DNA of 64,000 bases from positions 29,396-93,395 of the forward strand of contig VXXM01000071.1 of NCBI GenBank assembly GCA_009835395.1, written 5' to 3'. The DNA is from Acidimicrobiia bacterium (GTDB lineage Bacteria; Actinomycetota; Acidimicrobiia; Acidimicrobiales; CATQHL01). This document shows, in pieces, positions 1-64,000 of this stretch. A model generated the notes under the pieces. That model made no database searches. It had not been told where the DNA came from and saw nothing but the letters and a program-made list of their open reading frames with translations. The translations under genes were made by a program, and so were the position numbers. Positions within the stretch are counted from its first letter, which is position 1. Every line of letters starts with the position of its first letter.

Positions 1-492
1 CCGGGCCCGCACGCCGGAGCGCACGTCGACGCCTGCCTTCGCCAGTGCCGCCGCGAACAGGGTGCCGAAGGAGGCCACGTCGACGACGTCCATCATGCGG
101 TCGGTGGTGTGCTGACGCGGGCGGGGCACGAAGCGACCGAAGCGGAATCCCAGCTCGATCAGGAAGCGGTAGGCGTCCGCCGACTCAGCGGCGTAGCGGG
201 CGGCGAGAGCGGTGTCGAAGAGCACGCCGTAGCGCTCCTCCTGGAGTGCCGCCTCCGCGACCATGTCGGCCAGGTAGGCCTCGGGGGAGTCGGAGATGCC
301 GGCGGTGTGCTGGGCCTCGAAGTCGGCGAAGGCCATGTAGCCGGTCGAGCGCGCCGCGTTGCCGCCCACGGTGTCCAGCGCCTCCAGCAGGACCACCGAG
401 GCGCCGTTGCGGGCCGCCTCGAGTGCCGCTGAGCAGCCGCCGGGGCCGCCGCCCACGACGACCACGTCGGTTCGGTCGTTCGCGGCTGTCAC
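1..492 (-). CDS. FAD-binding oxidoreductase (fumarate reductase/KstD-like flavoprotein family); N-terminal part only, 3' end runs off the window
   Basis: Not in the ORF track. Manual reverse translation from GTG at 490-492 gives VTAANDRTDVVVVGGGPGGCSAALEAARNGASVVLLEALDTVGGNAARSTGY... This shows a GxGxxG dinucleotide fold plus the GGN..STG motif typical of FAD_binding_2 flavoproteins. The frame stays open to position 1. Confidence 0.6.
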   Translation of the reverse strand, partial: MTAANDRTDVVVVGGGPGGCSAALEAARNGASVVLLEALDTVGGNAARSTGYMAFADFEAQHTAGISDSPEAYLADMVAEAALQEERYGVLFDTALAARYAAESADAYRFLIELGFRFGRFVPRPRQHTTDRMMDVVDVASFGTLFAAALAKAGVDVRSGVRAR

Positions 493-529
493 CTCGGCCG
501 GTTCGAGCCGGTTCCGGCCCGAGGGGGAC

Positions 530-1075
530 TCACGTCGACGGTTCGGTGTCCGCGGCCCCCGGCGGCGTGAAGGTGGGGAAGTCGCCTCCTGCTATCCAGG
601 TGTCGTAGGCCGGCTTGCGGGACAGGTCCACGAGTTCGACCCAGAGGCCGCTGTGCAGGCGGTGATAGCTGAACCCCGCGGGTCGGCCGTCGGGCGTGGC
701 CGCGGTGGCGCCGCACGGGTAGCCGGCGGCCTCCAGGCGGGCGGCGTCGCGGGTCACGTCCTCGGACCAGAATCCCAGATGGTGGACGCCGCCGTGGGCG
801 GTCGCCGGGTTCCAGAGAGTGCCGGGGGAGGACTCCAGGATCTCGTAGTGCGGCGGGCCCTCCACGGAGTAGGTGAGCCGGAAGTTCACGGTGACGACGC
901 CGCCGGGCTGGCGCAGGTCGAACTCCCGCCGCATGGGTTTGGCCCAGGTCAGGCCGCAGACCGCCCCGAGTTCCTCGCACGTGGCGTCGAAGTCCTCCGC
1001 CACGATGCCCCAGTGGTAGAAGCCGTCTGTCGGCAGGAGACCTGCCGGGAGGCCTTGGTGTTGGTCTGCGCCCAT
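530..1075 (-). CDS. VOC (glyoxalase/bleomycin-resistance/dioxygenase) family protein
   Basis: 181-aa ORF. It has a paired beta-alpha-beta-beta-beta-like pattern with GIVAEDFD... and GGVHHLGFWSEDV metal-ligand-like motifs. It lies directly upstream of the flavoprotein gene on the same strand. Confidence 0.55.
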   Translation of the reverse strand: MGADQHQGLPAGLLPTDGFYHWGIVAEDFDATCEELGAVCGLTWAKPMRREFDLRQPGGVVTVNFRLTYSVEGPPHYEILESSPGTLWNPATAHGGVHHLGFWSEDVTRDAARLEAAGYPCGATAATPDGRPAGFSYHRLHSGLWVELVDLSRKPAYDTWIAGGDFPTFTPPGAADTEPST

Positions 1076-1114
1076 GGGGATCGGGCTCGATGCTAGGGCG
1101 CCAGGAGCCGGCCG

Positions 1115-1828
1115 TCAGGTGCCGAGGTAGGAGCGGACCAGGTCGTGGGACTGGCGCAGCTCGGCCGACGGTCCGGAGATGTCGTTGTTCCCGGTCTGGA
1201 AGACGTAGGTGCGATCGGAGATGTCCAGCACCTGGGCGTTCTGCTCGATGAGCAGGAAGGTATTGCCCTCGTCGCGCAGCTCGGTCACGAGCGTGAACAG
1301 TTCGTCGACGAGGAACGGCGCCAGACCGAACGACAACTCGTCGATCATCAGCAGCTTGGGGCGGGTGAGCATGGCCCGGGCCAGCGCCAGCATCTGCTGC
1401 TGGCCGCCCGACAGCGACGAGGCCCCGTCGCGGATCTTCTCGGCGAGGTCGGGGAAGATCCCGAGCAGCCGCTCGCGGTCGGCGTTCACCGCGGAGGCAC
1501 CGTCGCGGCGCAGCACGGTCCCCAGATCCAGGTTTTCGCGCACGGTGAGGTTCTGGAAGACGCCGCGGCCCTCGGGGAGGTGCCCGAGGCCGGCCCCGGC
1601 ACGGCGCTCGACGGACATGCCCGCGAGGTCGTCGCCGTCGAGCCGGACGGTGCCCGACCAGGTGTCCAGCACGCCCGAGACCGCTCGCAGGAAGGTCGTC
1701 TTGCCGGCGCCGTTGGCACCCAGCACCGACACGATCTCGCCCTCGGCCACGTTCAGCGAGATGCCGTGCAGCACCTCCAGACTGCCGTAGCCGCTTACCA
1801 GGTCGTTGACTTCCAGGAGAGTCATCAC
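1115..1828 (-). CDS. livF: branched-chain amino acid-type ABC transporter ATP-binding protein (LivF-like)
   Basis: Walker A GANGAGKTT, ABC signature LSGGQQQ, Walker B LLMIDE. 4-nt overlap with the upstream ATPase gene. Confidence 0.85.
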   Translation of the reverse strand: MMTLLEVNDLVSGYGSLEVLHGISLNVAEGEIVSVLGANGAGKTTFLRAVSGVLDTWSGTVRLDGDDLAGMSVERRAGAGLGHLPEGRGVFQNLTVRENLDLGTVLRRDGASAVNADRERLLGIFPDLAEKIRDGASSLSGGQQQMLALARAMLTRPKLLMIDELSFGLAPFLVDELFTLVTELRDEGNTFLLIEQNAQVLDISDRTYVFQTGNNDISGPSAELRQSHDLVRSYLGT

Positions 1829-2667
1829 TCCGCTCCTGCCGGTGTCTCGCTGTCGGTCATCTCGACGCCCAGGCTCTCGGCCTCGAGGCGGGCGGCGAAC
1901 CCGTGCCCCAGGTACGCCTCGATCACGGCTGGATCGTGCGTGACATCGTCAGGGCCGCCCTCGGAGATGATGCGACCGAAGTCCAGCACGGCGATGTGCG
2001 GGCAGAGGCTGGTCACGAGCTGCAGGTCGTGCTCGATGATGATCATGCAGAGGTCGGACTCGGCGGCGATGCCCCGCAGGCCGCGGAGCAGCACCGTGAC
2101 GTCGTCGGCGCCGAGCCCGGCCGCCGGCTCGTCCAGCAGCACCACTCGCGGCTCTGCCACGAGCGCCCGGGCCACCTCGACGATCTTCTGGCTGCCCAGC
2201 GGCAGGGAGTCGGCGTCCTCGTGGGCCATCTCGGCGAGGCCGAAGCGTTCCAGCATGTCCATGCAGCGCCCGCGGGCCTGGCGTTCCTCGGCGCGCGACC
2301 AGGGCAGGCGCAGCAGCTCGGCGAGGTGGCCCCAGCGGTAGCTCTGCTGGAGCCCCAGGAGGGCGTTCTCCATGACGGTGGCGTCGAGGATCAGGCGGGG
2401 GGCCTGGAAGGTCCGGCCGATCCCGGCGCCGACGCGCGCGCTCTGGCTGCGGCCCGCCAGGTCCTCACCTGCCAGGAAGACGTCGCCCTGCGAGGGCGTC
2501 ACGTAGCCGGAGATCACGTTGAAGATCGTCGTCTTGCCGGCGCCGTTGGGGCCGATGAGCCCGTTGAAGCCCGTGCCGAAGGTGAGGTCCACGCCTTCCA
2601 GGACGCGGTTCCCCCCGAAGGCGACGTGCAGGTCGCGCAACTCGAGGGGCGCGGCGGCGGCGTTCAT
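1825..2667 (-). CDS. livG: branched-chain amino acid-type ABC transporter ATP-binding protein (LivG-like)
   Basis: Start taken at ATG 2665-2667 (MNAAAAPLELRDLHVAFGG...), overlapping the permease stop as ATGA. Walker A GPNGAGKTT and Walker B VVLLDEP are present. The 558-aa ORF-track entry is an out-of-gene 5' extension. Confidence 0.85.
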   Translation of the reverse strand: MNAAAAPLELRDLHVAFGGNRVLEGVDLTFGTGFNGLIGPNGAGKTTIFNVISGYVTPSQGDVFLAGEDLAGRSQSARVGAGIGRTFQAPRLILDATVMENALLGLQQSYRWGHLAELLRLPWSRAEERQARGRCMDMLERFGLAEMAHEDADSLPLGSQKIVEVARALVAEPRVVLLDEPAAGLGADDVTVLLRGLRGIAAESDLCMIIIEHDLQLVTSLCPHIAVLDFGRIISEGGPDDVTHDPAVIEAYLGHGFAARLEAESLGVEMTDSETPAGAE

Positions 2668-3722
2668 AGCGTGAAGAGCCGCGCCAGTGGCATGTTGCGG
2701 AGGTGCTGCCCGAAGCGGCTGTCCCGGACGCGGCTCGGCAGCGATGCGAAGCCGTACGGCAGGGCCAGGATGGCAATCATGAGGGCGATGCCGATGATGA
2801 TGAGGCGCAGGATCTGGAAGCTGGCGAGTTGCTCGCGGATGAGGATGTAGAACATGGCGCCCAGCAGGGGTCCCCAGATGCGCCCGACGCCGCCCAGCAC
2901 CAGGATCACCAGCATGAACACCAGCATGTTGTCCTTGAACGAGGCCGGGCTGAGGAAGCGGATGTCCTGGGCGTACAGGCCGCCTGCGATGGCGGCGACG
3001 AATCCCGAGATGCCGAACGCCACCAGCTTGTAGCGCGTCGAGGCGATCCCGATGGGGCCGGTGGCGATGTCGATGTCCTTGACCGCCTTGAGGGTGCGCC
3101 CCATGCGGCCCCGGGTGAGGACAAGCATCACGAGGTAGGTGATCAGCAGGATGATCAGCGCCGTGAAGTAGAGCGTGAGGGGTCCGTTGCTCTCGCCGAT
3201 CGAGAAGACCTTCTTGACGCTGCGCCCGCCGCTGGCGCCGGTGTCCAGCCAGTCCCACATCTCGGGGCCCAACTCGATCAGCTTCACGAGGAGTTCCCCG
3301 AAGGCAAGGGTGGCGATCGCCAGGAAGAACCCCTTCAGGCGAGCCGCCGGGAAGGCGATGACGACACCCACGACGGCACAGATCACTCCCAGGATCACCA
3401 TCGCGGCCAGGTAGGGCACGCCGTCCTCGTACAGGAGGGTGGTGCCGTAGGCGCCGAGCGCGAAGAAGCCGGCGTGCGCCAGACCGAGTTGCCCGGCCCA
3501 ACCCACGAGCAGGTTGAACCCCATGGCCGAGATGGTGTGGATGAGGATCCCGGTCAGCACGCCGTGCCAGTAGGGGCCGTTGAGACCTCCGTAGGGGAGG
3601 TGCGGCAGCAGCGCGGCGACGCCGAACAGCAGCGCCACCGCCACCAGTTCGCTGTAGCCAAAGACCCCCCTGGCGCGGGGCTTGTACAGCGGGCGAGGTG
3701 GGGCGGTACCGGTCTCACTCAT
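2664..3722 (-). CDS. livM: branched-chain amino acid-type ABC transporter permease (LivM-like)
   Basis: 352-aa polytopic hydrophobic protein sitting between the LivH-like and LivG-like genes. Confidence 0.8.
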   Translation of the reverse strand: MSETGTAPPRPLYKPRARGVFGYSELVAVALLFGVAALLPHLPYGGLNGPYWHGVLTGILIHTISAMGFNLLVGWAGQLGLAHAGFFALGAYGTTLLYEDGVPYLAAMVILGVICAVVGVVIAFPAARLKGFFLAIATLAFGELLVKLIELGPEMWDWLDTGASGGRSVKKVFSIGESNGPLTLYFTALIILLITYLVMLVLTRGRMGRTLKAVKDIDIATGPIGIASTRYKLVAFGISGFVAAIAGGLYAQDIRFLSPASFKDNMLVFMLVILVLGGVGRIWGPLLGAMFYILIREQLASFQILRLIIIGIALMIAILALPYGFASLPSRVRDSRFGQHLRNMPLARLFTL

Positions 3723-3725
3723 GGC

Positions 3726-4841
3726 TCAGACCTCGCGTGCCGACTTCTCGCGGGTTAGACCGCCCGGCACCACCAGCAGCACGACGACGACAACCATCAG
3801 CGCCACGGCGGCCTGCACGCTGGTAGAGATCTGCCCGCCGACGAGGCTCTCCCCGACGCCGATCACCATGCCCCCGGCGAAGGTGCCCAGCAGCGAGGTG
3901 AACCCACCCAGCACCGCGGCGATGAAGCCCTTCAGGATGATGACGTTGGCGGTGGAGACGTCGAGTACCGCCGAGGTGGTGCGCAGGATGAGCGCGATGG
4001 CGCCGATGGCGACGCCCATCGCCCAGGCCAACAGCGAGATGCGTCCGCTGTTGATACCCAGCAGCCGGGCGGTGGTGCCGTCCTCGGCGATGGCCCGCAT
4101 GCGCACGCCCCACTTCGACTTGAAGAAGATGCCGACGGCGATGGCGATGGCCAGGCCGGTGCCGATGGCGACGACCTCGTCCGCGCCGATGATGAGACGC
4201 ACCGAGCCGTCGGGGTTCGTGAGCTTCAGCGGCGTCTTGTCGTCCCACGGGGCGTCGAAGGCACGAGCCTGGACTCCCCAGAGCATTTGGTTGCCGGACA
4301 GCAGGGCCCAGGTCATGCCGATGGTCAGCAGCAGCAGCGGGAAGTGGTCCACCTTGGCCAGCGGCTTGACCCAGGCGCGGGCCGCAAGCAGCGTCAGCAC
4401 CCCGGCGAGGATCCCGAGCGGGACGGCGGCTCCCCACGACCAGCCGCCGTCGGGGGTGGGGAACCAGTCGAGGAAGGTCGGCAGCCCCTCGCGGTGCATG
4501 AAGTCGATGGACAGGTAGGTCATGACGGCGGCCGCGGCGTAGGCCAGCGGCCGGTTCGAGAGCCCCACGAGGGGGCGGATCAGCAGGAACTGCGTCGCCG
4601 CGCCGAACACGCCGGCGAATAGCAGGGCGATGATTATGGCCAGCCAGAAGGGCCAGCCGACACCCCCGTCGCCGGGATCGGCCGACAGGAACCAGCCCAG
4701 GTAAGCGCACATGATGCCCATCTGCGCGATGGCGAAGTTGGGCACGTCCGTGGACTTCATGATGACCACGATGGCGAGGCCGATCAGACTGAAGACGCTG
4801 CCGTCCTCGAGTCCCGCGATGATCTGCTGCAGTACCTGCAC
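3726..4841 (-). CDS. livH: branched-chain amino acid-type ABC transporter permease (LivH-like, extended)
   Basis: 371-aa hydrophobic protein with an N-terminus (MQVLQQIIAGLEDGSVFSLIGLAIVVI) typical of LivH-family permeases. Confidence 0.8.
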   Translation of the reverse strand: MQVLQQIIAGLEDGSVFSLIGLAIVVIMKSTDVPNFAIAQMGIMCAYLGWFLSADPGDGGVGWPFWLAIIIALLFAGVFGAATQFLLIRPLVGLSNRPLAYAAAAVMTYLSIDFMHREGLPTFLDWFPTPDGGWSWGAAVPLGILAGVLTLLAARAWVKPLAKVDHFPLLLLTIGMTWALLSGNQMLWGVQARAFDAPWDDKTPLKLTNPDGSVRLIIGADEVVAIGTGLAIAIAVGIFFKSKWGVRMRAIAEDGTTARLLGINSGRISLLAWAMGVAIGAIALILRTTSAVLDVSTANVIILKGFIAAVLGGFTSLLGTFAGGMVIGVGESLVGGQISTSVQAAVALMVVVVVLLVVPGGLTREKSAREV

Positions 4842-4974
4842 TGGTGATTCCTGAGCTATCCGCGAGCCGGTCCGCTCGGGGGATTTGGGCTAGCCGGGAA
4901 AGTGTAGGCGGCGAACCGCCGTGCGAGGAGCGGGGGGATGCTCCTGGTTGCGCACGGCGGCTCGCCGCTGAGTC

Positions 4975-5000
4975 GAGCCGGAATGGGGGGATTCCGGCTC
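4975..5000 (-). terminator. perfect 10-bp stem / 6-nt loop hairpin 5 nt after the binding-protein stop (intercistronic stabiliser or attenuator)
   Basis: GAGCCGGAAT-GGGGGG-ATTCCGGCTC read directly. There is no U-tract, and the permease genes follow 130 nt further on the same strand. Confidence 0.35.
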
Positions 5001-5004
5001 AGAT

Positions 5005-6732
5005 CTATGACTTCGGCGCCTGGAACTCTCTGATCTGAGTCCAGCTCTGTGTCTCGTAGTCGTACTCCGACAGACCAGCACCGGAGGCGCAGGCGTGTCC
5101 GCCGTCAGCCCGCGGGCCGCAGGAGATCGGCGGCATGGCTCCCGTCTCGATGGGGTTGGCCCAGAGGCTCTCGGCCACGGCGTGGAAGTTGTCCCAGCTC
5201 AGATCACCCTCGAGGCGGTCGATCACCTCGAAGAAGGTGATGGAGTGCAGGTAGGTCTGCTCGCTGAAGTTGGGTGCCCGGCACTCGTCGCTGATCGAGT
5301 CGCAGTAGGCGTTGCGCAGCGCGCGCCACTGGCTCATCAACGGGGAGTCCGTATCGGGCAGGGCCACCTGCAGGGCGCCGAGGAATCCGTCGGCGGCCTC
5401 CTCGGCGGGGCCGACGGCGTTCTGGCCACCGGACCCTGCTGCGCCCTGATCGGAGCAGAGCAGCGCGTCGCTGTTGTTCTCGGCCAAGATCTGCAGGATC
5501 AGCGCGTTCTGGATGTTGTCCACGCCGGCGACGATGCCCTCGGCACCGCTGGCGATGACGTTCAGCACGGCCGGGCCGACGATCTCGGAGGCGGACTCGA
5601 CCGTCTCCTGGGCCACGATCTCCATGCCGTTGATGGGGGCCTGGATCTCCACGCCGGCGACGACCTCTTCACCGAGGGGGTTGGTGGCGCCGATGGTGGC
5701 GACCTTGGTGAAGCCCAGGTCGTCGAAGTGGTCGACGCAGATGCGGGCCTGCTCGGTCCGGCTGCTCGCCAGCCAGTAGACCTCCTGGCGCTCGATCTCG
5801 AACGGGGGCGAGATGGGCGCCCACATGATCACGCCGCTCTCAGCGAGGAAGTCGAACGTGCCCGGCAGGGCCCGGCTGTCGGCGGGGGAGAGGATGCCCC
5901 ACACGCCGTCGCGGTCGATCATGCGGCGGGTCTGGTTGATGAGTTCCTCCACCTCGTACTGGGAGTTGTAGTCGATGAGCTCGATCATGCAGCCGTCTAT
6001 GCCGCCGTTCGCGTTGATCTCCTCGACGGCGATCTTGATGCCGCCGAGCAGCTCAATGCCGGCCACGACGGCGGCACCGCCGACGGGCTGGACCGTACCG
6101 ATCTTCAGCACGCCGTTCTCGCTGTCCACACCCTGGGGCAGGTCGCCGGTGGTGTTGCCTCCGCAGATGGGGCCCGCGGCGGCGGCTGCGGCCTCGGCGG
6201 CTGCGGCCTCAGCTGCCCGAGCCTCTGTCTCGGCGGCTGCGGCCTCAGCCTGCGCGGCCTCGGCCTCCGCCTTGGCGGCGGCGGCCTCTTCCTGGGCGGT
6301 CGCGGCTTCGGCCTGCGCGGCGGCGGCCTCTTCCTGCGCGGCCGAGGCGGCCTGCCCGGCGGCCGCGGCAGCGTCCTGGGCCTCGGCAAGAGCCACCTCG
6401 GCCTCGGCGACGGCGGCTTCGTTGCCCGAAGCCGTGGCCTGCGCCAGGTCGGCGGCGGCCAGGGCCTCAGCGGCGTCGGCCGCGGCGGCGGCCGCGGCGG
6501 CGGCTGCGGCCTCGGCGGAGGCGGACGCGGCTTGCGCCTCGGCCATCGCGGCGCCGATGTCGGCGGCGGCGGCCGCGGCGGCCTGTGCCTCGCTCATCGC
6601 CGAGGAAGCGGCGGCTGATGCCGCCTGCGCCTCTGCGAGCGCCTCATCGGCTGCCTCGGTATCGGCGGCGCACGCCGCGGCGACGAGGCCGAAGACAGCC
6701 AGAAGTACGAGTGTGAGCCGAAGCTTTCGCAT
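5005..6732 (-). CDS. ABC transporter substrate-binding lipoprotein (LivK/Leu-Ile-Val-binding fold) with a long Ala/Glu-rich N-terminal tether
   Basis: Signal peptide plus lipobox (LVAAAC, Cys21). About 165 residues of A/E/Q low complexity follow, then a type-I periplasmic binding fold (VLKIGTVQPVGG...GGIKIAVEEINANGGIDG). It heads the liv-type operon. Confidence 0.8.
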   Translation of the reverse strand: MRKLRLTLVLLAVFGLVAAACAADTEAADEALAEAQAASAAASSAMSEAQAAAAAAADIGAAMAEAQAASASAEAAAAAAAAAAADAAEALAAADLAQATASGNEAAVAEAEVALAEAQDAAAAAGQAASAAQEEAAAAQAEAATAQEEAAAAKAEAEAAQAEAAAAETEARAAEAAAAEAAAAAAGPICGGNTTGDLPQGVDSENGVLKIGTVQPVGGAAVVAGIELLGGIKIAVEEINANGGIDGCMIELIDYNSQYEVEELINQTRRMIDRDGVWGILSPADSRALPGTFDFLAESGVIMWAPISPPFEIERQEVYWLASSRTEQARICVDHFDDLGFTKVATIGATNPLGEEVVAGVEIQAPINGMEIVAQETVESASEIVGPAVLNVIASGAEGIVAGVDNIQNALILQILAENNSDALLCSDQGAAGSGGQNAVGPAEEAADGFLGALQVALPDTDSPLMSQWRALRNAYCDSISDECRAPNFSEQTYLHSITFFEVIDRLEGDLSWDNFHAVAESLWANPIETGAMPPISCGPRADGGHACASGAGLSEYDYETQSWTQIREFQAPKS

Positions 6733-6823
6733 CGGTGTCCTCCCAGTGATCGATCAAGTGCGACACCCGTCACATCAGTTCGTCGACGGGCCGGCTCACG
6801 CTAGCGCTATCCTGCGCCGTTTT

Positions 6824-6839
6824 CCAACCGACCGGTTGG
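6824..6839. promoter_or_regulatory. perfect 7-2-7 palindrome CCAACCG-AC-CGGTTGG; candidate repressor operator
   Basis: Read directly in the 149-nt gap upstream of the binding-protein gene and downstream of the FadH-like gene. Confidence 0.4.
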
Positions 6840-6881
6840 GGGATTATACGACCGGCCGTTTGGGGGAATCGTACCGACGGA

Positions 6882-8903
6882 CTACAGGGCCCGGGCGACG
6901 CGGAAGGCGTCCCAGATGGCGTCGATGGCCTGGCGTGGGGCGAGGCAATCGCCGACGGCGTGCAACTCCACCCCGGGCGCCTCGCCGGCCTCGCTGAGGG
7001 CCAGCAACTCGCCGAAGAGGGCATCGTCGGCGACGCCGTAGGAAGCCCCGACGACGGAGTCGGCCGCAAGCAGGCGGGGCACGCTTGTGAGCGTCTCGGT
7101 GACCTCGGCCACACCGGGCCTGACGGCGCTCAAGGTGTGGTACTCGAGGAACGCCACGCCTGCGGTGCGCAACCGTCGCAGCATCGGCGGGCGGCTGAAG
7201 GCGTCCATCGAGGCGCCGACCCCCACCGGCGACACCAGCGTCACCTCATGGCCCGCGGCGGCCAGGTTCTCCGCCGTGGTGCAGACCTTCCAGCCGGCCT
7301 CGCCGGCGTCGACCAGCACGACGCGGGGACCGGTGACGCCGGCAGCGATGGCTTCCCGCACCGGGTGCACCAGTTCCCCGCCAGGCACGTCGAAGCTTCC
7401 CGGGAACGAGCCGGTCGCCACGATCACGCAGGAAGGATCGTCCGCCAGCGCCGTCGCCGCGTCGGCCCGTACCCCGGTGCGCACCTCCACGCCCAGCTTG
7501 CGGATCTGACCCTCGAGGTGCCGGACCGAGTTGGCGAACTCGTCTCGGTAGGGCATCGCGGCCGCGGCCACCAGAACTTGCCCGCCCAGTCTCTCGGCGG
7601 CCTCCAGCAGGATCACCCGGTGGCCCCGCAATGCCGCCGTCTCGGCGGCCTTCAGGCCCCCGGGACCGCCGCCGATCACCACCACCCGCCGGGATTCCCG
7701 CGCCACCTCGAGCCGGCGGAAGCCCCAGCGGGCCTCCTCGCCGACCGCAGGGTTCACGAGGCAGGCGATGGGGGAGCCCCGGTGCGGGCCGCCCCGGCAC
7801 CCCACGTTGCAGGAGATGCACTCGCGGATGTCCTCCCGGCGCCCCGACGCCGCCTTCGACGCCCATTCGGGGTCGGCGATGAGGGGGCGCACGAGGCAGA
7901 CGGCGTCGGCCACCTCCGCCGCCAGGAGCTCCTCACACTGCTCGGGGGTGACGAGGCGCGCCACGGCGAAGGTCGGCACACCGGCCGTCGCCTCGCGAAT
8001 CTCGGCGGCGTAGTGGGCGAACGGCGCCCGGGGGAAGCTCATGTCGGGGATCATCCGGTCGATGGAGGCGTAGTTGGACTGGCTCACGCTCACGTAGTCC
8101 ACGCGGGTGCGGGCCATGAGGTGCGCCACCACCTCGCTGCACTCGCCCGGGGTGAGCCCGCCCGGCACGAATTCCTCGGCGCTGACACGGATGCCGACAG
8201 GCACGCCGTCGCCGACCTGGGCTCGCACCGCCTCGAGCACCTCCAGCGGCAGCCGGCAGCGGTTCTCCAGCGAGCCTCCGTAGCCGTCGGTGCGACGGTT
8301 GCTGAACCGCGACAGGAACTCGCACAGCAGGTAGCCGTGGGCCAGGTACACCTCCAGCCCGTCGAAGCCGGCGGCGATGAGGCGCCGGGCCGCGCTGCGG
8401 TAGCAGTCGATCAACTCGGCGACGTCGCGGCGCGTCATGGCGTGGGGCACGACCCGGCTGGCCGGGTCGGCCAACGCGGACGGCGCCCAGAGTTCCCGGT
8501 GCGCCGCGAAGGTGTCGCCCTGGCGGCCCAGGTGCGAGAGCTGGCCGAAGATGGCGGCACCCTCCGCCTTCACCATCTCGGCCACCCTGGCGTAGGCCGG
8601 GATGCCGTCGTCGCTGTAGACCTCGTTCACGCCGGCCGCCGCCAGGCCCGTGGGGTGCACCATGGAGGACCCCTGGATGACGAGGCCGACCCCGCCGGCG
8701 GCCCGCTCGGCCAGGTAGTGGCCCTGGCGTTCGGTCAGGTGGTGCGAGTGCCAGTCCACGAAGCGCGAGCCGTGGCCGGCGAAGATCACGCGGTTGCGGA
8801 TCTCCAGCGGGCCGATTCGCAGCGGCCTGAACAGCAGTGGGTACGGCGGCGCCGCGGGTCCGCCAGGAGCGGCTGTCGAGCGCGGCGACGCCTCAGAACT
8901 CAT
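6882..8903 (-). CDS. 2,4-dienoyl-CoA reductase-like flavoenzyme (OYE TIM-barrel + 4Fe-4S + FAD/NAD(P) domain)
   Basis: 673 aa. N-terminal OYE-like region (FRPLRIGPLEIRNRVIFAGHG), cluster motif CISCNVGCRGGPHRGSPIAC (C-x2-C-x3-C-x11-C), and VVVIGGGPGGLKAAETAALRGHRVILLE. Same length class as FadH. Confidence 0.8.
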   Translation of the reverse strand: MSSEASPRSTAAPGGPAAPPYPLLFRPLRIGPLEIRNRVIFAGHGSRFVDWHSHHLTERQGHYLAERAAGGVGLVIQGSSMVHPTGLAAAGVNEVYSDDGIPAYARVAEMVKAEGAAIFGQLSHLGRQGDTFAAHRELWAPSALADPASRVVPHAMTRRDVAELIDCYRSAARRLIAAGFDGLEVYLAHGYLLCEFLSRFSNRRTDGYGGSLENRCRLPLEVLEAVRAQVGDGVPVGIRVSAEEFVPGGLTPGECSEVVAHLMARTRVDYVSVSQSNYASIDRMIPDMSFPRAPFAHYAAEIREATAGVPTFAVARLVTPEQCEELLAAEVADAVCLVRPLIADPEWASKAASGRREDIRECISCNVGCRGGPHRGSPIACLVNPAVGEEARWGFRRLEVARESRRVVVIGGGPGGLKAAETAALRGHRVILLEAAERLGGQVLVAAAAMPYRDEFANSVRHLEGQIRKLGVEVRTGVRADAATALADDPSCVIVATGSFPGSFDVPGGELVHPVREAIAAGVTGPRVVLVDAGEAGWKVCTTAENLAAAGHEVTLVSPVGVGASMDAFSRPPMLRRLRTAGVAFLEYHTLSAVRPGVAEVTETLTSVPRLLAADSVVGASYGVADDALFGELLALSEAGEAPGVELHAVGDCLAPRQAIDAIWDAFRVARAL

Positions 8904-8974
8904 CGGGCACGGGCAGGCCCGGCTTGCGAAGGCCGCGCCCGCTCTGGTTCGTCACGGCCGGGCCGGGCGATCCT

Positions 8975-9868
8975 TCAGGAGTCATCCGGGCGGGCCAGCA
9001 GCAGCAGGGCGGCCTCGGGGCAGGGCATGCCGATCTCCACGCCGCGGGCGGCGGCCAGAGCGTTGGCCGCAGAGATGATCCCGTCCTGGTAGTGCGACAG
9101 CCCGCTGCCCATGCGGGCGCGTCGGGCGTCCACGGTGGCGCCGGCGAGGCCGTCGGCCTCCACGATGAACAACCCCGCCATGCCCGAGTCGTCCATGCCG
9201 CGTCCCCCGTCGGAGCAGATGAACCCCCAGGGGCTCGCCCGGCGCAGGTACGGCACCGCACTGCGCCCGGTGTGCCCGGCGGTCACCAGCACGTTGCGGC
9301 CTCGGTCCACCTCGGTGGCGAAGGCTATGGAGTCGGTGGCGATCACGCAGCGCCCGTCGGATGCGGCGTGCATGACGGTGCGGTTGGTGATCTCGTCGGC
9401 GGCCGCCGGCGTGGGATCGTTCTCGAGCATCATCCGGGCGGCGTTGGCGACGGCCATGCCGGCCCGCACGCCGCAGTCGGCGGCAGGCTGGTTGAAGAAG
9501 CTGATGACGCCGTTGCGGTACAGGTGCACCCCGTCGCCGAGGCGGGCGCTCATCACGTCGGCGACCGCCGCCGGGATGTCCAGCGCCTCCAGGAACCACA
9601 GGCCGGCGATGGCCGAACCCTCGGGGCCGATGCCGCAGTCCATGCCGATGGCGCCCCGCGGGGCGGCCTCGGCGATGAACCGGGCCGGCAGCACCCCGCA
9701 GTAGGAGGAGTTCACGCAGACGTCCCGGCCGCGATTCGACGGGTCGACGTGATAGGCGGAGTCCATGGCGCAGATCCGCCCCCGCCCCGTCGGCGACGTG
9801 AACACCACGGTTTGCTGTTCGGGGGTCTGCTGCCCGGGAACCGCCTCGCCGGCCGGCTGGGAGCTCAT
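8975..9868 (-). CDS. conserved hypothetical protein with internal tandem domain duplication (paralog A)
   Basis: 297 aa. ATGA overlap with the upstream acyl-CoA ligase stop. The two halves align to each other, and the whole protein aligns to the 16399-17271 product. I recognise no known motif. Confidence 0.7.
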   Translation of the reverse strand: MSSQPAGEAVPGQQTPEQQTVVFTSPTGRGRICAMDSAYHVDPSNRGRDVCVNSSYCGVLPARFIAEAAPRGAIGMDCGIGPEGSAIAGLWFLEALDIPAAVADVMSARLGDGVHLYRNGVISFFNQPAADCGVRAGMAVANAARMMLENDPTPAAADEITNRTVMHAASDGRCVIATDSIAFATEVDRGRNVLVTAGHTGRSAVPYLRRASPWGFICSDGGRGMDDSGMAGLFIVEADGLAGATVDARRARMGSGLSHYQDGIISAANALAAARGVEIGMPCPEAALLLLARPDDS

Positions 9869-11547
9869 GGCTGCAGGTGCCGGCGCCGCGGTGCGGGGCC
9901 GCGGTCGTCGGTGCCGACGGCGACACCGGTGGCGCGCAACTCCACCTTGCGCACCTTCTCCGAGGGCGTCTTGGGGAGTTCGGCGACGAAGCGCAGGTAG
10001 CGGGGGACGGCGAAGTACGGCAACCGCCGGTCGGCGAAGGCCCAGAGGTCCGCGGCGGCGATCTCGGTACCCGGCTCGGGGACGATCACGGCCAGGACCT
10101 CGTCCTCGCCCGCCTCCTGGTCGGCGGGCACGGCGACCACCGCCACCTCGGCCACGGCCGGATGGCCCAGGAGGGCCTGTTCCACCTCGTAGGAGCTGAT
10201 GTTCTCGCCGCGGCGGCGGATGGCGTCCTTGAGTCGGTCCACGAAGTAGAACCAGCCCTCGGCGTCGCGGCGCAGCCCGTCACCTGTGTGCCACCAGAGG
10301 TTGCGCCATGCCTGCTGGGTCGCCTCGGGCATGTTGTAGTACCCCACCGACTGGGTCCAGGGATGGCGGGCGCGCACCACGAGTTCGCCCAGCTCGTCGA
10401 CGGGGACCTCCTCGTCGGTCTCGGGGTCCACGAGCCGCACGTCGAACCAGTCGCGGTTCGCCAGCCCGGCGGCGCCCGGCGGGCGACCCTCGCGGTAGGG
10501 GCTGAGGATCGGCATGCAGGTCTCGGTCAATCCGAACACCTCCACGAACGCCTCCACGCCGAACCGCTGCTTGAACCCTTCGAGGATGCCCGAGGCGGTG
10601 GGCGCGGCGAAGATGCAGCGCAGGTGGTTGTCGGCGTCGTCGGGCCGCGGCGGCTGCTGCCACACGAAGTCCATCATCACGCCGACGAAGTTCGTGACCG
10701 TGGCACCGCTGGCACGGACTTGGCCGCTCCAGGCGCTGGCGCTGAACCGTTCCTGCAGGACGTAGCGGGCGCCGGCGATCAGCGCGGGGTATGCCGCCAG
10801 GAAGTGGCTGTTGCCGTGGAACAGCGGGCCGGCCGACATGTAGACGTCGGCGTCGCTGAGGCGGGTGAGCGACACGCACTGGTCGGCGAAGAGGTACATG
10901 TGGGCGTGGGGCATCATGACGCCCTTCGACAGGCCCGTCGTGCCGGAGGTGAAGAAGACCGATCCCAGATCGGAGTGGCGCACCGCCGGGAGGTCCGCGC
11001 CGCCGGCCGGAGACTCCTCGAGCAACTCCTCCCAGCCGGAGACGGCGAATCCCGCCTTCTGCAGGGTCGCCGACGCGGCGGCCCGCTCGTCGGCTGTGCC
11101 GCCGGCGAGGAAGAAGCGCTCCACCGTGCGCACCGCCTCGGCGCTCTCGGCGAAGCGCTCGGCATATGCGGGATCGATGAGCGCCAGGCGCGGCGCCACG
11201 GTCCGGGCCTGATGCTCCAGGAAGCTTCCCCGGAAGGCCGTGTTGATGGGGACCTCCGCCAGCCGTGCCAGCGACGACCCGAGCCAGGCCAGGATGTAGG
11301 CGGAGCAGTTCGGCAACATGATGAGCAACCGGTCGCCGGGGATCGCGCCGGCGGCGAGCAGGTTGCGGGCCATCCGCTCGGCGAGATCGAGCGTCTCGGC
11401 GTAGCTGTAGGACTCGCCTGTCCAGGGAACGTCGAGGTAGACGCGATCGCCGTGCGTCTCGGCGCGGTGGCGCAGCACGTGGGGGGAATTCCAGTGGCCC
11501 CGGTCGGCGAAGCTCGGGCGGTACTGGTCGTAGCTTCGCGGGGTCAT
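9865..11547 (-). CDS. AMP-dependent acyl-CoA synthetase/ligase
   Basis: 560 aa with AMP-binding motif FFTSGTTGLSKGV and the C-terminal ...GDEV...LPKTPSEKVRK pattern. Confidence 0.85.
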   Translation of the reverse strand: MTPRSYDQYRPSFADRGHWNSPHVLRHRAETHGDRVYLDVPWTGESYSYAETLDLAERMARNLLAAGAIPGDRLLIMLPNCSAYILAWLGSSLARLAEVPINTAFRGSFLEHQARTVAPRLALIDPAYAERFAESAEAVRTVERFFLAGGTADERAAASATLQKAGFAVSGWEELLEESPAGGADLPAVRHSDLGSVFFTSGTTGLSKGVMMPHAHMYLFADQCVSLTRLSDADVYMSAGPLFHGNSHFLAAYPALIAGARYVLQERFSASAWSGQVRASGATVTNFVGVMMDFVWQQPPRPDDADNHLRCIFAAPTASGILEGFKQRFGVEAFVEVFGLTETCMPILSPYREGRPPGAAGLANRDWFDVRLVDPETDEEVPVDELGELVVRARHPWTQSVGYYNMPEATQQAWRNLWWHTGDGLRRDAEGWFYFVDRLKDAIRRRGENISSYEVEQALLGHPAVAEVAVVAVPADQEAGEDEVLAVIVPEPGTEIAAADLWAFADRRLPYFAVPRYLRFVAELPKTPSEKVRKVELRATGVAVGTDDRGPAPRRRHLQP

Positions 11548-11569
11548 GCCGAGCGTGTTGCGGGGCCTG

Positions 11570-12340
11570 CTACCGGGCGTCGCGCGGGGGAAACTGCGGC
11601 TTGCGCTTCTCCAGGAAGGCGTTGGCCCCCTCGAGCATGTCGGGCGAGCCGATGGCCTGCATCAGCATTCCCAGGCCGGACTGCATGTTGTCGCGCAGTT
11701 GGTGCCACCAGACGTTCGTGCTGATCTTGGCGATCTCCATGTAGCGCGCTGACATCGCGCAGATCTCGTCGCACCAGCGCTCCACCTCGGCGTACAGTTC
11801 GTCGTGGGGCACGACCGCATTGATCCAGCCCAGGTCCAGGGCCTCGGCGGCGCTGTAGGGGCGGCAGAGGTAGACCACCTCCTTGGCCTTCTTCTCTCCC
11901 ACGGTCATCGCCAGCAGGTTGGTGCCGCCCAGCACCGGGGCACTGCCGACCTTCACACCGGTCTGGCCGAAGCGTGCGTTCTCCGAGGCGATGGCCAGGT
12001 CGCACACCACGACCAGCTCGTTGCCGCCACCGAAGGCGGGACCGTTCACCGCGGCGATGACCGGCATCGGCGCCGAACGGATGGCGTCGAAGAGTTCGAG
12101 GCTGCCGGTGAACATGGCGCGCAACTCCCAGAAGTCGGGATCGGCCAGGTTCGCCAGGTAGCCGCCGGCGCAGAACGCCCGGCCCTCGCCGGTGATGACG
12201 GCGACCCGGGCGTCGCTGTGTTCGCGCAGGGCCGCGATGATCTCGTCGACGGTCGTCCGGTCGTACGCGTTGAGCCGCTCGGGTCGGTTCAGCCGCAACC
12301 AGAGAACCTTCTCCTGGCGCTCGGTGATCACGTCGGCCAT
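11570..12340 (-). CDS. enoyl-CoA hydratase/isomerase (crotonase) family protein
   Basis: Start taken at ATG 12338-12340 (MADVITERQEKVLWLRLNRPERLNAY), preceded by GGGAGGAG. Crotonase pattern ...FCAGGYL... and AAVNGPAFGGGNEL. Confidence 0.8.
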   Translation of the reverse strand: MADVITERQEKVLWLRLNRPERLNAYDRTTVDEIIAALREHSDARVAVITGEGRAFCAGGYLANLADPDFWELRAMFTGSLELFDAIRSAPMPVIAAVNGPAFGGGNELVVVCDLAIASENARFGQTGVKVGSAPVLGGTNLLAMTVGEKKAKEVVYLCRPYSAAEALDLGWINAVVPHDELYAEVERWCDEICAMSARYMEIAKISTNVWWHQLRDNMQSGLGMLMQAIGSPDMLEGANAFLEKRKPQFPPRDAR

Positions 12341-12523
12341 GGTTCGGTTGCTCCTCCCGCGGCGCACCACAGAGCGGCGCGTGACGCCTATCTACCAACC
12401 GTTTATTCTAGGTGCCGGAGCCGGAGCGGAGAGGTCCGCCCGCTACGCTGCGGCCGCCGTCGACAGTCTTCCTGAAGTCTCAGCGGCGGGAGCGACGAGG
12501 TCAAGCAAGGAGAGGGCTGGGCG

Positions 12524-13717
12524 ATGGCGATCTTCGAACTTCCCCAGTTGTATCGCGACGTGAAGGCCGAGGCGCAGGCGGTGGCCGCCGAGGTTGCGCC
12601 GTTCGCCGCCGAGGCGGACGAGAGCTCGGAGGTCCACGGGCCGACCCTGGCGATCCTGCGCTCGAGCCGGCTGTGCGAGCTGATGGTGCCGTCCGCCTAC
12701 GGGGGACGTTTCGAGCGGGTGGATCCGCTCGCCGTGTGCGTGGCGCGGGAGGTCTGCATGAAGGCCTCTGCACACTTGGACGCCCTGCTGGCCCTGCAGG
12801 GCATCGGGAGCTACGCGATCGCCGTCGGCGGCAGCGAGACGCAGCGGCGGACGTGGCTCCCGCGGGTGGCCTCGGGCGAGTCGTTGGCGGCGCTGGCGCT
12901 GACCGAACCCGAGGCGGGTTCGGATCTCAAGGCGATCACGACGACGCTGCGGCCCGCCACTCCCGGCGGCGACGAGTTCCTGCTGTCGGGCAACAAGTCG
13001 TTCATCTCGAATGCCCCCTCGGCTGATCTCTTCACGGTGCTGGCGCGCGAACCGGCGCCGGAAGGCGACGGCGAGGACAGCTACTCGATGGTGCTGGTGC
13101 CCGCCGACGCACCGGGCGTCCAAGTCTCGCCGACACCGGAGATCATGGCGCCGCATGTCCTCGGAGAGGTGGAGTTCCGCGACGTGGTGCTGCCCGCCGA
13201 CAATCGGCTGGGGCCTGCCGGCAAGGGGTTCGCCCACGTGTTCGCCACGCTGTCGGTGTTCCGGTCCTCGGTGGCGGGTGCGGCCGTGGGGCTCATGGAG
13301 GGGGCGCTGGAGGTCGCCGCCCGTCATGCTGCCGAGCGCCACCAGTTCGGGCGGCCGCTGGTGCGCCTGGGTTCAGTGGCGAACCTGCTCGCCGACTCAT
13401 GGGTGGACCTGGAGTCGTCCCGGCTGCTGGCCTACCGGGCCGCCGACACCGCCCGGCTCGACCCTGCCACCACCCTCGACTACTCCTCGCTGGCCAAGCT
13501 GGCGGCGACCGAGGCGGCCGGGCGTGTGGTGGACCGCTGCGTGCAGGTCATGGGACGCTGGGGGCTCATCAAGGGTTCCCGCATCGAGCAGTACTACCGC
13601 CAGGCCCGGCCCATGCGCCTCTACGAGGGGGCGAGCGAGGTGCTGCGCCTGGGGATCGCCAACCGCTTGTGCCGCGACATCCTCGAGCAGGACATGCCCG
13701 GCGATGCACAGGATTGA
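12524..13717 (+). CDS. acyl-CoA dehydrogenase
   Basis: 397 aa. Has the ALTEPEAGSD and C-terminal YEGASEVLRLGIA motifs characteristic of the ACAD family. AGGAGAGGG precedes the ATG. Confidence 0.85.
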   Translation: MAIFELPQLYRDVKAEAQAVAAEVAPFAAEADESSEVHGPTLAILRSSRLCELMVPSAYGGRFERVDPLAVCVAREVCMKASAHLDALLALQGIGSYAIAVGGSETQRRTWLPRVASGESLAALALTEPEAGSDLKAITTTLRPATPGGDEFLLSGNKSFISNAPSADLFTVLAREPAPEGDGEDSYSMVLVPADAPGVQVSPTPEIMAPHVLGEVEFRDVVLPADNRLGPAGKGFAHVFATLSVFRSSVAGAAVGLMEGALEVAARHAAERHQFGRPLVRLGSVANLLADSWVDLESSRLLAYRAADTARLDPATTLDYSSLAKLAATEAAGRVVDRCVQVMGRWGLIKGSRIEQYYRQARPMRLYEGASEVLRLGIANRLCRDILEQDMPGDAQD

Positions 13718-13746
13718 ACGCCCGGAGCCGATCGCGAGGCGCTGAC

Positions 13747-14499
13747 ATGGATCTCCAGTTGACCGACACCGTGGCCATCGTCACCGGGGCCAGCCGCGGA
13801 CTGGGCAGGGCCGCGGCCGAGGCTCTCGCCGGCGAGGGCGCGCGGGTCGTGGCAGCTGCCCGCTCGGCGGATGCCCTGGAGGATCTGGCGGCGGGCTCCG
13901 CCGGGCGGATCTGCCCGGTGCGCTGCGACATGCGCGACGCCGCCGAGGTCGCCGGCCTCGCCGAGGTGGCGATCGAGCGCTTCGGGCGGCTGGACTGCGT
14001 GGTCAACAACGCCGGGATCGCGCCCGCCGGCACGTTTCTGGATCAGGACCTGGAGGTGCTGGCGGAGGTGGTGGCGGTGAACGTGACGGCGCCGGCGGTC
14101 CTGTCGCAGGCCGCGGCCCGCCACTTCGTGGACTCCGGCCAGGGCGGCTCGATCATCAACGTCGGTTCCACCTCGAGCCTCAAGGGCAAGCCGCTGCTGG
14201 CCGCTTACAGCGCTTCGAAGGGTGCCCTGGCGCGCCTCACCGAGGCGCTGGCGGCAGAGTGGGCCCGCTACGGCATCAGGGTGAACATGATCGCCCCCGG
14301 CGCCTTCGCCACCGAGGCCCAGGCGCAGGTGCTGGCCGACGAGAAGATGCTCGCCGCTCGCCTCCGCAAGATCCCCCTGCGCCGGATGGGCGAGCCCGCC
14401 GAACTGGGCCCGCTGGTCTGCTACTTGGCCTCCCCCCTGGCGGCGTTCGTCACCGGTTCCTGTTTCGTGATCGACGGCGGCGAGGTGTCCAAGCTCTGA
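13747..14499 (+). CDS. short-chain dehydrogenase/reductase (SDR)
   Basis: Start at ATG 13747 (MDLQLTDTVAIVTGASRGLGRA). TGxxxGxG cofactor motif, NNAG, and YSASK catalytic motif. Confidence 0.85.
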   Translation: MDLQLTDTVAIVTGASRGLGRAAAEALAGEGARVVAAARSADALEDLAAGSAGRICPVRCDMRDAAEVAGLAEVAIERFGRLDCVVNNAGIAPAGTFLDQDLEVLAEVVAVNVTAPAVLSQAAARHFVDSGQGGSIINVGSTSSLKGKPLLAAYSASKGALARLTEALAAEWARYGIRVNMIAPGAFATEAQAQVLADEKMLAARLRKIPLRRMGEPAELGPLVCYLASPLAAFVTGSCFVIDGGEVSKL

Positions 14500-14575
14500 G
14501 CACCCACCGCAGCGCCGGGCGGCCCCGTGTGGCTGCCAACCGCTTCTCTCCATCCCAGTGACTCCAGGAGGTCCC

Positions 14576-15316
14576 ATGACAGTCCAGCCAACCCTCGTCG
14601 GGGGAGCCGACCGGTCGGTTCTGGGCAGCGCCCCCCTGGCGAGCGGCCAGATCGACGCCGTCTCGCCGAAGTTCGCCGAGGGCCTCGCCCGGGTGCGCGA
14701 GGTCACCGATACCGACGGCGCCTGTCCCGCCTGGGCGAAAGCGCTGTACATGGCGGCCGCGGCGGCCGTCAAGGGTCACCGCCAGATGCTGATGGCGCAG
14801 ATGGAACGATCGCGGGACCTGGGGCTCGAACTCGACGTGGCTCGCGGTGCCGCCCTCACCGTGCTGATCTCCCGCGGCGAGGCCGTCTACACCCTGTTCA
14901 ACTCGGCCATCGACGAGACCTTCGGCCGGACGCTCGGCGCCGGAAGCGGTGATGCCGAGGAGTTCTGCCTGGATCGCCGAGCGTGCCTCGACTACTTCGA
15001 GGACTACTTCGGGTTCGTTCCCGACTACGTGAAGCTCATGGCCGATGAGGCGCCCCGGGCGCTGGAGGGCTACGTGCTGATGCGCGAGTGGTCCCTGGCC
15101 GAGAACGTGCTGGACGCCGGCCACGCCGAACTGCTGCTGTGCACCATCAATGCCGCCGAATTCTCCGCCCGCTTCGTGAACGTGCACGCCAACGGCGCCC
15201 GCCGGGCCGGCTGCAGTGAGGCGCAGATCACCGAGGCGGTGGTGTGCGCCATCCCGGTGGCGGGCGTGGCGGCCTGGCTGCCGGGTGCCGACGGCATCAT
15301 GGAGGGCCGTTCGTGA
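14576..15316 (+). CDS. carboxymuconolactone decarboxylase (AhpD-like) family protein, two-domain
   Basis: ATG at 14576 sits 5 nt after AGGAGG; the ORF-track GTG at 14558 is less likely. Helical CMD-like repeats are present. The stop overlaps the next gene as GTGA. Confidence 0.5.
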   Translation: MTVQPTLVGGADRSVLGSAPLASGQIDAVSPKFAEGLARVREVTDTDGACPAWAKALYMAAAAAVKGHRQMLMAQMERSRDLGLELDVARGAALTVLISRGEAVYTLFNSAIDETFGRTLGAGSGDAEEFCLDRRACLDYFEDYFGFVPDYVKLMADEAPRALEGYVLMREWSLAENVLDAGHAELLLCTINAAEFSARFVNVHANGARRAGCSEAQITEAVVCAIPVAGVAAWLPGADGIMEGRS

Positions 15317-16353
15317 CACGTGCCGATGGTCTCGCCGACGGTCCGGCCGATGGCCTCATCGACGTGCACGGCCACATCGTGCTGGAGGGCTCGATGGGGC
15401 AGGCGGGAGCATGCGGCCCCGAGATCGGCCACCACCCCGACGGCAGCCCGTGGTTCCGCGTCGGCAACTACCAACTCGACGGCGTGGCCTACCGGGGATC
15501 GCTGTTCATCGAGGTGGACATGCGCCTCGCCGCCATGGACACCGCCGGGATCAGGCTGCAGGCACTCTCGCCGAACCCGCTGACCTACCTGCACTTCATC
15601 GACGCCCCCGCCGCGGTGGACTTCTGTCGGGCGCACAACGACAGCCTGGCCGAGGTCGTGGCCGGCCATCCCGGCCGGTTCGTGGGCCTCGGCGCCCTGC
15701 CGATGCAGGACATCGGGGCGGCCTGTGCCGAGTTGCGTCGCATCGTCGGCGACCTGGGGCTGCTCGGCGGTTACGTCGGCACCGACTTCGGCACGCCGCT
15801 GGACGCGCCCGCCATGGACGCCCTCTACGAGACCTGCCTGGAGCTGGACGTACCGCTGTTCCTGCACCCCACCCAGTCGGGCATCGACGGCCCGCTGCTG
15901 GACGAGCGTTTGCGGCGCTGGGATCTGGACCTCGTGCTGGAGTACTCCTTCGAGGAGGCCCTGGCAGCCGCGACGCTGATCTTCGGCGGCGTGCTGCGCC
16001 GTCACCCCGCCCTGGACATCTGCCTGAGCCACGGCGGGGGATCCCTGGCCCTGACGCTGTCAAAGCTGCGCAAGCTGGCCGAGCGGCGCCCCGCCTCGCC
16101 GGACTGGCTGAAGCCCGAAGGCGTCTTCGACAGCCAACTCGAACGGCTCTGGTTCGACTGCCACGTGACCGGCGAGCGCGAGTTCGCCTTCGTCACCGAC
16201 GTCCTGGGAACCGACCGGCTGGTCTACGGCACCAACTTCGGGGGCTGGGACCGCGGCGCCGGTCCGCACGTGGGCGAGTTGGCAGGCACGCTCAACGAGA
16301 ACGCCGCCCGGCTGCTGCGCCTGGGCGACCGGGCCCCTCAACTGCTGGCCTGA
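15313..16353 (+). CDS. amidohydrolase-2 family protein (ACMSD/LigW-type decarboxylase or hydratase fold)
   Basis: GTG at 15313 overlaps the upstream stop. It carries the DVHGH metal motif near the N-terminus, and later FLHPT and LSHGGG segments typical of PF04909-like proteins. Confidence 0.7.
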   Translation: MTRADGLADGPADGLIDVHGHIVLEGSMGQAGACGPEIGHHPDGSPWFRVGNYQLDGVAYRGSLFIEVDMRLAAMDTAGIRLQALSPNPLTYLHFIDAPAAVDFCRAHNDSLAEVVAGHPGRFVGLGALPMQDIGAACAELRRIVGDLGLLGGYVGTDFGTPLDAPAMDALYETCLELDVPLFLHPTQSGIDGPLLDERLRRWDLDLVLEYSFEEALAAATLIFGGVLRRHPALDICLSHGGGSLALTLSKLRKLAERRPASPDWLKPEGVFDSQLERLWFDCHVTGEREFAFVTDVLGTDRLVYGTNFGGWDRGAGPHVGELAGTLNENAARLLRLGDRAPQLLA

Positions 16354-16398
16354 GGCGCGGGGTCGGCGAGGAGATCCGGCCGGAACGAGGAGGAGACG

Positions 16399-17271
16399 AT
16401 GGCTACCGAAGCGCCGCTGCTGGCGAACGAGGCGGATCATCCCCAGGAGGTCGTGGCCACACACGGTGACCGGCGGGTCGTGGTCATGGACTCGGCCCGC
16501 TACGTGGACGCCCGCAACCACCGCAGCGACGTCGTGGTGCCTGCCTCGTACCTCGGGGTGCTGCCCGCGCGGCTCATGGTGCCTCACAGGCCTCGGGCGG
16601 TCATCGCCCACGACGGCGCCGTCGGCATGGACGGGGCGGGCATCGCGGGGCTGTGGTACCTGGAGGCGCTCGGCATCCCCGCTGCCACGGCGTCAGCCGA
16701 ATCGTCGGAGTTGGGCAACGGCATGGACCAGTACGCCTGCGGGGTGATCAGCCGGCTCAACATCTACGCCGAGCGCTGCGGGGTGACCGAGGGGATGCCG
16801 GTGGCGGAGGCCGCCAGGCTGCTGGCCTGCAACGACCCGGTCGGCGAGATCGACGAGGGCACGAAGATCCGCCGCGAGGTCATGGCCACCTCGCCGACGG
16901 GTCGGGAGTTGGTGGTGACCGATTCCATCGTGTTCGCCCAGCCGGGGGACTCCCGCAACGTGCTGGTGACCGCCGGCCACACCGGCCGCAGCGGGGCGGG
17001 GTTCTTGCTGGAGGTCTCCCCGCACGGCTTCATCTGCGCCGACGGCGGCCGCGCCAAGAACGACTCCGGCATCGCCGGCCTGGCCATCGTGGAGCGCCAC
17101 GGCCTGGCGGGCGGCTCCTTCGATGCGTGGACGGCCCCCATCGGCGACGCCTTCAAGGCGTACGAGATCGGCAAGGTCGGCGCCTGCAACCGCCTGGCGG
17201 CGGCTCGTGGCGTCGCGGTGGGCATGCCGGTTCGCAACGCCGCCATGGCGCTCCTGCTGCACGAGGACTGA
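16399..17271 (+). CDS. conserved hypothetical protein with internal tandem domain duplication (paralog B)
   Basis: 290 aa, colinear with the 8975-9868 product. Shared blocks include SY.GVLPAR, G.DG.GIAGLW.LEALGIPAA, NVLVTAGHTGRS, GFIC.DGGR..DSG.AGL and N.LAAARGV.GMP. Confidence 0.7.
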   Translation: MATEAPLLANEADHPQEVVATHGDRRVVVMDSARYVDARNHRSDVVVPASYLGVLPARLMVPHRPRAVIAHDGAVGMDGAGIAGLWYLEALGIPAATASAESSELGNGMDQYACGVISRLNIYAERCGVTEGMPVAEAARLLACNDPVGEIDEGTKIRREVMATSPTGRELVVTDSIVFAQPGDSRNVLVTAGHTGRSGAGFLLEVSPHGFICADGGRAKNDSGIAGLAIVERHGLAGGSFDAWTAPIGDAFKAYEIGKVGACNRLAAARGVAVGMPVRNAAMALLLHED

Positions 17272-17278
17272 GCCGCCG

Positions 17279-17704
17279 ATGCAGCCGCCGGACCGCGCCG
17301 ACCGAGCGCTGACCGGTGAGTTCTGGGCTGGCGTGGACCGGGGCGAACTGCTGCGGCCGGTCTGCGGACGCTGCGGGCGGAGCTTCTTCACCCCCCAGGT
17401 GGTCTGCCCTCTCTGCGGCAGCGGGCGTTGGACCTACGAGCCGAGCGCGGGACGCGGCACGGTCTACAGCTTCACCGTGGTGCATCGCCCGCCCGAGCCG
17501 GCCTTCGAGGCGCCGTACACCCTGGCCGTCGTTGACATGGCCGAGGGCTGGCACCTGCTGACGTGGATCGTGGACTGTCCGGCGGACGAGGTCCGGATCG
17601 GGATGGAGGTGCAGGTCCGGTTCACAGCCGGACCCGACGGCGCGCTCCTGCCGGCATTCGCCCCGCGGGCCGCCGCCCATGGGCCTGCCGGAGCGGCGGC
17701 ATGA
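17279..17704 (+). CDS. DUF35-type Zn-ribbon/OB-fold protein (thiolase-associated)
   Basis: ATG at 17279. Zinc ribbon CGRCGRSFFTPQVVCPLCGS is followed by the OB-fold segment GTVYSFTVVH...LAVVDMAEG. The stop overlaps the next start as ATGA. Confidence 0.75.
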   Translation: MQPPDRADRALTGEFWAGVDRGELLRPVCGRCGRSFFTPQVVCPLCGSGRWTYEPSAGRGTVYSFTVVHRPPEPAFEAPYTLAVVDMAEGWHLLTWIVDCPADEVRIGMEVQVRFTAGPDGALLPAFAPRAAAHGPAGAAA

Positions 17705-19254
17705 ACGTCGGCCTGGCCTTCCGGCGCAACGCCGTGCGCTACCCGCACGGGACCGCGCTGTTCGACGTGGGGCCGCAGCGACGCGACGTGACCTGGGCGG
17801 AGCTGGAGGAGCGGACCAACCGCATCGCCAACACGCTCGCGGGCGCGCTCGGCATCGAGCTCGGGGACCGCGTGGCGCTGCTCGTGGCGAACCGTCCCGA
17901 GGTCGTCGAGGTGCTCGGCGGGATCACCAAAGCCGGAGCCGTCCACGTGGGGCTCAACTTCCGCCTCGGTCCCGTCGAGCTGGACCAGATCGTGGACAAT
18001 GCCCGGCCGCGCCTGCTGCTCTGCGACAGCGAGTACCTCAGCCAGACCGCCGAGGTCGCCGAGAAGTACGGCCTCGAGGTGCTGGACATCGACGGCGAGC
18101 CGTACCGGTCCCTCGTGGCCGCGGGGTCGCCGCGGTCGCCCGCCACGTTGCACGAGGTGCGACCGGGCGACGACTTCTGCATCGTCTACACGAGCGGAAC
18201 GACCGGGCGGCCCAAGGGCGTGCTCTTCGACCATGCCCGCGTCCTGCAGCACGCCACCGTGACGGCGCTGGAATACGAGATCTCCCGCCACAGCCGCTAC
18301 CTGTTGCAGATACCGCACAACTCCAGCGTCAACATCACAATCGTGCCGACGCTGCTCATCGGGGCCGCGCTGGGGTTCCGGGACAGCCGCAGCTTCGAAC
18401 CCCGAGGATTCGCCGAGACGGTCGACCGCCAGGGTGTCACCCACTCGTTCCTGGTACCGACGCAGCTGATGCGCCTGCTGGGGAGCCTGCCGCCGGCAGA
18501 CGACGGCCTGCTGGGCGGGCTGGTGACATTGGGCTACGGCGCATCGCCCATCTCGCCGGAGCGCCTGGGCGAGCTGATCGGCCGTTTCGGCAACGTCTTC
18601 AACCAGCTCTACGGCATGGCCGAGATCGCCTCCATCGGCACGATGCTGCGCAAGGACGACCACCTCCGAGGGCTGACCGAACGTCCGGAGTTGCTGGGTT
18701 CCTGCGGCCAGCCGTCCTACGCCGTGGACGTGCGAGTGGTCGACCCCGACGGCAACGACGTCGCCACGGGGGAGCGGGGCGAGGTCGTCTTCGGCGGGCC
18801 CTATGTCATGAAGGGCTACTACCGGGACCCCGAACGCACCGCCGAGTCGCTGCGGGACGGCTGGATGCACTCCGGCGATGTGGCCACCGTCGACGACGAG
18901 GGGTTCATCTACATCGTCGACCGGCTCAAGAACCTCATCATCCGGGGCGGGCTGAACATCGCCCCCACCGAGATCGAGAACGTGCTGTACCGCCACCCGG
19001 CTGTGCTGGAGTGCTCGGTGGTGGGGGTGCCCGACACCGACTGGGGCGAGGCCATCGTGGCGGTGGCGGTGCTCAAGGAAGGGATGGCGGTCGGCCCCGA
19101 CGAACTGCGGGAGCACTGCCGGCACTCGGAGTTGACCTCGATCAAGGTGCCCGAGCGAGTGGAGCTGATCGACGCCCTGCCGAAGAACGCCGTCGGCAAG
19201 ATCGCCAAGGACGAGATCCGCAAGCGCTACTGGGGCGAGGGGCGCCAGGTGTGA
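17701..19254 (+). CDS. AMP-dependent acyl-CoA synthetase/ligase
   Basis: ATG at 17701 (MNVGLAFRRNAVRYPHGTALFD). Motif IVYTSGTTGRPKGV and C-terminal LPKNAVGKIAK. Confidence 0.85.
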   Translation: MNVGLAFRRNAVRYPHGTALFDVGPQRRDVTWAELEERTNRIANTLAGALGIELGDRVALLVANRPEVVEVLGGITKAGAVHVGLNFRLGPVELDQIVDNARPRLLLCDSEYLSQTAEVAEKYGLEVLDIDGEPYRSLVAAGSPRSPATLHEVRPGDDFCIVYTSGTTGRPKGVLFDHARVLQHATVTALEYEISRHSRYLLQIPHNSSVNITIVPTLLIGAALGFRDSRSFEPRGFAETVDRQGVTHSFLVPTQLMRLLGSLPPADDGLLGGLVTLGYGASPISPERLGELIGRFGNVFNQLYGMAEIASIGTMLRKDDHLRGLTERPELLGSCGQPSYAVDVRVVDPDGNDVATGERGEVVFGGPYVMKGYYRDPERTAESLRDGWMHSGDVATVDDEGFIYIVDRLKNLIIRGGLNIAPTEIENVLYRHPAVLECSVVGVPDTDWGEAIVAVAVLKEGMAVGPDELREHCRHSELTSIKVPERVELIDALPKNAVGKIAKDEIRKRYWGEGRQV

Positions 19255-20552
19255 GCGGCCCCGCGGCCCGGCGCCATCCGCTGGCGGGCATCGCCGTGGC
19301 GGGGGTCGCGGCCACGCGCCAGGCCCGCAGCCTCGACGGCAACTCGATACAGATCTGCCTCGAGGCGGCCCGGGCGGCGCTCGACGACGCCGGCATGACG
19401 ATCGACGAGGTGGACGGCATCTCGGCACGCTGGCCTGGTCCCGGCGGCACCGTCTTCGGGCCCGGCTCGGTGGACTGGACCGCCGTGTTCGGCAAGGGGT
19501 TCGACTGGGTGGGCGACACCTACCCGCAGGGCGCCCCCGGCCTGCTCGACGCCGCCGCCGCCATCCTGGCGGGGCAGTGCTCCACGGTGCTGGTGTTCGG
19601 CGGCCGGGCAGGCGAGTCTGCGGCGGGTTCCCCCGGCGCCGCCACGAGGGCCACTGTTCCGTCGGGCGACGACGCCTCGAGCGCCGCTGTTTCGTCGGGC
19701 GACGACGCCATGAGCGCCGCTGTTTCGTCGGGCGACGACGCCACGAGCGCCGTCGCGAGCTACACGCGGCCCGAGAACGAGTTCGTGGCCTGCTGGGGCT
19801 CGCTCACGGCGGCGCAGTTCGCCCTGGTGGCGCAGGTGTACCTGCACCGGTTTGCCCCCGATCCGGAGCGGATGGCTCTGGTGCCCGCCACGATCCGCAA
19901 CGCGGGGTCCGCCAATCCGGAGGCGGTGATGTACGGGCGAGGCCCCTACGAACCCGCCGACATCCTGGCCTCGCCACCGGTCGCCGAGCCGTTCCGGTTG
20001 CTGGATCTGTGCCTGGCCACCGAGGGTGCCGCCGCCATGGTCGTCACGGGCGTCGAGCGCGCCCGGGACTGCCCGTCGGCGCCTGCGGTGATCCTCGGCG
20101 GGGGCTCGGAGTGGTACCGCCAGCAGTACGTGGATCCGCCCCGCTACGACGACGTGGCCCGGATCGGCGCCGGCGCCTACCGCCGCAGCTTCGGCATGGC
20201 CGGCCTGCGGCCCGGCGACGTGGACGTCTTCGAGCTCTACGACATCTGTACCTTCGAGGTGGTCCGGCAGTTCGAGACTCTGGGCCTCTGCGCCGAGGGC
20301 GAGGGCGTCGACTACCTGGCCGAGGCCGGCATCGGGCTCGACGGCCGGCATCCCACCAACACCGACGGGGGGCTGCTGGCGTACTCGCACGTCGGCTGGG
20401 GCGGGCCGACGCTGAAGATCGTCGAGGCCGTGCGCCAGATCCGCGGCGCCGCCGGGCCCGGGCAGGTCCCCGGCGCCGAGGTGGCCCTGGTGACCGGCGC
20501 CGGCGCGGGGGCCCAGTACCACAACGCGGTGCTGTTGGGAGCCGACCGCTAG
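19251..20552 (+). CDS. thiolase-fold (SCP-x/Ltp-like) protein, apparently lacking the canonical Cys nucleophile
   Basis: GTG at 19251 overlaps the ligase stop as GTGA. It has thiolase-like N- and C-terminal halves (…ILAGQCSTVLVFGG…, …NTDGGLLAYSHVGWGGPT…). It is the usual partner of DUF35 proteins. Confidence 0.7.
   Translation: MSGPAARRHPLAGIAVAGVAATRQARSLDGNSIQICLEAARAALDDAGMTIDEVDGISARWPGPGGTVFGPGSVDWTAVFGKGFDWVGDTYPQGAPGLLDAAAAILAGQCSTVLVFGGRAGESAAGSPGAATRATVPSGDDASSAAVSSGDDAMSAAVSSGDDATSAVASYTRPENEFVACWGSLTAAQFALVAQVYLHRFAPDPERMALVPATIRNAGSANPEAVMYGRGPYEPADILASPPVAEPFRLLDLCLATEGAAAMVVTGVERARDCPSAPAVILGGGSEWYRQQYVDPPRYDDVARIGAGAYRRSFGMAGLRPGDVDVFELYDICTFEVVRQFETLGLCAEGEGVDYLAEAGIGLDGRHPTNTDGGLLAYSHVGWGGPTLKIVEAVRQIRGAAGPGQVPGAEVALVTGAGAGAQYHNAVLLGADR
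19653..19751 (+). repeat. in-frame 33-bp tandem repeat, 3 copies, inside the thiolase-fold gene
   Basis: Copies at 19653-19685, 19686-19718 and 19719-19751, differing at only a few bases. They encode (V/A)SSGDDA(S/M/T)SAA units. Confidence 0.9.
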
Positions 20553-20564
20553 CGCGGCGGCCGG

Positions 20565-21722
20565 CTAGGCGCGCTGGTTGAAGCGGCGGTTCAGGTATTC
20601 CGAGACGATCCGCACCTTCTGGATGGTGGGCGTGCCGCCGGCGATGGCCCAGCCGTGGGAGTCGCGCAGGCGCCGCTCGATGCCGTACTCCTCGCTGTAG
20701 CCGTAGCCGCCGTGCAACTGCACGGCCACGTCGGCCACCTTCTTGGCCATCTCGTTGGCGAAGCACTTGGCCATGGACGCCTCGAGGGTGCGGGGAGCGC
20801 CGCGGCCCGCCCGCGCCGCCGCACGGTAGATCAACAGCCGGGCCGCTTCGACCTGCAGGATGATCTCCGCGAGCGCGGTCTGCACCGTCTGGAACTCCAC
20901 GATCTCCTTGCCGAACTGCCGGCGCTCGGTGACGTACGCGGCACAGAGATCCAGGCATGCCTGTCCGATGGCCAGGCTCATCGTGGCGTTGCCGAGCCGT
21001 TCGATCGAGAACGCCGTGAAGAGGCGCCCGAAGCCGCCGGCGTCGATGATGAGGTTCCCCGCCGGCACGGCCACGTCGTCGAAGAACATGTCCGCCGAGG
21101 GGATGCCTCGGAAGCCCATGAGGCGCTCCTGGGGGCCGTACGTGAGCCCATCGGAGTCTCGGTCCACGACCAGCGCCCCGATGGCGCGGGCGCCGCGCTC
21201 GTCGTTCAGGCGCACGTACACCAGGTACTGCTCGGCGTGTCCCGCCCCCGAGCACCAGCGCTTCGTGCCGTTGATGACGTAGTGGTCGCCCTGCCGCACC
21301 GCGGCGGTGGTCATGTCGGTGGCGGCCGAGCCGGCGTCGGGCTCGGAGATCGTGATCGCCATCGTCACCTCGCCGGCGGCGACGGGCGGGAGCAGGCGCT
21401 GCTTCTGTTCGGGTGTGCCGAAGAGGTCCACGACCCGCGCCGGGCCGGTGTTGGCCTCGAAGACACCGAACGCCGCCGTCGGGGCGGCCTTGGCAAGTTC
21501 CTCGATGACGATGAGGGAGTCCAGCAGGTCGGCACCGCCGCCCCCGTACTCCGTTGGCAGGCCCATGCCCATGTAGCCCAACTCGGCCAAGCGACGCCGC
21601 TCGGCGTCGGGGAAGGGCGTGCGCTCGGCGTCCCAGGCCGCGGCCTGCGGCTCGTACAGGTCGGCGGCGAGCGCGGCGACGGTCTCCCGCAGCGCCTCCT
21701 GCTCGGGCGTCAGGTCGATCAC
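20565..21722 (-). CDS. acyl-CoA dehydrogenase
   Basis: GTG at 21720-21722 (VIDLTPEQEALRETV...) overlaps the upstream stop as GTGA. Motifs ITISEPDAGSA and GGYGYSEEYGIERRLRD are present. Confidence 0.85.
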   Translation of the reverse strand: MIDLTPEQEALRETVAALAADLYEPQAAAWDAERTPFPDAERRRLAELGYMGMGLPTEYGGGGADLLDSLIVIEELAKAAPTAAFGVFEANTGPARVVDLFGTPEQKQRLLPPVAAGEVTMAITISEPDAGSAATDMTTAAVRQGDHYVINGTKRWCSGAGHAEQYLVYVRLNDERGARAIGALVVDRDSDGLTYGPQERLMGFRGIPSADMFFDDVAVPAGNLIIDAGGFGRLFTAFSIERLGNATMSLAIGQACLDLCAAYVTERRQFGKEIVEFQTVQTALAEIILQVEAARLLIYRAAARAGRGAPRTLEASMAKCFANEMAKKVADVAVQLHGGYGYSEEYGIERRLRDSHGWAIAGGTPTIQKVRIVSEYLNRRFNQRA

Positions 21723-22453
21723 GCCGGGACGGTCCGGTAGAGGTCCCACATGTCGTAGAACAGTCGCCCTGTCTCCAGCGTGCAGTGGTATACCGCGTCG
21801 CGCTGGGCGGGCGTGCGGGCGTACTCCGAGACGATCTCGATGCCCTCGTCGCCGTGCTCGGCGTCGGCGAGGATGTGCATGGTCCAGAAGATCAGGTCCT
21901 CGTCGCTCATGCCGTAGTTCTGCTTCTGGGCCGCCACGATGCGGGTGAAGGTGTCGGGGACGAAGGACTCCAGGCCGATGCCGATGGCGGCCAGCGGCAC
22001 GCACCAGTCCCGGCACAGTCCCATGAACTCGAAGTACTCCGTGAGCCGGCGCCCGGCGGGCAGCTGCTCGGCGCGGCGCATGGCGTCGGTGTCGCCGCCG
22101 AGCGCCGCGCCCCATTCCAGGAGAAGCTCGGGGTGGGCCTTGGTGCCGGTCTCGATGCCCATGCACTCCTCGGCCAGGTTCTTGACCAGGGTGGTGCGCA
22201 CGTCCTCGTGGGGGCAGTTGACGTAGATGGCCCCGATCCACGGAAGCATGCGCGAGATGTGCAGGTAGAACTGCTCGCAGAAAAGCACAAGCTGCGGGAC
22301 CGTGACGCTGCCGTCCTCCATGGCGGACACGACCGGGTGGTCGCCCATGCCGGTGCCGGGCTTGGAGAGTTCGGCCCGGAGCAGCCCCACGAAGTCCTCC
22401 GGTGTCATCGCGGCGAGTTCTGCTGTGCTCGGTGCGGTTGCTGTGATTGTCAT
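21719..22453 (-). CDS. heme-oxygenase-like di-iron (HDO; TenA/PqqC/CADD-fold) protein
   Basis: ATG at 22451-22453, about 10 nt after GGAGG. All-helical, 244 aa, with candidate ligand set NLAEE...AH, GLES and MHILADAEHGDEG. Confidence 0.6.
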   Translation of the reverse strand: MTITATAPSTAELAAMTPEDFVGLLRAELSKPGTGMGDHPVVSAMEDGSVTVPQLVLFCEQFYLHISRMLPWIGAIYVNCPHEDVRTTLVKNLAEECMGIETGTKAHPELLLEWGAALGGDTDAMRRAEQLPAGRRLTEYFEFMGLCRDWCVPLAAIGIGLESFVPDTFTRIVAAQKQNYGMSDEDLIFWTMHILADAEHGDEGIEIVSEYARTPAQRDAVYHCTLETGRLFYDMWDLYRTVPA

Positions 22454-22527
22454 GTGAGGTGCCTCCGGAGGTCGGATGGAGTGGACGGTTGTTCGGTTCG
22501 GTTCGTGGGTCGGGAGGAGCCTGCCGC

Positions 22528-23754
22528 TCAGGGTGCCTTGGTGAAGATCACCGGGTAGCGCCCGAAGTAGGGCCGCGTGGTGGACGCGTCCATCTCGGGC
22601 GGGTCCTCGGGATCGGGGACGCAGCCGTGATCGAACATGGTCTGTACCGCCACCGGCGTGACGCCGAACAGATGCCCATCGAGACCGGTCTCCGCGTCGA
22701 GGACGATGCCCGCGGCCAGGTCCTGGCCGATGCAGGCGTGCATGCCCATGCCGAAGCTGAGACCCCACGGGTGCGCTCCCTCGGGGACCTCCCGCAGCGG
22801 GTTGAAGTCCTCAGCGTCGTCGCCGAAGACCGCCGGATCGCGGTTCACTGTGGGCAGGTCGATGACAACCTTGTCACCGGCGCGGACGGCGGTGCCGTCG
22901 GCGAGTTCCACATCGGCCTCCGCCCATCGCACCGCCACGGGGCTGGAGGGCTGCAGCCGGATCGTCTCGTGGGTGGCGCGCTGGCAGAAGAGCCGATCCT
23001 GGCGCGGCTGCTCGGCGGACTCGGGGTGCTCCTCGAGCCAACTGAAGATGTTGTGCATCGCCCGGGTGAAGGCAGTGGCACTGGTGTGTGCCCCGGCCAG
23101 CATGTAGAAGGCCACCTCCCGGCAGATGATCTCCGGGGTGAGGTCCAGGTTGTCCTGGTTGCGTACCAGGACGCTCAGCACGTCAGGGGGCAGCTCGGAC
23201 TCCTCCGCCGCGCCGGCCGCGATCCGGTCCAGGACGCCCTGGCGGCGTTCGATGCCCGGCACCAAGAACTCCTCGTGGAAGGCCTGCACGGCGGCACGGA
23301 TCTCCGCCGACTTGGCCTCCTTGTCGCCCGTGTAGTGCGCGATCGTGGCGCCCTCGATGAACAGCATGAGGTAGTCGTAGAGCCGGAAGGTCTCCTCGGG
23401 GGTTCCCTCGGGGCGGTCCACGCCGGCGGTGAGCGCGGCGAGGTTCATCATCAGCTGATGGCTGAAGCGCACCAGCTCGGTGCGTCCCGCCGCCAGGTGC
23501 GGTGCCAGCGTCTCGTCGAAGATGACCGGGAACAGGTCCTGCTCGTAGTGCCAGAAGGTGTCGCGCCGGAACAGGCGGTTCTCGAGGCGGCGACGGTTGC
23601 GGTGCTCGGCTCCGTGCAGGTTGATCAACACGTCGGCCATGACGACGTCGCCCTCGTCGTAGGAACCCTGGCGCAGGTCGCGGTTGCGGTAGCACTGCTG
23701 CGCCGCGGCGTAGGTCTCGATGGTGACGGTCCGGGGGGTGGTGGTCGAGGTCAT
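22528..23754 (-). CDS. cytochrome P450 (paralog 1)
   Basis: 408 aa. Heme-thiolate loop FGMGMHACIGQDLA, I-helix-like AGAHTSA, and an ETIRL K-helix. Confidence 0.9.
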   Translation of the reverse strand: MTSTTTPRTVTIETYAAAQQCYRNRDLRQGSYDEGDVVMADVLINLHGAEHRNRRRLENRLFRRDTFWHYEQDLFPVIFDETLAPHLAAGRTELVRFSHQLMMNLAALTAGVDRPEGTPEETFRLYDYLMLFIEGATIAHYTGDKEAKSAEIRAAVQAFHEEFLVPGIERRQGVLDRIAAGAAEESELPPDVLSVLVRNQDNLDLTPEIICREVAFYMLAGAHTSATAFTRAMHNIFSWLEEHPESAEQPRQDRLFCQRATHETIRLQPSSPVAVRWAEADVELADGTAVRAGDKVVIDLPTVNRDPAVFGDDAEDFNPLREVPEGAHPWGLSFGMGMHACIGQDLAAGIVLDAETGLDGHLFGVTPVAVQTMFDHGCVPDPEDPPEMDASTTRPYFGRYPVIFTKAP

Positions 23755-23781
23755 GATCGGCGCCTCATGGTAGGGAGTGCA

Positions 23782-24141
23782 TCAGAAGTCGGCGTCGTCG
23801 AGGGCGACGGTCTGGTGGACGATGAATCCGCCGGCGGTGGTGAACGTGTCGCACCCGGACGTGCCGTCGCCGGGACCCCCGGCGATGCGCCAGCGCACCG
23901 AGACGCTCCCGTCGCTGTGGTGGCGTCGCTCGCCGAAGACCACCTCGCCGCCTCCGAGGCGCTCGGGGACCGACGTGAAGTACTCGGCGATCACCGCCGC
24001 GCCGTCGTACGACGCGTCGTGGCGAACGAGCATCGCGCCGGGGGCATAGTCGGACGCCATGGCGACCGGGTCGCCGGTGAGGACCGCGGTGAGGTGGTCC
24101 TCGACGACCTGGCGGGTGCTGCGCCCGGCGAGCTCAGTCAT
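23782..24141 (-). CDS. SnoaL/NTF2-like fold protein
   Basis: 119 aa, with size and pattern typical of SnoaL-like polyketide cyclase/isomerase-fold proteins (VVEDHLTAVLTGDPVAMASDYAPGAML...). 8-nt overlap with the upstream SDR. Confidence 0.5.
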   Translation of the reverse strand: MTELAGRSTRQVVEDHLTAVLTGDPVAMASDYAPGAMLVRHDASYDGAAVIAEYFTSVPERLGGGEVVFGERRHHSDGSVSVRWRIAGGPGDGTSGCDTFTTAGGFIVHQTVALDDADF

Positions 24142-24898
24142 GCGTGACCCCCAGCCCCAGCCCTCCGTCCACCACCAGCACCTCGCCGGTGGTCCACTCG
24201 GCCCGTGCCAGGTACTCGAAGGCCTCGGCGATCTCGGCGGCGGTGCCGATGCGGCCGAGTGCGTGTGCCCCGGACATGGCCGCCAGCCGGGCCGCGGCCT
24301 GCTCGTCGTCGAAGAGGCCGGCCCGCTGGTTGATCTCGGTCAGCACCGCGCCGGGACGCACGCAGCCCACCCTGATGCCCTGGGGGCCCAGTTCGGCGGC
24401 AAGCACGCCGGTGAGTGTCTCGATGGCGCCCTTGGTGGCAGCGTACGGCGCCACGCCCGGGAAGCTGCGCTTGGTGTGCACCGAACCCACGAAGAGCACG
24501 CACCCCCTGCTGGCGCGCAGATGCGGCACCGCCAGGCCGCACAACATCATTCCCGCCACCACGTTGCTGTGGAAGAGTTCCAGCAGCCGGTCCTCCTCCA
24601 GTTGCTCCACGGGTCCCCGGTACATGTTCCCGGCGTTGTTGATGAGCACATCCAGGCGCTCGCCGCCGTGGCTGACGGCGGCGCGGATCATGCGCTCCCG
24701 GTCGGCGGTCACCGTGACGTCACCCGCCACCGCGCAGCAGCGCTCGCCGAGCCGGCCCGCCACCGCCTCCACCTTCTCGGCCCGCCGGCCGGTGATGGTC
24801 ACCGACGCCCCGGCCGCGACGAAGTGCTCGGCCGCTCCCTCGCCGATGCCCGACCCGCCCCCGGTGATCAGCACCGACATGCCCTCTGTGGGTCTCAT
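24134..24898 (-). CDS. short-chain dehydrogenase/reductase (SDR)
   Basis: ATG at 24896-24898 overlaps the upstream stop as ATGA. Motifs ITGGGSGIG, NNAG and YAATK. Confidence 0.85.
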   Translation of the reverse strand: MRPTEGMSVLITGGGSGIGEGAAEHFVAAGASVTITGRRAEKVEAVAGRLGERCCAVAGDVTVTADRERMIRAAVSHGGERLDVLINNAGNMYRGPVEQLEEDRLLELFHSNVVAGMMLCGLAVPHLRASRGCVLFVGSVHTKRSFPGVAPYAATKGAIETLTGVLAAELGPQGIRVGCVRPGAVLTEINQRAGLFDDEQAAARLAAMSGAHALGRIGTAAEIAEAFEYLARAEWTTGEVLVVDGGLGLGVTHD

Positions 24899-25698
24899 GA
24901 CGCCGCCGACCGTCCCGGAGTGCGGGCTGCGTCGCCGACGCCGTCCACGCTGGCCGGCCGTGGCAGTTGCGAGAGGATCGACATCGTGATGCCGCCGTCG
25001 ACGAGCAGCGTCTGGCCGCACACGTAGTCGGCGTCGGGGGAGGCGAGCCAGAGGACCGCCTTGGCGATGTCGGAGGTGCTGCCGAGTCGCCCGGCGGGCA
25101 CGGCCAGCTCGCGCTCGGCGCGCAGCACGGGGTCGACGTTGATGGGCGCCGACATCCCGCCGTCGATGAGGCCCGGGGCCACGCAGTTGACCCTGATCCC
25201 GAACCGCGACCACTCCAGCGCCATCTGCTGGGTCAGCATGATGATGCCCGCCTTCGTGGAGGCGTAAGCGCCGGCGTTGGGTCCGGGGACGGTGCCGTTC
25301 ATCGACGCCATGTTCACGATCCGGCCGCCCCCGGCGGCGGCCATGCGTCGCGCCGCCGCCCGGCCGCACAGGAACGTGCCGACGAGGTTGACAGCCACGA
25401 CGGCCCGGAAATCTTCGGCGCCGTGTTCCAGCAGCGGGCCGAAGCGGACGATGCCGGCGTTGTTGACGAGCACGTCGGGGGTGCCGAAGCTGTCGAGCGC
25501 GGCCTCGATCTCGTCCTCCTCGCTGACCGAGGCCGCCAACGCCGCCGCGCCGTTGATCTCGCCGGCGACGCGCCGCGCGCCGGTGCCGTCGGTGTCCAGG
25601 ACGCCGACGCGGTAGCCCGCAGCCCCCGCCAGGCGGGCGATCTCGGCGCCGATGCCGGCGGCTCCGCCGGTCACGAGTAGCGAACGGTCGGCTGTCAT
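24895..25698 (-). CDS. short-chain dehydrogenase/reductase (SDR)
   Basis: ATG at 25696-25698 overlaps the P450 stop as ATGA. Motifs VTGGAAGIG, NNAG and YASTK. Confidence 0.85.
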   Translation of the reverse strand: MTADRSLLVTGGAAGIGAEIARLAGAAGYRVGVLDTDGTGARRVAGEINGAAALAASVSEEDEIEAALDSFGTPDVLVNNAGIVRFGPLLEHGAEDFRAVVAVNLVGTFLCGRAAARRMAAAGGGRIVNMASMNGTVPGPNAGAYASTKAGIIMLTQQMALEWSRFGIRVNCVAPGLIDGGMSAPINVDPVLRAERELAVPAGRLGSTSDIAKAVLWLASPDADYVCGQTLLVDGGITMSILSQLPRPASVDGVGDAARTPGRSAAS

Positions 25699-26945
25699 GG
25701 CTGCTCCTGGCGCTCGGCGGCTACGAAGACGATGGGGTAGGAGGAGAAGTGGGGGCGCTTGGTGTGGGGATCCTGCACCGGCGGATTCTCCGGATCGGGT
25801 CGGCCGCCGGCTGCGAGCGTGGCCGTGAGCATCACCGCCACGGTCCCGTAGAGATGATCGTCGTCGCGGATGCCGTCTCCGAGGATCTCCATGCCGCCGT
25901 CCAGTTCGGCACCGATGCAGGCGTGGGCGCCGGCGCCGAAGCTGAGGCCCCATGCGTTGGCGCCCTCGGGCACCGGGCGGTGCGGGTTGAAGACGCCGGC
26001 ATCGGGCCCCCACACCTCGGGGTCGCGGTTCACCGTGGCGAGGTCGATGACGACCCGGCTGCCCTGGGGCAGCACCGTGCCGTCGCGCAGGCTCACGGTG
26101 CGCAGCGGCTCGCGCCACGCCGCCGGGCTCGCCGGGTTGAGGCGCAGCGACTCGTGCACGCAGCGCTGGGCGAAGGCGAGATCGGTGGCTGCCCGGCGGA
26201 GGTCCTCGGGGTGCGCCTCGGCGCGGCGGAAGATCTCGTCCAGGGCGTGGGTGTAGGTGTCGGCGGTGCTGTGGGCCCCGGCCTGCAGATAGAAGCAGAT
26301 CTCCCGCTCGATCACCGCAGTAGAGATCTCGAGAGCCTCCTGGTGGCGGAGCAGCAGCGTCGCCACGTCACGGGGCAGGTCCTCCTCGGCGATCTCACCG
26401 GCGGCCAGGCGGTCCAGGGACTCGCGCCGGCGGTCCAGGGAATCGGTCAGCATCTCCGCCCGGAACGCCTGGAGTTGCTCCCGCACCTCGGTCCGTACCT
26501 GCTCGGGGTCCCGGGTGGAGTGCGCCAGGGTGGCGCCGGCGCTGAAAGTGCGCACGAAGTCCTCCAGCCGCGAGGTGTGAGCCACGTTGGCCGGGTCGTG
26601 GTCCACGCCGGCGATCGTTGCGGTGAGGCTGATGGCGGCCCGGTAGCCGAGTGCCCGCAGGTCGGCTCCCCCGGTCGCCACGTAGGGCGCCATCACCGCC
26701 TCCAGCGTGTCGCCCAGGACCTGGCGCTCCCAGTGGGCGAAGGTCTCCCGGCGGAACAATCGGTTCTCCACTCGCCGCCGGCGTCTGTGGGCCTCGCCGT
26801 GCAGCACCAGCAGGCAGTCCTCCATGATCACCGCGCCCTCGTCGTACATGGCCTGGCAGAGGTCCTTGCTCCGGTACGCCTCGCGGGCCTGCTGCCAGCC
26901 CGTCAGCACGATCGCGTCGCCCCGGCCGGTCAGGGTGCTCCGCAC
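25695..26945 (-). CDS. cytochrome P450 (paralog 2)
   Basis: GTG at 26943-26945, preceded by GGAGG and 1 nt after the meaB stop. Heme loop FGAGAHACIGAELD. Colinear with the 22528-23754 product (shared RRRxENRLFRR, VIDLxTVNRDP, VPEGAxxWGLSFG). Confidence 0.85.
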   Translation of the reverse strand: MRSTLTGRGDAIVLTGWQQAREAYRSKDLCQAMYDEGAVIMEDCLLVLHGEAHRRRRRVENRLFRRETFAHWERQVLGDTLEAVMAPYVATGGADLRALGYRAAISLTATIAGVDHDPANVAHTSRLEDFVRTFSAGATLAHSTRDPEQVRTEVREQLQAFRAEMLTDSLDRRRESLDRLAAGEIAEEDLPRDVATLLLRHQEALEISTAVIEREICFYLQAGAHSTADTYTHALDEIFRRAEAHPEDLRRAATDLAFAQRCVHESLRLNPASPAAWREPLRTVSLRDGTVLPQGSRVVIDLATVNRDPEVWGPDAGVFNPHRPVPEGANAWGLSFGAGAHACIGAELDGGMEILGDGIRDDDHLYGTVAVMLTATLAAGGRPDPENPPVQDPHTKRPHFSSYPIVFVAAERQEQP

Positions 26946-26946
26946 C

Positions 26947-27999
26947 TCAGACCTCCGGCTTGTCGCCGCCGGCGTCAGCGGTCGCGTCCCGCTCGGGGAG
27001 TTCGCCGGCCAGTCGCCGTGCCGCCGCCGACGGCGCCAGTGTTCCCTGTGCCACCTCGGCGAACAGTTGCGCCGCTTCCTGCGACGGCTGTGCCACCAGC
27101 AGATCCACCCAGCGGTGCAGGTGGCGGCGCACTTCCTCGGCAACGTGCCGGGTGCGCCGCTCCGCTCCGGCGCTGGAGGTGCGCAGGTGGTGGCGGTGAT
27201 CCTGCACGTGCTTGAAGAGCTCGTCGGCACCCTCGCCGGTGGTGGCGACCGTCAGCGCCACCGGTGGTCTCCAGCCGGTGCCATGGCCCAGGTCCAGCAT
27301 GTATTCCAGGTCGCGCCGCGCATCGGCGGCCCCTGCTCGGTCGGCCTTGTTGACCACGAAGATGTCGGCCATCTCCAGCAGGCCGGCCTTGTTGGCCTGC
27401 ACGGCGTCGCCCCATCCCGGGCTCACCGCCACGATCGTGGTGTCGGCGGTGCGGGCGATGTCCACCTCGACCTGCCCGATGCCGACGGTCTCCACGATGA
27501 TCAGGTCGTGTCCGGTGGCGTCGAGCAGCCTGACCGCCGCCAGTGCCGCCAGAGCCAGCCCCCCCGACTGGCCGCGGCTCGCCATGGAGCGTACGAAAGG
27601 TCCGCCGGGCGCCGCCGCGCTGCCCATCCGCACCCTGTCGCCGAGGATGGCGCCCCCGGTCAGCGGCGACGAGGGATCCACCGCCAGGATGGCGACCCGC
27701 CGGCCGTCCTCGGCGGCTACCTGCGCCAGGCGGTCGGTGAGGGTGGACTTGCCGACGCCCGGTGCGCCGGTCATGCCCACCACGTGGGCGGCTCCGGCGA
27801 GCGGCCAGGCGGCGACGGCGACGGCGTCGGCGAGCGGCCCGCCCCGCTCGGTGTAGGTCAGCAGCCGCCCGAGCGCCCGCCGGTCGCCGCCGCGGGCACG
27901 CTCGAAAAGGGCCGTGACGTCTCCGGCGGCGACGGCCGAGTCGGCGGGTTGTGCCGCTGGGCGCTCGGGCGTGGGGCTGCCTGGCAGCTCGGTGGTCAC
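26947..27999 (-). CDS. meaB: MeaB/ArgK-type G-protein chaperone for B12 mutases
   Basis: 350 aa. Walker A GAPGVGKST and the VNKAD G4 motif. GTG overlaps the mutase small-subunit stop as GTGA. Confidence 0.85.
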   Translation of the reverse strand: MTTELPGSPTPERPAAQPADSAVAAGDVTALFERARGGDRRALGRLLTYTERGGPLADAVAVAAWPLAGAAHVVGMTGAPGVGKSTLTDRLAQVAAEDGRRVAILAVDPSSPLTGGAILGDRVRMGSAAAPGGPFVRSMASRGQSGGLALAALAAVRLLDATGHDLIIVETVGIGQVEVDIARTADTTIVAVSPGWGDAVQANKAGLLEMADIFVVNKADRAGAADARRDLEYMLDLGHGTGWRPPVALTVATTGEGADELFKHVQDHRHHLRTSSAGAERRTRHVAEEVRRHLHRWVDLLVAQPSQEAAQLFAEVAQGTLAPSAAARRLAGELPERDATADAGGDKPEV

Positions 28000-28448
28000 G
28001 CTCGGGCTGCGGCCGCCGCCCGGACCACCTCAGCCACCTCCGTCGCCGAGGCGCCGGGGCCGAGGACGGCGAACACGCCGGCCTCACTCAGGCGCTCGAG
28101 GTCCATGTCCGGCACGATCCCTCCCACCACGACCGGCACGTCCATACCGGCGGCGCGCACGGCCTCCACCATGCGGGGAGCCAGCGTGAGATGACCGCCG
28201 TTGTGGATCGAGAGGCCGATCACGTCGGCGTCCTCCTGCTCGACGGCGAGCAGGATCGACTCGGTCGTCTGGCGTAGACCCAGGTAGATCACCTCCAGGC
28301 CGGCGTCGCGCAGCATGCGGGCGACCACCTTCAGGCCCCGGTCGTGGCCGTCCAGTCCCAGCTTGGCCAGCACCACCCGGACCGGTTCCGGGCGGTCGGG
28401 GTCGCGTTCGGCCTGCGAGCCCGCCGTGCCGACGGCCGGGCCGGTCAT
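27996..28448 (-). CDS. acyl-CoA mutase small subunit (cobalamin-binding domain)
   Basis: ATG at 28446-28448 overlaps the large-subunit stop as ATGA. Carries the DxHxxG base-off/His-on motif ([11 protein letters not shown]). Confidence 0.85.
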
Positions 28449-30133
28449 ACGACCGCCGGTTCGGTATAGGTGCCGAAGACGCCCTCGAGGGCGTGGACGA
28501 TCTCGCCCTCGGTGGCCGCGACGCGCACGCAGTCGATGATGGGCTCCATGAGGTTGACCGTCGGGTCGGCGGCACCTGCGGCCAGCCTCTCCAGTGCGGC
28601 CACGACGGCCCCGCTGTCGCGCTGCTGCTTCGCCCCGGCCAGGCGCGCCAACTGCTGGTCCTCGACGTCGTCGTCGATGTAGAGGATGGGAGTGTCGCCG
28701 TCGTCGCCCTCGGTGTAGGCGTTGACGCCCACGATGATCCGCCGCCCGGCGTTGACCTCGCGCTCGAAGCGGTAGGCGCTGTCGGCGATCTCGCCCACGA
28801 AGTAGCCGTTGGCGATGCCCTCGTAGACGCCCTCCAGGATCGAGCCCTCGCCGAGCTTGTCGAGATGATCGAACACCTCGGTGGCGCGCCGCTCCATCTC
28901 GTCGGTCATCCACTCCACGTAGGCGGAGCCGCCGAGCGGGTCGGCCACGCTGGGAGCGCCGGTCTCGTGCGCGATCACCTGTTGGGTCCGCAGGGCGATC
29001 CGCGCCGCCTGCTCGGTCGGCAGGGCGAGCGCCTCGTCGTAGCTGTCGGTGTGCAGGCTCTGGGTGCCGCCGAGCACCGCCGCCAGCGCCTGGGTGGCGA
29101 CGCGGGCGATGTTCACCTCGGGTTGCTGGGCGGTGAGCGACACGCCGGCGGTCTGGGTATGGAACCGCAGTTGCAGCGATCGCTCGTTGCGGGCGCCGTA
29201 GCGATCGCGCATCCAGCGCGCCCAGATGCGCCGGGCGGCGCGGTACTTGCCGATCTCCTCGAAGAAGTCGATGTGGCTGTTGAAGAAGAACGACAGGCGC
29301 CCGGCGAAGTCGTCCACGTCCAGTCCGGCGGCCATCGCCGCCTCCACGTAGGCGAAGCCGTTGGCGAGGGTGAAGGCCAGTTCCTGGGCGGCCGTGGAGC
29401 CGGCCTCGCGGATGTGGTAGCCGCTGATGGACACGGGGTGCCAGCGCGGCATCTCGGCGGTGGTGAAGCGGATCAGGTCGGTCACCAGCCGCACCGAGGG
29501 GCGCGGCGGGAAGATGTACTCCTTCTGCGCCTGGTACTCCTTCAGGATGTCGTTCTGGATGGTGCCGCTGAGCAGGCTGCGGTCGGTGCCGCCGCGTTCG
29601 CCGGTCACGATGTACATGGCCATGAGGATGTTGGCGGGGCCGTTGATGGTCATCGACGTGCTCACACCGCCCAGGTCGATGCCGGCGAAGAGGTCCTCCA
29701 TGTCGGCGACCGTGTCGACCGCCACGCCGGCCCGGCCGACCTCGCCGACCGCCCAGGGGTGATCGGAGTCGCGCCCCATGAGCGTGGGCATGTCGAAGGC
29801 CGTCGACAGCCCCGTGCCTCCGGCGTCCAGGAGCCTCTTGAAGCGCAGGTTGGTGTCGGCCGCGGTGCCCATGCCGGCGAAGAGCCGCATCGTCCACAGC
29901 CGTGAGCGGTACATCGAGGGGTAGATGCCTCGCGTGTACGGGAACTGCCCGGGGTAGGGGGGATCCCCATGCACCGCCGCCAGCGGGACACCGGACATGG
30001 TCTCGAAGGTGCCGTCGCGCAGCGGGGCGGCCTCGAAGGCGGTTCGCCACTGCGCTTCGGCCCGGGCGCGTGGCGAGTCCTCGTCGTCGTGCGATTCGGC
30101 TCCGCCGGGGACCGGATTGTCGGGGAGGCTCAT
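28445..30133 (-). CDS. B12-dependent acyl-CoA mutase large (substrate-binding) subunit, isobutyryl-CoA-mutase-like
   Basis: 562 aa, colinear with the methylmalonyl/isobutyryl-CoA mutase TIM-barrel ([26 protein letters not shown]..., [20 protein letters not shown]). Confidence 0.85.
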
Positions 30134-30322
30134 AGTCGGCTCTGTGCCGGGCGGCCCGCCGGGTCGCCCGAGGTGCGCCCAACCGTTCCCGGCACAGTAC
30201 CCGCGGACCGGTTGGACTCACCCTTGGAGAACCTGCGAGGGGAGTGCCCTGCTGTACGGTTTGGTGCTGGCCTACAATCTAGCGCCGATCCGTCAACCCA
30301 ACAGTTGTTTGAGGAGTTGTCA
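30134..30322. promoter_or_regulatory. divergent promoter/operator region between the mutase operon and TetR
   Basis: 189-nt gap between divergent start codons. It contains inverted repeats CTGTGCCGGG (30141-30150) / CCCGGCACAG (30188-30197) and CCAACCG (30179-30185) / CGGTTGG (30209-30215), plus CAACAGTTG near 30293. Confidence 0.5.
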
Positions 30323-30925
30323 ATGGCCGAGGCTGTCACCGACACACCCAGGCCCTCGAAGCGGCGCCGCCAAGAGGTCATCGACGTCGCCGCGCGGATC
30401 TTCCACGAGAAGGGTTACGAGGCAACCTCCATTCAGGAGATCGCCGAGGAAGTGGGGATCCTCAAAGGCAGCCTCTACTACTACATCGACACCAAGGAGG
30501 ATCTTCTCTTCAGTGTCATCAAGGAGGCGTACGACGCCGCTCTCAGCGTCATCGAGCAGTTGGAGCAGCGCGACGGCGATGCGCTCGAACTGATCGAGGC
30601 TCTCCTCCACGGGCATGCCGCGGTGTTCGCCGCCAATTTCGTGCAGTCCTCGGTTTTCTTCAGAGAGTTCCGTGCGCTGTCGGAGGAACGCCAGAAGACG
30701 ATCCGTGCGGCAGGTGACGTCTACATCAGGTTCCTGGTCTCGCAGATCCGCCGCGGCCAGCGCTCCGGGGAGATCAAGTCCGAAGTCAACCCTCGGCTCT
30801 CTGCCATCGGCATCATCGGCATGATGAACTCCATGGCGTTCTGGTATCGCCCCGACGGGCGGGCCAGCGCCGCGCAGATCGGCAGGGAGTTCAGCCGGCT
30901 GGTGATCGGGGGCCTGCGGACCTGA
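30323..30925 (+). CDS. TetR/AcrR family transcriptional regulator (acyl-CoA-responsive FadR/KstR2-like HTH pattern)
   Basis: ATG at 30323 after GAGGAG. The HTH segment ATSIQEIAEEVGILKGSLYYYIDTKEDLL resembles the GxLxGSLY(H/Y)(H/Y)F subgroup. Confidence 0.8.
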   Translation: MAEAVTDTPRPSKRRRQEVIDVAARIFHEKGYEATSIQEIAEEVGILKGSLYYYIDTKEDLLFSVIKEAYDAALSVIEQLEQRDGDALELIEALLHGHAAVFAANFVQSSVFFREFRALSEERQKTIRAAGDVYIRFLVSQIRRGQRSGEIKSEVNPRLSAIGIIGMMNSMAFWYRPDGRASAAQIGREFSRLVIGGLRT

Positions 30926-30949
30926 CGGCGCCCGGCCCCGCCGGTGCGC

Positions 30950-31441
30950 TCAGGCGCCGGCGATGGGTTCGGTGCTGATCGTCACCGAGCGGATCTTGGC
31001 GTCCCCCTTGGGTCGCTCACCGCGCAGTGGCAGCGCCGCGAATGCCGCCACGGCGTCCATGCCGGCGGTGACCTGGCCGAAGATGGTGTAGGCGTGCGGC
31101 AGGTTCACGCTCGCCAGGCAGATGAAGAACTGCGACCCGTTGGTGTTCGGGCCGGCGTTGGCCATCGCCAGAGTGCCCTCCCGGTACTGGCCGCGCCCTT
31201 CGAGTTCGTCGGCGAAACGGTAGCCGGGTCCACCCCTCCCGGTGCCGGTGGGGTCGCCGGCCTGCACCACGAATCCCGGCACGACCCGGTGCACGGGGCA
31301 GCCGTCGTAGTAGCCCTGCTGGGCCAGGAACACGAAGTTGTTCACTGCCAGCGGGGATCGCTCGGCTTGGAGATCGAGTTCGATCCGGCCGCAACTCGTG
31401 TCGAGCGTCGCCGAGTAGCGCAGCGCCGGATCCAGACTCAT
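30950..31441 (-). CDS. peptidyl-prolyl cis-trans isomerase, cyclophilin type
   Basis: ATG at 31439-31441 (MSLDPALRY...). Motifs HRVVPGFVVQAGDPTGTGRGGPGY and NGSQFFI. Confidence 0.85.
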   Translation of the reverse strand: MSLDPALRYSATLDTSCGRIELDLQAERSPLAVNNFVFLAQQGYYDGCPVHRVVPGFVVQAGDPTGTGRGGPGYRFADELEGRGQYREGTLAMANAGPNTNGSQFFICLASVNLPHAYTIFGQVTAGMDAVAAFAALPLRGERPKGDAKIRSVTISTEPIAGA

Positions 31442-31552
31442 GGGTGGGGGTTCTGACCATTGCACGGGGGCGACTCTACCGGGGCAGGGGCCGCGGGCTG
31501 CGGACGGCGTTCGGGGACGGGTTCGGCGGTCGGGGGCGCCTAGTCTGGTTTC

Positions 31553-32917
31553 GTGACGGAGCCGGCTGAGCGGACGCACGAGCCGGCTCGGCGTTCCGGC
31601 GGGGGGCCGTCGGGGCCCCGGCCGGGTCCGGGATCGGACCGGGACCCCGAGACCGGTCGATCCGTCCGGGAGATCCAGCGGCGCACGCTGGGCGTGCTGA
31701 TGGCCACCGTCGCCGTAGGCGGTGCCGGCACGGGAGGGGCGTTCAGTATCGTGGCGGTGCTGGCCGACGAGATCACCGGCAGTGCCACGCTCAGCGGCAT
31801 CGCCGCCGCGGGCATGACCACCGGAGCGGCCCTCACGGCGGTCCCGCTGGCGAAGCTCATGGCTCGCAGCGGCCGGCGGATGGGGTTGCGCTCGGGCTAC
31901 CTCCTGGCTCTCGCCGGTTCGCTGCTGATGCTGCTCTCCACGGTCGTCGACATGTACGCGCTCGTCCTCGTGGGCATGGCGGCCGTCGGCACCGGGAGTG
32001 CCTGCGGCCTCGCCGCCCGGTTCGCGGTCGTCGACCTCGCGCCGCCCGCTGATCGGGCCCGGACCATCGGGCTGCTCGTCGGGGCGACGACGGTGGGTGC
32101 CATCGCCGGGCCGACCCTCGCCACCGGGCCCTTCACGGTGGTCGCCCGAGAGCTTGGTCTGGAAGAACTAGCCGGTCCTTTCATCTTCGCCGCCGTCGTG
32201 TTCTCGATGGCCGTGGTGGTCCTCGACCGGGGCCTGCGGCCCGATCCGCTCCTGGTCGCCCGCCGTCTCGGCGATGGCGCCGAGGTTCCCCGGGGCCGCG
32301 GCGGCCTCCTGAGATCGCTCGCCATCATCGCCCGGCTGCCTCCCGCACGCCTGGCCACGGTCGCCATGATGGTGGGGCAGGGGGTGATGGTGGCGACGAT
32401 GGTCATGACGCCGTTGCACATGACCGACGGCGATCAGAGTCTGCGCGTCATCGGCTTCGTCATCTCCACCCACATCGTGGGCATGTACGCCCTGGCGCCC
32501 GTCGTGGGTTGGGCGACGGGGCGCATCGGGCCGACGCCCATGATCATCCTCGGCGGCGTGATCAGTTTTCTCGGCGCCGAGATCGCGGCCCATACGCCCC
32601 CCGACGTGGCCTGGGGCATGTTCGCGGGCATGTTCGCCGTGGGACTGGGCTGGAACTGCTGCCTCGTGGCGGGGACGGCGCTGTTCACCGCGGCGGTGCC
32701 GACCGGCGATCGCGTGCCGGTGCAGGGCGCCGCGGATCTGCTGATGAGCGCCTCCGGGGGCATCGGGGGCATCGCCGGCGGTGCCGTGGTGGCATGGCAG
32801 GACTTCCAGTTCCTGAGCCACTACAGCGGTCTGTTCGGCGCGGTGCTGGCCGGTGTGGCGCTGCTGGCCTACCTCGGGAACACCCCGGGGGTCTCCCGCC
32901 GGGCGTCGCGGGTCTGA
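31553..32917 (+). CDS. MFS transporter
   Basis: 454 aa with about 12 hydrophobic segments after a charged N-terminal extension. The exact start is uncertain. Confidence 0.7.
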   Translation: MTEPAERTHEPARRSGGGPSGPRPGPGSDRDPETGRSVREIQRRTLGVLMATVAVGGAGTGGAFSIVAVLADEITGSATLSGIAAAGMTTGAALTAVPLAKLMARSGRRMGLRSGYLLALAGSLLMLLSTVVDMYALVLVGMAAVGTGSACGLAARFAVVDLAPPADRARTIGLLVGATTVGAIAGPTLATGPFTVVARELGLEELAGPFIFAAVVFSMAVVVLDRGLRPDPLLVARRLGDGAEVPRGRGGLLRSLAIIARLPPARLATVAMMVGQGVMVATMVMTPLHMTDGDQSLRVIGFVISTHIVGMYALAPVVGWATGRIGPTPMIILGGVISFLGAEIAAHTPPDVAWGMFAGMFAVGLGWNCCLVAGTALFTAAVPTGDRVPVQGAADLLMSASGGIGGIAGGAVVAWQDFQFLSHYSGLFGAVLAGVALLAYLGNTPGVSRRASRV

Positions 32918-32957
32918 CCCCGGAAGGACCAAGCGGGACGCGAGAGGCAGGAAAGGC

Positions 32958-34208
32958 GTGCGGAGATCCGTTCGGGCGTTCGTGCTGGTATCGGTCCTGG
33001 CCACGGCCGCCGCTGCTTGCGGGGAGAGCCCGGCGGAGGATGCGGCGCCGGCCGAGGGTGACGCCGCGCCGGTGGACCTCAGCGCGTTCGACGGCGCGGT
33101 CCGCATCGGGGCGGCGCTCAGCGAGACCGGCAAGTTCGCCGTCGAGGGCCGGGACTCGCGCCAGGGTTACGACACCTGGGTGCGCTGGGTGAACGAGGAG
33201 TACGGCGGCATCCGGATCGGCGAAGGCCGCTACGGCGCCGAGATCGTCTACTACGACGACGAGTCCGACGCTGACACCGCCGCCAACCTGATCCAGAGGC
33301 TCATCGACGAGGACCAGGTGGACTTCCTGCTGGGGCCGTACTCCAGCGGCCTCACCACCGGTACCAGCGCCATCGCCGAGGCAAACAACGTCATCATGGT
33401 GGAGGGCAACGGCACCTCCGACACGATGTTCGAGCGCGGCTTCCAGAACCTGTTCCTGGTCGCCACCGTCGCCAGTGACTACACGAAGTCCGCCGTCGAG
33501 GCGCTGGCGGCGCGGGGCGTCCGGACAGCCGTGATCGCCCATGAGGACACGACGTTCCCGACCAGCGTGGCCGAGGGGGCGCGCCGCCACCTCGAGGCGA
33601 ACGGCATCGAGGTGCTGGCGATCGAGAAGTACCCGAAGGACATCCAGGACGTGTCGGCCATCATGACCAAGTTCCGCAACCTGGGTCCCGACGTGTTCCT
33701 GGGCGGGGGTCACTACAACGACGCCGTGCTGTTCGTGAACGCCGCCGACGAGTTGGGATTCGAGCCCGACGCCATGCTGATCACGGTCGGCCCGTCCAAC
33801 CCCCGGCTGGTGGAGCAACTCGACGACGACGTGGAGGGCGTGCTCGGCCCCACCCAGTGGGAGGCCACCATGGCCTACGAGGGCCACTGGTTCGGCAGCG
33901 CCGCCGACTACGCCGCCTATTACCAGCGGCTCTGGGGCGAGCCGCCGGTCTACCAGGCGGCCAGCGCAACGGCCTCGGCCCTGGCGTTGCACCTGGCCAT
34001 CGAGGCGGCGGGCAGCACCGACACCGACGCAGTGCGCCAGGCGCTGCGGGCGCTGCGGGCGGACACGTTCTACGGGCCGATCGCCTTCGACGAGCGCGGC
34101 GTGAACACCGCCAAGCCCATGGGCACGATCCAGGTGCAGGACGGGGAGATCCTCGTCGTGGCCCCCGACGCGGCCGCCGTGGCCGCGCTGGTCTACCCGC
34201 GCGGCTGA
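32958..34208 (+). CDS. ABC transporter substrate-binding lipoprotein (LivK-type fold)
   Basis: GTG at 32958 (VRRSVRAFVLVSVLATAAAACG; lipobox Cys). Type-I PBP pattern VRIGAALSETGKFAVEG...LLGPYSSG. Confidence 0.8.
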   Translation: MRRSVRAFVLVSVLATAAAACGESPAEDAAPAEGDAAPVDLSAFDGAVRIGAALSETGKFAVEGRDSRQGYDTWVRWVNEEYGGIRIGEGRYGAEIVYYDDESDADTAANLIQRLIDEDQVDFLLGPYSSGLTTGTSAIAEANNVIMVEGNGTSDTMFERGFQNLFLVATVASDYTKSAVEALAARGVRTAVIAHEDTTFPTSVAEGARRHLEANGIEVLAIEKYPKDIQDVSAIMTKFRNLGPDVFLGGGHYNDAVLFVNAADELGFEPDAMLITVGPSNPRLVEQLDDDVEGVLGPTQWEATMAYEGHWFGSAADYAAYYQRLWGEPPVYQAASATASALALHLAIEAAGSTDTDAVRQALRALRADTFYGPIAFDERGVNTAKPMGTIQVQDGEILVVAPDAAAVAALVYPRG

Positions 34209-34238
34209 CGGGGTCGGGGACCCGTCGAGGACGGCACG

Positions 34239-35132
34239 GTGAGCTACTTCGCCCAGGCGCTCGTCAACGGCATCGCCCTCGGGGGCATGTACACGATCCT
34301 GGTACTGGGTTTCTCGATCATCTGGGGCGTGATGGGTGTCATCAACCTCGCCCACGGTGAGTTCGTGATGGTGGGGGCGTACCTGGCCTGGATGGCGAGT
34401 GACTTCTGGGACGTGGATCCGTTCATCTCGGCGCCGGTGGTGTTCGTCGTGATGCTGTTGTTCGGCTACCTGGTGCAGCGAGTGCTGGTGAACCGGATCA
34501 TCGACCGGTCGTCGCTGGTGTCGCTGCTGGTGATGTTCGGCGTCTCGATCATCCTGCAGAGCGTCATGAAGATCGCCTTCTCGGCGGACTTCCGCCTCGC
34601 CAACACCGATCTGGACGGCGCCTGGCGGCTGAGCGACCAGCTGACGATTCCCGTGACCAGGTTCTGGATCCTGGTCGTGGCCGTGGGCGTGACCGCGGGT
34701 CTGGGCCTGTTCCTGGGGCACAGCCGCCTCGGCAAGAGCATCCGGGCCGCGGCGCAGAACCGCGAGGCCGCCCGCATTGTGGGCGTCGACGTCAAGAAGG
34801 TGTACGCCGTCACCTTCGCCCTCTGCATCGGGCTCACCGGCGTGGCCGGGGCGCTGATCAGCCCGCTGCTGGCCGTGCAGCCCTTCCAGGGGCCGCCGCT
34901 GACGCTGAAGGCCTTCGCGATCACCGCCATGGCCGGTCTCGGCTCGGTGCGCGGCGCGCTCGGCGGGGCGATGGTGCTCGGCATGGTCGAGGCGATGCTG
35001 GCGCTGTACGTGGACCGCATCGGCACGAACCTGGCGGTGGTGGCCTCGTTCGTGCTGCTCGTGGCCGCCCTGGTGCTGCGGCCGCAGGGGATCTTCAAGG
35101 GCCTGCGTCACGTGGACGCCACGAGCACATGA
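34239..35132 (+). CDS. livH: branched-chain amino acid-type ABC permease (LivH-like)
   Basis: 297-aa hydrophobic protein. N-terminus MSYFAQALVNGIALGGMYTILVLGFSIIWG is typical of LivH. Confidence 0.85.
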   Translation: MSYFAQALVNGIALGGMYTILVLGFSIIWGVMGVINLAHGEFVMVGAYLAWMASDFWDVDPFISAPVVFVVMLLFGYLVQRVLVNRIIDRSSLVSLLVMFGVSIILQSVMKIAFSADFRLANTDLDGAWRLSDQLTIPVTRFWILVVAVGVTAGLGLFLGHSRLGKSIRAAAQNREAARIVGVDVKKVYAVTFALCIGLTGVAGALISPLLAVQPFQGPPLTLKAFAITAMAGLGSVRGALGGAMVLGMVEAMLALYVDRIGTNLAVVASFVLLVAALVLRPQGIFKGLRHVDATST

Positions 35133-35142
35133 GGCCGACGAC

Positions 35143-36207
35143 GTGAGCCGCGCGGCTCCGGGAACGGGGGCTGTCGCCGGGCGGTGGCCGGCGGGCCGGG
35201 CCGTCGGTGTCGGGGCGCTGATCGTGCTCGTCGTCCTGGCGGTGCTTCCGCTGCTGGGCGGTACGTCCAACGCCACGCTGCTGACCCTGACGCTGATGCT
35301 CACCAGCATCGGCGTGGCGATCAACTGGAACCTCACCGGCGGGTTCACGGGCTATGTGGACTTCGGCCACGCCGTGTGGTTCGGGATCGGCGCCTACGCC
35401 ACCGCAATCCTGATCTCCCTGCAGAGCAACGGACCGCAGGTCGGCTGGCCGCCCGTGCCGGCGATCCTCGTGGGGGCGCTCGTGGCAGGATTCCTGGCCG
35501 CGATCATCGGGCGGGCCACGATGCGGCTGAAGGGACCCTATTTCTCCATCGCCATGCTCGGCACGTTCGTGGCGGTGCGCGAGATCGTGCGGGTGTGGAG
35601 CCCTCTGACCGGCGGCGGCGTCGGTCTCACGCTGCCGCCGTACCTGAACCGTGCGCTCTTCTACTACGTGGAGTTGGCGCTCGTGACGGTCCTCGTGGTG
35701 GGTACCTGGTGGCTGCGCCGCACCCGGTTCGGTGCCGCGCTGGTGGCGATCCGCGAGGACGAGGTCGGTGCGGAGACCCGGGGGATCGACACGACGCGCC
35801 TCAAGACGGCGGTGTTCAGCTTCGCCGGCCTGTCCACGGGACTCTTCGGCGCGCTATGGGCCTACCAGAACACCTTCGTGGATCCCGACATCGCCTTCGT
35901 GGAGGTGCGCACCATCGACGCCGTCATGGGCACGATGCTGGGCGGCCTGGGCACCGTTGCGGGTCCTGTGCTCGGCGCGGCGGCGCTGTACTGGGTGCGC
36001 GAGCTGCTCTGGACGCACCTGCTCGACGCGCACCTGCTGGCACAGGGTGTGCTGCTGATCGTGATCGTGCTGTTCGTGCCGCGCGGCCTGGTCGGCCTCG
36101 TCGACCGGAGGGGCACGTCGCTGTTCGAGTTGTGGGGCTGGAAGGGTTGGAGCCGGGGGCTGCGCCAGGGTCCGGTGGCCGGCGGCGAGGCGGAGGCCGC
36201 GTCGTGA
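35143..36207 (+). CDS. livM: branched-chain amino acid-type ABC permease (LivM-like)
   Basis: 354-aa hydrophobic protein in the expected operon position. Confidence 0.8.
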   Translation: MSRAAPGTGAVAGRWPAGRAVGVGALIVLVVLAVLPLLGGTSNATLLTLTLMLTSIGVAINWNLTGGFTGYVDFGHAVWFGIGAYATAILISLQSNGPQVGWPPVPAILVGALVAGFLAAIIGRATMRLKGPYFSIAMLGTFVAVREIVRVWSPLTGGGVGLTLPPYLNRALFYYVELALVTVLVVGTWWLRRTRFGAALVAIREDEVGAETRGIDTTRLKTAVFSFAGLSTGLFGALWAYQNTFVDPDIAFVEVRTIDAVMGTMLGGLGTVAGPVLGAAALYWVRELLWTHLLDAHLLAQGVLLIVIVLFVPRGLVGLVDRRGTSLFELWGWKGWSRGLRQGPVAGGEAEAAS

Positions 36208-36971
36208 CGGCGTTGCTGGAGGCCCGCGGCGTGGTGAAGCGCTTCGGCGGCCTGACCGCCGTCGACGGCGTGGACATCAGCGTCGGCACCGGCGAGATGG
36301 TCGGCCTCATCGGTCCCAACGGCAGCGGCAAGACCACGCTGTTCGATTGCCTCTCCAGGGTGCAGACGATCGATGCCGGCTCCATCCGTTTCGACGGCGT
36401 GGACATCGCCGGGCGCCGCGCCCACGACGTGGCGCGTCTCGGCATGTCGCGCACGTTCCAACTCATCCGCGTGTACCGGGACCTGTCGGTGGCGGAGAAC
36501 ATGCACCTCAGCATCCAATGGGGATCCATCGGAGTGCCGCAGCTGTTCGCTCGCACCGATGCCGCCACACGTCGCCGGGCCGACGAGTTGCTTGACTTCC
36601 TGCTGCTGGGACCGCTGCGCCACGAGCGGGCAGGGAATCTCTCGGGCGGCCAGCGCCGCCTGCTGGAGATCGGAATGTCGCTGATGAGCGAGCCTCGGCT
36701 GGTACTGCTGGACGAGGCGACCTCCGGCGTGAACCCCAGCCTCGTCGCCGACATTGCCGACCGGCTGCGGGAGGTGAATACCCAGCGGCAGGTGGCGTTC
36801 CTGCTGGTGGAGCACAACGTGCAGTTCGTTGCCGACCTCTGCGAGCGCGTCGTGGTGCTGGACCAGGGGGCCGTGCTGGCCGAGGGCACCCCCGGGGAGG
36901 TCACGCAGGATCCGACCGTGATCGAGGCCTACTTCGGCGACCCCGGCGACGCAGGGGAGGACGCCCCGTGA
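36204..36971 (+). CDS. livG: ABC transporter ATP-binding protein (LivG-like)
   Basis: GTG overlapping the upstream TGA; the position was inferred from ORF-track frames. Sequence VTALLEARGVVKRFGG, Walker A GPNGSGKTT, signature LSGGQRR, Walker B LVLLDEA. Confidence 0.8.
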   Translation: MTALLEARGVVKRFGGLTAVDGVDISVGTGEMVGLIGPNGSGKTTLFDCLSRVQTIDAGSIRFDGVDIAGRRAHDVARLGMSRTFQLIRVYRDLSVAENMHLSIQWGSIGVPQLFARTDAATRRRADELLDFLLLGPLRHERAGNLSGGQRRLLEIGMSLMSEPRLVLLDEATSGVNPSLVADIADRLREVNTQRQVAFLLVEHNVQFVADLCERVVVLDQGAVLAEGTPGEVTQDPTVIEAYFGDPGDAGEDAP

Positions 36972-37738
36972 CGGGCTGCCCGGAATCCCCGGCTGTCACG
37001 GCCGCCAATCCCGGTACTCCGCTGCTGCAGGTGCAGGACGTGCGGGCCGGTTACTTCGCCGGCCAGGACATCCTCACCGGAGTCGACCTGGAGGTGCACC
37101 GGGGCGAGATCGTCTGCGTGATCGGACCCAACGGGGCCGGCAAGTCCACGGTCTTCAAGGCGGTGTACGGCCTGGTGCCGGTGCGTTCGGGCCGGGTGCT
37201 CTGCGACGGGCGCGACATCACCAACATCAGTCCGCAGGACGCCCTGCGCGTGGCCGGGATCACGATCGTGCCCCAGTTGCGCAGCGTATTTGAGCAGATG
37301 ACCGTGCACGAGAACCTCGAGATGGGCATGGTCACCGAACGCCACAAGGCCCGCGTGCGCGAGCGGATCGACTACGTGTACGACCTGTTCCCCCGCCTCG
37401 CCGAACGATCGAAGCAACCGGCCGGCACCATGTCGGGCGGCGAGCAGCGCATGCTCGAGATCGGCCGCTCGCTCATGTTCGAGCCGCGCCTGGTGCTGAT
37501 GGACGAGCCGTCGGCCGGCCTGGCGCCGAAGATCACCCGCCAGATCTTCGCCGCGATCGACCGCCTCAACCGTGAGATCGGCCTCACGGTGTTGATGATC
37601 GAGCAGAACGCCCGCCAGGGACTCGAAGCCAGCCACCGCGGCTACGTCATCGAGATGGGCCGCATCACCCACGAAGGCCGCGCCGCGGAGCTGCTGGGTG
37701 ACCACCAGGTCCGCAGAGCCTTCCTCGGCGTCCGCTGA
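36968..37738 (+). CDS. livF: ABC transporter ATP-binding protein (LivF-like)
   Basis: GTGA overlap with the upstream gene. Walker A GPNGAGKST, signature MSGGEQRM, Walker B LVLMDEP. Confidence 0.85.
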   Translation: MTGCPESPAVTAANPGTPLLQVQDVRAGYFAGQDILTGVDLEVHRGEIVCVIGPNGAGKSTVFKAVYGLVPVRSGRVLCDGRDITNISPQDALRVAGITIVPQLRSVFEQMTVHENLEMGMVTERHKARVRERIDYVYDLFPRLAERSKQPAGTMSGGEQRMLEIGRSLMFEPRLVLMDEPSAGLAPKITRQIFAAIDRLNREIGLTVLMIEQNARQGLEASHRGYVIEMGRITHEGRAAELLGDHQVRRAFLGVR

Positions 37739-37819
37739 GCATTCTGCCGGAGCAAGACTTCCTGGCCCGGGACATCACTCATCTAGGCTCGTGAACCGTC
37801 CGCAACAGGGAGGCCGAAC

Positions 37820-40021
37820 GTGACGGAACGCGGCATCCACATCCGGACGTGTCCGCTGTGCGAGGCGATGTGCGGGTTGGAGGTCCACCACGACGGCGCC
37901 GCGGTCACGTTGATCAGGGGCAACCGCGCCGACGTCTGGTCACGGGGCTACATCTGCCCCAAGGGGACGACCCTCGGGCACCTGCACCACGACCCCGACC
38001 GGGTGCGCGTCCCGCTGGTGCGCAACGGCGCGGGCACCTTCGCCGAGGCGAGTTGGGAGGCGGCGTTCGAGCGGTGCGGCGAACTGATCGAGGCGGTGCG
38101 CGCCGAGCACGAGATCGAGGCGATGACCGTCTACTTCGGGAACCCCGTCGCTCACAACTACTCGATCAGCCGCTACCTGGGCCTGCTCAGCGAGCTTGCC
38201 GGCCTGACGATCTATTCGGCGGGCACCGTGGATCAGTGGCCGAAGAACGTGGTCGCCGAACTGCTGTACGGCCATGCGTGGCGCATCCCCGTACCCGACA
38301 TCGAGCACACCGACTTCATGGTGGTGCAGGGAGCCAACCCCCACACCAGCCAGGGCAGCCTGATGTCCCATGCCGACGTGCCGGGCGCTCTCGACGCTGT
38401 CAGGCAGCGGGGCAGGGTGGTGGTCATCGACCCCCGCCGCACGGGCACGGTCGGATCCGAGGAGGAGTGGCTGCCCATCCGGCCGGGTACCGATGCCCTG
38501 TTGCAGTTGGCGGTCGTGCACGTGCTGTTCGCCGAGGACCTGGTCCGCCTCGGCCATCTGGAGGATCGGCTGGCAGGCATCGAGAAGGTGCGCAGGATCG
38601 CCGCCGACTTCCCGCCGGAGCGGGTGGCGGGGACCTGTGGCACATCGGCGGCGGCGATCCGCGGCCTCGCCCGGGACTTCGCCGCTGCCGAGCGCGCCGT
38701 GTGGTACGGCCGGATCGGCACGTGCACGCAGGAGTTCGGCACGCTGGCGTCGTGGCTGCCGGACGTGATCTGCGCCCTCACCGCCAACCTGGACGCGGTG
38801 GGAGGGCTGATGTGGCCCAAGCCGGTCGCATGGTCCCCGGTGCTCCAGAACTGGGGTGGTTCGCGGGGGTTCGGCCGCTGGTCCAGCCGGGTGCGGGGGG
38901 CACCGGAAGTGCTCGGCCAGGTCCCGATGTCGTGCCTGGCCGAGGAGATCGACACGCCGGGGCCGGGACAGGTCAAGAGCCTGCTGGTCGTGGCCGGCAA
39001 CCCCGTCCTGTCGGCCCCCGACTCGGGCCGCCTCGACGCGGCGCTCCCGTTGCTGGACTGCATGATCTCCGTCGACAACGCCGTCAACGAGACGTCGCGC
39101 CACGCCCACGTGATCCTGCCGGGACTGTCGGCTCTCGAGCAGCCCCACTGCGACGACCTGCTGTGGACGTGGGCGACCCGGTCGGTGGCCAAGTGGTCGC
39201 CGGCTCTGTTCCCGCCCGCCGATGATCGGCCCGAGGAGTGGGAGATCCTGACGCGGCTGGCGTTCATGTTCGCCGGGACGCCGGCCGAGTCCACCGACCT
39301 GGCCGCCTTCGACGACCTCTACTTCTCGGCGTGGGCGGAGATGGGCGGGGTGGATCCGGCGGTGGCCCTGGCCGCCGCGCCGTCTCCCGGACCGGAGCGG
39401 CTCATCGACCTCACGATCCGGACGGGCCCCTGGGGCGACCGCTACGGCGAGAACCCCGGCGGACTCACACTGGAGCGCGTCAAGCAGGCGCCCAACGGCA
39501 TCGACATGGGAGCGATAGTTCCCCGCATCGACGAGGTCGTGCTCCACGCGGGCGGGAAGGTGGATCTGGCGCCCGAGCACATCACGTCCGATGTCGACCG
39601 CTTGGCCGAGCGCCTGGAGCGCACCGACGAATCGCTGGTGCTCGTCAGTCGCCGCCACCTGCGCTCCAACAACTCCTGGATGCACAACGTGCCCGTGCTG
39701 GTGTCGGGCAAGGACCGCTGCACGCTGCTGATCCATCCCGACGACGCGGCTGCCGCCGGCGTGGCGGACGGGGCACCGGCGACGGTGCGCTCGTCCAACG
39801 GCGAGATCGAGGTGCCGGTGGAGGTGAGCGACGAGATGATGCCGGGGGTGGTGTCGTTGCCGCACGGCTGGGGCCACGACAGGCCCGGCACCCGCCAGTC
39901 GGTGGCGCGGCAGCGTCCGGGTGTCAACAGCAACCTCCTGGCGCCGCCGGACTTCGTGGACGTGCCCTCGGGCAACGCGGCCCTCAATGGGATCCCGGTG
40001 GAGGTCGCTCCCGCCGGATAG
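37820..40021 (+). CDS. molybdopterin (bis-MGD) oxidoreductase family protein
   Basis: 733 aa. N-terminal 4Fe-4S motif CPLCEAMCGL...ICPKG, with length and colinearity of the formate/nitrate-reductase-like superfamily. GGGAGG precedes the GTG. Confidence 0.7.
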   Translation: MTERGIHIRTCPLCEAMCGLEVHHDGAAVTLIRGNRADVWSRGYICPKGTTLGHLHHDPDRVRVPLVRNGAGTFAEASWEAAFERCGELIEAVRAEHEIEAMTVYFGNPVAHNYSISRYLGLLSELAGLTIYSAGTVDQWPKNVVAELLYGHAWRIPVPDIEHTDFMVVQGANPHTSQGSLMSHADVPGALDAVRQRGRVVVIDPRRTGTVGSEEEWLPIRPGTDALLQLAVVHVLFAEDLVRLGHLEDRLAGIEKVRRIAADFPPERVAGTCGTSAAAIRGLARDFAAAERAVWYGRIGTCTQEFGTLASWLPDVICALTANLDAVGGLMWPKPVAWSPVLQNWGGSRGFGRWSSRVRGAPEVLGQVPMSCLAEEIDTPGPGQVKSLLVVAGNPVLSAPDSGRLDAALPLLDCMISVDNAVNETSRHAHVILPGLSALEQPHCDDLLWTWATRSVAKWSPALFPPADDRPEEWEILTRLAFMFAGTPAESTDLAAFDDLYFSAWAEMGGVDPAVALAAAPSPGPERLIDLTIRTGPWGDRYGENPGGLTLERVKQAPNGIDMGAIVPRIDEVVLHAGGKVDLAPEHITSDVDRLAERLERTDESLVLVSRRHLRSNNSWMHNVPVLVSGKDRCTLLIHPDDAAAAGVADGAPATVRSSNGEIEVPVEVSDEMMPGVVSLPHGWGHDRPGTRQSVARQRPGVNSNLLAPPDFVDVPSGNAALNGIPVEVAPAG

Positions 40022-40043
40022 CGGTCGATTCAGAACTACTCAT

Positions 40044-41354
40044 CTAGCCCAGGACGTTGACGGGGGCGTCGGCGTCGAGGGGGCGGTTGCGGCTGAAGGT
40101 GCCCAGGTCGATGGGCAGGCCGAGGTGGGGACCCCGCACCACCACGGTGTCTGTGTCGTGGTCCCGGCCGGCCTCGACCTCGAGGATCAACTCGGCCATG
40201 CAGTGGGCGGCGATGGCGGCGTTCTTGAACTGGTTGCCGCTGGTGCCGATCGCCACGTAGAAGCCGTCCAGGTCGGTGCGGTCGTATACCGGTAGCCAGT
40301 CCTCGGTGACGTCGTAGACGCCGACGACGCCCCGCTGCTCGTGCGGAAGGCCGAGGTTCCTGATGCGCCGGGCTCCCCGCAGCACGTGCGTCTCGAACTC
40401 GGTGCGGGTCAGGGTCAGCGAGGCGGCATCGGGCTCCTCAACCCAGCCGAGCTCGTCGCAGGCCGCCTCGACGCTGCCGATCAGGATGTTGTTGGGGCGC
40501 TCGGGGCGCAGGTAGAAGCCGCAGTCGAGGTCGCCCATGACGCAGCCGGCGTCGTCGAAGTCCAGCCCCTCGGGCCCGGGCACCACGTAGACCTCACGGC
40601 GCATCGGGCGGGTGGAGATCGTGGCGGCGCCCTCCAGGCCCGCCATGCGGTTGATGAGGGACGAGTGCGGACCCGCCACGTTCACGACCACGGGGGCGCG
40701 CAGCTCCGTGCCGTCGTCGAGCGCCACGCCCGCCACCCGATCGCCCTCCCGCAGCACGCCGACGACGTTTCTCCCGTAGAGGAACGCCCCGCCGAGCGCC
40801 GCCGCGGCGTCGGCCAGGTTGCGGGCCGCCAGCATCGGGTCGGTCACGTAGCCCCCCTCGGGCATCCAGATTGCGCCGTCCACGTACCCGTCGGGCTCCG
40901 CCCAGAACCGCTCGTCGTCCATCCGGGCGGGCGGGCCGAACTTGCGGGCGTCGAGGTACGGGAACCGGCGTTCCAGTTCGCGCCGGTCCAGGTCCTGGTA
41001 CGGCACGCCGAGTGCCTCGAAGTGCTCGACCGCCCGCTCGTGGTTGGCACCGGGGACCTTGAACACCAGCATCCCGCACTGCACGAACTCCGGCACCGGC
41101 GCATCCGCAGGCACGCCCACGTGCTCCCGCCACCGCAACCAGTAGCCCAGACCCTCGACCGCCATGGCCACGCCGGCCCGGGTGGAGTAGTTGAAGCGAA
41201 CCACGGCACTGGAGGAACTGGTGGATCCCTGGCCGGCGCCCGGCAGCCGCTCCACGCTCACCGTCGCCAGCCCCCGCCGCGCCAGCTCGTAGGCGACCCC
41301 GGCGCCGATCACACCGGCGCCGATGATGACGGCATCAGCGTGGCGGACGTTCAC
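40044..41354 (-). CDS. FAD-dependent oxidoreductase (DAO/sarcosine-oxidase-beta-like)
   Basis: 436 aa. N-terminal motif DAVIIGAGVIGAGVAYELARRG, followed by GSTSSSSAVVR. Confidence 0.75.
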   Translation of the reverse strand: MNVRHADAVIIGAGVIGAGVAYELARRGLATVSVERLPGAGQGSTSSSSAVVRFNYSTRAGVAMAVEGLGYWLRWREHVGVPADAPVPEFVQCGMLVFKVPGANHERAVEHFEALGVPYQDLDRRELERRFPYLDARKFGPPARMDDERFWAEPDGYVDGAIWMPEGGYVTDPMLAARNLADAAAALGGAFLYGRNVVGVLREGDRVAGVALDDGTELRAPVVVNVAGPHSSLINRMAGLEGAATISTRPMRREVYVVPGPEGLDFDDAGCVMGDLDCGFYLRPERPNNILIGSVEAACDELGWVEEPDAASLTLTRTEFETHVLRGARRIRNLGLPHEQRGVVGVYDVTEDWLPVYDRTDLDGFYVAIGTSGNQFKNAAIAAHCMAELILEVEAGRDHDTDTVVVRGPHLGLPIDLGTFSRNRPLDADAPVNVLG

Positions 41355-41417
41355 CGTCCGGACGGTAGTTGCCGTTCGCCGGCGAGGGTGTCACTGGCGG
41401 TCCCTACAGTTGCGGGC

Positions 41418-44400
41418 GTGACTGCGACGGTGCGGTTGACGCCCTACGGCGCCTCGGCCCTGGAGGCGCTGTGCGAGGTGGTGGAGGCCGCGCGCTCCGA
41501 GGCGGGGCACTTCCTGGCGCCGGTGACCGTGGTGGTGGGGGAGCACCGCCTGGCCATCGTGACCCGGCGGGCGCTGGCCCGGCGGGGGCTCATCGGGGTG
41601 GACTGCGTGACGCTGCGCGAACTGGCGGAGCGGCTCGCCGGCGAGGCTCTGGCGGCGCAGGGGCGGCGGCCCGCCTCGGCGGCGGTTCTGGCGGCCGCCG
41701 TGCGGCAGGTGTTGCAGACGCCCGCCGCGGGGGTGTTCGGCGAGGTGGGCAACCACCTCGCCACCGAACGCGCCCTCCTCGATGCGCATCGCACGCTGCG
41801 CGATCTGGACGAGAGCGAGTTGGGCGCGCTGGCGAAGTCCTCGGCACGGGCCGCCGACGTCGTGGCCGTCAGCCGGCAGGTGCAGCGGCGGCTGGCGGCC
41901 GGCGGCTTCCACGACGAGCGTGATCTGCTCGAGGAGGCCACACGGCTACTCGGCGGCGGGAACCACTCCGTCGCCGGGTTGGGTCGGGTCGTGCTGTACC
42001 TGCCGCAGCGGTTGAACCCGGCGGCGCTCGACCTGCTGGTTGCGTTGACAGCGGTTGCCGGCGGGTTCACGGTCCTGGCCGGCATCTGCGGCGAAGAGGA
42101 CGCCGACGTCCCGGTGGCCGCCGCCGTATGTCGTCTCGCCGGTGCAGAGGCATGGCGGCCTCCCGCTGTCCCGGCGCTTGCACCGACCCGCATCATCGCC
42201 GTTCCCGACGCCGACGAGGAGGTGCGCACCGCCGTGCGAGGCGTGGTGGAGGCGATGCGCCGCGGGGTGCCGCTGGAGCGAATGGCGGTGCTCCACGGCC
42301 GCAATGATCCCTACGCCCGCCTGCTGGGCGACCAGTTGCAGGCGGCGGGCCTCCCCTTCAGCGGTCCGTCGGCGCGCCCGCTCACCGAGAGCGTGCTCGG
42401 TCGCTTCCTGATGGGGCTGCTCGGACTGCCCGGACGCCGCTACAGCCGCTCCGACGTGATGGCCTGGCTGGCGGCGGCGCCGATCCGCGCGGCGCTGGAG
42501 GCCGGGAGCGAGGGGCGTTGGCGGCCGGTGCCCGTGGCGGCCTGGGAGCGGATCGGCCGCCGCGCCGGGGTGATCGACGGAGCCGCGGAGTGGGACCGGA
42601 GACTCGAGGACTACTGCGCCAACCGGCGGTCGGAGATGGACCGGCTCGGCGAGGACAGCGATTGGCGGCGGGCACACATCGAGCGCGATCTCGCCACCGC
42701 CGACAGCCTGCGTCTCTTCATGGCCGACGTTCTGGCTCGTGGAGAGGAGGCGAGCGGGCTGACGTCGTGGCGGAGGCTCGCACAGTGGGCCGCCACATCG
42801 GTCCGGGACCTCGTGGGCGGCGCCGAGTGGCGGGAGAGCAACTGGCCGCCGCACGAGCGCGCCGCCGCGGAGCGCGTCGAAGCCTCCCTCGAGCGTCTCG
42901 GCGGGTTGGATCGCATCGACCCCGCGCCCGACCTGGCGCGGTTCCGCCGCGCCCTGGAGGCCGAACTCGCCACAAGCAGGGGGCGGCAGGGACGCACGGG
43001 TCACGGCTTGCTGACGGGACCTGTGGGCGCGGCACTCGGCGTCGACCTGGATTGCGTCTGGGTGCTGGGGATGGCCGAGGGGCTGTTCCCCGGCCAGCAG
43101 GTGGAGGATCCGCTGCTCAGCGAGACCGAGCGGGCCGCGGTTCCCGATGCGCTGCCGGCGCCTCCGGCCCGGTTGGCCGACGATCACCGCCGGTTCCTGG
43201 CCGCGCTGGCCGGGGCGTCGGGCGAGCGCACGCTGCTTTACCCGCGCGGCGATCTGCGCCGCACGGCCGACCGGTTGCCGTCGCGCTGGCTGCTGGCGGC
43301 GGCGCAGGGGCTGCAGGCGCCGGCAGCCGACGGTGCCGCCGCGACGGGCCTGCTGCTCGGCGCAGGCGACCTTGCGGGGCTTCCGGGCGATACCTTCAGC
43401 GAGGTCTCGTCGGCGACCGCCGGGCTGCGGGCGTGCGCCTTCCCGGCGACGTCTCAGGAGTACGACCTCCGCCTGCTGCTGGACCACCGCGCCGGCGGCG
43501 GCCTGCTGGCCGAGCACCCTCTGGCAGCGCCCGGCGCGCCATTGGAGGACTCGCTCACGATGCTGGCGGCGCGACGCAGCAGCGCCTTCACGCGCTTCGA
43601 CGGGAACCTGGCGACCTGCGACGTTGCGGACCCCGGGCGCGGCGGGCGGGCCGTCTCGGCCACGCAACTGGAGGCGTGGGCGACGTGCCCGCACGGCTAC
43701 TTCATGCGCTACATGCTGGGCGTGGAGCCTGTGGACCGGCCCGAGCGGGAGTTGCGGATCTCGGCGCTGGAGCGCGGCGACCTCATCCACTCGATCCTCG
43801 ACCGGTTCCTCGATGAGATCCTGGCGGCCGGCGCGCCGGATCCGGCAACCCGCTGGGGCGACGACGAGCGCCGGCGCCTGGAGCAGATCGCCGTCGAGGC
43901 GTTCGCCGAGCGCGAGAGCCAGGGGCGGGTCGGTCAGCGGGTCTTCTGGGAACCCGAGCGCCGCAGGATCCTCCGCGAACTGCTGGCGTTCCTGGACGTG
44001 GAGGAGCGCTGGCGCCGTGCGGAGGGCTGCGTGCCGTGGGCGAGCGAGAAGGGCTTCGGCATGCCGCCCCGGCGGCTCGGAGAGGAGGCTCTGCCTCCGG
44101 TGGAGGTGCCGCTGGGCGACGGTCGCACGATCCGCCTGCGCGGCGCGGTCGACCGCATCGACGTCGGCGTTGCGGGCACGCTCGTGGTGGTCGACTACAA
44201 GACCGGCCGCAGCGACGTCTACCAGCGGCTCGGCGAGGAGCCGTGGGCGATCTACGCGGGGTCCGGCCCCCGGAGCGGCCCGAAGCGCCAGGCGCTGCCG
44301 CGGTTGCAACTCCCGCTCTACACCGAGGCGGTGCGGCAGATGGCGGGAGCCGAGGCCGAGGTGATCGCCGGCTACTGGTTCGTGACGGCGAGGGAGGACT

Positions 44401-44741
44401 TCCGCTGGCTGCCGCTGCCGCCGGAGGCGCCGACCGAGGCCGAGACGCAGTGGACGCTGGCGCGCATCTGCGACGGGATCGCCGACGGCGTCTTCCCCGC
44501 CTACCCGCGCCCACGGAACCACCCGTCGCACTGCGACTACTGCGACGCCGATCGCCACCGGGCCGCCGAGCTGAACGTGCAGATCCTGCGCAAGGCCACC
44601 AGCCCCGAGTTGCTGGGCTGGCTGCAGGTCGGCGCAAGGGAACTGCTGCCGGTCGAGGAGAGTCGACGCCTGGCCGGCGGGCCGCCGGCCGGGGATGCAC
44701 CCACCGGCGATCAGGAGCACGATCCGGAGGGGAGCCCGTGA
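41418..44741 (+). CDS. AddB/AdnA-like helicase-nuclease subunit (PD-(D/E)XK nuclease, degenerate motor)
   Basis: In-frame GTG at 41418, with an alternative at 41388. The C-terminal RecB-type nuclease block is ...CPHGYFMRYMLG...ERGDLIHSILD...VVVDYKTG...QLPLY. It is translationally coupled (GTGA) to the UvrD-type subunit. The 1466-aa ORF-track entry over-extends across the opposite-strand gene. Confidence 0.7.
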   Translation: MTATVRLTPYGASALEALCEVVEAARSEAGHFLAPVTVVVGEHRLAIVTRRALARRGLIGVDCVTLRELAERLAGEALAAQGRRPASAAVLAAAVRQVLQTPAAGVFGEVGNHLATERALLDAHRTLRDLDESELGALAKSSARAADVVAVSRQVQRRLAAGGFHDERDLLEEATRLLGGGNHSVAGLGRVVLYLPQRLNPAALDLLVALTAVAGGFTVLAGICGEEDADVPVAAAVCRLAGAEAWRPPAVPALAPTRIIAVPDADEEVRTAVRGVVEAMRRGVPLERMAVLHGRNDPYARLLGDQLQAAGLPFSGPSARPLTESVLGRFLMGLLGLPGRRYSRSDVMAWLAAAPIRAALEAGSEGRWRPVPVAAWERIGRRAGVIDGAAEWDRRLEDYCANRRSEMDRLGEDSDWRRAHIERDLATADSLRLFMADVLARGEEASGLTSWRRLAQWAATSVRDLVGGAEWRESNWPPHERAAAERVEASLERLGGLDRIDPAPDLARFRRALEAELATSRGRQGRTGHGLLTGPVGAALGVDLDCVWVLGMAEGLFPGQQVEDPLLSETERAAVPDALPAPPARLADDHRRFLAALAGASGERTLLYPRGDLRRTADRLPSRWLLAAAQGLQAPAADGAAATGLLLGAGDLAGLPGDTFSEVSSATAGLRACAFPATSQEYDLRLLLDHRAGGGLLAEHPLAAPGAPLEDSLTMLAARRSSAFTRFDGNLATCDVADPGRGGRAVSATQLEAWATCPHGYFMRYMLGVEPVDRPERELRISALERGDLIHSILDRFLDEILAAGAPDPATRWGDDERRRLEQIAVEAFAERESQGRVGQRVFWEPERRRILRELLAFLDVEERWRRAEGCVPWASEKGFGMPPRRLGEEALPPVEVPLGDGRTIRLRGAVDRIDVGVAGTLVVVDYKTGRSDVYQRLGEEPWAIYAGSGPRSGPKRQALPRLQLPLYTEAVRQMAGAEAEVIAGYWFVTAREDFRWLPLPPEAPTEAETQWTLARICDGIADGVFPAYPRPRNHPSHCDYCDADRHRAAELNVQILRKATSPELLGWLQVGARELLPVEESRRLAGGPPAGDAPTGDQEHDPEGSP

Positions 44742-47700
44742 ACGGTCCGGTGCCCGCAGGCGGCGACGCCGGCGCCGGCCGGGGCACTGCTGAGGGCGCC
44801 GTCGCCGACGCCCGTGCCCGCCGGGCCGCCGCCGAGGACCTGGACCGCGACCTCTTCCTGGAGGCCGGCGCCGGGACCGGCAAGACGACGGCTCTCGTGA
44901 CGCGGATCATGGCCCTGGTGCGCAGCGGCGTGGCGCTGTCCAACGTCGCCGCCATCACCTTCACGGAGAAGGCCGCTGCCGAATTGCGCGAGCGCCTCCG
45001 GCGGGACCTCGTCAGGGCGAGCCGCGGGGCCGCCTCCGAGGAGGAGGCCGGGATCCTGCGCCGAGCCCTGGACGATCTGGACGGCGCCGCGGTCTGCACG
45101 CTGCACTCGTTCGCCCAGCGGATCCTGCGCGAGCACACCACCGACGCCGGTCTGCCGCCCCGGCTGGAGATGCTCGACGAGATCGGCGCCGACATGGACT
45201 TCGCCGAGGGCTGGGAGCGGTTCGTGGAGGAGGTGTTGGCCGAGCCGCAACTGGAGCGGGCGCTGGTGCTGGGAGACTCCCTGGGGATGCGGGTCGCCAA
45301 CCTGCGGGCCGTGGCCCGGCGCATGGCCGACAACTGGGATCTGGCCGCCGAGCGCATCGCCCCGCTCGCGGAACTGCCCGAGGTGCCGCCGCTGGAGTTC
45401 GCCGACCTGATCGTGCCGACGCGTGAACTGGCCGCCGAGAGCCGCTGGCACCACGACATCCCGCTGGACCGGCTCTCCGAGGCGCTGCCCACCGAGCACG
45501 ACGACCTCTACCACGCCCTCGTCGATCTCCGCCGGCTGGCCGATCGCCTCGCTGCGGCGGGCGAGCTGGAGGCCGTGGTGCTGCTCGGGGAACTTGCCGG
45601 GGGACCGAGGCCGCGCGGACGCAAGGACAACTGGCACGCCTCCTTCGACAAGGAAGCAGTGCGCGAGCGCCTGAAGGCGTTGCGGGAGGAGGCCGGAGCA
45701 CGTCTCGACGCCGCCGGGCGGACGTGCTCGGCACGGCTGCTGGCCCGGCTGGCGGGCTTCGTCCTGGGCGAGGCCGAGCGGCGCCGGCGGCAAGGGCGGT
45801 TCGTGTTCCACGACCTGCTGGTGCAGGCCCGGAACCTGTTGCGCCATCCCGACCACGGTGCCGCGGTGCGCGGGTCGCTGCGCACGCGCTACCGGCGGCT
45901 GCTCGTCGACGAGTTCCAGGACACCGATCCCATCCAAGTAGAGCTGGCACTGCTGATCGCCTGCGACGACCCTGCAGAGCCCGTCGGCGATATTGCTGCC
46001 GAGGCGGCTGAGAAGGCGTCCTGGCAGGGCCTCCCGGGCGGCGACGGCGCTCTCTTCTTCGTGGGCGACCCGAAGCAGTCGCTGTACCGGTTCCGCCGGG
46101 CCGACATCGGGCTGTACCTGCAGGTGGCGGACTGGGCCGGCCCGGCGGCCCGCGAGACCCTCGGCCGCAACTGGCGCTCGTCGCCGGCGATCGTGGACTG
46201 GGCCAACGCCGTCTTCGGCCGCCTCATCCGGCCCGCCACCGGATCCCAATCCGGCTACGTGCCCCTCCAGGCCGCCCGCCGGCCGCTCGACGGCAAGGCC
46301 GGCGCTCCGGTGCTGCTGCTCGGGACCGGCGCCCTCGGCGAGGGCGAGTCACGCGGGATCCCCGCCGAGGAACTCCGCGGCATCGAGTTCGCCGAGGTCG
46401 CCGCCCTGATCCGCCGGGCCGTCACCGAGAGTTGGCCGGTGGGTGACGGCGGTGGGACGCGACCGCTGCGGCTGAGCGACATGTGCGTGCTGATCCCGGC
46501 GCGCACCGTGCTGGGCCCGCTCGTCGGGGCGTTCGAGGCGGCGGGCCTGGCGTACCGGGTGGAGTCCTCCAGCCTCGTGTACGCCACCCGGGCCGAGACC
46601 GACCTGCTGGCGACCCTGCGCGCCATCGACGACCCCTCGGACCATCTGGCGGTGGTGACGGCGCTGCGCTCGGCGGCCTTCGGCTTCGGCGACGACGACC
46701 TCTACGACTACCGGCAGCTGTGCGGCGGCCACCGTCCCTGGGACTACCTGAACCCGAGCCCGCAACCCGACCACCCGGTCGCCGCTGCGCTGGACTGGCT
46801 GCGCGAGCTGCACACCGAGCGGCTCTGGCGCAGCCCGGGGGAGATCGTGGACCGGGTGGTGCGTGAGCGCCGGCTGCTGGAACTGGCCTTCGCCGAGGAC
46901 CGCCACCGCGACACCTGGCGCCGCCTGCGCCGCGCCGCCGACCAGGCGCGGGCGTTCTCAGACTCCACGGGCGGCACGCTGCGGGCGTACCTCGGTTGGG
47001 TCGACATGCAGCGCGGCGAGGGTGCCCGGGTGGTCGAGGCGCTCGTACCCGAGACCGACGACGACGCTGTGCGGATCATGACCGTCCACGCCGCCAAGGG
47101 CCTGGAGTTCCCGTTCGTGATCGTGGCTGGCTTCTCCGGCACGACCGGGCCGTCGCGGGGCAGACGCTCCTCCGAGTTGACCTTCCCGCACAGCGGGGGG
47201 GCGTTCTGCACGCTGGGCGGGCGCGTGCGGTCGTTCGGCAGCGACGGGGTGGCGGACTCCGAACAACTGCACGAGTTCCACGAGGACATCCGCAAGTTGT
47301 ACGTGGCCTGCACCCGAGCCGAGGACTACCTGGCGGTCTCGCTGTACCGCAGCGGCCGCAAGCCGCCGTCCTGGCAGAAGCTGGCCGTCGCCGAGGCGCT
47401 GCCGAAGATGACCCTTGCCGAACTGCTGGCGCACACGGTCGCCGAGGTCGTGGATCCGCAGTCCACAAAGGATGCGGTGGCGCCGCACCCGCTCACCGTG
47501 GCGCTCGACGTCCCCGCAGCCGGCGAAGATCCGGAGGAGGAGCCGGCTTCGTCCCCGCCAGGTTTCGCCTGGGCTCTGGAGGTCGCCGGCTGGACGGCGG
47601 GCCGCCCGCTGGAGACGTTGCAGCCAGGTGAGTCGCCGTATGGCACAGAGGCGACTGACGGTTCGGCGGGGCTCGGCGACCGGGGTTCCGGTGGCGGGCG

Positions 47701-48508
47701 ACCCGGCGAGGATGCGCCGGCTGCCGCCATCCCGTCACGCGCCGAGTGGGAACGCGAGCACGCGGCCATGTGGGAGTTCGCGGCGCGTCGCCCTGTCGTG
47801 GCTGCGAGCGCGGTCGGCGCGGCGACCGGGGGCGGAGCCGCAGTTCCCGGCGAGCCGCGCGCTGCGCCAACCGGGCGCGCCGGCGTCGCCGACCAGCAGG
47901 TTCCGGCGGTGCGAGGGGCGCCCGATCCCGGCTTCGACAAGCATGAACCGGAGGAGGACGCGCCGGTATGGCGCAGGGGCCGGTACGGCACGGCGCTGGG
48001 TCGGGCGGTCCACGCTGTGCTCCAGACGGCCGACTTCGACGAGCCCGGCGAGGACCTGGCGCCGCAGGCCCGCCGCTACGCCGCCGCCGAGGGGATCGGC
48101 CACCTGGCGGACGACGTGGTCGCCCGGGCGCGGAACGCCCTCTCGGCCCCGGTGATCCGTGAGGCGGCCCGCCAGCGGCACTGGCGCGAGTTGTACGCAG
48201 CCGCTGAGGTGGAGGGCCGTCTCCTGGAGGGGTTCGTCGACCTGCTCTACGAGACACCCGACGGCTCGCTCGTGGTCGTCGACTACAAGACCCACGACTC
48301 CGACGAGCGCCCCGATCTACGCCAGAAGCCGGGCTACCGCCTGCAGATCGCGGCCTACGCGCTCATGCTGGAAGAGGCCACCGGCCGGGCGGTCTCACGC
48401 TGCGTCTTCGTCTTCCTCGGCCCGCACAGCGTCCACGAGGTGCAGGTGGACGACCTCCCCGAGGCCGTCGAAGAAGTGCGCCAGGCGCTCGCAGATGACG
48501 GCGCCTAG
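44738..48508 (+). CDS. AddA/AdnB-like UvrD-family helicase with C-terminal PD-(D/E)XK nuclease
   Basis: GTG at 44738. Walker A AGAGTGKTT, DEFQDT (Walker B/motif II), and VHAAKGLEFP and YVACTRA helicase motifs. C-terminal nuclease block VVVDYKT...QIAAY. Confidence 0.85.
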   Translation: MNGPVPAGGDAGAGRGTAEGAVADARARRAAAEDLDRDLFLEAGAGTGKTTALVTRIMALVRSGVALSNVAAITFTEKAAAELRERLRRDLVRASRGAASEEEAGILRRALDDLDGAAVCTLHSFAQRILREHTTDAGLPPRLEMLDEIGADMDFAEGWERFVEEVLAEPQLERALVLGDSLGMRVANLRAVARRMADNWDLAAERIAPLAELPEVPPLEFADLIVPTRELAAESRWHHDIPLDRLSEALPTEHDDLYHALVDLRRLADRLAAAGELEAVVLLGELAGGPRPRGRKDNWHASFDKEAVRERLKALREEAGARLDAAGRTCSARLLARLAGFVLGEAERRRRQGRFVFHDLLVQARNLLRHPDHGAAVRGSLRTRYRRLLVDEFQDTDPIQVELALLIACDDPAEPVGDIAAEAAEKASWQGLPGGDGALFFVGDPKQSLYRFRRADIGLYLQVADWAGPAARETLGRNWRSSPAIVDWANAVFGRLIRPATGSQSGYVPLQAARRPLDGKAGAPVLLLGTGALGEGESRGIPAEELRGIEFAEVAALIRRAVTESWPVGDGGGTRPLRLSDMCVLIPARTVLGPLVGAFEAAGLAYRVESSSLVYATRAETDLLATLRAIDDPSDHLAVVTALRSAAFGFGDDDLYDYRQLCGGHRPWDYLNPSPQPDHPVAAALDWLRELHTERLWRSPGEIVDRVVRERRLLELAFAEDRHRDTWRRLRRAADQARAFSDSTGGTLRAYLGWVDMQRGEGARVVEALVPETDDDAVRIMTVHAAKGLEFPFVIVAGFSGTTGPSRGRRSSELTFPHSGGAFCTLGGRVRSFGSDGVADSEQLHEFHEDIRKLYVACTRAEDYLAVSLYRSGRKPPSWQKLAVAEALPKMTLAELLAHTVAEVVDPQSTKDAVAPHPLTVALDVPAAGEDPEEEPASSPPGFAWALEVAGWTAGRPLETLQPGESPYGTEATDGSAGLGDRGSGGGRPGEDAPAAAIPSRAEWEREHAAMWEFAARRPVVAASAVGAATGGGAAVPGEPRAAPTGRAGVADQQVPAVRGAPDPGFDKHEPEEDAPVWRRGRYGTALGRAVHAVLQTADFDEPGEDLAPQARRYAAAEGIGHLADDVVARARNALSAPVIREAARQRHWRELYAAAEVEGRLLEGFVDLLYETPDGSLVVVDYKTHDSDERPDLRQKPGYRLQIAAYALMLEEATGRAVSRCVFVFLGPHSVHEVQVDDLPEAVEEVRQALADDGA

Positions 48509-48525
48509 CCGGGGGAGTCTCGCGC

Positions 48526-50712
48526 TCAGTCGCGGGCGAGGGCGGCCTTCATGCGGCGGCGCTGCTCGATGAGGATGTACTCGGTGTAGCCGTTGGGCTG
48601 GCTGAGGCCCTCCATCACGAGCGCCACGGCGGCCTGGTAGGGGATACTGGCGGCCAGGTCGGCGCACATCGGGTGGTAGTCGGGGTCGCCGGCGTTCTGG
48701 GCGTCCACCACCGCGGCCATGCGCTCCATGGTGGCGAGCACCTGCTCGGCGCTGAGCAGGCCGTGGTGCAGCCAGTTGGCGATGTGCTGGGAGGAGATCC
48801 GCAGCGTGGCACGGTCCTCCATGAGCGCCACGTCGTTGATATCGGGCACCTTCGAGCAGCCGACCCCCTGGCCGACCCAGCGGCTGACGTAGCCGAGGAT
48901 GCCTTGCGCGTTGTTCTCCAACTCGTCGGCCAGTTCGGCGGGCGTCAGTTCCCGGCCCGGCGGGAGCGTGGCGAACTGCAGCATGTCCAGCGCCCGGGCG
49001 GGCGTGCGCTCGGCCAACTCCCGCTGGCGGGCGGCCACGTCGACCTCCAGGTAGTGCAGGGCGTGCAGGGTCGCCGCCACCGGTGACGGGACCCAGGCTG
49101 TGGAGGCTCCCGAGAGGGGATGGCCGGTCTTCTCGGCCAGCATGGCCGCCATGTCGTCGGGGCGGGTCCACATGCCCTTGCCGATCTGGCCGTGGCCGAT
49201 GAGGCCGGTGTCCAGGCCCACGTCGACGTTGACGTCCTCGTAGGTGGTCAGCCACGTTGCCGACTTGATCTCCGCCTTGGGGATCATCGGCCCCGCCTCC
49301 ATAGCGGTGTGGATGTCGTCGCCCGTGCGGTCCAGGAAGCCGGTGTTGATGAACATCACCCGCTCGGAGGCGGCGGCGATACAGGCGGCGAGGTTCAGCG
49401 ACGTGCGGCGCTCTTCGTCCATGATGCCCATCTTCAGTGTGTTGCGATCCAGGCTGAGGATGTCCTCGACGCGGCTGAACAGCTCGCTGGCCAGGGCCAC
49501 CTCGTCGGGGCCGTGCATTTTCGGCTTGACGATGTAGATGGAGCCGGAGGCGCTGTTGCGGTGCGGGCCCGCGCCCGCCAGGTCGTGCATGGCGCACCAG
49601 GCGGTGACGGCGGCGTCCAGCAGGGTCTCGATGATCGGGGCGCCGTCGAGGCGCACGATGTCGGTCTCGATGTGCGGCCCGATGTTGCGCACCAGCATGA
49701 CGCTGCGACGCCGCAGAGTCATGGCGTTGCCGGCGGCGTCCAGGTAGGGGGAATCGGCCCGCAGCTCGCGGGTCATGGTCCGCCCGCCCTTGGTGAAGGT
49801 CGCCGACAGGTCGCCCTTCATGAGGCCCAGCCAGTTGCCATAGGCCAGAACCTTGTCGGCGGCGTCCACGGTCGCCACGGAGTCCTCGAGGTCCATGATC
49901 GTGGTGAGGGCCGCCTCGAGATGGATGTCGGCCACGCCGGCGCGGTCGACGGCGCCGACGGGGTGATCGCGGTCGATGAGGATCTCGATTCCGAGACCGT
50001 TGCGGTGCAGCAGCACCGAGTCGGGGTCGCCGGGTGCGCCTGTGTAGCCGGCCAACTCCGCGCCGGCGGCCAGTCCGACATTGCTCCCGCCGGCCAGCTC
50101 GACCGCCAGGGAACTGCCGGCCACCCGGTAGGCCACGGCGTCGGCGTGCGAACCGGACGCCAGCGGGACGTGGCGATCCAGCAACTCCCGGGCGTGGGCG
50201 ATCACCCGATCGCCCCGGACCGGGTTGTACGGGCCGTCCCGAGTGGCTCCGTCGTCAGTGGGGATCACGTCGGTGCCGTAGAGGGCGTCGTAGAGACTGC
50301 CCCACCGGGCGTTCGCCGCGTTCAGCGCATAGCGGGCGTTGTCCACCGGTACCACCAGCTGGGGTCCGGCCACCTCGGCGATCTCGGGGTCGACATTCGC
50401 CGTCGCCACCTGCACGACCCCCGGTTCGGCTGCCAGGTAGCCGACCGACCGCAGGAAGGCCTCGTACTCGCCGGGGTCGTGGGGTTGCCCCCGCCGCTCG
50501 GTGTGCCACTGGTCGATCTGCGCCTGCAGGTCGTCCCGGGTCGCCAGCAGAGTCCGGGCACGCGGCTCCAGGTCGGCCAGCAGGCTCTCCAGGCCTCCCC
50601 AGAACCCGTCAGGCTCGACGCCGGTGCCGGGAGCCAGTTCGGTGCGGACGAATTCATCGAGCTCGGCCGCCACCTGCAGGCGACCGGTGGTGACGTGTCG
50701 GTTTTCTGCCAT
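48526..50712 (-). CDS. glcB: malate synthase G
   Basis: 728 aa. Full-length colinearity with the G-type malate synthase pattern (MAENRHVTTGRLQVAAELDEFV..., ...MDEERRTS..., ...ALMEDRATLRISSQH...). Confidence 0.9.
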   Translation of the reverse strand: MAENRHVTTGRLQVAAELDEFVRTELAPGTGVEPDGFWGGLESLLADLEPRARTLLATRDDLQAQIDQWHTERRGQPHDPGEYEAFLRSVGYLAAEPGVVQVATANVDPEIAEVAGPQLVVPVDNARYALNAANARWGSLYDALYGTDVIPTDDGATRDGPYNPVRGDRVIAHARELLDRHVPLASGSHADAVAYRVAGSSLAVELAGGSNVGLAAGAELAGYTGAPGDPDSVLLHRNGLGIEILIDRDHPVGAVDRAGVADIHLEAALTTIMDLEDSVATVDAADKVLAYGNWLGLMKGDLSATFTKGGRTMTRELRADSPYLDAAGNAMTLRRRSVMLVRNIGPHIETDIVRLDGAPIIETLLDAAVTAWCAMHDLAGAGPHRNSASGSIYIVKPKMHGPDEVALASELFSRVEDILSLDRNTLKMGIMDEERRTSLNLAACIAAASERVMFINTGFLDRTGDDIHTAMEAGPMIPKAEIKSATWLTTYEDVNVDVGLDTGLIGHGQIGKGMWTRPDDMAAMLAEKTGHPLSGASTAWVPSPVAATLHALHYLEVDVAARQRELAERTPARALDMLQFATLPPGRELTPAELADELENNAQGILGYVSRWVGQGVGCSKVPDINDVALMEDRATLRISSQHIANWLHHGLLSAEQVLATMERMAAVVDAQNAGDPDYHPMCADLAASIPYQAAVALVMEGLSQPNGYTEYILIEQRRRMKAALARD

Positions 50713-50994
50713 GCCCTCACGTTAGGGGGCACTTCAGCCGGTTCAGCGGGCCGGCGCCGCCGTGGGGATCCGCGAGAGCCGGCGGCGCCCGAAGCGGCGA
50801 GCGGACCGGAAGGTACTCCACACTGAAGCTAGAGTTCTAGAAAATCGAAATAGTGAATAAAATTATCCCCCATAGGGCCGATTTAGTGCTGCAATCTCGC
50901 CAAATTGAGGAAACTTGTCTCATAAAGTGCGGAACCACGAAGTCGTTGTCTCGCGAAGCCACGATCGCGAGACCGAAGGAGGAGGTGCCGGCCA
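50713..50994. promoter_or_regulatory. divergent glcB / aceA control region with a roughly 120-bp AT-rich core
   Basis: Positions 50816-50935 are conspicuously AT-rich in an otherwise GC-rich window. Contains the palindrome CTAGA-GT-TCTAG at 50829-50840. Confidence 0.6.
50949..50972 (+). promoter_or_regulatory. 8-bp perfect inverted repeat (TCTCGCGA-N8-TCGCGAGA) in the aceA leader just before the RBS
   Basis: Read directly. It ends 4 nt before GAAGGAGGAGG and 22 nt before the GTG start at 50995. Confidence 0.4.
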
Positions 50995-53364
50995 GTGAGT
51001 GTCCTGTCGCCAGAGACAATCGGTGAACCCGCCCCCGAGGCGGACATCCCTCAGCAGGTTCCGGGAGTCGCCGGCGCTGCAGACCCCGACGCTCACCGGC
51101 AGCGCTTCGACGCCGACGTGGAGGCCACCCGCCGCTGGATGGCGTCGCCCCGGTTCGCCGGCCTGCGGCGCCTGTACTCGGCGCGCCAGGTGGTCCAGCA
51201 GCGAGGGTCGATCAGCCAGGACCACACCGTCGCCCGGGTGGCCGCCGAGCGGTTCGGTGCCCTGCTGCGGCGGCTCTTCTCCGAGCGCCGAAGCATCACC
51301 ACCTTCGGGCCGTACTCGCCGGGGCAGGCCGTCGCCATGAAGCGGGCCGGCATCGACGGCATCTACCTGGGCGGCTGGGCCACGTCGGCCAAGGGTTCGC
51401 TGCACGAGGATCCCGGCCCCGACCTGGCCGGCTACCCGCTCGGCTCGGTGCCCGACGAGGCCGCCGGGATCGTGCGCGCCCTGCTGACCGCCGACCGCAA
51501 CCAGAGCTTCGCCCGGTCGCGGATGAGCGCCGCCGAGCAGGCCGAGGTCCCCGAGGTGGACTACTCGCCGTTCATCATCGCGGACGCTGACACCGGCCAC
51601 GGCGGCGACCCGCACGTGCGGAACCTCATCCGGCGTTTCGTGGAGGTCGGCGTGCCGGGCTACCACATCGAGGACCAGCGCCCGGGCCAGAAGAAGTGCG
51701 GCCACCAGGGCGGCAAGGTGCTGGTGGGCTGCGATGAGCAGATCAAGCGTCTCAACGCGGCCCGCTTCCAGCTGGACGTGATGGGCGTGGAGGGCATCAT
51801 CGTGGCGCGCACCGACGCGGAGGCCGCCACCCTGCTGGACAGCGCCTCCGACGAGCGCGACCAGCCCTTCGTGCTGGGCGTGACCCGGCGCAACCTGCCC
51901 TCCTACAAGGCGGCCTACCTGGCGGTGCTGCGGCGCCTCACCGAGGCCGGCGTGGAGGGCGCCAACGGCCACCTGCTGTACGCCCTTCCGGAGGCGAAGT
52001 ACCGCCGGGCCGACGCCTGGCTGGAGGCCAGCGGCGTGACCGGCGCCATCGACGCGGCGCTGGCGGCCAACCCGGCCGCACCCGGGCGGGTCGCCGAGGA
52101 GGTCACCGACGCCTTCGTGGAGGCCTGGCAGGCCGCCGCAGGGCTCTGCACCTACGCCGACGCCGTGGCCGAGCACATCGCCTCCCGGTCCGCCGAAGGC
52201 GTCGAGGTGGGCATCGGAGCCGGTGAGTGGCTGCACTTCGCCCGCAACAGCAGCCTGGAATGTGCCCGGGAGCGGGCCGCCGAACTCGGCATCGACGTCT
52301 ACTGGGACGCCGAAGTGGCCCGCACGCCCGAGGGCTACTACCAGGTGCAGGGCGGCATCCCCTATGCGGTCGCCAAGTCGCTGGCGGTGGCGCCGTTCGC
52401 CGACGTGCTGTGGATGGAGACCAAGACGGCCCACCTGGGCGACGCCCGGGAGTTCGCTGAGGCGATTCACGCCGTCCACCCCGACAAGATGCTGGCGTAC
52501 AACCTGTCGCCGTCGTTCAACTGGGACACCACCGGCATGAGCGATGCCGAGATGCGGGAGTTCCCGAGGAAGCTCGGCGAGTTGGGCTACGTGTTCAACT
52601 TCATCACCTACGGCGGCCACCAGATCGACGGCATGGCCGGCGAGGAGTTCGCCGCCTCGCTGAACGAGGAGGGCATGCTGGCGCTCGCCAAGCTGCAGCG
52701 CCGCCTGCGCCTGGTGGACTCGCCCTACCGCACCCCCCAGACGCTGGTCGGCGGTCCCCGGGCCGACGCCGCGCTCATGGCCTGCTCGGGCCGCACCGCC
52801 ACCACCCGGGCCATGGGCAAGGGCTCGACGCAGTTCCAGCACCTGGCGCAGACCGAGGTGCCGACGCGCACACTGGAGGAGTGGCTGGAGCAGTGGGCCG
52901 GCCATCACGGGCTGCGGGTGCGGCCGCGGGTGCGGCTGCGGCCCTGGAAGGCAACGTCGGAGATCCTGGAGCTGACGGTCGCCAGCGGCGGCGGGCATCC
53001 CGGCAACGGCAACGGCGCGGGCCGGCCGCTCGCCAACATCGTCTTCGCGGTGCTGCGCGACCGCCGGGACCGGCCGATCCTGTCGGTGCGCGACCAGAAC
53101 ACGCTGGAGCCGGCGATGCGGCGCAAGCGGCTCATGACCCTGGTGCACCTGTTCCTGATGCTGCGCTACGAGGTCACCTCGGTCCACTACCTCACGCCCA
53201 CCGACGACAACCGCAACCAGACGGCCAGCATGCACCGCCAGGGCCTGTTCGCCTCGGTGGCCGACGAGGTGGGCGAGATCATCGTGGCCGACGTGGACGC
53301 CGACGTGGTGGCCACGCTGACCGCCAAGCCCGAGGCGCTGGAGGAGCTCATCGCCCGCCCCTGA
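50995..53364 (+). CDS. aceA: isocitrate lyase, long (ICL2-type) isoform
   Basis: 789 aa. Catalytic signature KKCGHQGGK and a strong RBS. Roughly 350 residues longer than the common ~430-aa bacterial ICL. Confidence 0.9.
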
Positions 53365-53458
53365 TCCCCTCAACCAGCGCGGCGGCGGCCGTTAGAGTGC
53401 CGCGCGTGAACTGCGAGCACGACACGGCCGCCGCCCGCCGGTTGCCGGGCGGCGAACG

Positions 53459-54676
53459 ATGAGCATCGTCGACCTCGACGAGGCGCCGAGCCCGATGCTG
53501 CTGCCGGACCCGCCGGCACAGCGGGTCCGCTACACGCTCATCTCGGTGGACGACCACCTCGTGGAGCCGCCGTGGCTGTTCGAGGGGCGCCTACCGCGCC
53601 GCTACCAGGACCTGGCCCCGCGGGTCGTCGAGCAGGGTGACGGCACGCAGGCGTGGGTCTTCGACGGCGAGGTCTACGAGCAGTTGGGCCTCAACGCCCA
53701 GGTGGGGCGGGCCGACCGCGACGACGTCATATTCGAGCCGGCCCGGTTCAGTGACATGCGGCGCGGGTCCTGGGACATCCACCAGCGCATCAAGGACATG
53801 GACCTCGGCGGCGTGTGGGCGTCGGTGTGCTTCCCGTCGGTCATCACCGGCTTCTGCGGGGCGGTGTACTCGAGTTGCTCGGATGCCGACCTGGGCCTGG
53901 CGGTGACCCGGGCCTTCAACGACTGGATCCACGAGGAATGGTGGGGCTCCTACCCCGAGCGCATCATCCCGATGGGCATCACCTGGCTGCGCGACCCGCA
54001 TCTGGCTGCCGCGGAGATCCGCCGCAACGCCGAGCGGGGCTTCACGGCGGTCACGCTGCCGGAGAACCCGGCGCACATGGGCCTGCCGTCGATCCACGAC
54101 CGCTGGTGGGATCCGCTGCTGGCGGCCTGCGAGGAGACCGGGACGGTGATCTGCCTGCACACCGGCTCGTCGGGCCACTGGATGCCCCAGGACGAGGCCG
54201 GCCCGCACCTGGCCGTGCGGGCCACGCTGTTCCAGATGCACGCCTACGTGGCTGCCGCCGAGTGGGTCTGGTCGGGCATCGGGCTGCGCTTCCCCGACAT
54301 CCGCATCGCCCTGTCCGAGGGCGGCTGCGGCTGGGTGCCCACCATGTACGACCGCATGCGCCACCAGATCGAGGTCTCCGGCCACGGTCGCCAGGATTGG
54401 CCCGAGGGCGCCACCGGCCCCCACGAGCTGCTGCTGCGCAACATCTGGTACTGCACCATCAGCGACCCTTCCAGCATCGACGCGGTCGTGGCCCTCAACC
54501 GCGGCCACGTCATGATGGAGGTCGACTACCCCCACGCCGACAGCACCTGGCCCGGCTGCCAGGACGCCCTCGAGGAGATGATCGGCCACCTGCCCGACGA
54601 CGTCATCGCCGACATCTGCCACCGCAACGCCGCCGCCCTCTTCCGCCACCCTCTCCCCACCGAGACCCTGCCCTAG
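53459..54676 (+). CDS. amidohydrolase-2 family protein
   Basis: 405 aa. N-terminal LISVDDHLVEPP metal motif, later CLHTGSSG and MEVDYPHADS segments typical of PF04909-type enzymes. Confidence 0.65.
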   Translation: MSIVDLDEAPSPMLLPDPPAQRVRYTLISVDDHLVEPPWLFEGRLPRRYQDLAPRVVEQGDGTQAWVFDGEVYEQLGLNAQVGRADRDDVIFEPARFSDMRRGSWDIHQRIKDMDLGGVWASVCFPSVITGFCGAVYSSCSDADLGLAVTRAFNDWIHEEWWGSYPERIIPMGITWLRDPHLAAAEIRRNAERGFTAVTLPENPAHMGLPSIHDRWWDPLLAACEETGTVICLHTGSSGHWMPQDEAGPHLAVRATLFQMHAYVAAAEWVWSGIGLRFPDIRIALSEGGCGWVPTMYDRMRHQIEVSGHGRQDWPEGATGPHELLLRNIWYCTISDPSSIDAVVALNRGHVMMEVDYPHADSTWPGCQDALEEMIGHLPDDVIADICHRNAAALFRHPLPTETLP

Positions 54677-54702
54677 CGCCGCTGCGCCCGGCCGGGTGGC
54701 GC

Positions 54703-56979
54703 TCAGAGCCGCGTGCGGATCACGTTGAGGGCGCTGCCGGCACGGAACCAGTCGATCTGGTCGGCCGACATCGTGTGGGTGGTGTCGAACAGATCCGTCG
54801 AGCCGTCGGGGTGTGACACCTCCACCCGCACCGGCTCGCCGGGCGCCAGGTCGGCCAGGCCCCGGATGGCGATGCGGTCGTCCTCGCCGATGCGGTCGTA
54901 GTCGGCGGGGTCGGCGAACGTGAGCGCCAGCACGCCCTGCTTCTTGAGGTTGGTCTCGTGGATGCGGGCGAAGGAGCGCACGATGACGGCCACGCAGCCC
55001 CGGAACCGGGGCTCCATGGCGGCGTGCTCGCGGGAGGAGCCCTCGCCGTAGTTGGCGTCACCCACGGCGACCCACGACCAGCCGGCGGTGTGGTAGCGCT
55101 CGGCGATCTCGGGATACGGGCGGACCTGTCCGTCGGTCTGGTCCTTGCCCTCGCCGACCGCGCCGCCGAAGGCGTTGACCGCGCCGGCGAAGAGGTTGCC
55201 GCTGATGTTCTCGAGGTGCCCCCGGTAGCGCAGCCACGGCCCGGCGGCGGAGATGTGGTCGGTGGTGCACTTGCCGGCCGCCTTCACCAGCACCGGCAGG
55301 TTCTCGTAGTCCCGCCCGTCCCAGGGGGTGAACGGCTGCAGCTCCTGCAGGCGCCTGCTGGTCGGCGAGATGCGCACCTCGATGGCGGCCCGCTCCGCCT
55401 CCGGCGGCGGGGCGACGAAACCCGCCTCGCCGGGATCGAAGCCGTCGGGCGGCAACTCGGTGCCGACCGGCTCGAGCAGGCGCACCTCCTCGCCGGCGTC
55501 GTTGGTGAGGGTGTCGGTGAGCGGGTCGAAGTCCACCCGGCCGGCCAGGGCAAGGGCCACCACCACCTCCGGTGAGGTAACGAAGGCCAGTGTGGAGGCC
55601 AGGCCGTCGTTGCGCTTGGGGAAGTTGCGGTTGTAGCTGTTCACGATCACGTTGACGTCGCCCTCGGCCACGTCGCTGCGCGACCACTGGCCGATGCACG
55701 GCCCGCAGGCGTTGGCCAGCACCGTGGCCCCTGCCTCCTCGAAGACGCCCAGCAACCCGTCGCGGGTGATGGTGGCGCGGATCTGCTCGGAGCCCGGCGT
55801 GACCAGCAGCGGCGCCTGCACCTTCAGCCCTTTCGCCACCGCCCCGGAGACGATGCTGGCCGCCCGGGTGATGTCCTCGTAGGAGGAGTTGGTGCACGAG
55901 CCGACCAGCGCCGCGGAGATCTCCATGGGCCAGCCCTCGGCGGCCGCCTCGGCGCCCAACTCCGACACCGGGCGGGCACGGTCGGGCGAGTGGGGTCCGT
56001 TGATGTGCGGCGCCAGGGTGGACAAGTCGATCTCGACGACCGAGTCGTAGCAACCCTCCGGGTCGGCGATCACGCCGTCGTCGGGCCGCAGGTGCTCGGC
56101 GACGGCGTCGGCCGCCGCGGCCACCTGCTCGCGCCCGGTGGCCTTCAGGTAGCGGGCCATGGACTCGTCGTAGGCGAACAGCGAGGTGGTGGCGCCGATC
56201 TCGGCGCCCATGTTGCAGATGGTGGCCTTGCCGGTGGCGGAGATCGTCTCGGCGCCGGGACCGAAGTACTCGACGATGGCGCCGGTGCCGCCGGCCACCG
56301 TCAGCAGGTCGGCCACCTTCAGGATGACGTCCTTGGGTGCCGACCAGCCCGACAGGCGCCCGGTGAGGCGCACGCCGATGAACTTCGGCCAGCGCACATT
56401 CCAGGGGAACCCGGTCATGACGTCCACGGCGTCGGCGCCGCCCACACCCACCGCCACCATGCCCAGCCCGCCGGCGTTCGGGCTGTGGCTGTCGGTGCCG
56501 ATCATCATCCCACCGGGGAAGGCGTAGTTCTCCAGCACGACCTGGTGGATGATGCCCGAGCCCGGCTTCCAGAACCCGGCCCCGTAGCGGGCGCTCACCG
56601 ACTCGAGGAAGTCGTAGACCTCGTCGTGGTTCTCCAGCGCCGCCAGCAGGTCGCGCCGCGCGTCCACCTTCGCCTGAATGAGGTGGTCGCAGTGCACCGT
56701 GGTCGGCACGGCAACCTCGTCGAGCCCGGCGGTCATGAACTGCAGCCAGGCCATCTGGGCCGTGGCGTCCTGCATCGCCACCCGGTCGGGGCGGAAGTCG
56801 ACGTAGCTGCGCCCCCGCCCGGGCAGGGGTCCCGACGGGTCGTCGAGGTGGCCGATGAGGATCTTCTCCGCCGCCGTCAGCGGACGGTCGGTGGCGGCCC
56901 GGGCGGAAGAGACCGCCGCGGCCAGGCGACCGTATGCGGCCTCGATCAACTCGATGGGGGTGCTGGCATGGACGGCCAT
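54703..56979 (-). CDS. acn: aconitate hydratase, mitochondrial (Aco2) type
   Basis: ATG at 56977-56979 ([10 protein letters not shown]...). Near-continuous manual alignment to eukaryotic mitochondrial aconitase ([83 protein letters not shown]). Confidence 0.9.
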
Positions 56980-57051
56980 GGTGTACCTCTCGGCGCGGGG
57001 GCTCGCCTCGTTTCTACCGCCCGCGCGGCCCGGCCCCACCGGCCGGCGCCG

Positions 57052-57957
57052 TCAGCGGGGCCAGCGGCGGGCTCGTGGCTTGCTGCGGTGCGACAGCGCC
57101 CAGGCGCGACGCCAGGAGGCGGCGTCGGGGCCGGTCAGCGTGGGGGTGGTGCGGGTGTGCACCCGGTGGCGTGCCTGCCACCAGTCGGTGGTGACCTCGT
57201 CGGCCAGGGCCGCCACGGCGGCCTCGATGCGGGCCCCGAGGGTGCGGATCCGCTCGCTGGGGTCGGGGCGGACCGGATCGCCGAAGACCACGAGCGTGCG
57301 TCCCGGAGTCGGCACCAGCCGCCCCTTCGGCAGGATCTTGCGGGTGCCGGCCAGGTACACGGGCACGACCGGCACGTCGCAGCGGTGCGCCAGGTAGGCG
57401 GCGCCGCCCCGGAACGGCTGGCCCCAGCCGTCGGTGCTGCGCCCTCCTTCGGGATACAGCAGCAGGCTCCAGCCGCGGCGCACCAGGCCGGCGACCTCCT
57501 GCGCGGAGTCGCGGCCCACCCGGGCCCGCTCCACCGGCACGGCCCCCATGAACAGCGCCGAGGCGACTCCCTTGGGGCGGGTCGGGAAGAAGTAGTCCGC
57601 CGCCGCCGCCACGATCAGGGTGTGGCGCCACGGCTCGGGGATCGACGTCATCAGCAGCGGGGTGTCGAGGTGGCTGTGGTGGTTGGCGGCGAAGATGACC
57701 GGCTCGCCGTCCAGGGCCTCGAGGCGGTCCAGGCCGAGGCGGGCGGGCTGGGCGGCGGCCGCCACCACCGGTCGCCAGAGCAACTCGATCACAGAGGCGC
57801 GCACCATGCGGGCGGGCCAGCGGCGGGCCCAGTCGGTGTCGAAGTCGGCGCCGAGCACGGCGGGGAGGTGCTGCGGAGGCGCCGACAGCGGCACGGTCGG
57901 GGGGCGCCACGGGAAGTCCAGGCTCCGCAGCAGGCCACCCACGGGGTTGCGCCTCAC
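57052..57957 (-). CDS. 1-acyl-sn-glycerol-3-phosphate acyltransferase-like (PlsC family)
   Basis: HX4D motif NHHSHLD and the YPEGGRS block. Start set at GTG 57955-57957 (VRRNPVGG...). A TTG at 57993 is an alternative that would overlap the upstream gene. Confidence 0.7.
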   Translation of the reverse strand: MRRNPVGGLLRSLDFPWRPPTVPLSAPPQHLPAVLGADFDTDWARRWPARMVRASVIELLWRPVVAAAAQPARLGLDRLEALDGEPVIFAANHHSHLDTPLLMTSIPEPWRHTLIVAAAADYFFPTRPKGVASALFMGAVPVERARVGRDSAQEVAGLVRRGWSLLLYPEGGRSTDGWGQPFRGGAAYLAHRCDVPVVPVYLAGTRKILPKGRLVPTPGRTLVVFGDPVRPDPSERIRTLGARIEAAVAALADEVTTDWWQARHRVHTRTTPTLTGPDAASWRRAWALSHRSKPRARRWPR

Positions 57958-57988
57958 GACACGTCCGCCATCACGACACGTCCGCCAT
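57954..57988. repeat. perfect 17-bp tandem duplication at the LarA-like / PlsC gene junction
   Basis: CACGACACGTCCGCCAT occurs at 57955-57971 and again at 57972-57988. On the coding strand each copy reads ATGGCGGACGTGTCGTG. Confidence 0.9.
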
Positions 57989-59587
57989 GACAAAGGGGGG
58001 CAGGTGCAGGTGCGTGACCGACGGTCGGCTGCCCACCACGTCGCCGGCGATCTCGAAGGCGTCGCTGAGGCTGGAGGCCGGGGCGAACCCCATGCGCCGC
58101 ACCGCCGCCCGGTCGCCGCCCACCACGATGACCCGGCCCAGGTAGCTCAGCGCGTGCGCCCCCCAGTACCACATGTAGAAGGGGTGCACGCCGTGGTAGG
58201 CGTAGGAGGTGCGGTAGAGGTGCCGGTACCACTCGTCGGTGGCGTACTGCAGCTCGTAGCGGGCCTCGATCTCGGCGGGGTCGGTGGTGTCTGCCAACAC
58301 CTGCTCGAAGAAGTCGATGTAGCTGGGGTGGTGCACCGGGTGGAACTCCCAGGGCGTGGGGTGGGTCATGATCACCACCCCACCGGGGCGCACCAGCGGC
58401 CGCCCCCGGTAGAGGTTGAAGAAGTACCCGAGTCCCAGGCACATGACCAGGATCGGGTTCATGATGGAGTTGACGTTGTAGGGGCAGATGTAGGGCAGCC
58501 CCATGGTCAGCACGTCGGTCTGGCCCTCCACGGCCACGAGTTGCTGGCGGTAGACGTTCTCGGTGGTGACCTTGTGGACGGCCTCCACCTCGCCGGCCTG
58601 CACCGAGGTGATGGCGTACGGCGCCCGCCAGGACTGGAAGGCACGCCGGCGGGCGGCCGGCGACATGACCTGCAGCCCGCCCTGCATGGCCAGGAACGTG
58701 GCCCGATCCCGTGCGGTCCACTCCCACTCACGCTTCTGCAGCATCGACAGCGAGCCGCTGGTGCCGAAGCTGTTGTTGTTGAGGGTGGTCTCGATCTGGA
58801 ACACCCGGGGCCCGGATTCCCGCAGCACCGCACCCTGGCGCCAGTTGGAGTGGTGGAGTTCGGAGTTGCGCTGGTCCATGAACGAGCGCGACTTCAACAT
58901 CGTGGCGACGTTGTGGTGGTGGCGCAGACCCTGGTAGCCCGACAGGCCCGTGGCGGTGCTCTTCCAGCCGCCGTCCATGGCCACGAGGTTGACGTTCACG
59001 TACACGACGAGATCGCTCTCGGCGGCGCGGCGGCTGATCTGCACCTCCTCGCCGTGGCCGGTCACACCCAGGACCACCATGCCGTCGGGATCCTCGGCGT
59101 CGTGGTTGTAGAGGCGCCGCGACGGGGCGAAGGCTTCGTAGACGCGGTCTCCGACGGCGTGGCGCAACTCGGCCTCGGTCATGCGCCGGTGCAGCGCCAG
59201 GGCGGCGATGATGTGTACGTCGTCGACGCCGGCCGCGGCGGCCAAGTCCAGCACAGTCTCGATCACCTGCTGGCGCACATCGGGACGCTGCATCGGGGGC
59301 AGCGGCAGCGAGATGTCGTCGAAGGCGATGGTGAGTCTCATGCCGGGCCGCAGCAGCGCCGGCAGCGGCTCGCTGTCGATGGGGTGCTCGAGGGCGTGGC
59401 GGATGGCGCCGGCGGGATCCGGGAGGCCCTCCAGAGGGCTGGGCGGGTAGATCACCCGGGAGCGCCCCGCCGGCAGCCGCTCGAGCCGGAACCCCTCGCC
59501 GTGGTGGAACAGGATCGGCGGGGTCGACCGCTCGACCTCCAGCACGAAGCCCGGTCGCGGGGTGGGGGAGGCGGTGCGGGGACTCAT
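57971..59587 (-). CDS. LarA-like (lactate racemase N-terminal domain/DUF2088) protein, extended form
   Basis: 538 aa. Manual alignment to L. plantarum LarA over RLTIAFDD..., ALHRRMTEAEL (His108 equivalent), GGWKS (GGRKS Lys184 equivalent) and RHHHN (NH His200 equivalent). Confidence 0.55.
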   Translation of the reverse strand: MSPRTASPTPRPGFVLEVERSTPPILFHHGEGFRLERLPAGRSRVIYPPSPLEGLPDPAGAIRHALEHPIDSEPLPALLRPGMRLTIAFDDISLPLPPMQRPDVRQQVIETVLDLAAAAGVDDVHIIAALALHRRMTEAELRHAVGDRVYEAFAPSRRLYNHDAEDPDGMVVLGVTGHGEEVQISRRAAESDLVVYVNVNLVAMDGGWKSTATGLSGYQGLRHHHNVATMLKSRSFMDQRNSELHHSNWRQGAVLRESGPRVFQIETTLNNNSFGTSGSLSMLQKREWEWTARDRATFLAMQGGLQVMSPAARRRAFQSWRAPYAITSVQAGEVEAVHKVTTENVYRQQLVAVEGQTDVLTMGLPYICPYNVNSIMNPILVMCLGLGYFFNLYRGRPLVRPGGVVIMTHPTPWEFHPVHHPSYIDFFEQVLADTTDPAEIEARYELQYATDEWYRHLYRTSYAYHGVHPFYMWYWGAHALSYLGRVIVVGGDRAAVRRMGFAPASSLSDAFEIAGDVVGSRPSVTHLHLPPFVMADVS

Positions 59588-59594
59588 CGGCCGT

Positions 59595-61922
59595 TCATCG
59601 TCGCACGACCGGCTCGGCCAGCGGCAGCAGCTTGCGCGGCCCGCCGGGGGCCTGCTTGAAGTTCTCGATGAGCCAGCCCCGGCGCCGGGCGAGGGTTGCC
59701 AGCTTGGTCTCGGGGTTCACCGCAACCGGGAACCCCACGGCCTCGAGCATGGGCAGGTCGCTGGTGGAGTCGGCGTAGGCCACCGACTCGGCGAGTGAGA
59801 TTCCCTCCCGAGCCGCGTAGTCCAGCAACGCCTCGGCGCGGCTCTCCCCGGTGGGCGGCACGGTGGCGAGTTGGCCGGTGTAGGCGGATCCGCCGCGGGT
59901 GCGGGTCAGGGAGGCGCACACGATGTCGTCGAACAGCGGGGCGAACGGGGCGATCACGAAGTCCAGCGCCCCGGTGATCAGCACGGTGCGGTGGCCCAGC
60001 GCCCGGTGGTGGCGCACCCTGCGGATGGCCGCGGGGAACGACTGGCGCAGCAGCAGATCGCTGAACATCTCGAAGCTGTCGTCGGCCACCTGGTCGACGG
60101 GGGCCCCGGCGAAGCGGCGGTAGAAGTAGCGCAGGAAGTCGCTGCGGTCGTGGCGGTCGAGGTCCAGCAGCTTCGGCGCCTCGGCGAGGGTGCGGGCCAC
60201 CAGGCGGGCCCGCTCGGCGGTCGGCATCCGCTTGGTCGCCAGCCAGCCCCACGAGGCGACGACGTTGGAGGCGACCAGCGTGTTCTCCAAATCGAAGGCG
60301 GCCATGTGGCGCTGCGGCGACAGCACCTGCTGGCGACGCCGGGTGTCCCGGTCGACCCCGGCCCTCACCGCCGGTGCCGTCTTGAGCCGTCCCTGGGCGA
60401 TCACCGACGGCAGGTGGATCTCGGTGAGGTAGCGGCGCCAGTCGATCCGGCGCGGATCGAAGTTGAAGCTCTCCCGATCGTCGGGTGTCAGTGCCTCGTG
60501 CAGCGCCAGCAGCTCACGGATCCCGAAGGTCGCCTGGCACTCCACGTAGCTGCTGTAGAGGTCCACGTAGCTGAGCGCCCGCTCCACCTGGGCGCGCTTC
60601 TCGGCGAAGTCGGCCGCGACGCCCGCCTTCTCGCCGCGGATCGGCAGCGCGCTGAGCACCTTCTCGCCGGTCTCCAGGGCGCGCTTGGCGCGCTCCAGGC
60701 TGTTCTGGACGCGCTTGCGGCTGGGATACGACCAGCGCGGCGGGCTGATTGGCTGGTTGCGCTCGTCGTAGATCGGGTTCTCACAGAACCAGGCGTGCGA
60801 CCAGTCGTGGAGGTCCTCGAAACGGAACGGGTTGACCTCGCTGGAGGCCACCTGCACCACGTTCGGTTGGCCGTCGGCGGCAGGGCCGTCGGCGGCGACG
60901 GCGCACACCGCCGCGGCCACCTGGTCCACGGGGATGACGTCGAGGGTTCCCTCGGGCGTGCCGGGGAAGTCCTGCAGCAGGCCGCGGGCGTAGGAGATGA
61001 TGATCGGCTCGGCCATGCGGAAGCCGCGGATCCAGCCGGGGAACGGCTCGGCCAGGGCCGACTCGATGATCGACGGCCGCACGATGGTGAGCGGGATGGC
61101 GCCGCGGGTCTCGGTCAGCGCCGCCTCGGCGAGGGCCTTGGTGAGCCCGTAGGCGTCGGGGAACCCCAGCGAGGCCGCCCGCGCCCGCCCCACGTCGACC
61201 AGCCGGGTGCGCACCCAGCGCTGGCGGATCTGCTCGCGCTTGGCGCTGAGCGCGGCGGTCCCGGCGGCGCCGAGTTCGCCGTCCGCCTCCTTGGCGAACT
61301 CCTCGAGGCGCTCCGGGGTGCGGCTCTCGTCCTCTATGGCATCGCGATTGCGGCGTGCCGACGCCGCCTCGGCGCGCCAGTCCACCGCCACGGCGAAGTG
61401 GCTCTCGGCGAGGAGTTCCTCGGGGGCGAACCCCCGCCGGTTGCCGGCCACGTACGCGGTCGAGACCGAGACCAGGTGGGGAGTGGTGCCGATGTCGGCC
61501 AGCAACTCCACGAGGCGGATCGGCCCCAGCAGGTTGGTCTCCACAGCCAGGTCGAAGGGGTTGTCGAAGGCCACCGCCGCGGCGGCGTGGACGACGATGT
61601 CGCAGCCGGCCAGGAGCTCCCGCCCCTCGGCGTCGCAGCCCAGACCGTCGACGCTGACGTCGGCGGCGACGGCCTCGATGCGCTGGGCCGTCTCGGCGGC
61701 GAAACCGTCGCGGCCGAGGGCCTCCCGGAGGCGGTCGAAGGCGTCGTTGCGCAGCACCTCGCGGCGGATCCGCTCGGCGGCGCCGCGGCGGCCGGGTCGC
61801 ACCAGGAGGACCAGCTCGCATTCCGGGACCGAGCGCAGCAGCTTCTCCACCAGAGCGGTTCCCAGGAAACCGGTGGCGCCGGTGAGTGCGATGCGCTTGC
61901 CGGCCAGGGCCTCGGGGATCAC
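59595..61922 (-). CDS. fatty acyl-CoA reductase (NAD-binding 'male sterility' domain) fused to a HAD-IB hydrolase domain
   Basis: GTG at 61920-61922. N-terminal LTGATGFLGTALVEKLL Rossmann fold and a YGLTK-type catalytic pattern. The C-terminal HAD motifs are FDLENTL, ITGA and YADSTSDLPML. Confidence 0.75.
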   Translation of the reverse strand: MIPEALAGKRIALTGATGFLGTALVEKLLRSVPECELVLLVRPGRRGAAERIRREVLRNDAFDRLREALGRDGFAAETAQRIEAVAADVSVDGLGCDAEGRELLAGCDIVVHAAAAVAFDNPFDLAVETNLLGPIRLVELLADIGTTPHLVSVSTAYVAGNRRGFAPEELLAESHFAVAVDWRAEAASARRNRDAIEDESRTPERLEEFAKEADGELGAAGTAALSAKREQIRQRWVRTRLVDVGRARAASLGFPDAYGLTKALAEAALTETRGAIPLTIVRPSIIESALAEPFPGWIRGFRMAEPIIISYARGLLQDFPGTPEGTLDVIPVDQVAAAVCAVAADGPAADGQPNVVQVASSEVNPFRFEDLHDWSHAWFCENPIYDERNQPISPPRWSYPSRKRVQNSLERAKRALETGEKVLSALPIRGEKAGVAADFAEKRAQVERALSYVDLYSSYVECQATFGIRELLALHEALTPDDRESFNFDPRRIDWRRYLTEIHLPSVIAQGRLKTAPAVRAGVDRDTRRRQQVLSPQRHMAAFDLENTLVASNVVASWGWLATKRMPTAERARLVARTLAEAPKLLDLDRHDRSDFLRYFYRRFAGAPVDQVADDSFEMFSDLLLRQSFPAAIRRVRHHRALGHRTVLITGALDFVIAPFAPLFDDIVCASLTRTRGGSAYTGQLATVPPTGESRAEALLDYAAREGISLAESVAYADSTSDLPMLEAVGFPVAVNPETKLATLARRRGWLIENFKQAPGGPRKLLPLAEPVVRR

Positions 61923-61930
61923 CCTCTCTT

Positions 61931-62013
61931 TCTACCATGTGGTAGAGGCATCTACCACACGGTAAGGGGGCAAGAGCCATCAATCGCGCCGAGATGCCCT
62001 ACCAGATGGTAGA
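61931..62013. promoter_or_regulatory. three TCTACCA-N2-TGGTAGA-type operator palindromes in the divergent FAR / TetR intergenic region
   Basis: The site at 61931-61946 is perfect (TCTACCATGTGGTAGA). The site at 61951-61966 is degenerate (TCTACCACACGGTAAG). The site at 61998-62013 is near perfect (CCTACCAGATGGTAGA). Confidence 0.65.
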
Positions 62014-62037
62014 GAGCCCGGGGCGCAACTAGGCTGG

Positions 62038-62655
62038 TTGCCGGTGGAGACCCGGGATCGCATCCTCGAGGCGGCGCTCATGTCCTTCGGCGGGCGGGGC
62101 TACGACGCCGTGTCGCTGGACTCCATCGCCCGCGACAGCGGGATCCGCAAGCAGACCGTCCTGTACTACTTCGGCTCCAAGGACGCGCTCATGGCGGCGG
62201 TCATCGATCAGACGGTGGCCGATCTGACCGCGGCGCTGCTGGAGTCGGTGGAGGCGGCGCCCGCGGCCACCGGCGGTGCTGAAGGGCCATCGGATGTCTG
62301 GGCAGGCGTGGAGGCCGTGGTCCGGGCGGTGTTCCGCTTCGCCGTGCGGCGCCCGGAGATGCTGGGCCTGCTGCGGGAGGTCACCCGCCTGGGCCCGCCG
62401 TGGATGGACCGCGTGCGCGCCGGGTTCGAGCCCCTGGTGGAACGTGCCCGCGCCTTCCTGGAGGCGGGCATGGAGTCCGGCGCGATCCGCCGCTGCGACG
62501 CACGGCTGCTGCTTGTCTCCACCTACTCCACCGTCATGGGCGTCGCCACCGAGGTGGAGGTGCTGCGCGCCGTCGGCGTCGAGCCCACCCTTCGCGACAC
62601 CGTCATCCGCCGCCGCGAGCTCCTCCGCTTCCTCCGCTCAGCCCTCGTCGGCTGA
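62038..62655 (+). CDS. TetR/AcrR family transcriptional regulator
   Basis: 205 aa. HTH segment RILEAALMSFGGRGYDAVSLDSIARDSGIRKQTVLYYFGSKDAL. The start is TTG at 62038 or GTG at 62044. Confidence 0.85.
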   Translation: MPVETRDRILEAALMSFGGRGYDAVSLDSIARDSGIRKQTVLYYFGSKDALMAAVIDQTVADLTAALLESVEAAPAATGGAEGPSDVWAGVEAVVRAVFRFAVRRPEMLGLLREVTRLGPPWMDRVRAGFEPLVERARAFLEAGMESGAIRRCDARLLLVSTYSTVMGVATEVEVLRAVGVEPTLRDTVIRRRELLRFLRSALVG

Positions 62656-62687
62656 GGCTGGGGCCCGTCGGGGCGGCGTTGCCGAAC

Positions 62688-63776
62688 TCAGCGTTCGGTG
62701 CGGGTGTGGGCGGAGCGGCGGTGGTGGCGGTCGAGGGCCAGGTGGACCAGTTCGCGGATCAGGGCCGGGCCGTCGAGGCCGGAGACGGCCCAGAGGCGGG
62801 GGTACATGGAGATCGGGGTGAACCCCGGCATGGTGTTGATCTCGCTGACGATGAAGCGCCGCCCCGGTGACGCGGCCTCGTCGTAGAGGAAGTCCACTCT
62901 GGCGAGACCCTCCACGTGCAGCGCCCGGGCGGCTGCCACCGCGAGGTCCTGCACCTCGTCGGTCACCTCGGCGGGCAGGTCTGCCGGGGCGTGCAGCTCG
63001 GCTGTGTCGTTGAGGTATTTGTCGGCGTAGTCGTAGAACTCGCCGCCGGGCACGATCTCGCCGGGCAGGGAGGCCCGCAGCTCCTCGTTGCCCAGCACGG
63101 ACACCTCGATCTCCCGCCCGGGCACGAACTCCTCGATGATCAGCCGCTCGTCGTACTCCGCGGCCAGCGACAATGCCTCGGCGACCTCCGCGACGCCGGC
63201 GGCCTTGGAGACGCCGATCGAGGAGCCCATGTTGGCGGGCTTCACGAACACCGGGCTGCCCAACTCCGCCAGCAGATCGGCCGCGGTCTCGGGGCTCACG
63301 TCGCCGCCGTGCAGCACCATGTGGCGGGCCACGGGCAGCCCGGCGGCGGCCAGGAGGCTCTTGGAGGTCGGTTTGTCCATGCACACCGCACTCGACAGCA
63401 CGCCCGGCCCGACGTACGGGACGCCGGCCATCTCACAAAGGCCCTGGACGGTGCCGTCCTCGCCGAAGGGTCCGTGCAGGACGGGGAAGACGACCGGTGA
63501 CTCACCGGGTCGCCGCTCGAGTGCCCCGTCCACCGACACCGTCGGGAGGTCGTCGCCGAGCGCCGGGAGGGCGTCGTCGGCGGCTCCGTGCTCCAGAGCC
63601 ACAGCCGGTGGCGGCACCCAGCGGCCGTCGCGAGTGATGCCGAGGAGATCCACGTCGAGCCCCGCTGCGCGGGCGCACTCGGCCACGTAGCGGCCCGACA
63701 CCCGTGAGACCTCGTGTTCGGCCGACCGGCCGCCGTACAGTACGACCAGCCGGATTCGCTCGGTCACGTGCGCCAC
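62688..63776 (-). CDS. ddl: D-alanine--D-alanine ligase
   Basis: 362 aa. N-terminal block VVLYGGRSAEHEVSRVSG, ATP-grasp blocks VFVKPANMGSSIGVSK and EINTMPGFT. Confidence 0.9.
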   Translation of the reverse strand: MAHVTERIRLVVLYGGRSAEHEVSRVSGRYVAECARAAGLDVDLLGITRDGRWVPPPAVALEHGAADDALPALGDDLPTVSVDGALERRPGESPVVFPVLHGPFGEDGTVQGLCEMAGVPYVGPGVLSSAVCMDKPTSKSLLAAAGLPVARHMVLHGGDVSPETAADLLAELGSPVFVKPANMGSSIGVSKAAGVAEVAEALSLAAEYDERLIIEEFVPGREIEVSVLGNEELRASLPGEIVPGGEFYDYADKYLNDTAELHAPADLPAEVTDEVQDLAVAAARALHVEGLARVDFLYDEAASPGRRFIVSEINTMPGFTPISMYPRLWAVSGLDGPALIRELVHLALDRHHRRSAHTRTER

Positions 63777-63951
63777 GCTACCGGTGGTGCCCGGTTGCCC
63801 GAGGCACCTGCTCCGGTCGCCGCCCAGCGAGGTGTGAAGCCCTGCCCACCAGATCAGAAGTCCCGCCCACCAGGATCCGTGCTGAGCCGCCGGCTGCCGC
63901 GGCGCTCACGACGACCGAGGGTGCCCTTAGCGATGCTGGGGGGCCCGTGGC

Positions 63952-64000
63952 GTGAGATTCGCCCTGTCGGAGGTGGCCGGCATCGTCGGCGGCGAATTGG
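63952..64000 (+). CDS. possible 5' end of murF-like gene (only 16 codons in window)
   Basis: A GTG followed by RFALSEVAGIVGGEL resembles MurF N-termini and sits next to ddl. It is too short to be sure. Confidence 0.25.
   Translation, partial: MRFALSEVAGIVGGEL

Follow-up and report, generated by a model that had tools for sequence, protein, structure and literature searches.

A TetR-flanked reductase, LarA homologue and acyltransferase operon of Acidimicrobiales as a candidate counterpart of the myxobacterial elb genes

What might a LarA homologue do between a fatty-acyl reductase and an acyltransferase? The question is raised by a three-gene minus-strand operon of an Acidimicrobiales bacterium, in which a gene for a reductase-HAD fusion is followed by genes for a LarA homologue (LarAH) and a PlsC-type acyltransferase. 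An earlier note on this DNA had pointed to the compact operon as a possible lipid-modification module controlled by a divergent TetR gene, and had proposed a racemase or epimerase role for the LarA homologue. We analysed the locus in the window, i.e. the whole 64-kb stretch of DNA, and in related genomes. The operon is present as described and is widely conserved; the role of LarAH is probably a different one.

Layout and conservation of the operon

The reductase-HAD fusion, the 538-aa LarA homologue, the PlsC-type acyltransferase and the divergent TetR gene of the earlier note were all found from open reading frames and Pfam/NCBIfam profiles (Table 1). Read from the sequence, the stop of the reductase-HAD gene (59595) and the ATG of LarAH (59587) are 7 nt apart, and the stop of LarAH (57971) and the GTG of PlsC (57957) are 13 nt apart; the gaps had previously been given as 7 nt and about 13 nt. 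The 13-nt gap holds only with the GTG start, because the longest PlsC ORF, starting with TTG at 57993, overlaps LarAH by 23 nt. A 17-nt tandem duplication of TGGCGGACGTGTCGTGA covers this junction. One copy alone would give a GTGA stop/start overlap between LarAH and PlsC, and a diverged form of the duplication is present at locus L009. A promoter and terminator scan of 54400-62700 returned no match and is uninformative because the DNA has 71% G+C.

Table 1. Features of the operon and its flanking promoter region (window positions)
Feature	Position	Strand	Remarks
Fatty-acyl reductase + HAD-IB fusion	59595..61922	-	775-aa ORF
LarA homologue, LarAH14/15/16 family	57971..59587	-	538-aa ORF
PlsC/AGPAT-type acyltransferase	57052..57957	-	GTG start 57957; alternative TTG 57993
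TetR-family regulator, divergent from operon	62038..62655	+	Pfam TetR_N 5.6e-14
Promoter region shared with the TetR gene; three copies of the palindrome TACCAnnTGGTA, putative TetR operators	61923..62037	.	
17-nt tandem duplication (TGGCGGACGTGTCGTGA x2) across LarAH stop and PlsC start	57957..57990	-	Read from sequence

The fusion protein contains a reductase domain (residues 1-~510) and a HAD-IB phosphatase-like domain (residues ~540-755), with Pfam matches to NAD_binding_4 (4e-55) and HAD (1.3e-26). The Sterile domain of the reductase is matched at 1.7e-8 and 35.0 bits, slightly below the Pfam cut-off of 35.4, and the HAD domain scores 100.8 bits against TIGR01490 (HAD-IB), above cut-off. 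The reductase carries the motifs GATGFLG (Rossmann GxxGxxG) and YGLTK (catalytic YxxxK), and the HAD domain carries FDLENT, with Asp544 as nucleophile, and ADSTSD (motif IV); these motifs are kept in orthologues. HAD motif I is normally DxDx(T/V); here Asp+2 is a Glu, which is kept in Acidimicrobiia, whereas distant orthologues have D-x-D.

The acyltransferase ORF matches Pfam Acyltransferase at 2.9e-17 and contains the blocks HHSHLD (HX4D), YPEGGR ((F/Y)PEGxR) and PVVP, the first two of which are kept in orthologues. Membrane-helix prediction for this protein gave none. The genome has four PF01553 genes, the operon acyltransferase among them.

The operon is predicted to be under the control of the divergent TetR gene, whose product has an HTH domain and which shares with the operon a promoter region containing the palindromes, the putative operators. 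Specifically, TACCAnnTGGTA occurs at 61933-61944, 61953-61964 and 61999/62000-62011; these three matches, compared with 0.1 expected in the 64-kb window, all lie within 61923..62037. At 55 related loci the same palindrome precedes the reductase-HAD gene, and the TetR gene is conserved as a neighbour of the operon at most of the related loci.

Conserved synteny, which the earlier note had proposed to look for, is present: the gene order is kept in 80 of 80 related Acidimicrobiia loci, as far as the contigs reach, and the same order is found in other families of the phylum. Given this synteny, the arrangement of the reductase-HAD, LarAH and PlsC genes is far from chance.

An aconitase gene lies 3' of PlsC on the same strand, at a gap of 12 nt from its first GTG or 72 nt from its likelier ATG (56979). 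It was considered as a fourth operon gene and rejected, adjoining the operon in only ~10 of the 80 loci and lying otherwise 1-8 kb off or out of range. Because the PlsC-aconitase distance varies among relatives, from 0.1 to 8 kb, the gene was left out of the operon. The genome has four aconitase-family genes.

Active site of the LarA homologue

LarAH scores 880.8 bits against the NCBIfam model NF052592 (LarAH14/15/16; cut-off 740 bits), covering profile positions 1-519 of 520, and matches Pfam Lar_N at 4e-38. The LarA assignment made in the earlier note thus stands on a profile search. The closest PDB sequence match is 9q2u (E 4e-29). The AlphaFold2 model, with pLDDT of 95.4, has the LarA two-domain fold, and its top 19 PDB fold matches are all LarA-family proteins. 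The best of these are 9q3k and 9q3j (TM 0.76/0.85), which are single-His nickel-pincer nucleotide (NPN) enzymes.

In NPN enzymes, a Lys tethers the cofactor, a His binds Ni and an Asp binds the ribose (K184, H200 and D72 of LarA_Lp), while the two-base racemase mechanism needs two catalytic histidines (H108 and H174 of LarA_Lp). LarAH K209, H225 and D91 align with LarA_Sp K195, H211 and D73. H133 is kept, whereas the second catalytic His (LarA His174) is replaced in LarAH by Asn200, which aligns with LarA_Sp Asn185. D91, H133, K209 and H225 are invariant across 32 homologues, with identity down to 30%, and N200 is conserved as well. Adjoining the catalytic His, R134 is invariant and position 135 is mostly basic. 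The active site of LarAH is predicted to be of the single-histidine, nickel-pincer type, with the NPN-site residues retained. The closest solved structures, LarA_Sp and LarA_Bw of group 17 (PDB 9q2u, 9q3k and 9q3j; Gatreddi et al. 2025), similarly have one catalytic His, an Asn for the second, and the Lys tether and Ni-binding His. They differ from LarAH in being ~40 residues shorter, with ~20% identity, and in having a glycolytic/carbohydrate context rather than a lipid one. LarAH groups 14 and 15 have been reported to lack the His174 equivalent.

LarA superfamily membership, the Lys tether, the Ni-binding His, the one catalytic His and the larBCE genes of the genome would fit a genuine racemase or epimerase of the NPN type, acting before acylation to invert a 2-hydroxy centre, as the earlier note had it, either on a 2-hydroxy acid or by interconverting glycerol-3-phosphate and glycerol-1-phosphate. 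However, LarAH has an Asn where the two-base mechanism calls for the second histidine and is probably not a racemase or epimerase, and purified Frankia LarAH14 was inactive in all seven alpha-hydroxyacid racemase/epimerase assays (Desguin et al. 2020). We consider this role very improbable.

The cofactor-synthesis genes that the earlier note had suggested seeking elsewhere in the genome are all there: LarB (217 bits), LarC (425 bits) and LarE (286 bits) are encoded, each above cut-off. Their presence is not specific to the LarAH of the operon, because another LarA homologue is encoded on a different contig of the genome. In the window's own order, larC is found in 17 of 17 genomes with LarAH14 and is absent in 5 of 5 genomes without it. 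Phylum-wide, the LarAH14/15/16 family cut-off is passed in 98 of the 401 sampled genomes, and larC is present in 87 of these 98. Cultured carriers of the operon that have larC as well include Salinilacustrithrix flava EGI L10123, Aquihabitans sp. G128 and strain IMCC26207. LarB, LarC and LarE were not found in nine near-complete genomes of one family, in which the whole operon and an intact LarAH site are kept. In addition, homologues of other lineages in the same operon context (class B) have lost the Lys and His residues and resemble group 16 of Desguin et al. The contigs of homologues P0129, P0147, P0165 and P0124 are too short for gene context.

The operons in genomes with no larBCE found and the class B homologues in the same context would be expected if LarAH were non-catalytic, i.e. 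a scaffold, lipid-binding or regulatory subunit of an operon that makes fatty alcohols, wax esters or ordinary acylglycerols. However, the NPN-site residues are strictly kept to ~30% identity, both here and in most other genomes, and the presence and absence of LarAH match those of larC exactly in the window's own order. Moreover, LarAH is the best conserved of the operon proteins, with 70-80% identity; PlsC reaches 42-60% and the reductase domain 50-64%. A non-catalytic LarAH seems to us improbable.

Relation to LarAH group 14 and to the elb genes

The earlier note held a LarA homologue in a lipid context to be undescribed. The association had in fact been tabulated, and the NCBIfam model exists. 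In Table S1 of Desguin et al. 2020 (PMC7583248), LarAH group 14 has the neighbours COG0204 (88%), COG0560 (88%), COG1063 (88%) and COG3320 (50%). The operon resembles this group (Frankia Franean1_4168; NF052592) in family, in these neighbours and in the loss of the His174 equivalent. Nothing essential differs, other than that the COG1063 dehydrogenase gene lies outside the operon here.

The sister group, LarAH group 15, contains MXAN_1529 and has a group context of COG0451, COG0560 and COG1022 (Desguin et al. 2020). Because elbA to elbE are MXAN_1531 to MXAN_1527 (PMC13012113), MXAN_1529 is elbC. A report that LarAH15 is a gluconate 2-epimerase (JBC 2024) was set aside: the enzyme of that paper is from Phytophthora and belongs to the GntE branch, and it is uninformative on the ElbC family because its numbering differs from that of group 15 in the 2020 paper.

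The elb operon, originally described by Lorenzen et al. 2014, is summarised here from the reviews PMC9131029 and PMC13012113. ElbB is a HAD protein, elbC is 'of unknown function', and ElbD is a reductase-ACS-ACP-acyltransferase (PMC9131029). The alkyl and vinyl ether lipids of Myxococcus require elbD, the elbD-dependent product is a fatty aldehyde rather than a fatty alcohol, and an elbB insertion is partly rescued by elbD alone (review PMC9131029). The elbB insertion should be polar on elbC, and the partial rescue by elbD alone speaks weakly against elbC being essential.

Because elbC falls in the sister LarAH group, the operon may be read as a rearranged counterpart of elbB-C-D. In domain content, the reductase, HAD, LarAH and AGPAT-type acyltransferase of the operon correspond to the reductase and acyltransferase domains of ElbD, to ElbB (HAD) and to ElbC (LarAH), and the genes are tightly linked both here and in Myxococcus xanthus elbABCDE. 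ElbD-like genes lie next to some LarAH homologues. Specifically, P0127, 47% identical to the operon LarAH, lies directly 5' of a gene for a 1561-aa protein with NAD_binding_4, AMP-binding, PP-binding and Acyltransferase domains, and this gene is followed by an epimerase gene. At locus L101, a HAD gene, LarAH and an ElbD-like reductase gene are adjacent, and the L101 reductase has 31% identity to the operon reductase domain over ~515 aa.

The two systems also differ. The ACS (AMP-binding) and ACP domains of ElbD are missing from the operon, in which Pfam found no AMP-binding or PP-binding domain in any gene. The operon reductase is fused to HAD, whereas the elb reductase is fused to the acyltransferase in ElbD. 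The operon has no ElbA/ElbE-type SDR (NAD-dependent epimerase/dehydratase) genes; in their place is a Zn-dependent MDR dehydrogenase, which relatives encode within the operon and this genome on a separate contig. Finally, the operon is under predicted TetR control, and its host is an actinobacterium.

The dehydrogenase gene is often inserted in the operon of related loci, and its orthologue in this genome (G000:C39:30011-31180) is 57% identical. The operon-linked enzyme is nearest to L-idonate 5-dehydrogenase, scyllo-inosose 3-dehydrogenase and galactitol-1-phosphate 5-dehydrogenase. This nearness to polyol dehydrogenases would fit a module for a polyol or sugar-acid lipid that carries acyl or alkyl groups, or for the head group of such a lipid. 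The substrate of LarAH would be a polyol or sugar acid in phosphorylated form, as is thought for gluconate 2-epimerases and group-17 enzymes, and the invariant R134 and basic position 135 could bind its phosphate or carboxylate; the Zn-dehydrogenase would oxidise or reduce the polyol, the HAD domain dephosphorylate, and PlsC acylate the product. However, the dehydrogenase matches are far under the equivalog cut-offs, the long-chain acyl reductase is left with no role, and the other well-defined context of the LarAH family is the elb ether-lipid operon. We regard a polyol product as unlikely.

In our literature search, no paper was found that states a link between the actinobacterial LarAH14 operon and the elb genes, that joins LarA, DUF2088 or nickel-pincer with ether lipid, elbD or plasmalogen, or that reports ether lipids in Acidimicrobiia. 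In a preprint on sponge ether lipids, elb-like clusters are attributed to Poribacteria and Acidobacteriota and not to Acidimicrobiia. Among the closest relatives of this genome are MAGs with the name Candidatus Poriferisocius, which seem to be sponge associates.

Proposed function

We propose, with a probability of about one half, that the operon encodes a TetR-repressed specialised glycerolipid pathway, the actinobacterial counterpart of elbB-elbC-elbD, most likely making 1-O-alkyl (ether) glycerolipids. The reductase would convert acyl-CoA or acyl-ACP from the cell pool to fatty aldehyde or alcohol, the acyltransferase would acylate the glycerol-phosphate backbone, the HAD domain would remove phosphate from the lipid or a backbone intermediate, and the Zn-dehydrogenase would reduce a keto intermediate. 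LarAH, with a predicted tethered nickel-pincer nucleotide and one catalytic His, might take a hydride from the sn-2 C-OH of a glycerol-phosphate-type intermediate, by which C1 would be activated for ether formation, and might then give the hydride back to the same face, with no racemisation. Such a 'borrowed hydride' may be likened to the C2 keto group and AGPS in animals.

The chemistry assigned to LarAH is far more tentative than the pathway. That the ElbC-family LarA-like protein is a non-racemising NPN-dependent enzyme, which transiently oxidises the sn-2 carbinol of an acyl- or lyso-glycerol-phosphate and catalyses or enables formation of the 1-O-alkyl ether bond from fatty aldehyde or alcohol, is a doubtful proposal. 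We know of no precedent for such hydride chemistry. Compared with the AGPS route of animals and myxobacteria (GNPAT, FAR, AGPS and alkyl-DHAP reductase), the operon likewise has a fatty-acyl reductase, a glycerol-phosphate-type acyltransferase and a candidate for the keto-reduction step. It differs in having a LarA-like protein and no AGPS flavoenzyme, for which LarAH may be a functional replacement. Counted against the ether-lipid reading are the nine operon genomes in which larBCE were not found, the class B homologues, the second LarA homologue, and the lack of ACS/ACP and ElbA/ElbE.

Ever since the description of ElbD in 2014, it has been a question by what route aerobic bacteria form alkyl ether lipids when they do not use AGPS. 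Read as LarA homologues with a single-histidine site of the nickel-pincer type, ElbC and its relatives in actinobacteria are a testable candidate for the missing ether-lipid chemistry. What the window itself adds is a further family member, in an operon whose dehydrogenase gene is displaced and whose putative operator is present three times. If the proposal on LarAH chemistry is true, LarAH would stand in for the flavoenzyme AGPS in the AGPS-independent 'ElbD' route, ether-lipid synthesis in aerobic bacteria would be nickel-dependent, and the nickel-pincer cofactor would extend from small hydroxy acids to lipid synthesis. Non-isoprenoid ether lipids serve geochemists as biomarkers and also occur in sponges; if our reading is right, the carriers of this operon would be overlooked sources of them.

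The operon and its regulatory region

The window (about 71% G+C) comes from contig C41 of an Acidimicrobiales metagenome-assembled genome of 3.16 Mb that is 94% complete. The closest public relative of the locus is in 'bacterium isolate IRC4_bin_37' (97% protein identity); further relatives are in Candidatus Poriferisocius, Microthrix, Aquihabitans and Salinilacustrithrix. The earlier note proposed a compact three-gene minus-strand operon of lipid type with a divergent TetR gene, and both the arrangement and the lipid-type character are borne out. The intergenic gaps are 7 nt (reductase-HAD/LarA homologue, LarAH) and 13 nt (LarAH/PlsC), and membrane helices are predicted in none of the three operon proteins.

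Coordinates of the operon and related features (window positions unless a fetched locus, L, or a contig, C, of the source genome G000 is named)
Feature	Position	Strand	Remarks
Reductase-HAD	61922-59595	minus	775 aa; NAD_binding_4 and Sterile (fatty-acyl reductase) fused to HAD-IB
LarAH	59587-57971	minus	538 aa
PlsC-type acyltransferase	57957-57052	minus	
TetR gene	62038-62655		divergent from operon
17-nt tandem duplication	57957-57990	minus	covers LarAH stop and PlsC start
Diverged version of duplication	L009 10600-10634		
Aconitase gene	54703-57039	minus	likely start ATG 56979
Dehydrogenase orthologue	G000:C39:30011-31180 (L091 8009-9193)	minus	
Second LarA homologue	G000:C87:21033-21635 (L008 769-2274)	minus	501 aa
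Class B LarAH	L094 8001-9563		
Class B LarAH	L097 2836-4386		
Class B LarAH	L092 8001-9602		
Class B LarAH	L101 9001-10587		
LarA-like/chlorophyll a/b-binding protein	L099 2400-5243		947 aa

The 13-nt spacer is explained by the tandem duplication. Specifically, a single copy would yield a GTGA stop/start overlap, which the duplication probably converted into the spacer with both reading frames preserved. The duplication predates the split from the related locus L009, whose two copies have diverged. Between the TetR gene and the operon lie 115 bp with three TACCAnnTGGTA palindromes, and the 64-kb window has no further match (0.1 expected in 64 kb). In 55 related loci the palindrome is likewise found a short distance upstream of reductase-HAD, and this position is kept even in other families where the far end of the operon carries the TetR gene.

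The next gene after PlsC, also on the minus strand, encodes a mitochondrial-type aconitase (TIGR01340, 1079 bits). The genome has four aconitase-family genes in all, and this one is a conserved neighbour across Acidimicrobiia at a distance of 0.1 to 8 kb.

Catalytic residues of the operon proteins

The catalytic motifs of the reductase (GATGFLG and YGLTK) and the acyltransferase (HHSHLD and YPEGGR), together with the nucleophile Asp and motif IV of the HAD domain, are intact and kept in orthologues. HAD motif I reads FDLENT (residues 543-549 of the 59595-61922 product), with Asp+2 changed to Glu. The change is typical of the lineage, being found in almost all Acidimicrobiia orthologues; the canonical D-x-D is seen in distant HAD orthologues and in the ElbB-like HAD.

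The LarA-like assignment stands up to a profile search, with LarAH scoring 880.8 bits against NCBIfam NF052592 ('NPN-dependent hydroxyacid isomerase, LarAH14/15/16 family'; NPN, nickel-pincer nucleotide; cut-off 740). The closest solved structures are LarA_Sp and LarA_Bw (9q2u, 9q3k and 9q3j; sequence match E 4e-29), described as 'single catalytic histidine' enzymes (Gatreddi et al. 2025). The AlphaFold model of LarAH (pLDDT 95.4) matches these structures at TM 0.76/0.85. Residues were mapped onto LarA_Sp by combining a HMMER alignment with the residues that Gatreddi et al. 2025 list. D91 (LarA_Sp D73) corresponds to the cofactor ribose-binding residue, H133 (H115) to the catalytic His, K209 (K195) to the covalent cofactor tether, and H225 to the Ni ligand, 16 residues past the Lys as in LarA_Lp; the LarA_Sp ligand is H211 by alignment, versus His221 as printed by Gatreddi et al. 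These four residues are invariant among 32 homologues, down to 30% identity. N200 (N185) is in place of the second catalytic His. LarAH is therefore predicted to hold NPN and to be incapable of the two-histidine racemase mechanism, which makes a racemase unlikely. Groups 14 and 15 have been noted as lacking a His174 equivalent, and a purified Frankia group-14 enzyme showed none of seven activities.

Conservation and cofactor genes

The order Ddl, TetR (divergent), reductase-HAD, LarAH, PlsC is seen in 80 of 80 related loci, as far as contigs extend, so the conserved synteny asked of other genomes is present. About half of these loci have a gene of about 400 aa between reductase-HAD and LarAH, a COG1063-like, Zn-dependent medium-chain dehydrogenase whose best matches are weak ones to polyol dehydrogenases. 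The window operon is without it; an orthologue (57% identity) stands alone on contig C39, where its neighbours are ribosomal protein L33 and an HD-domain gene and no further lipid genes are close by. The full five-gene form also occurs in other families of the phylum, and 98 of the 401 genomes sampled from the phylum have a protein above the family-model cut-off (tallies that take in unpublished genomes G088 and G318, on which no individual claim depends). LarAH is the best-conserved operon protein, with 70-80% identity versus 42-60% for PlsC. A marine metagenome contig encodes a protein, probably eukaryotic, in which a LarA-like domain (36% identity to LarAH) is fused to a chlorophyll a/b-binding domain.

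The cofactor-synthesis genes sought elsewhere in the genome were found above cut-offs, larB and larC adjacent on contig C25 and larE on C34. Their presence is not specific evidence for the operon LarAH, because another LarA homologue in the genome, of ordinary appearance, could also be their client; with Lar_N and LarA_C both present, this second homologue best matches the malate-racemase family, below that family's cut-off. Among genomes of the window's own order, every one of the 17 that carry LarAH14 also has larC, and the five lacking LarAH14 have no larC; neither occurs in another eight genomes of the class (unpublished genomes G001, G048 and G120 count towards these tallies as well; no individual claim depends on them). 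Nine near-complete genomes of one family (G014, G183, G387 and G116, loci L103-L106; G321, G222, G074, G376 and G287) carry the whole operon as reductase-HAD/Zn-ADH/LarAH/PlsC/TetR with the Lys/His site intact, and none has LarB, LarC or LarE above cut-off. Other lineages have, in the same operon context, class B homologues whose cofactor-tethering Lys, catalytic His and Ni-binding His have been lost; these forms resemble group 16 of Desguin et al. 2020.

Relation to the elb ether-lipid genes

The module is not undescribed, as its gene association is already in Table S1 of Desguin et al. 2020 (PMC7583248). The neighbours listed there are COG0204, COG0560 and COG1063 (88% each) and COG3320 (50%) for group 14, COG0451, COG0560 and COG1022 for group 15, and COG0204 and COG0560 for group 16. 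The window LarA homologue is an added member of group 14.

In the same data set, Myxococcus xanthus MXAN_1529 belongs to group 15. Because elbA to elbE are MXAN_1531 to MXAN_1527 (PMC13012113) and elbD is MXAN_1528 (PMC11980068), MXAN_1529 is elbC. A review (PMC9131029) describes elbC as a protein of unknown function, elbB as a HAD, elbD as a reductase-ACS-ACP-acyltransferase, and elbA and elbE as NAD-dependent epimerase-family proteins. Four functions correspond between elb and the window operon, while the ACS and ACP domains and ElbA/ElbE have no counterpart in the latter. Similar arrangements surround other homologues. P0127 (47% identity to LarAH) directly precedes a 1561-aa gene with NAD_binding_4, AMP-binding, PP-binding and Acyltransferase domains, after which comes an epimerase gene; P0167 is flanked by a HAD gene and a NAD_binding_4 + AMP-binding gene, whose reductase part is 31% identical to the window reductase. 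The window operon is a variant of the elb-type cluster.

M. xanthus alkyl and vinyl ether lipids need elbD, by an AGPS-independent route; the elbD-dependent compound is a fatty aldehyde rather than a fatty alcohol, and an insertion in elbB, expected to be polar on elbC, is partly rescued by elbD alone (PMC9131029). Literature searches found no paper mentioning both lactate racemase and ether lipids, and no report of ether lipids in Acidimicrobiia.

An ether-lipid pathway is the best reading of the operon, at even odds (probability about 0.5). The reductase would supply a fatty aldehyde or alcohol, the acyltransferase and HAD domain would handle the glycerol-phosphate backbone, and the dehydrogenase would reduce a keto intermediate. 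LarAH, with its tethered nickel cofactor, would borrow the sn-2 hydride and then return it on one face, creating the transient C2 carbonyl needed for ether formation at C1; we infer this borrowed-hydride step and consider it rather improbable. Caveats to the reading are the nine operon-bearing genomes lacking LarB, LarC and LarE, the class B homologues and the partial rescue of the elbB insertion; the joint presence and absence of larC and LarAH14 in the window's order speaks for it. The interest of the operon is the testable idea that nickel-pincer chemistry may participate in bacterial ether-lipid synthesis.
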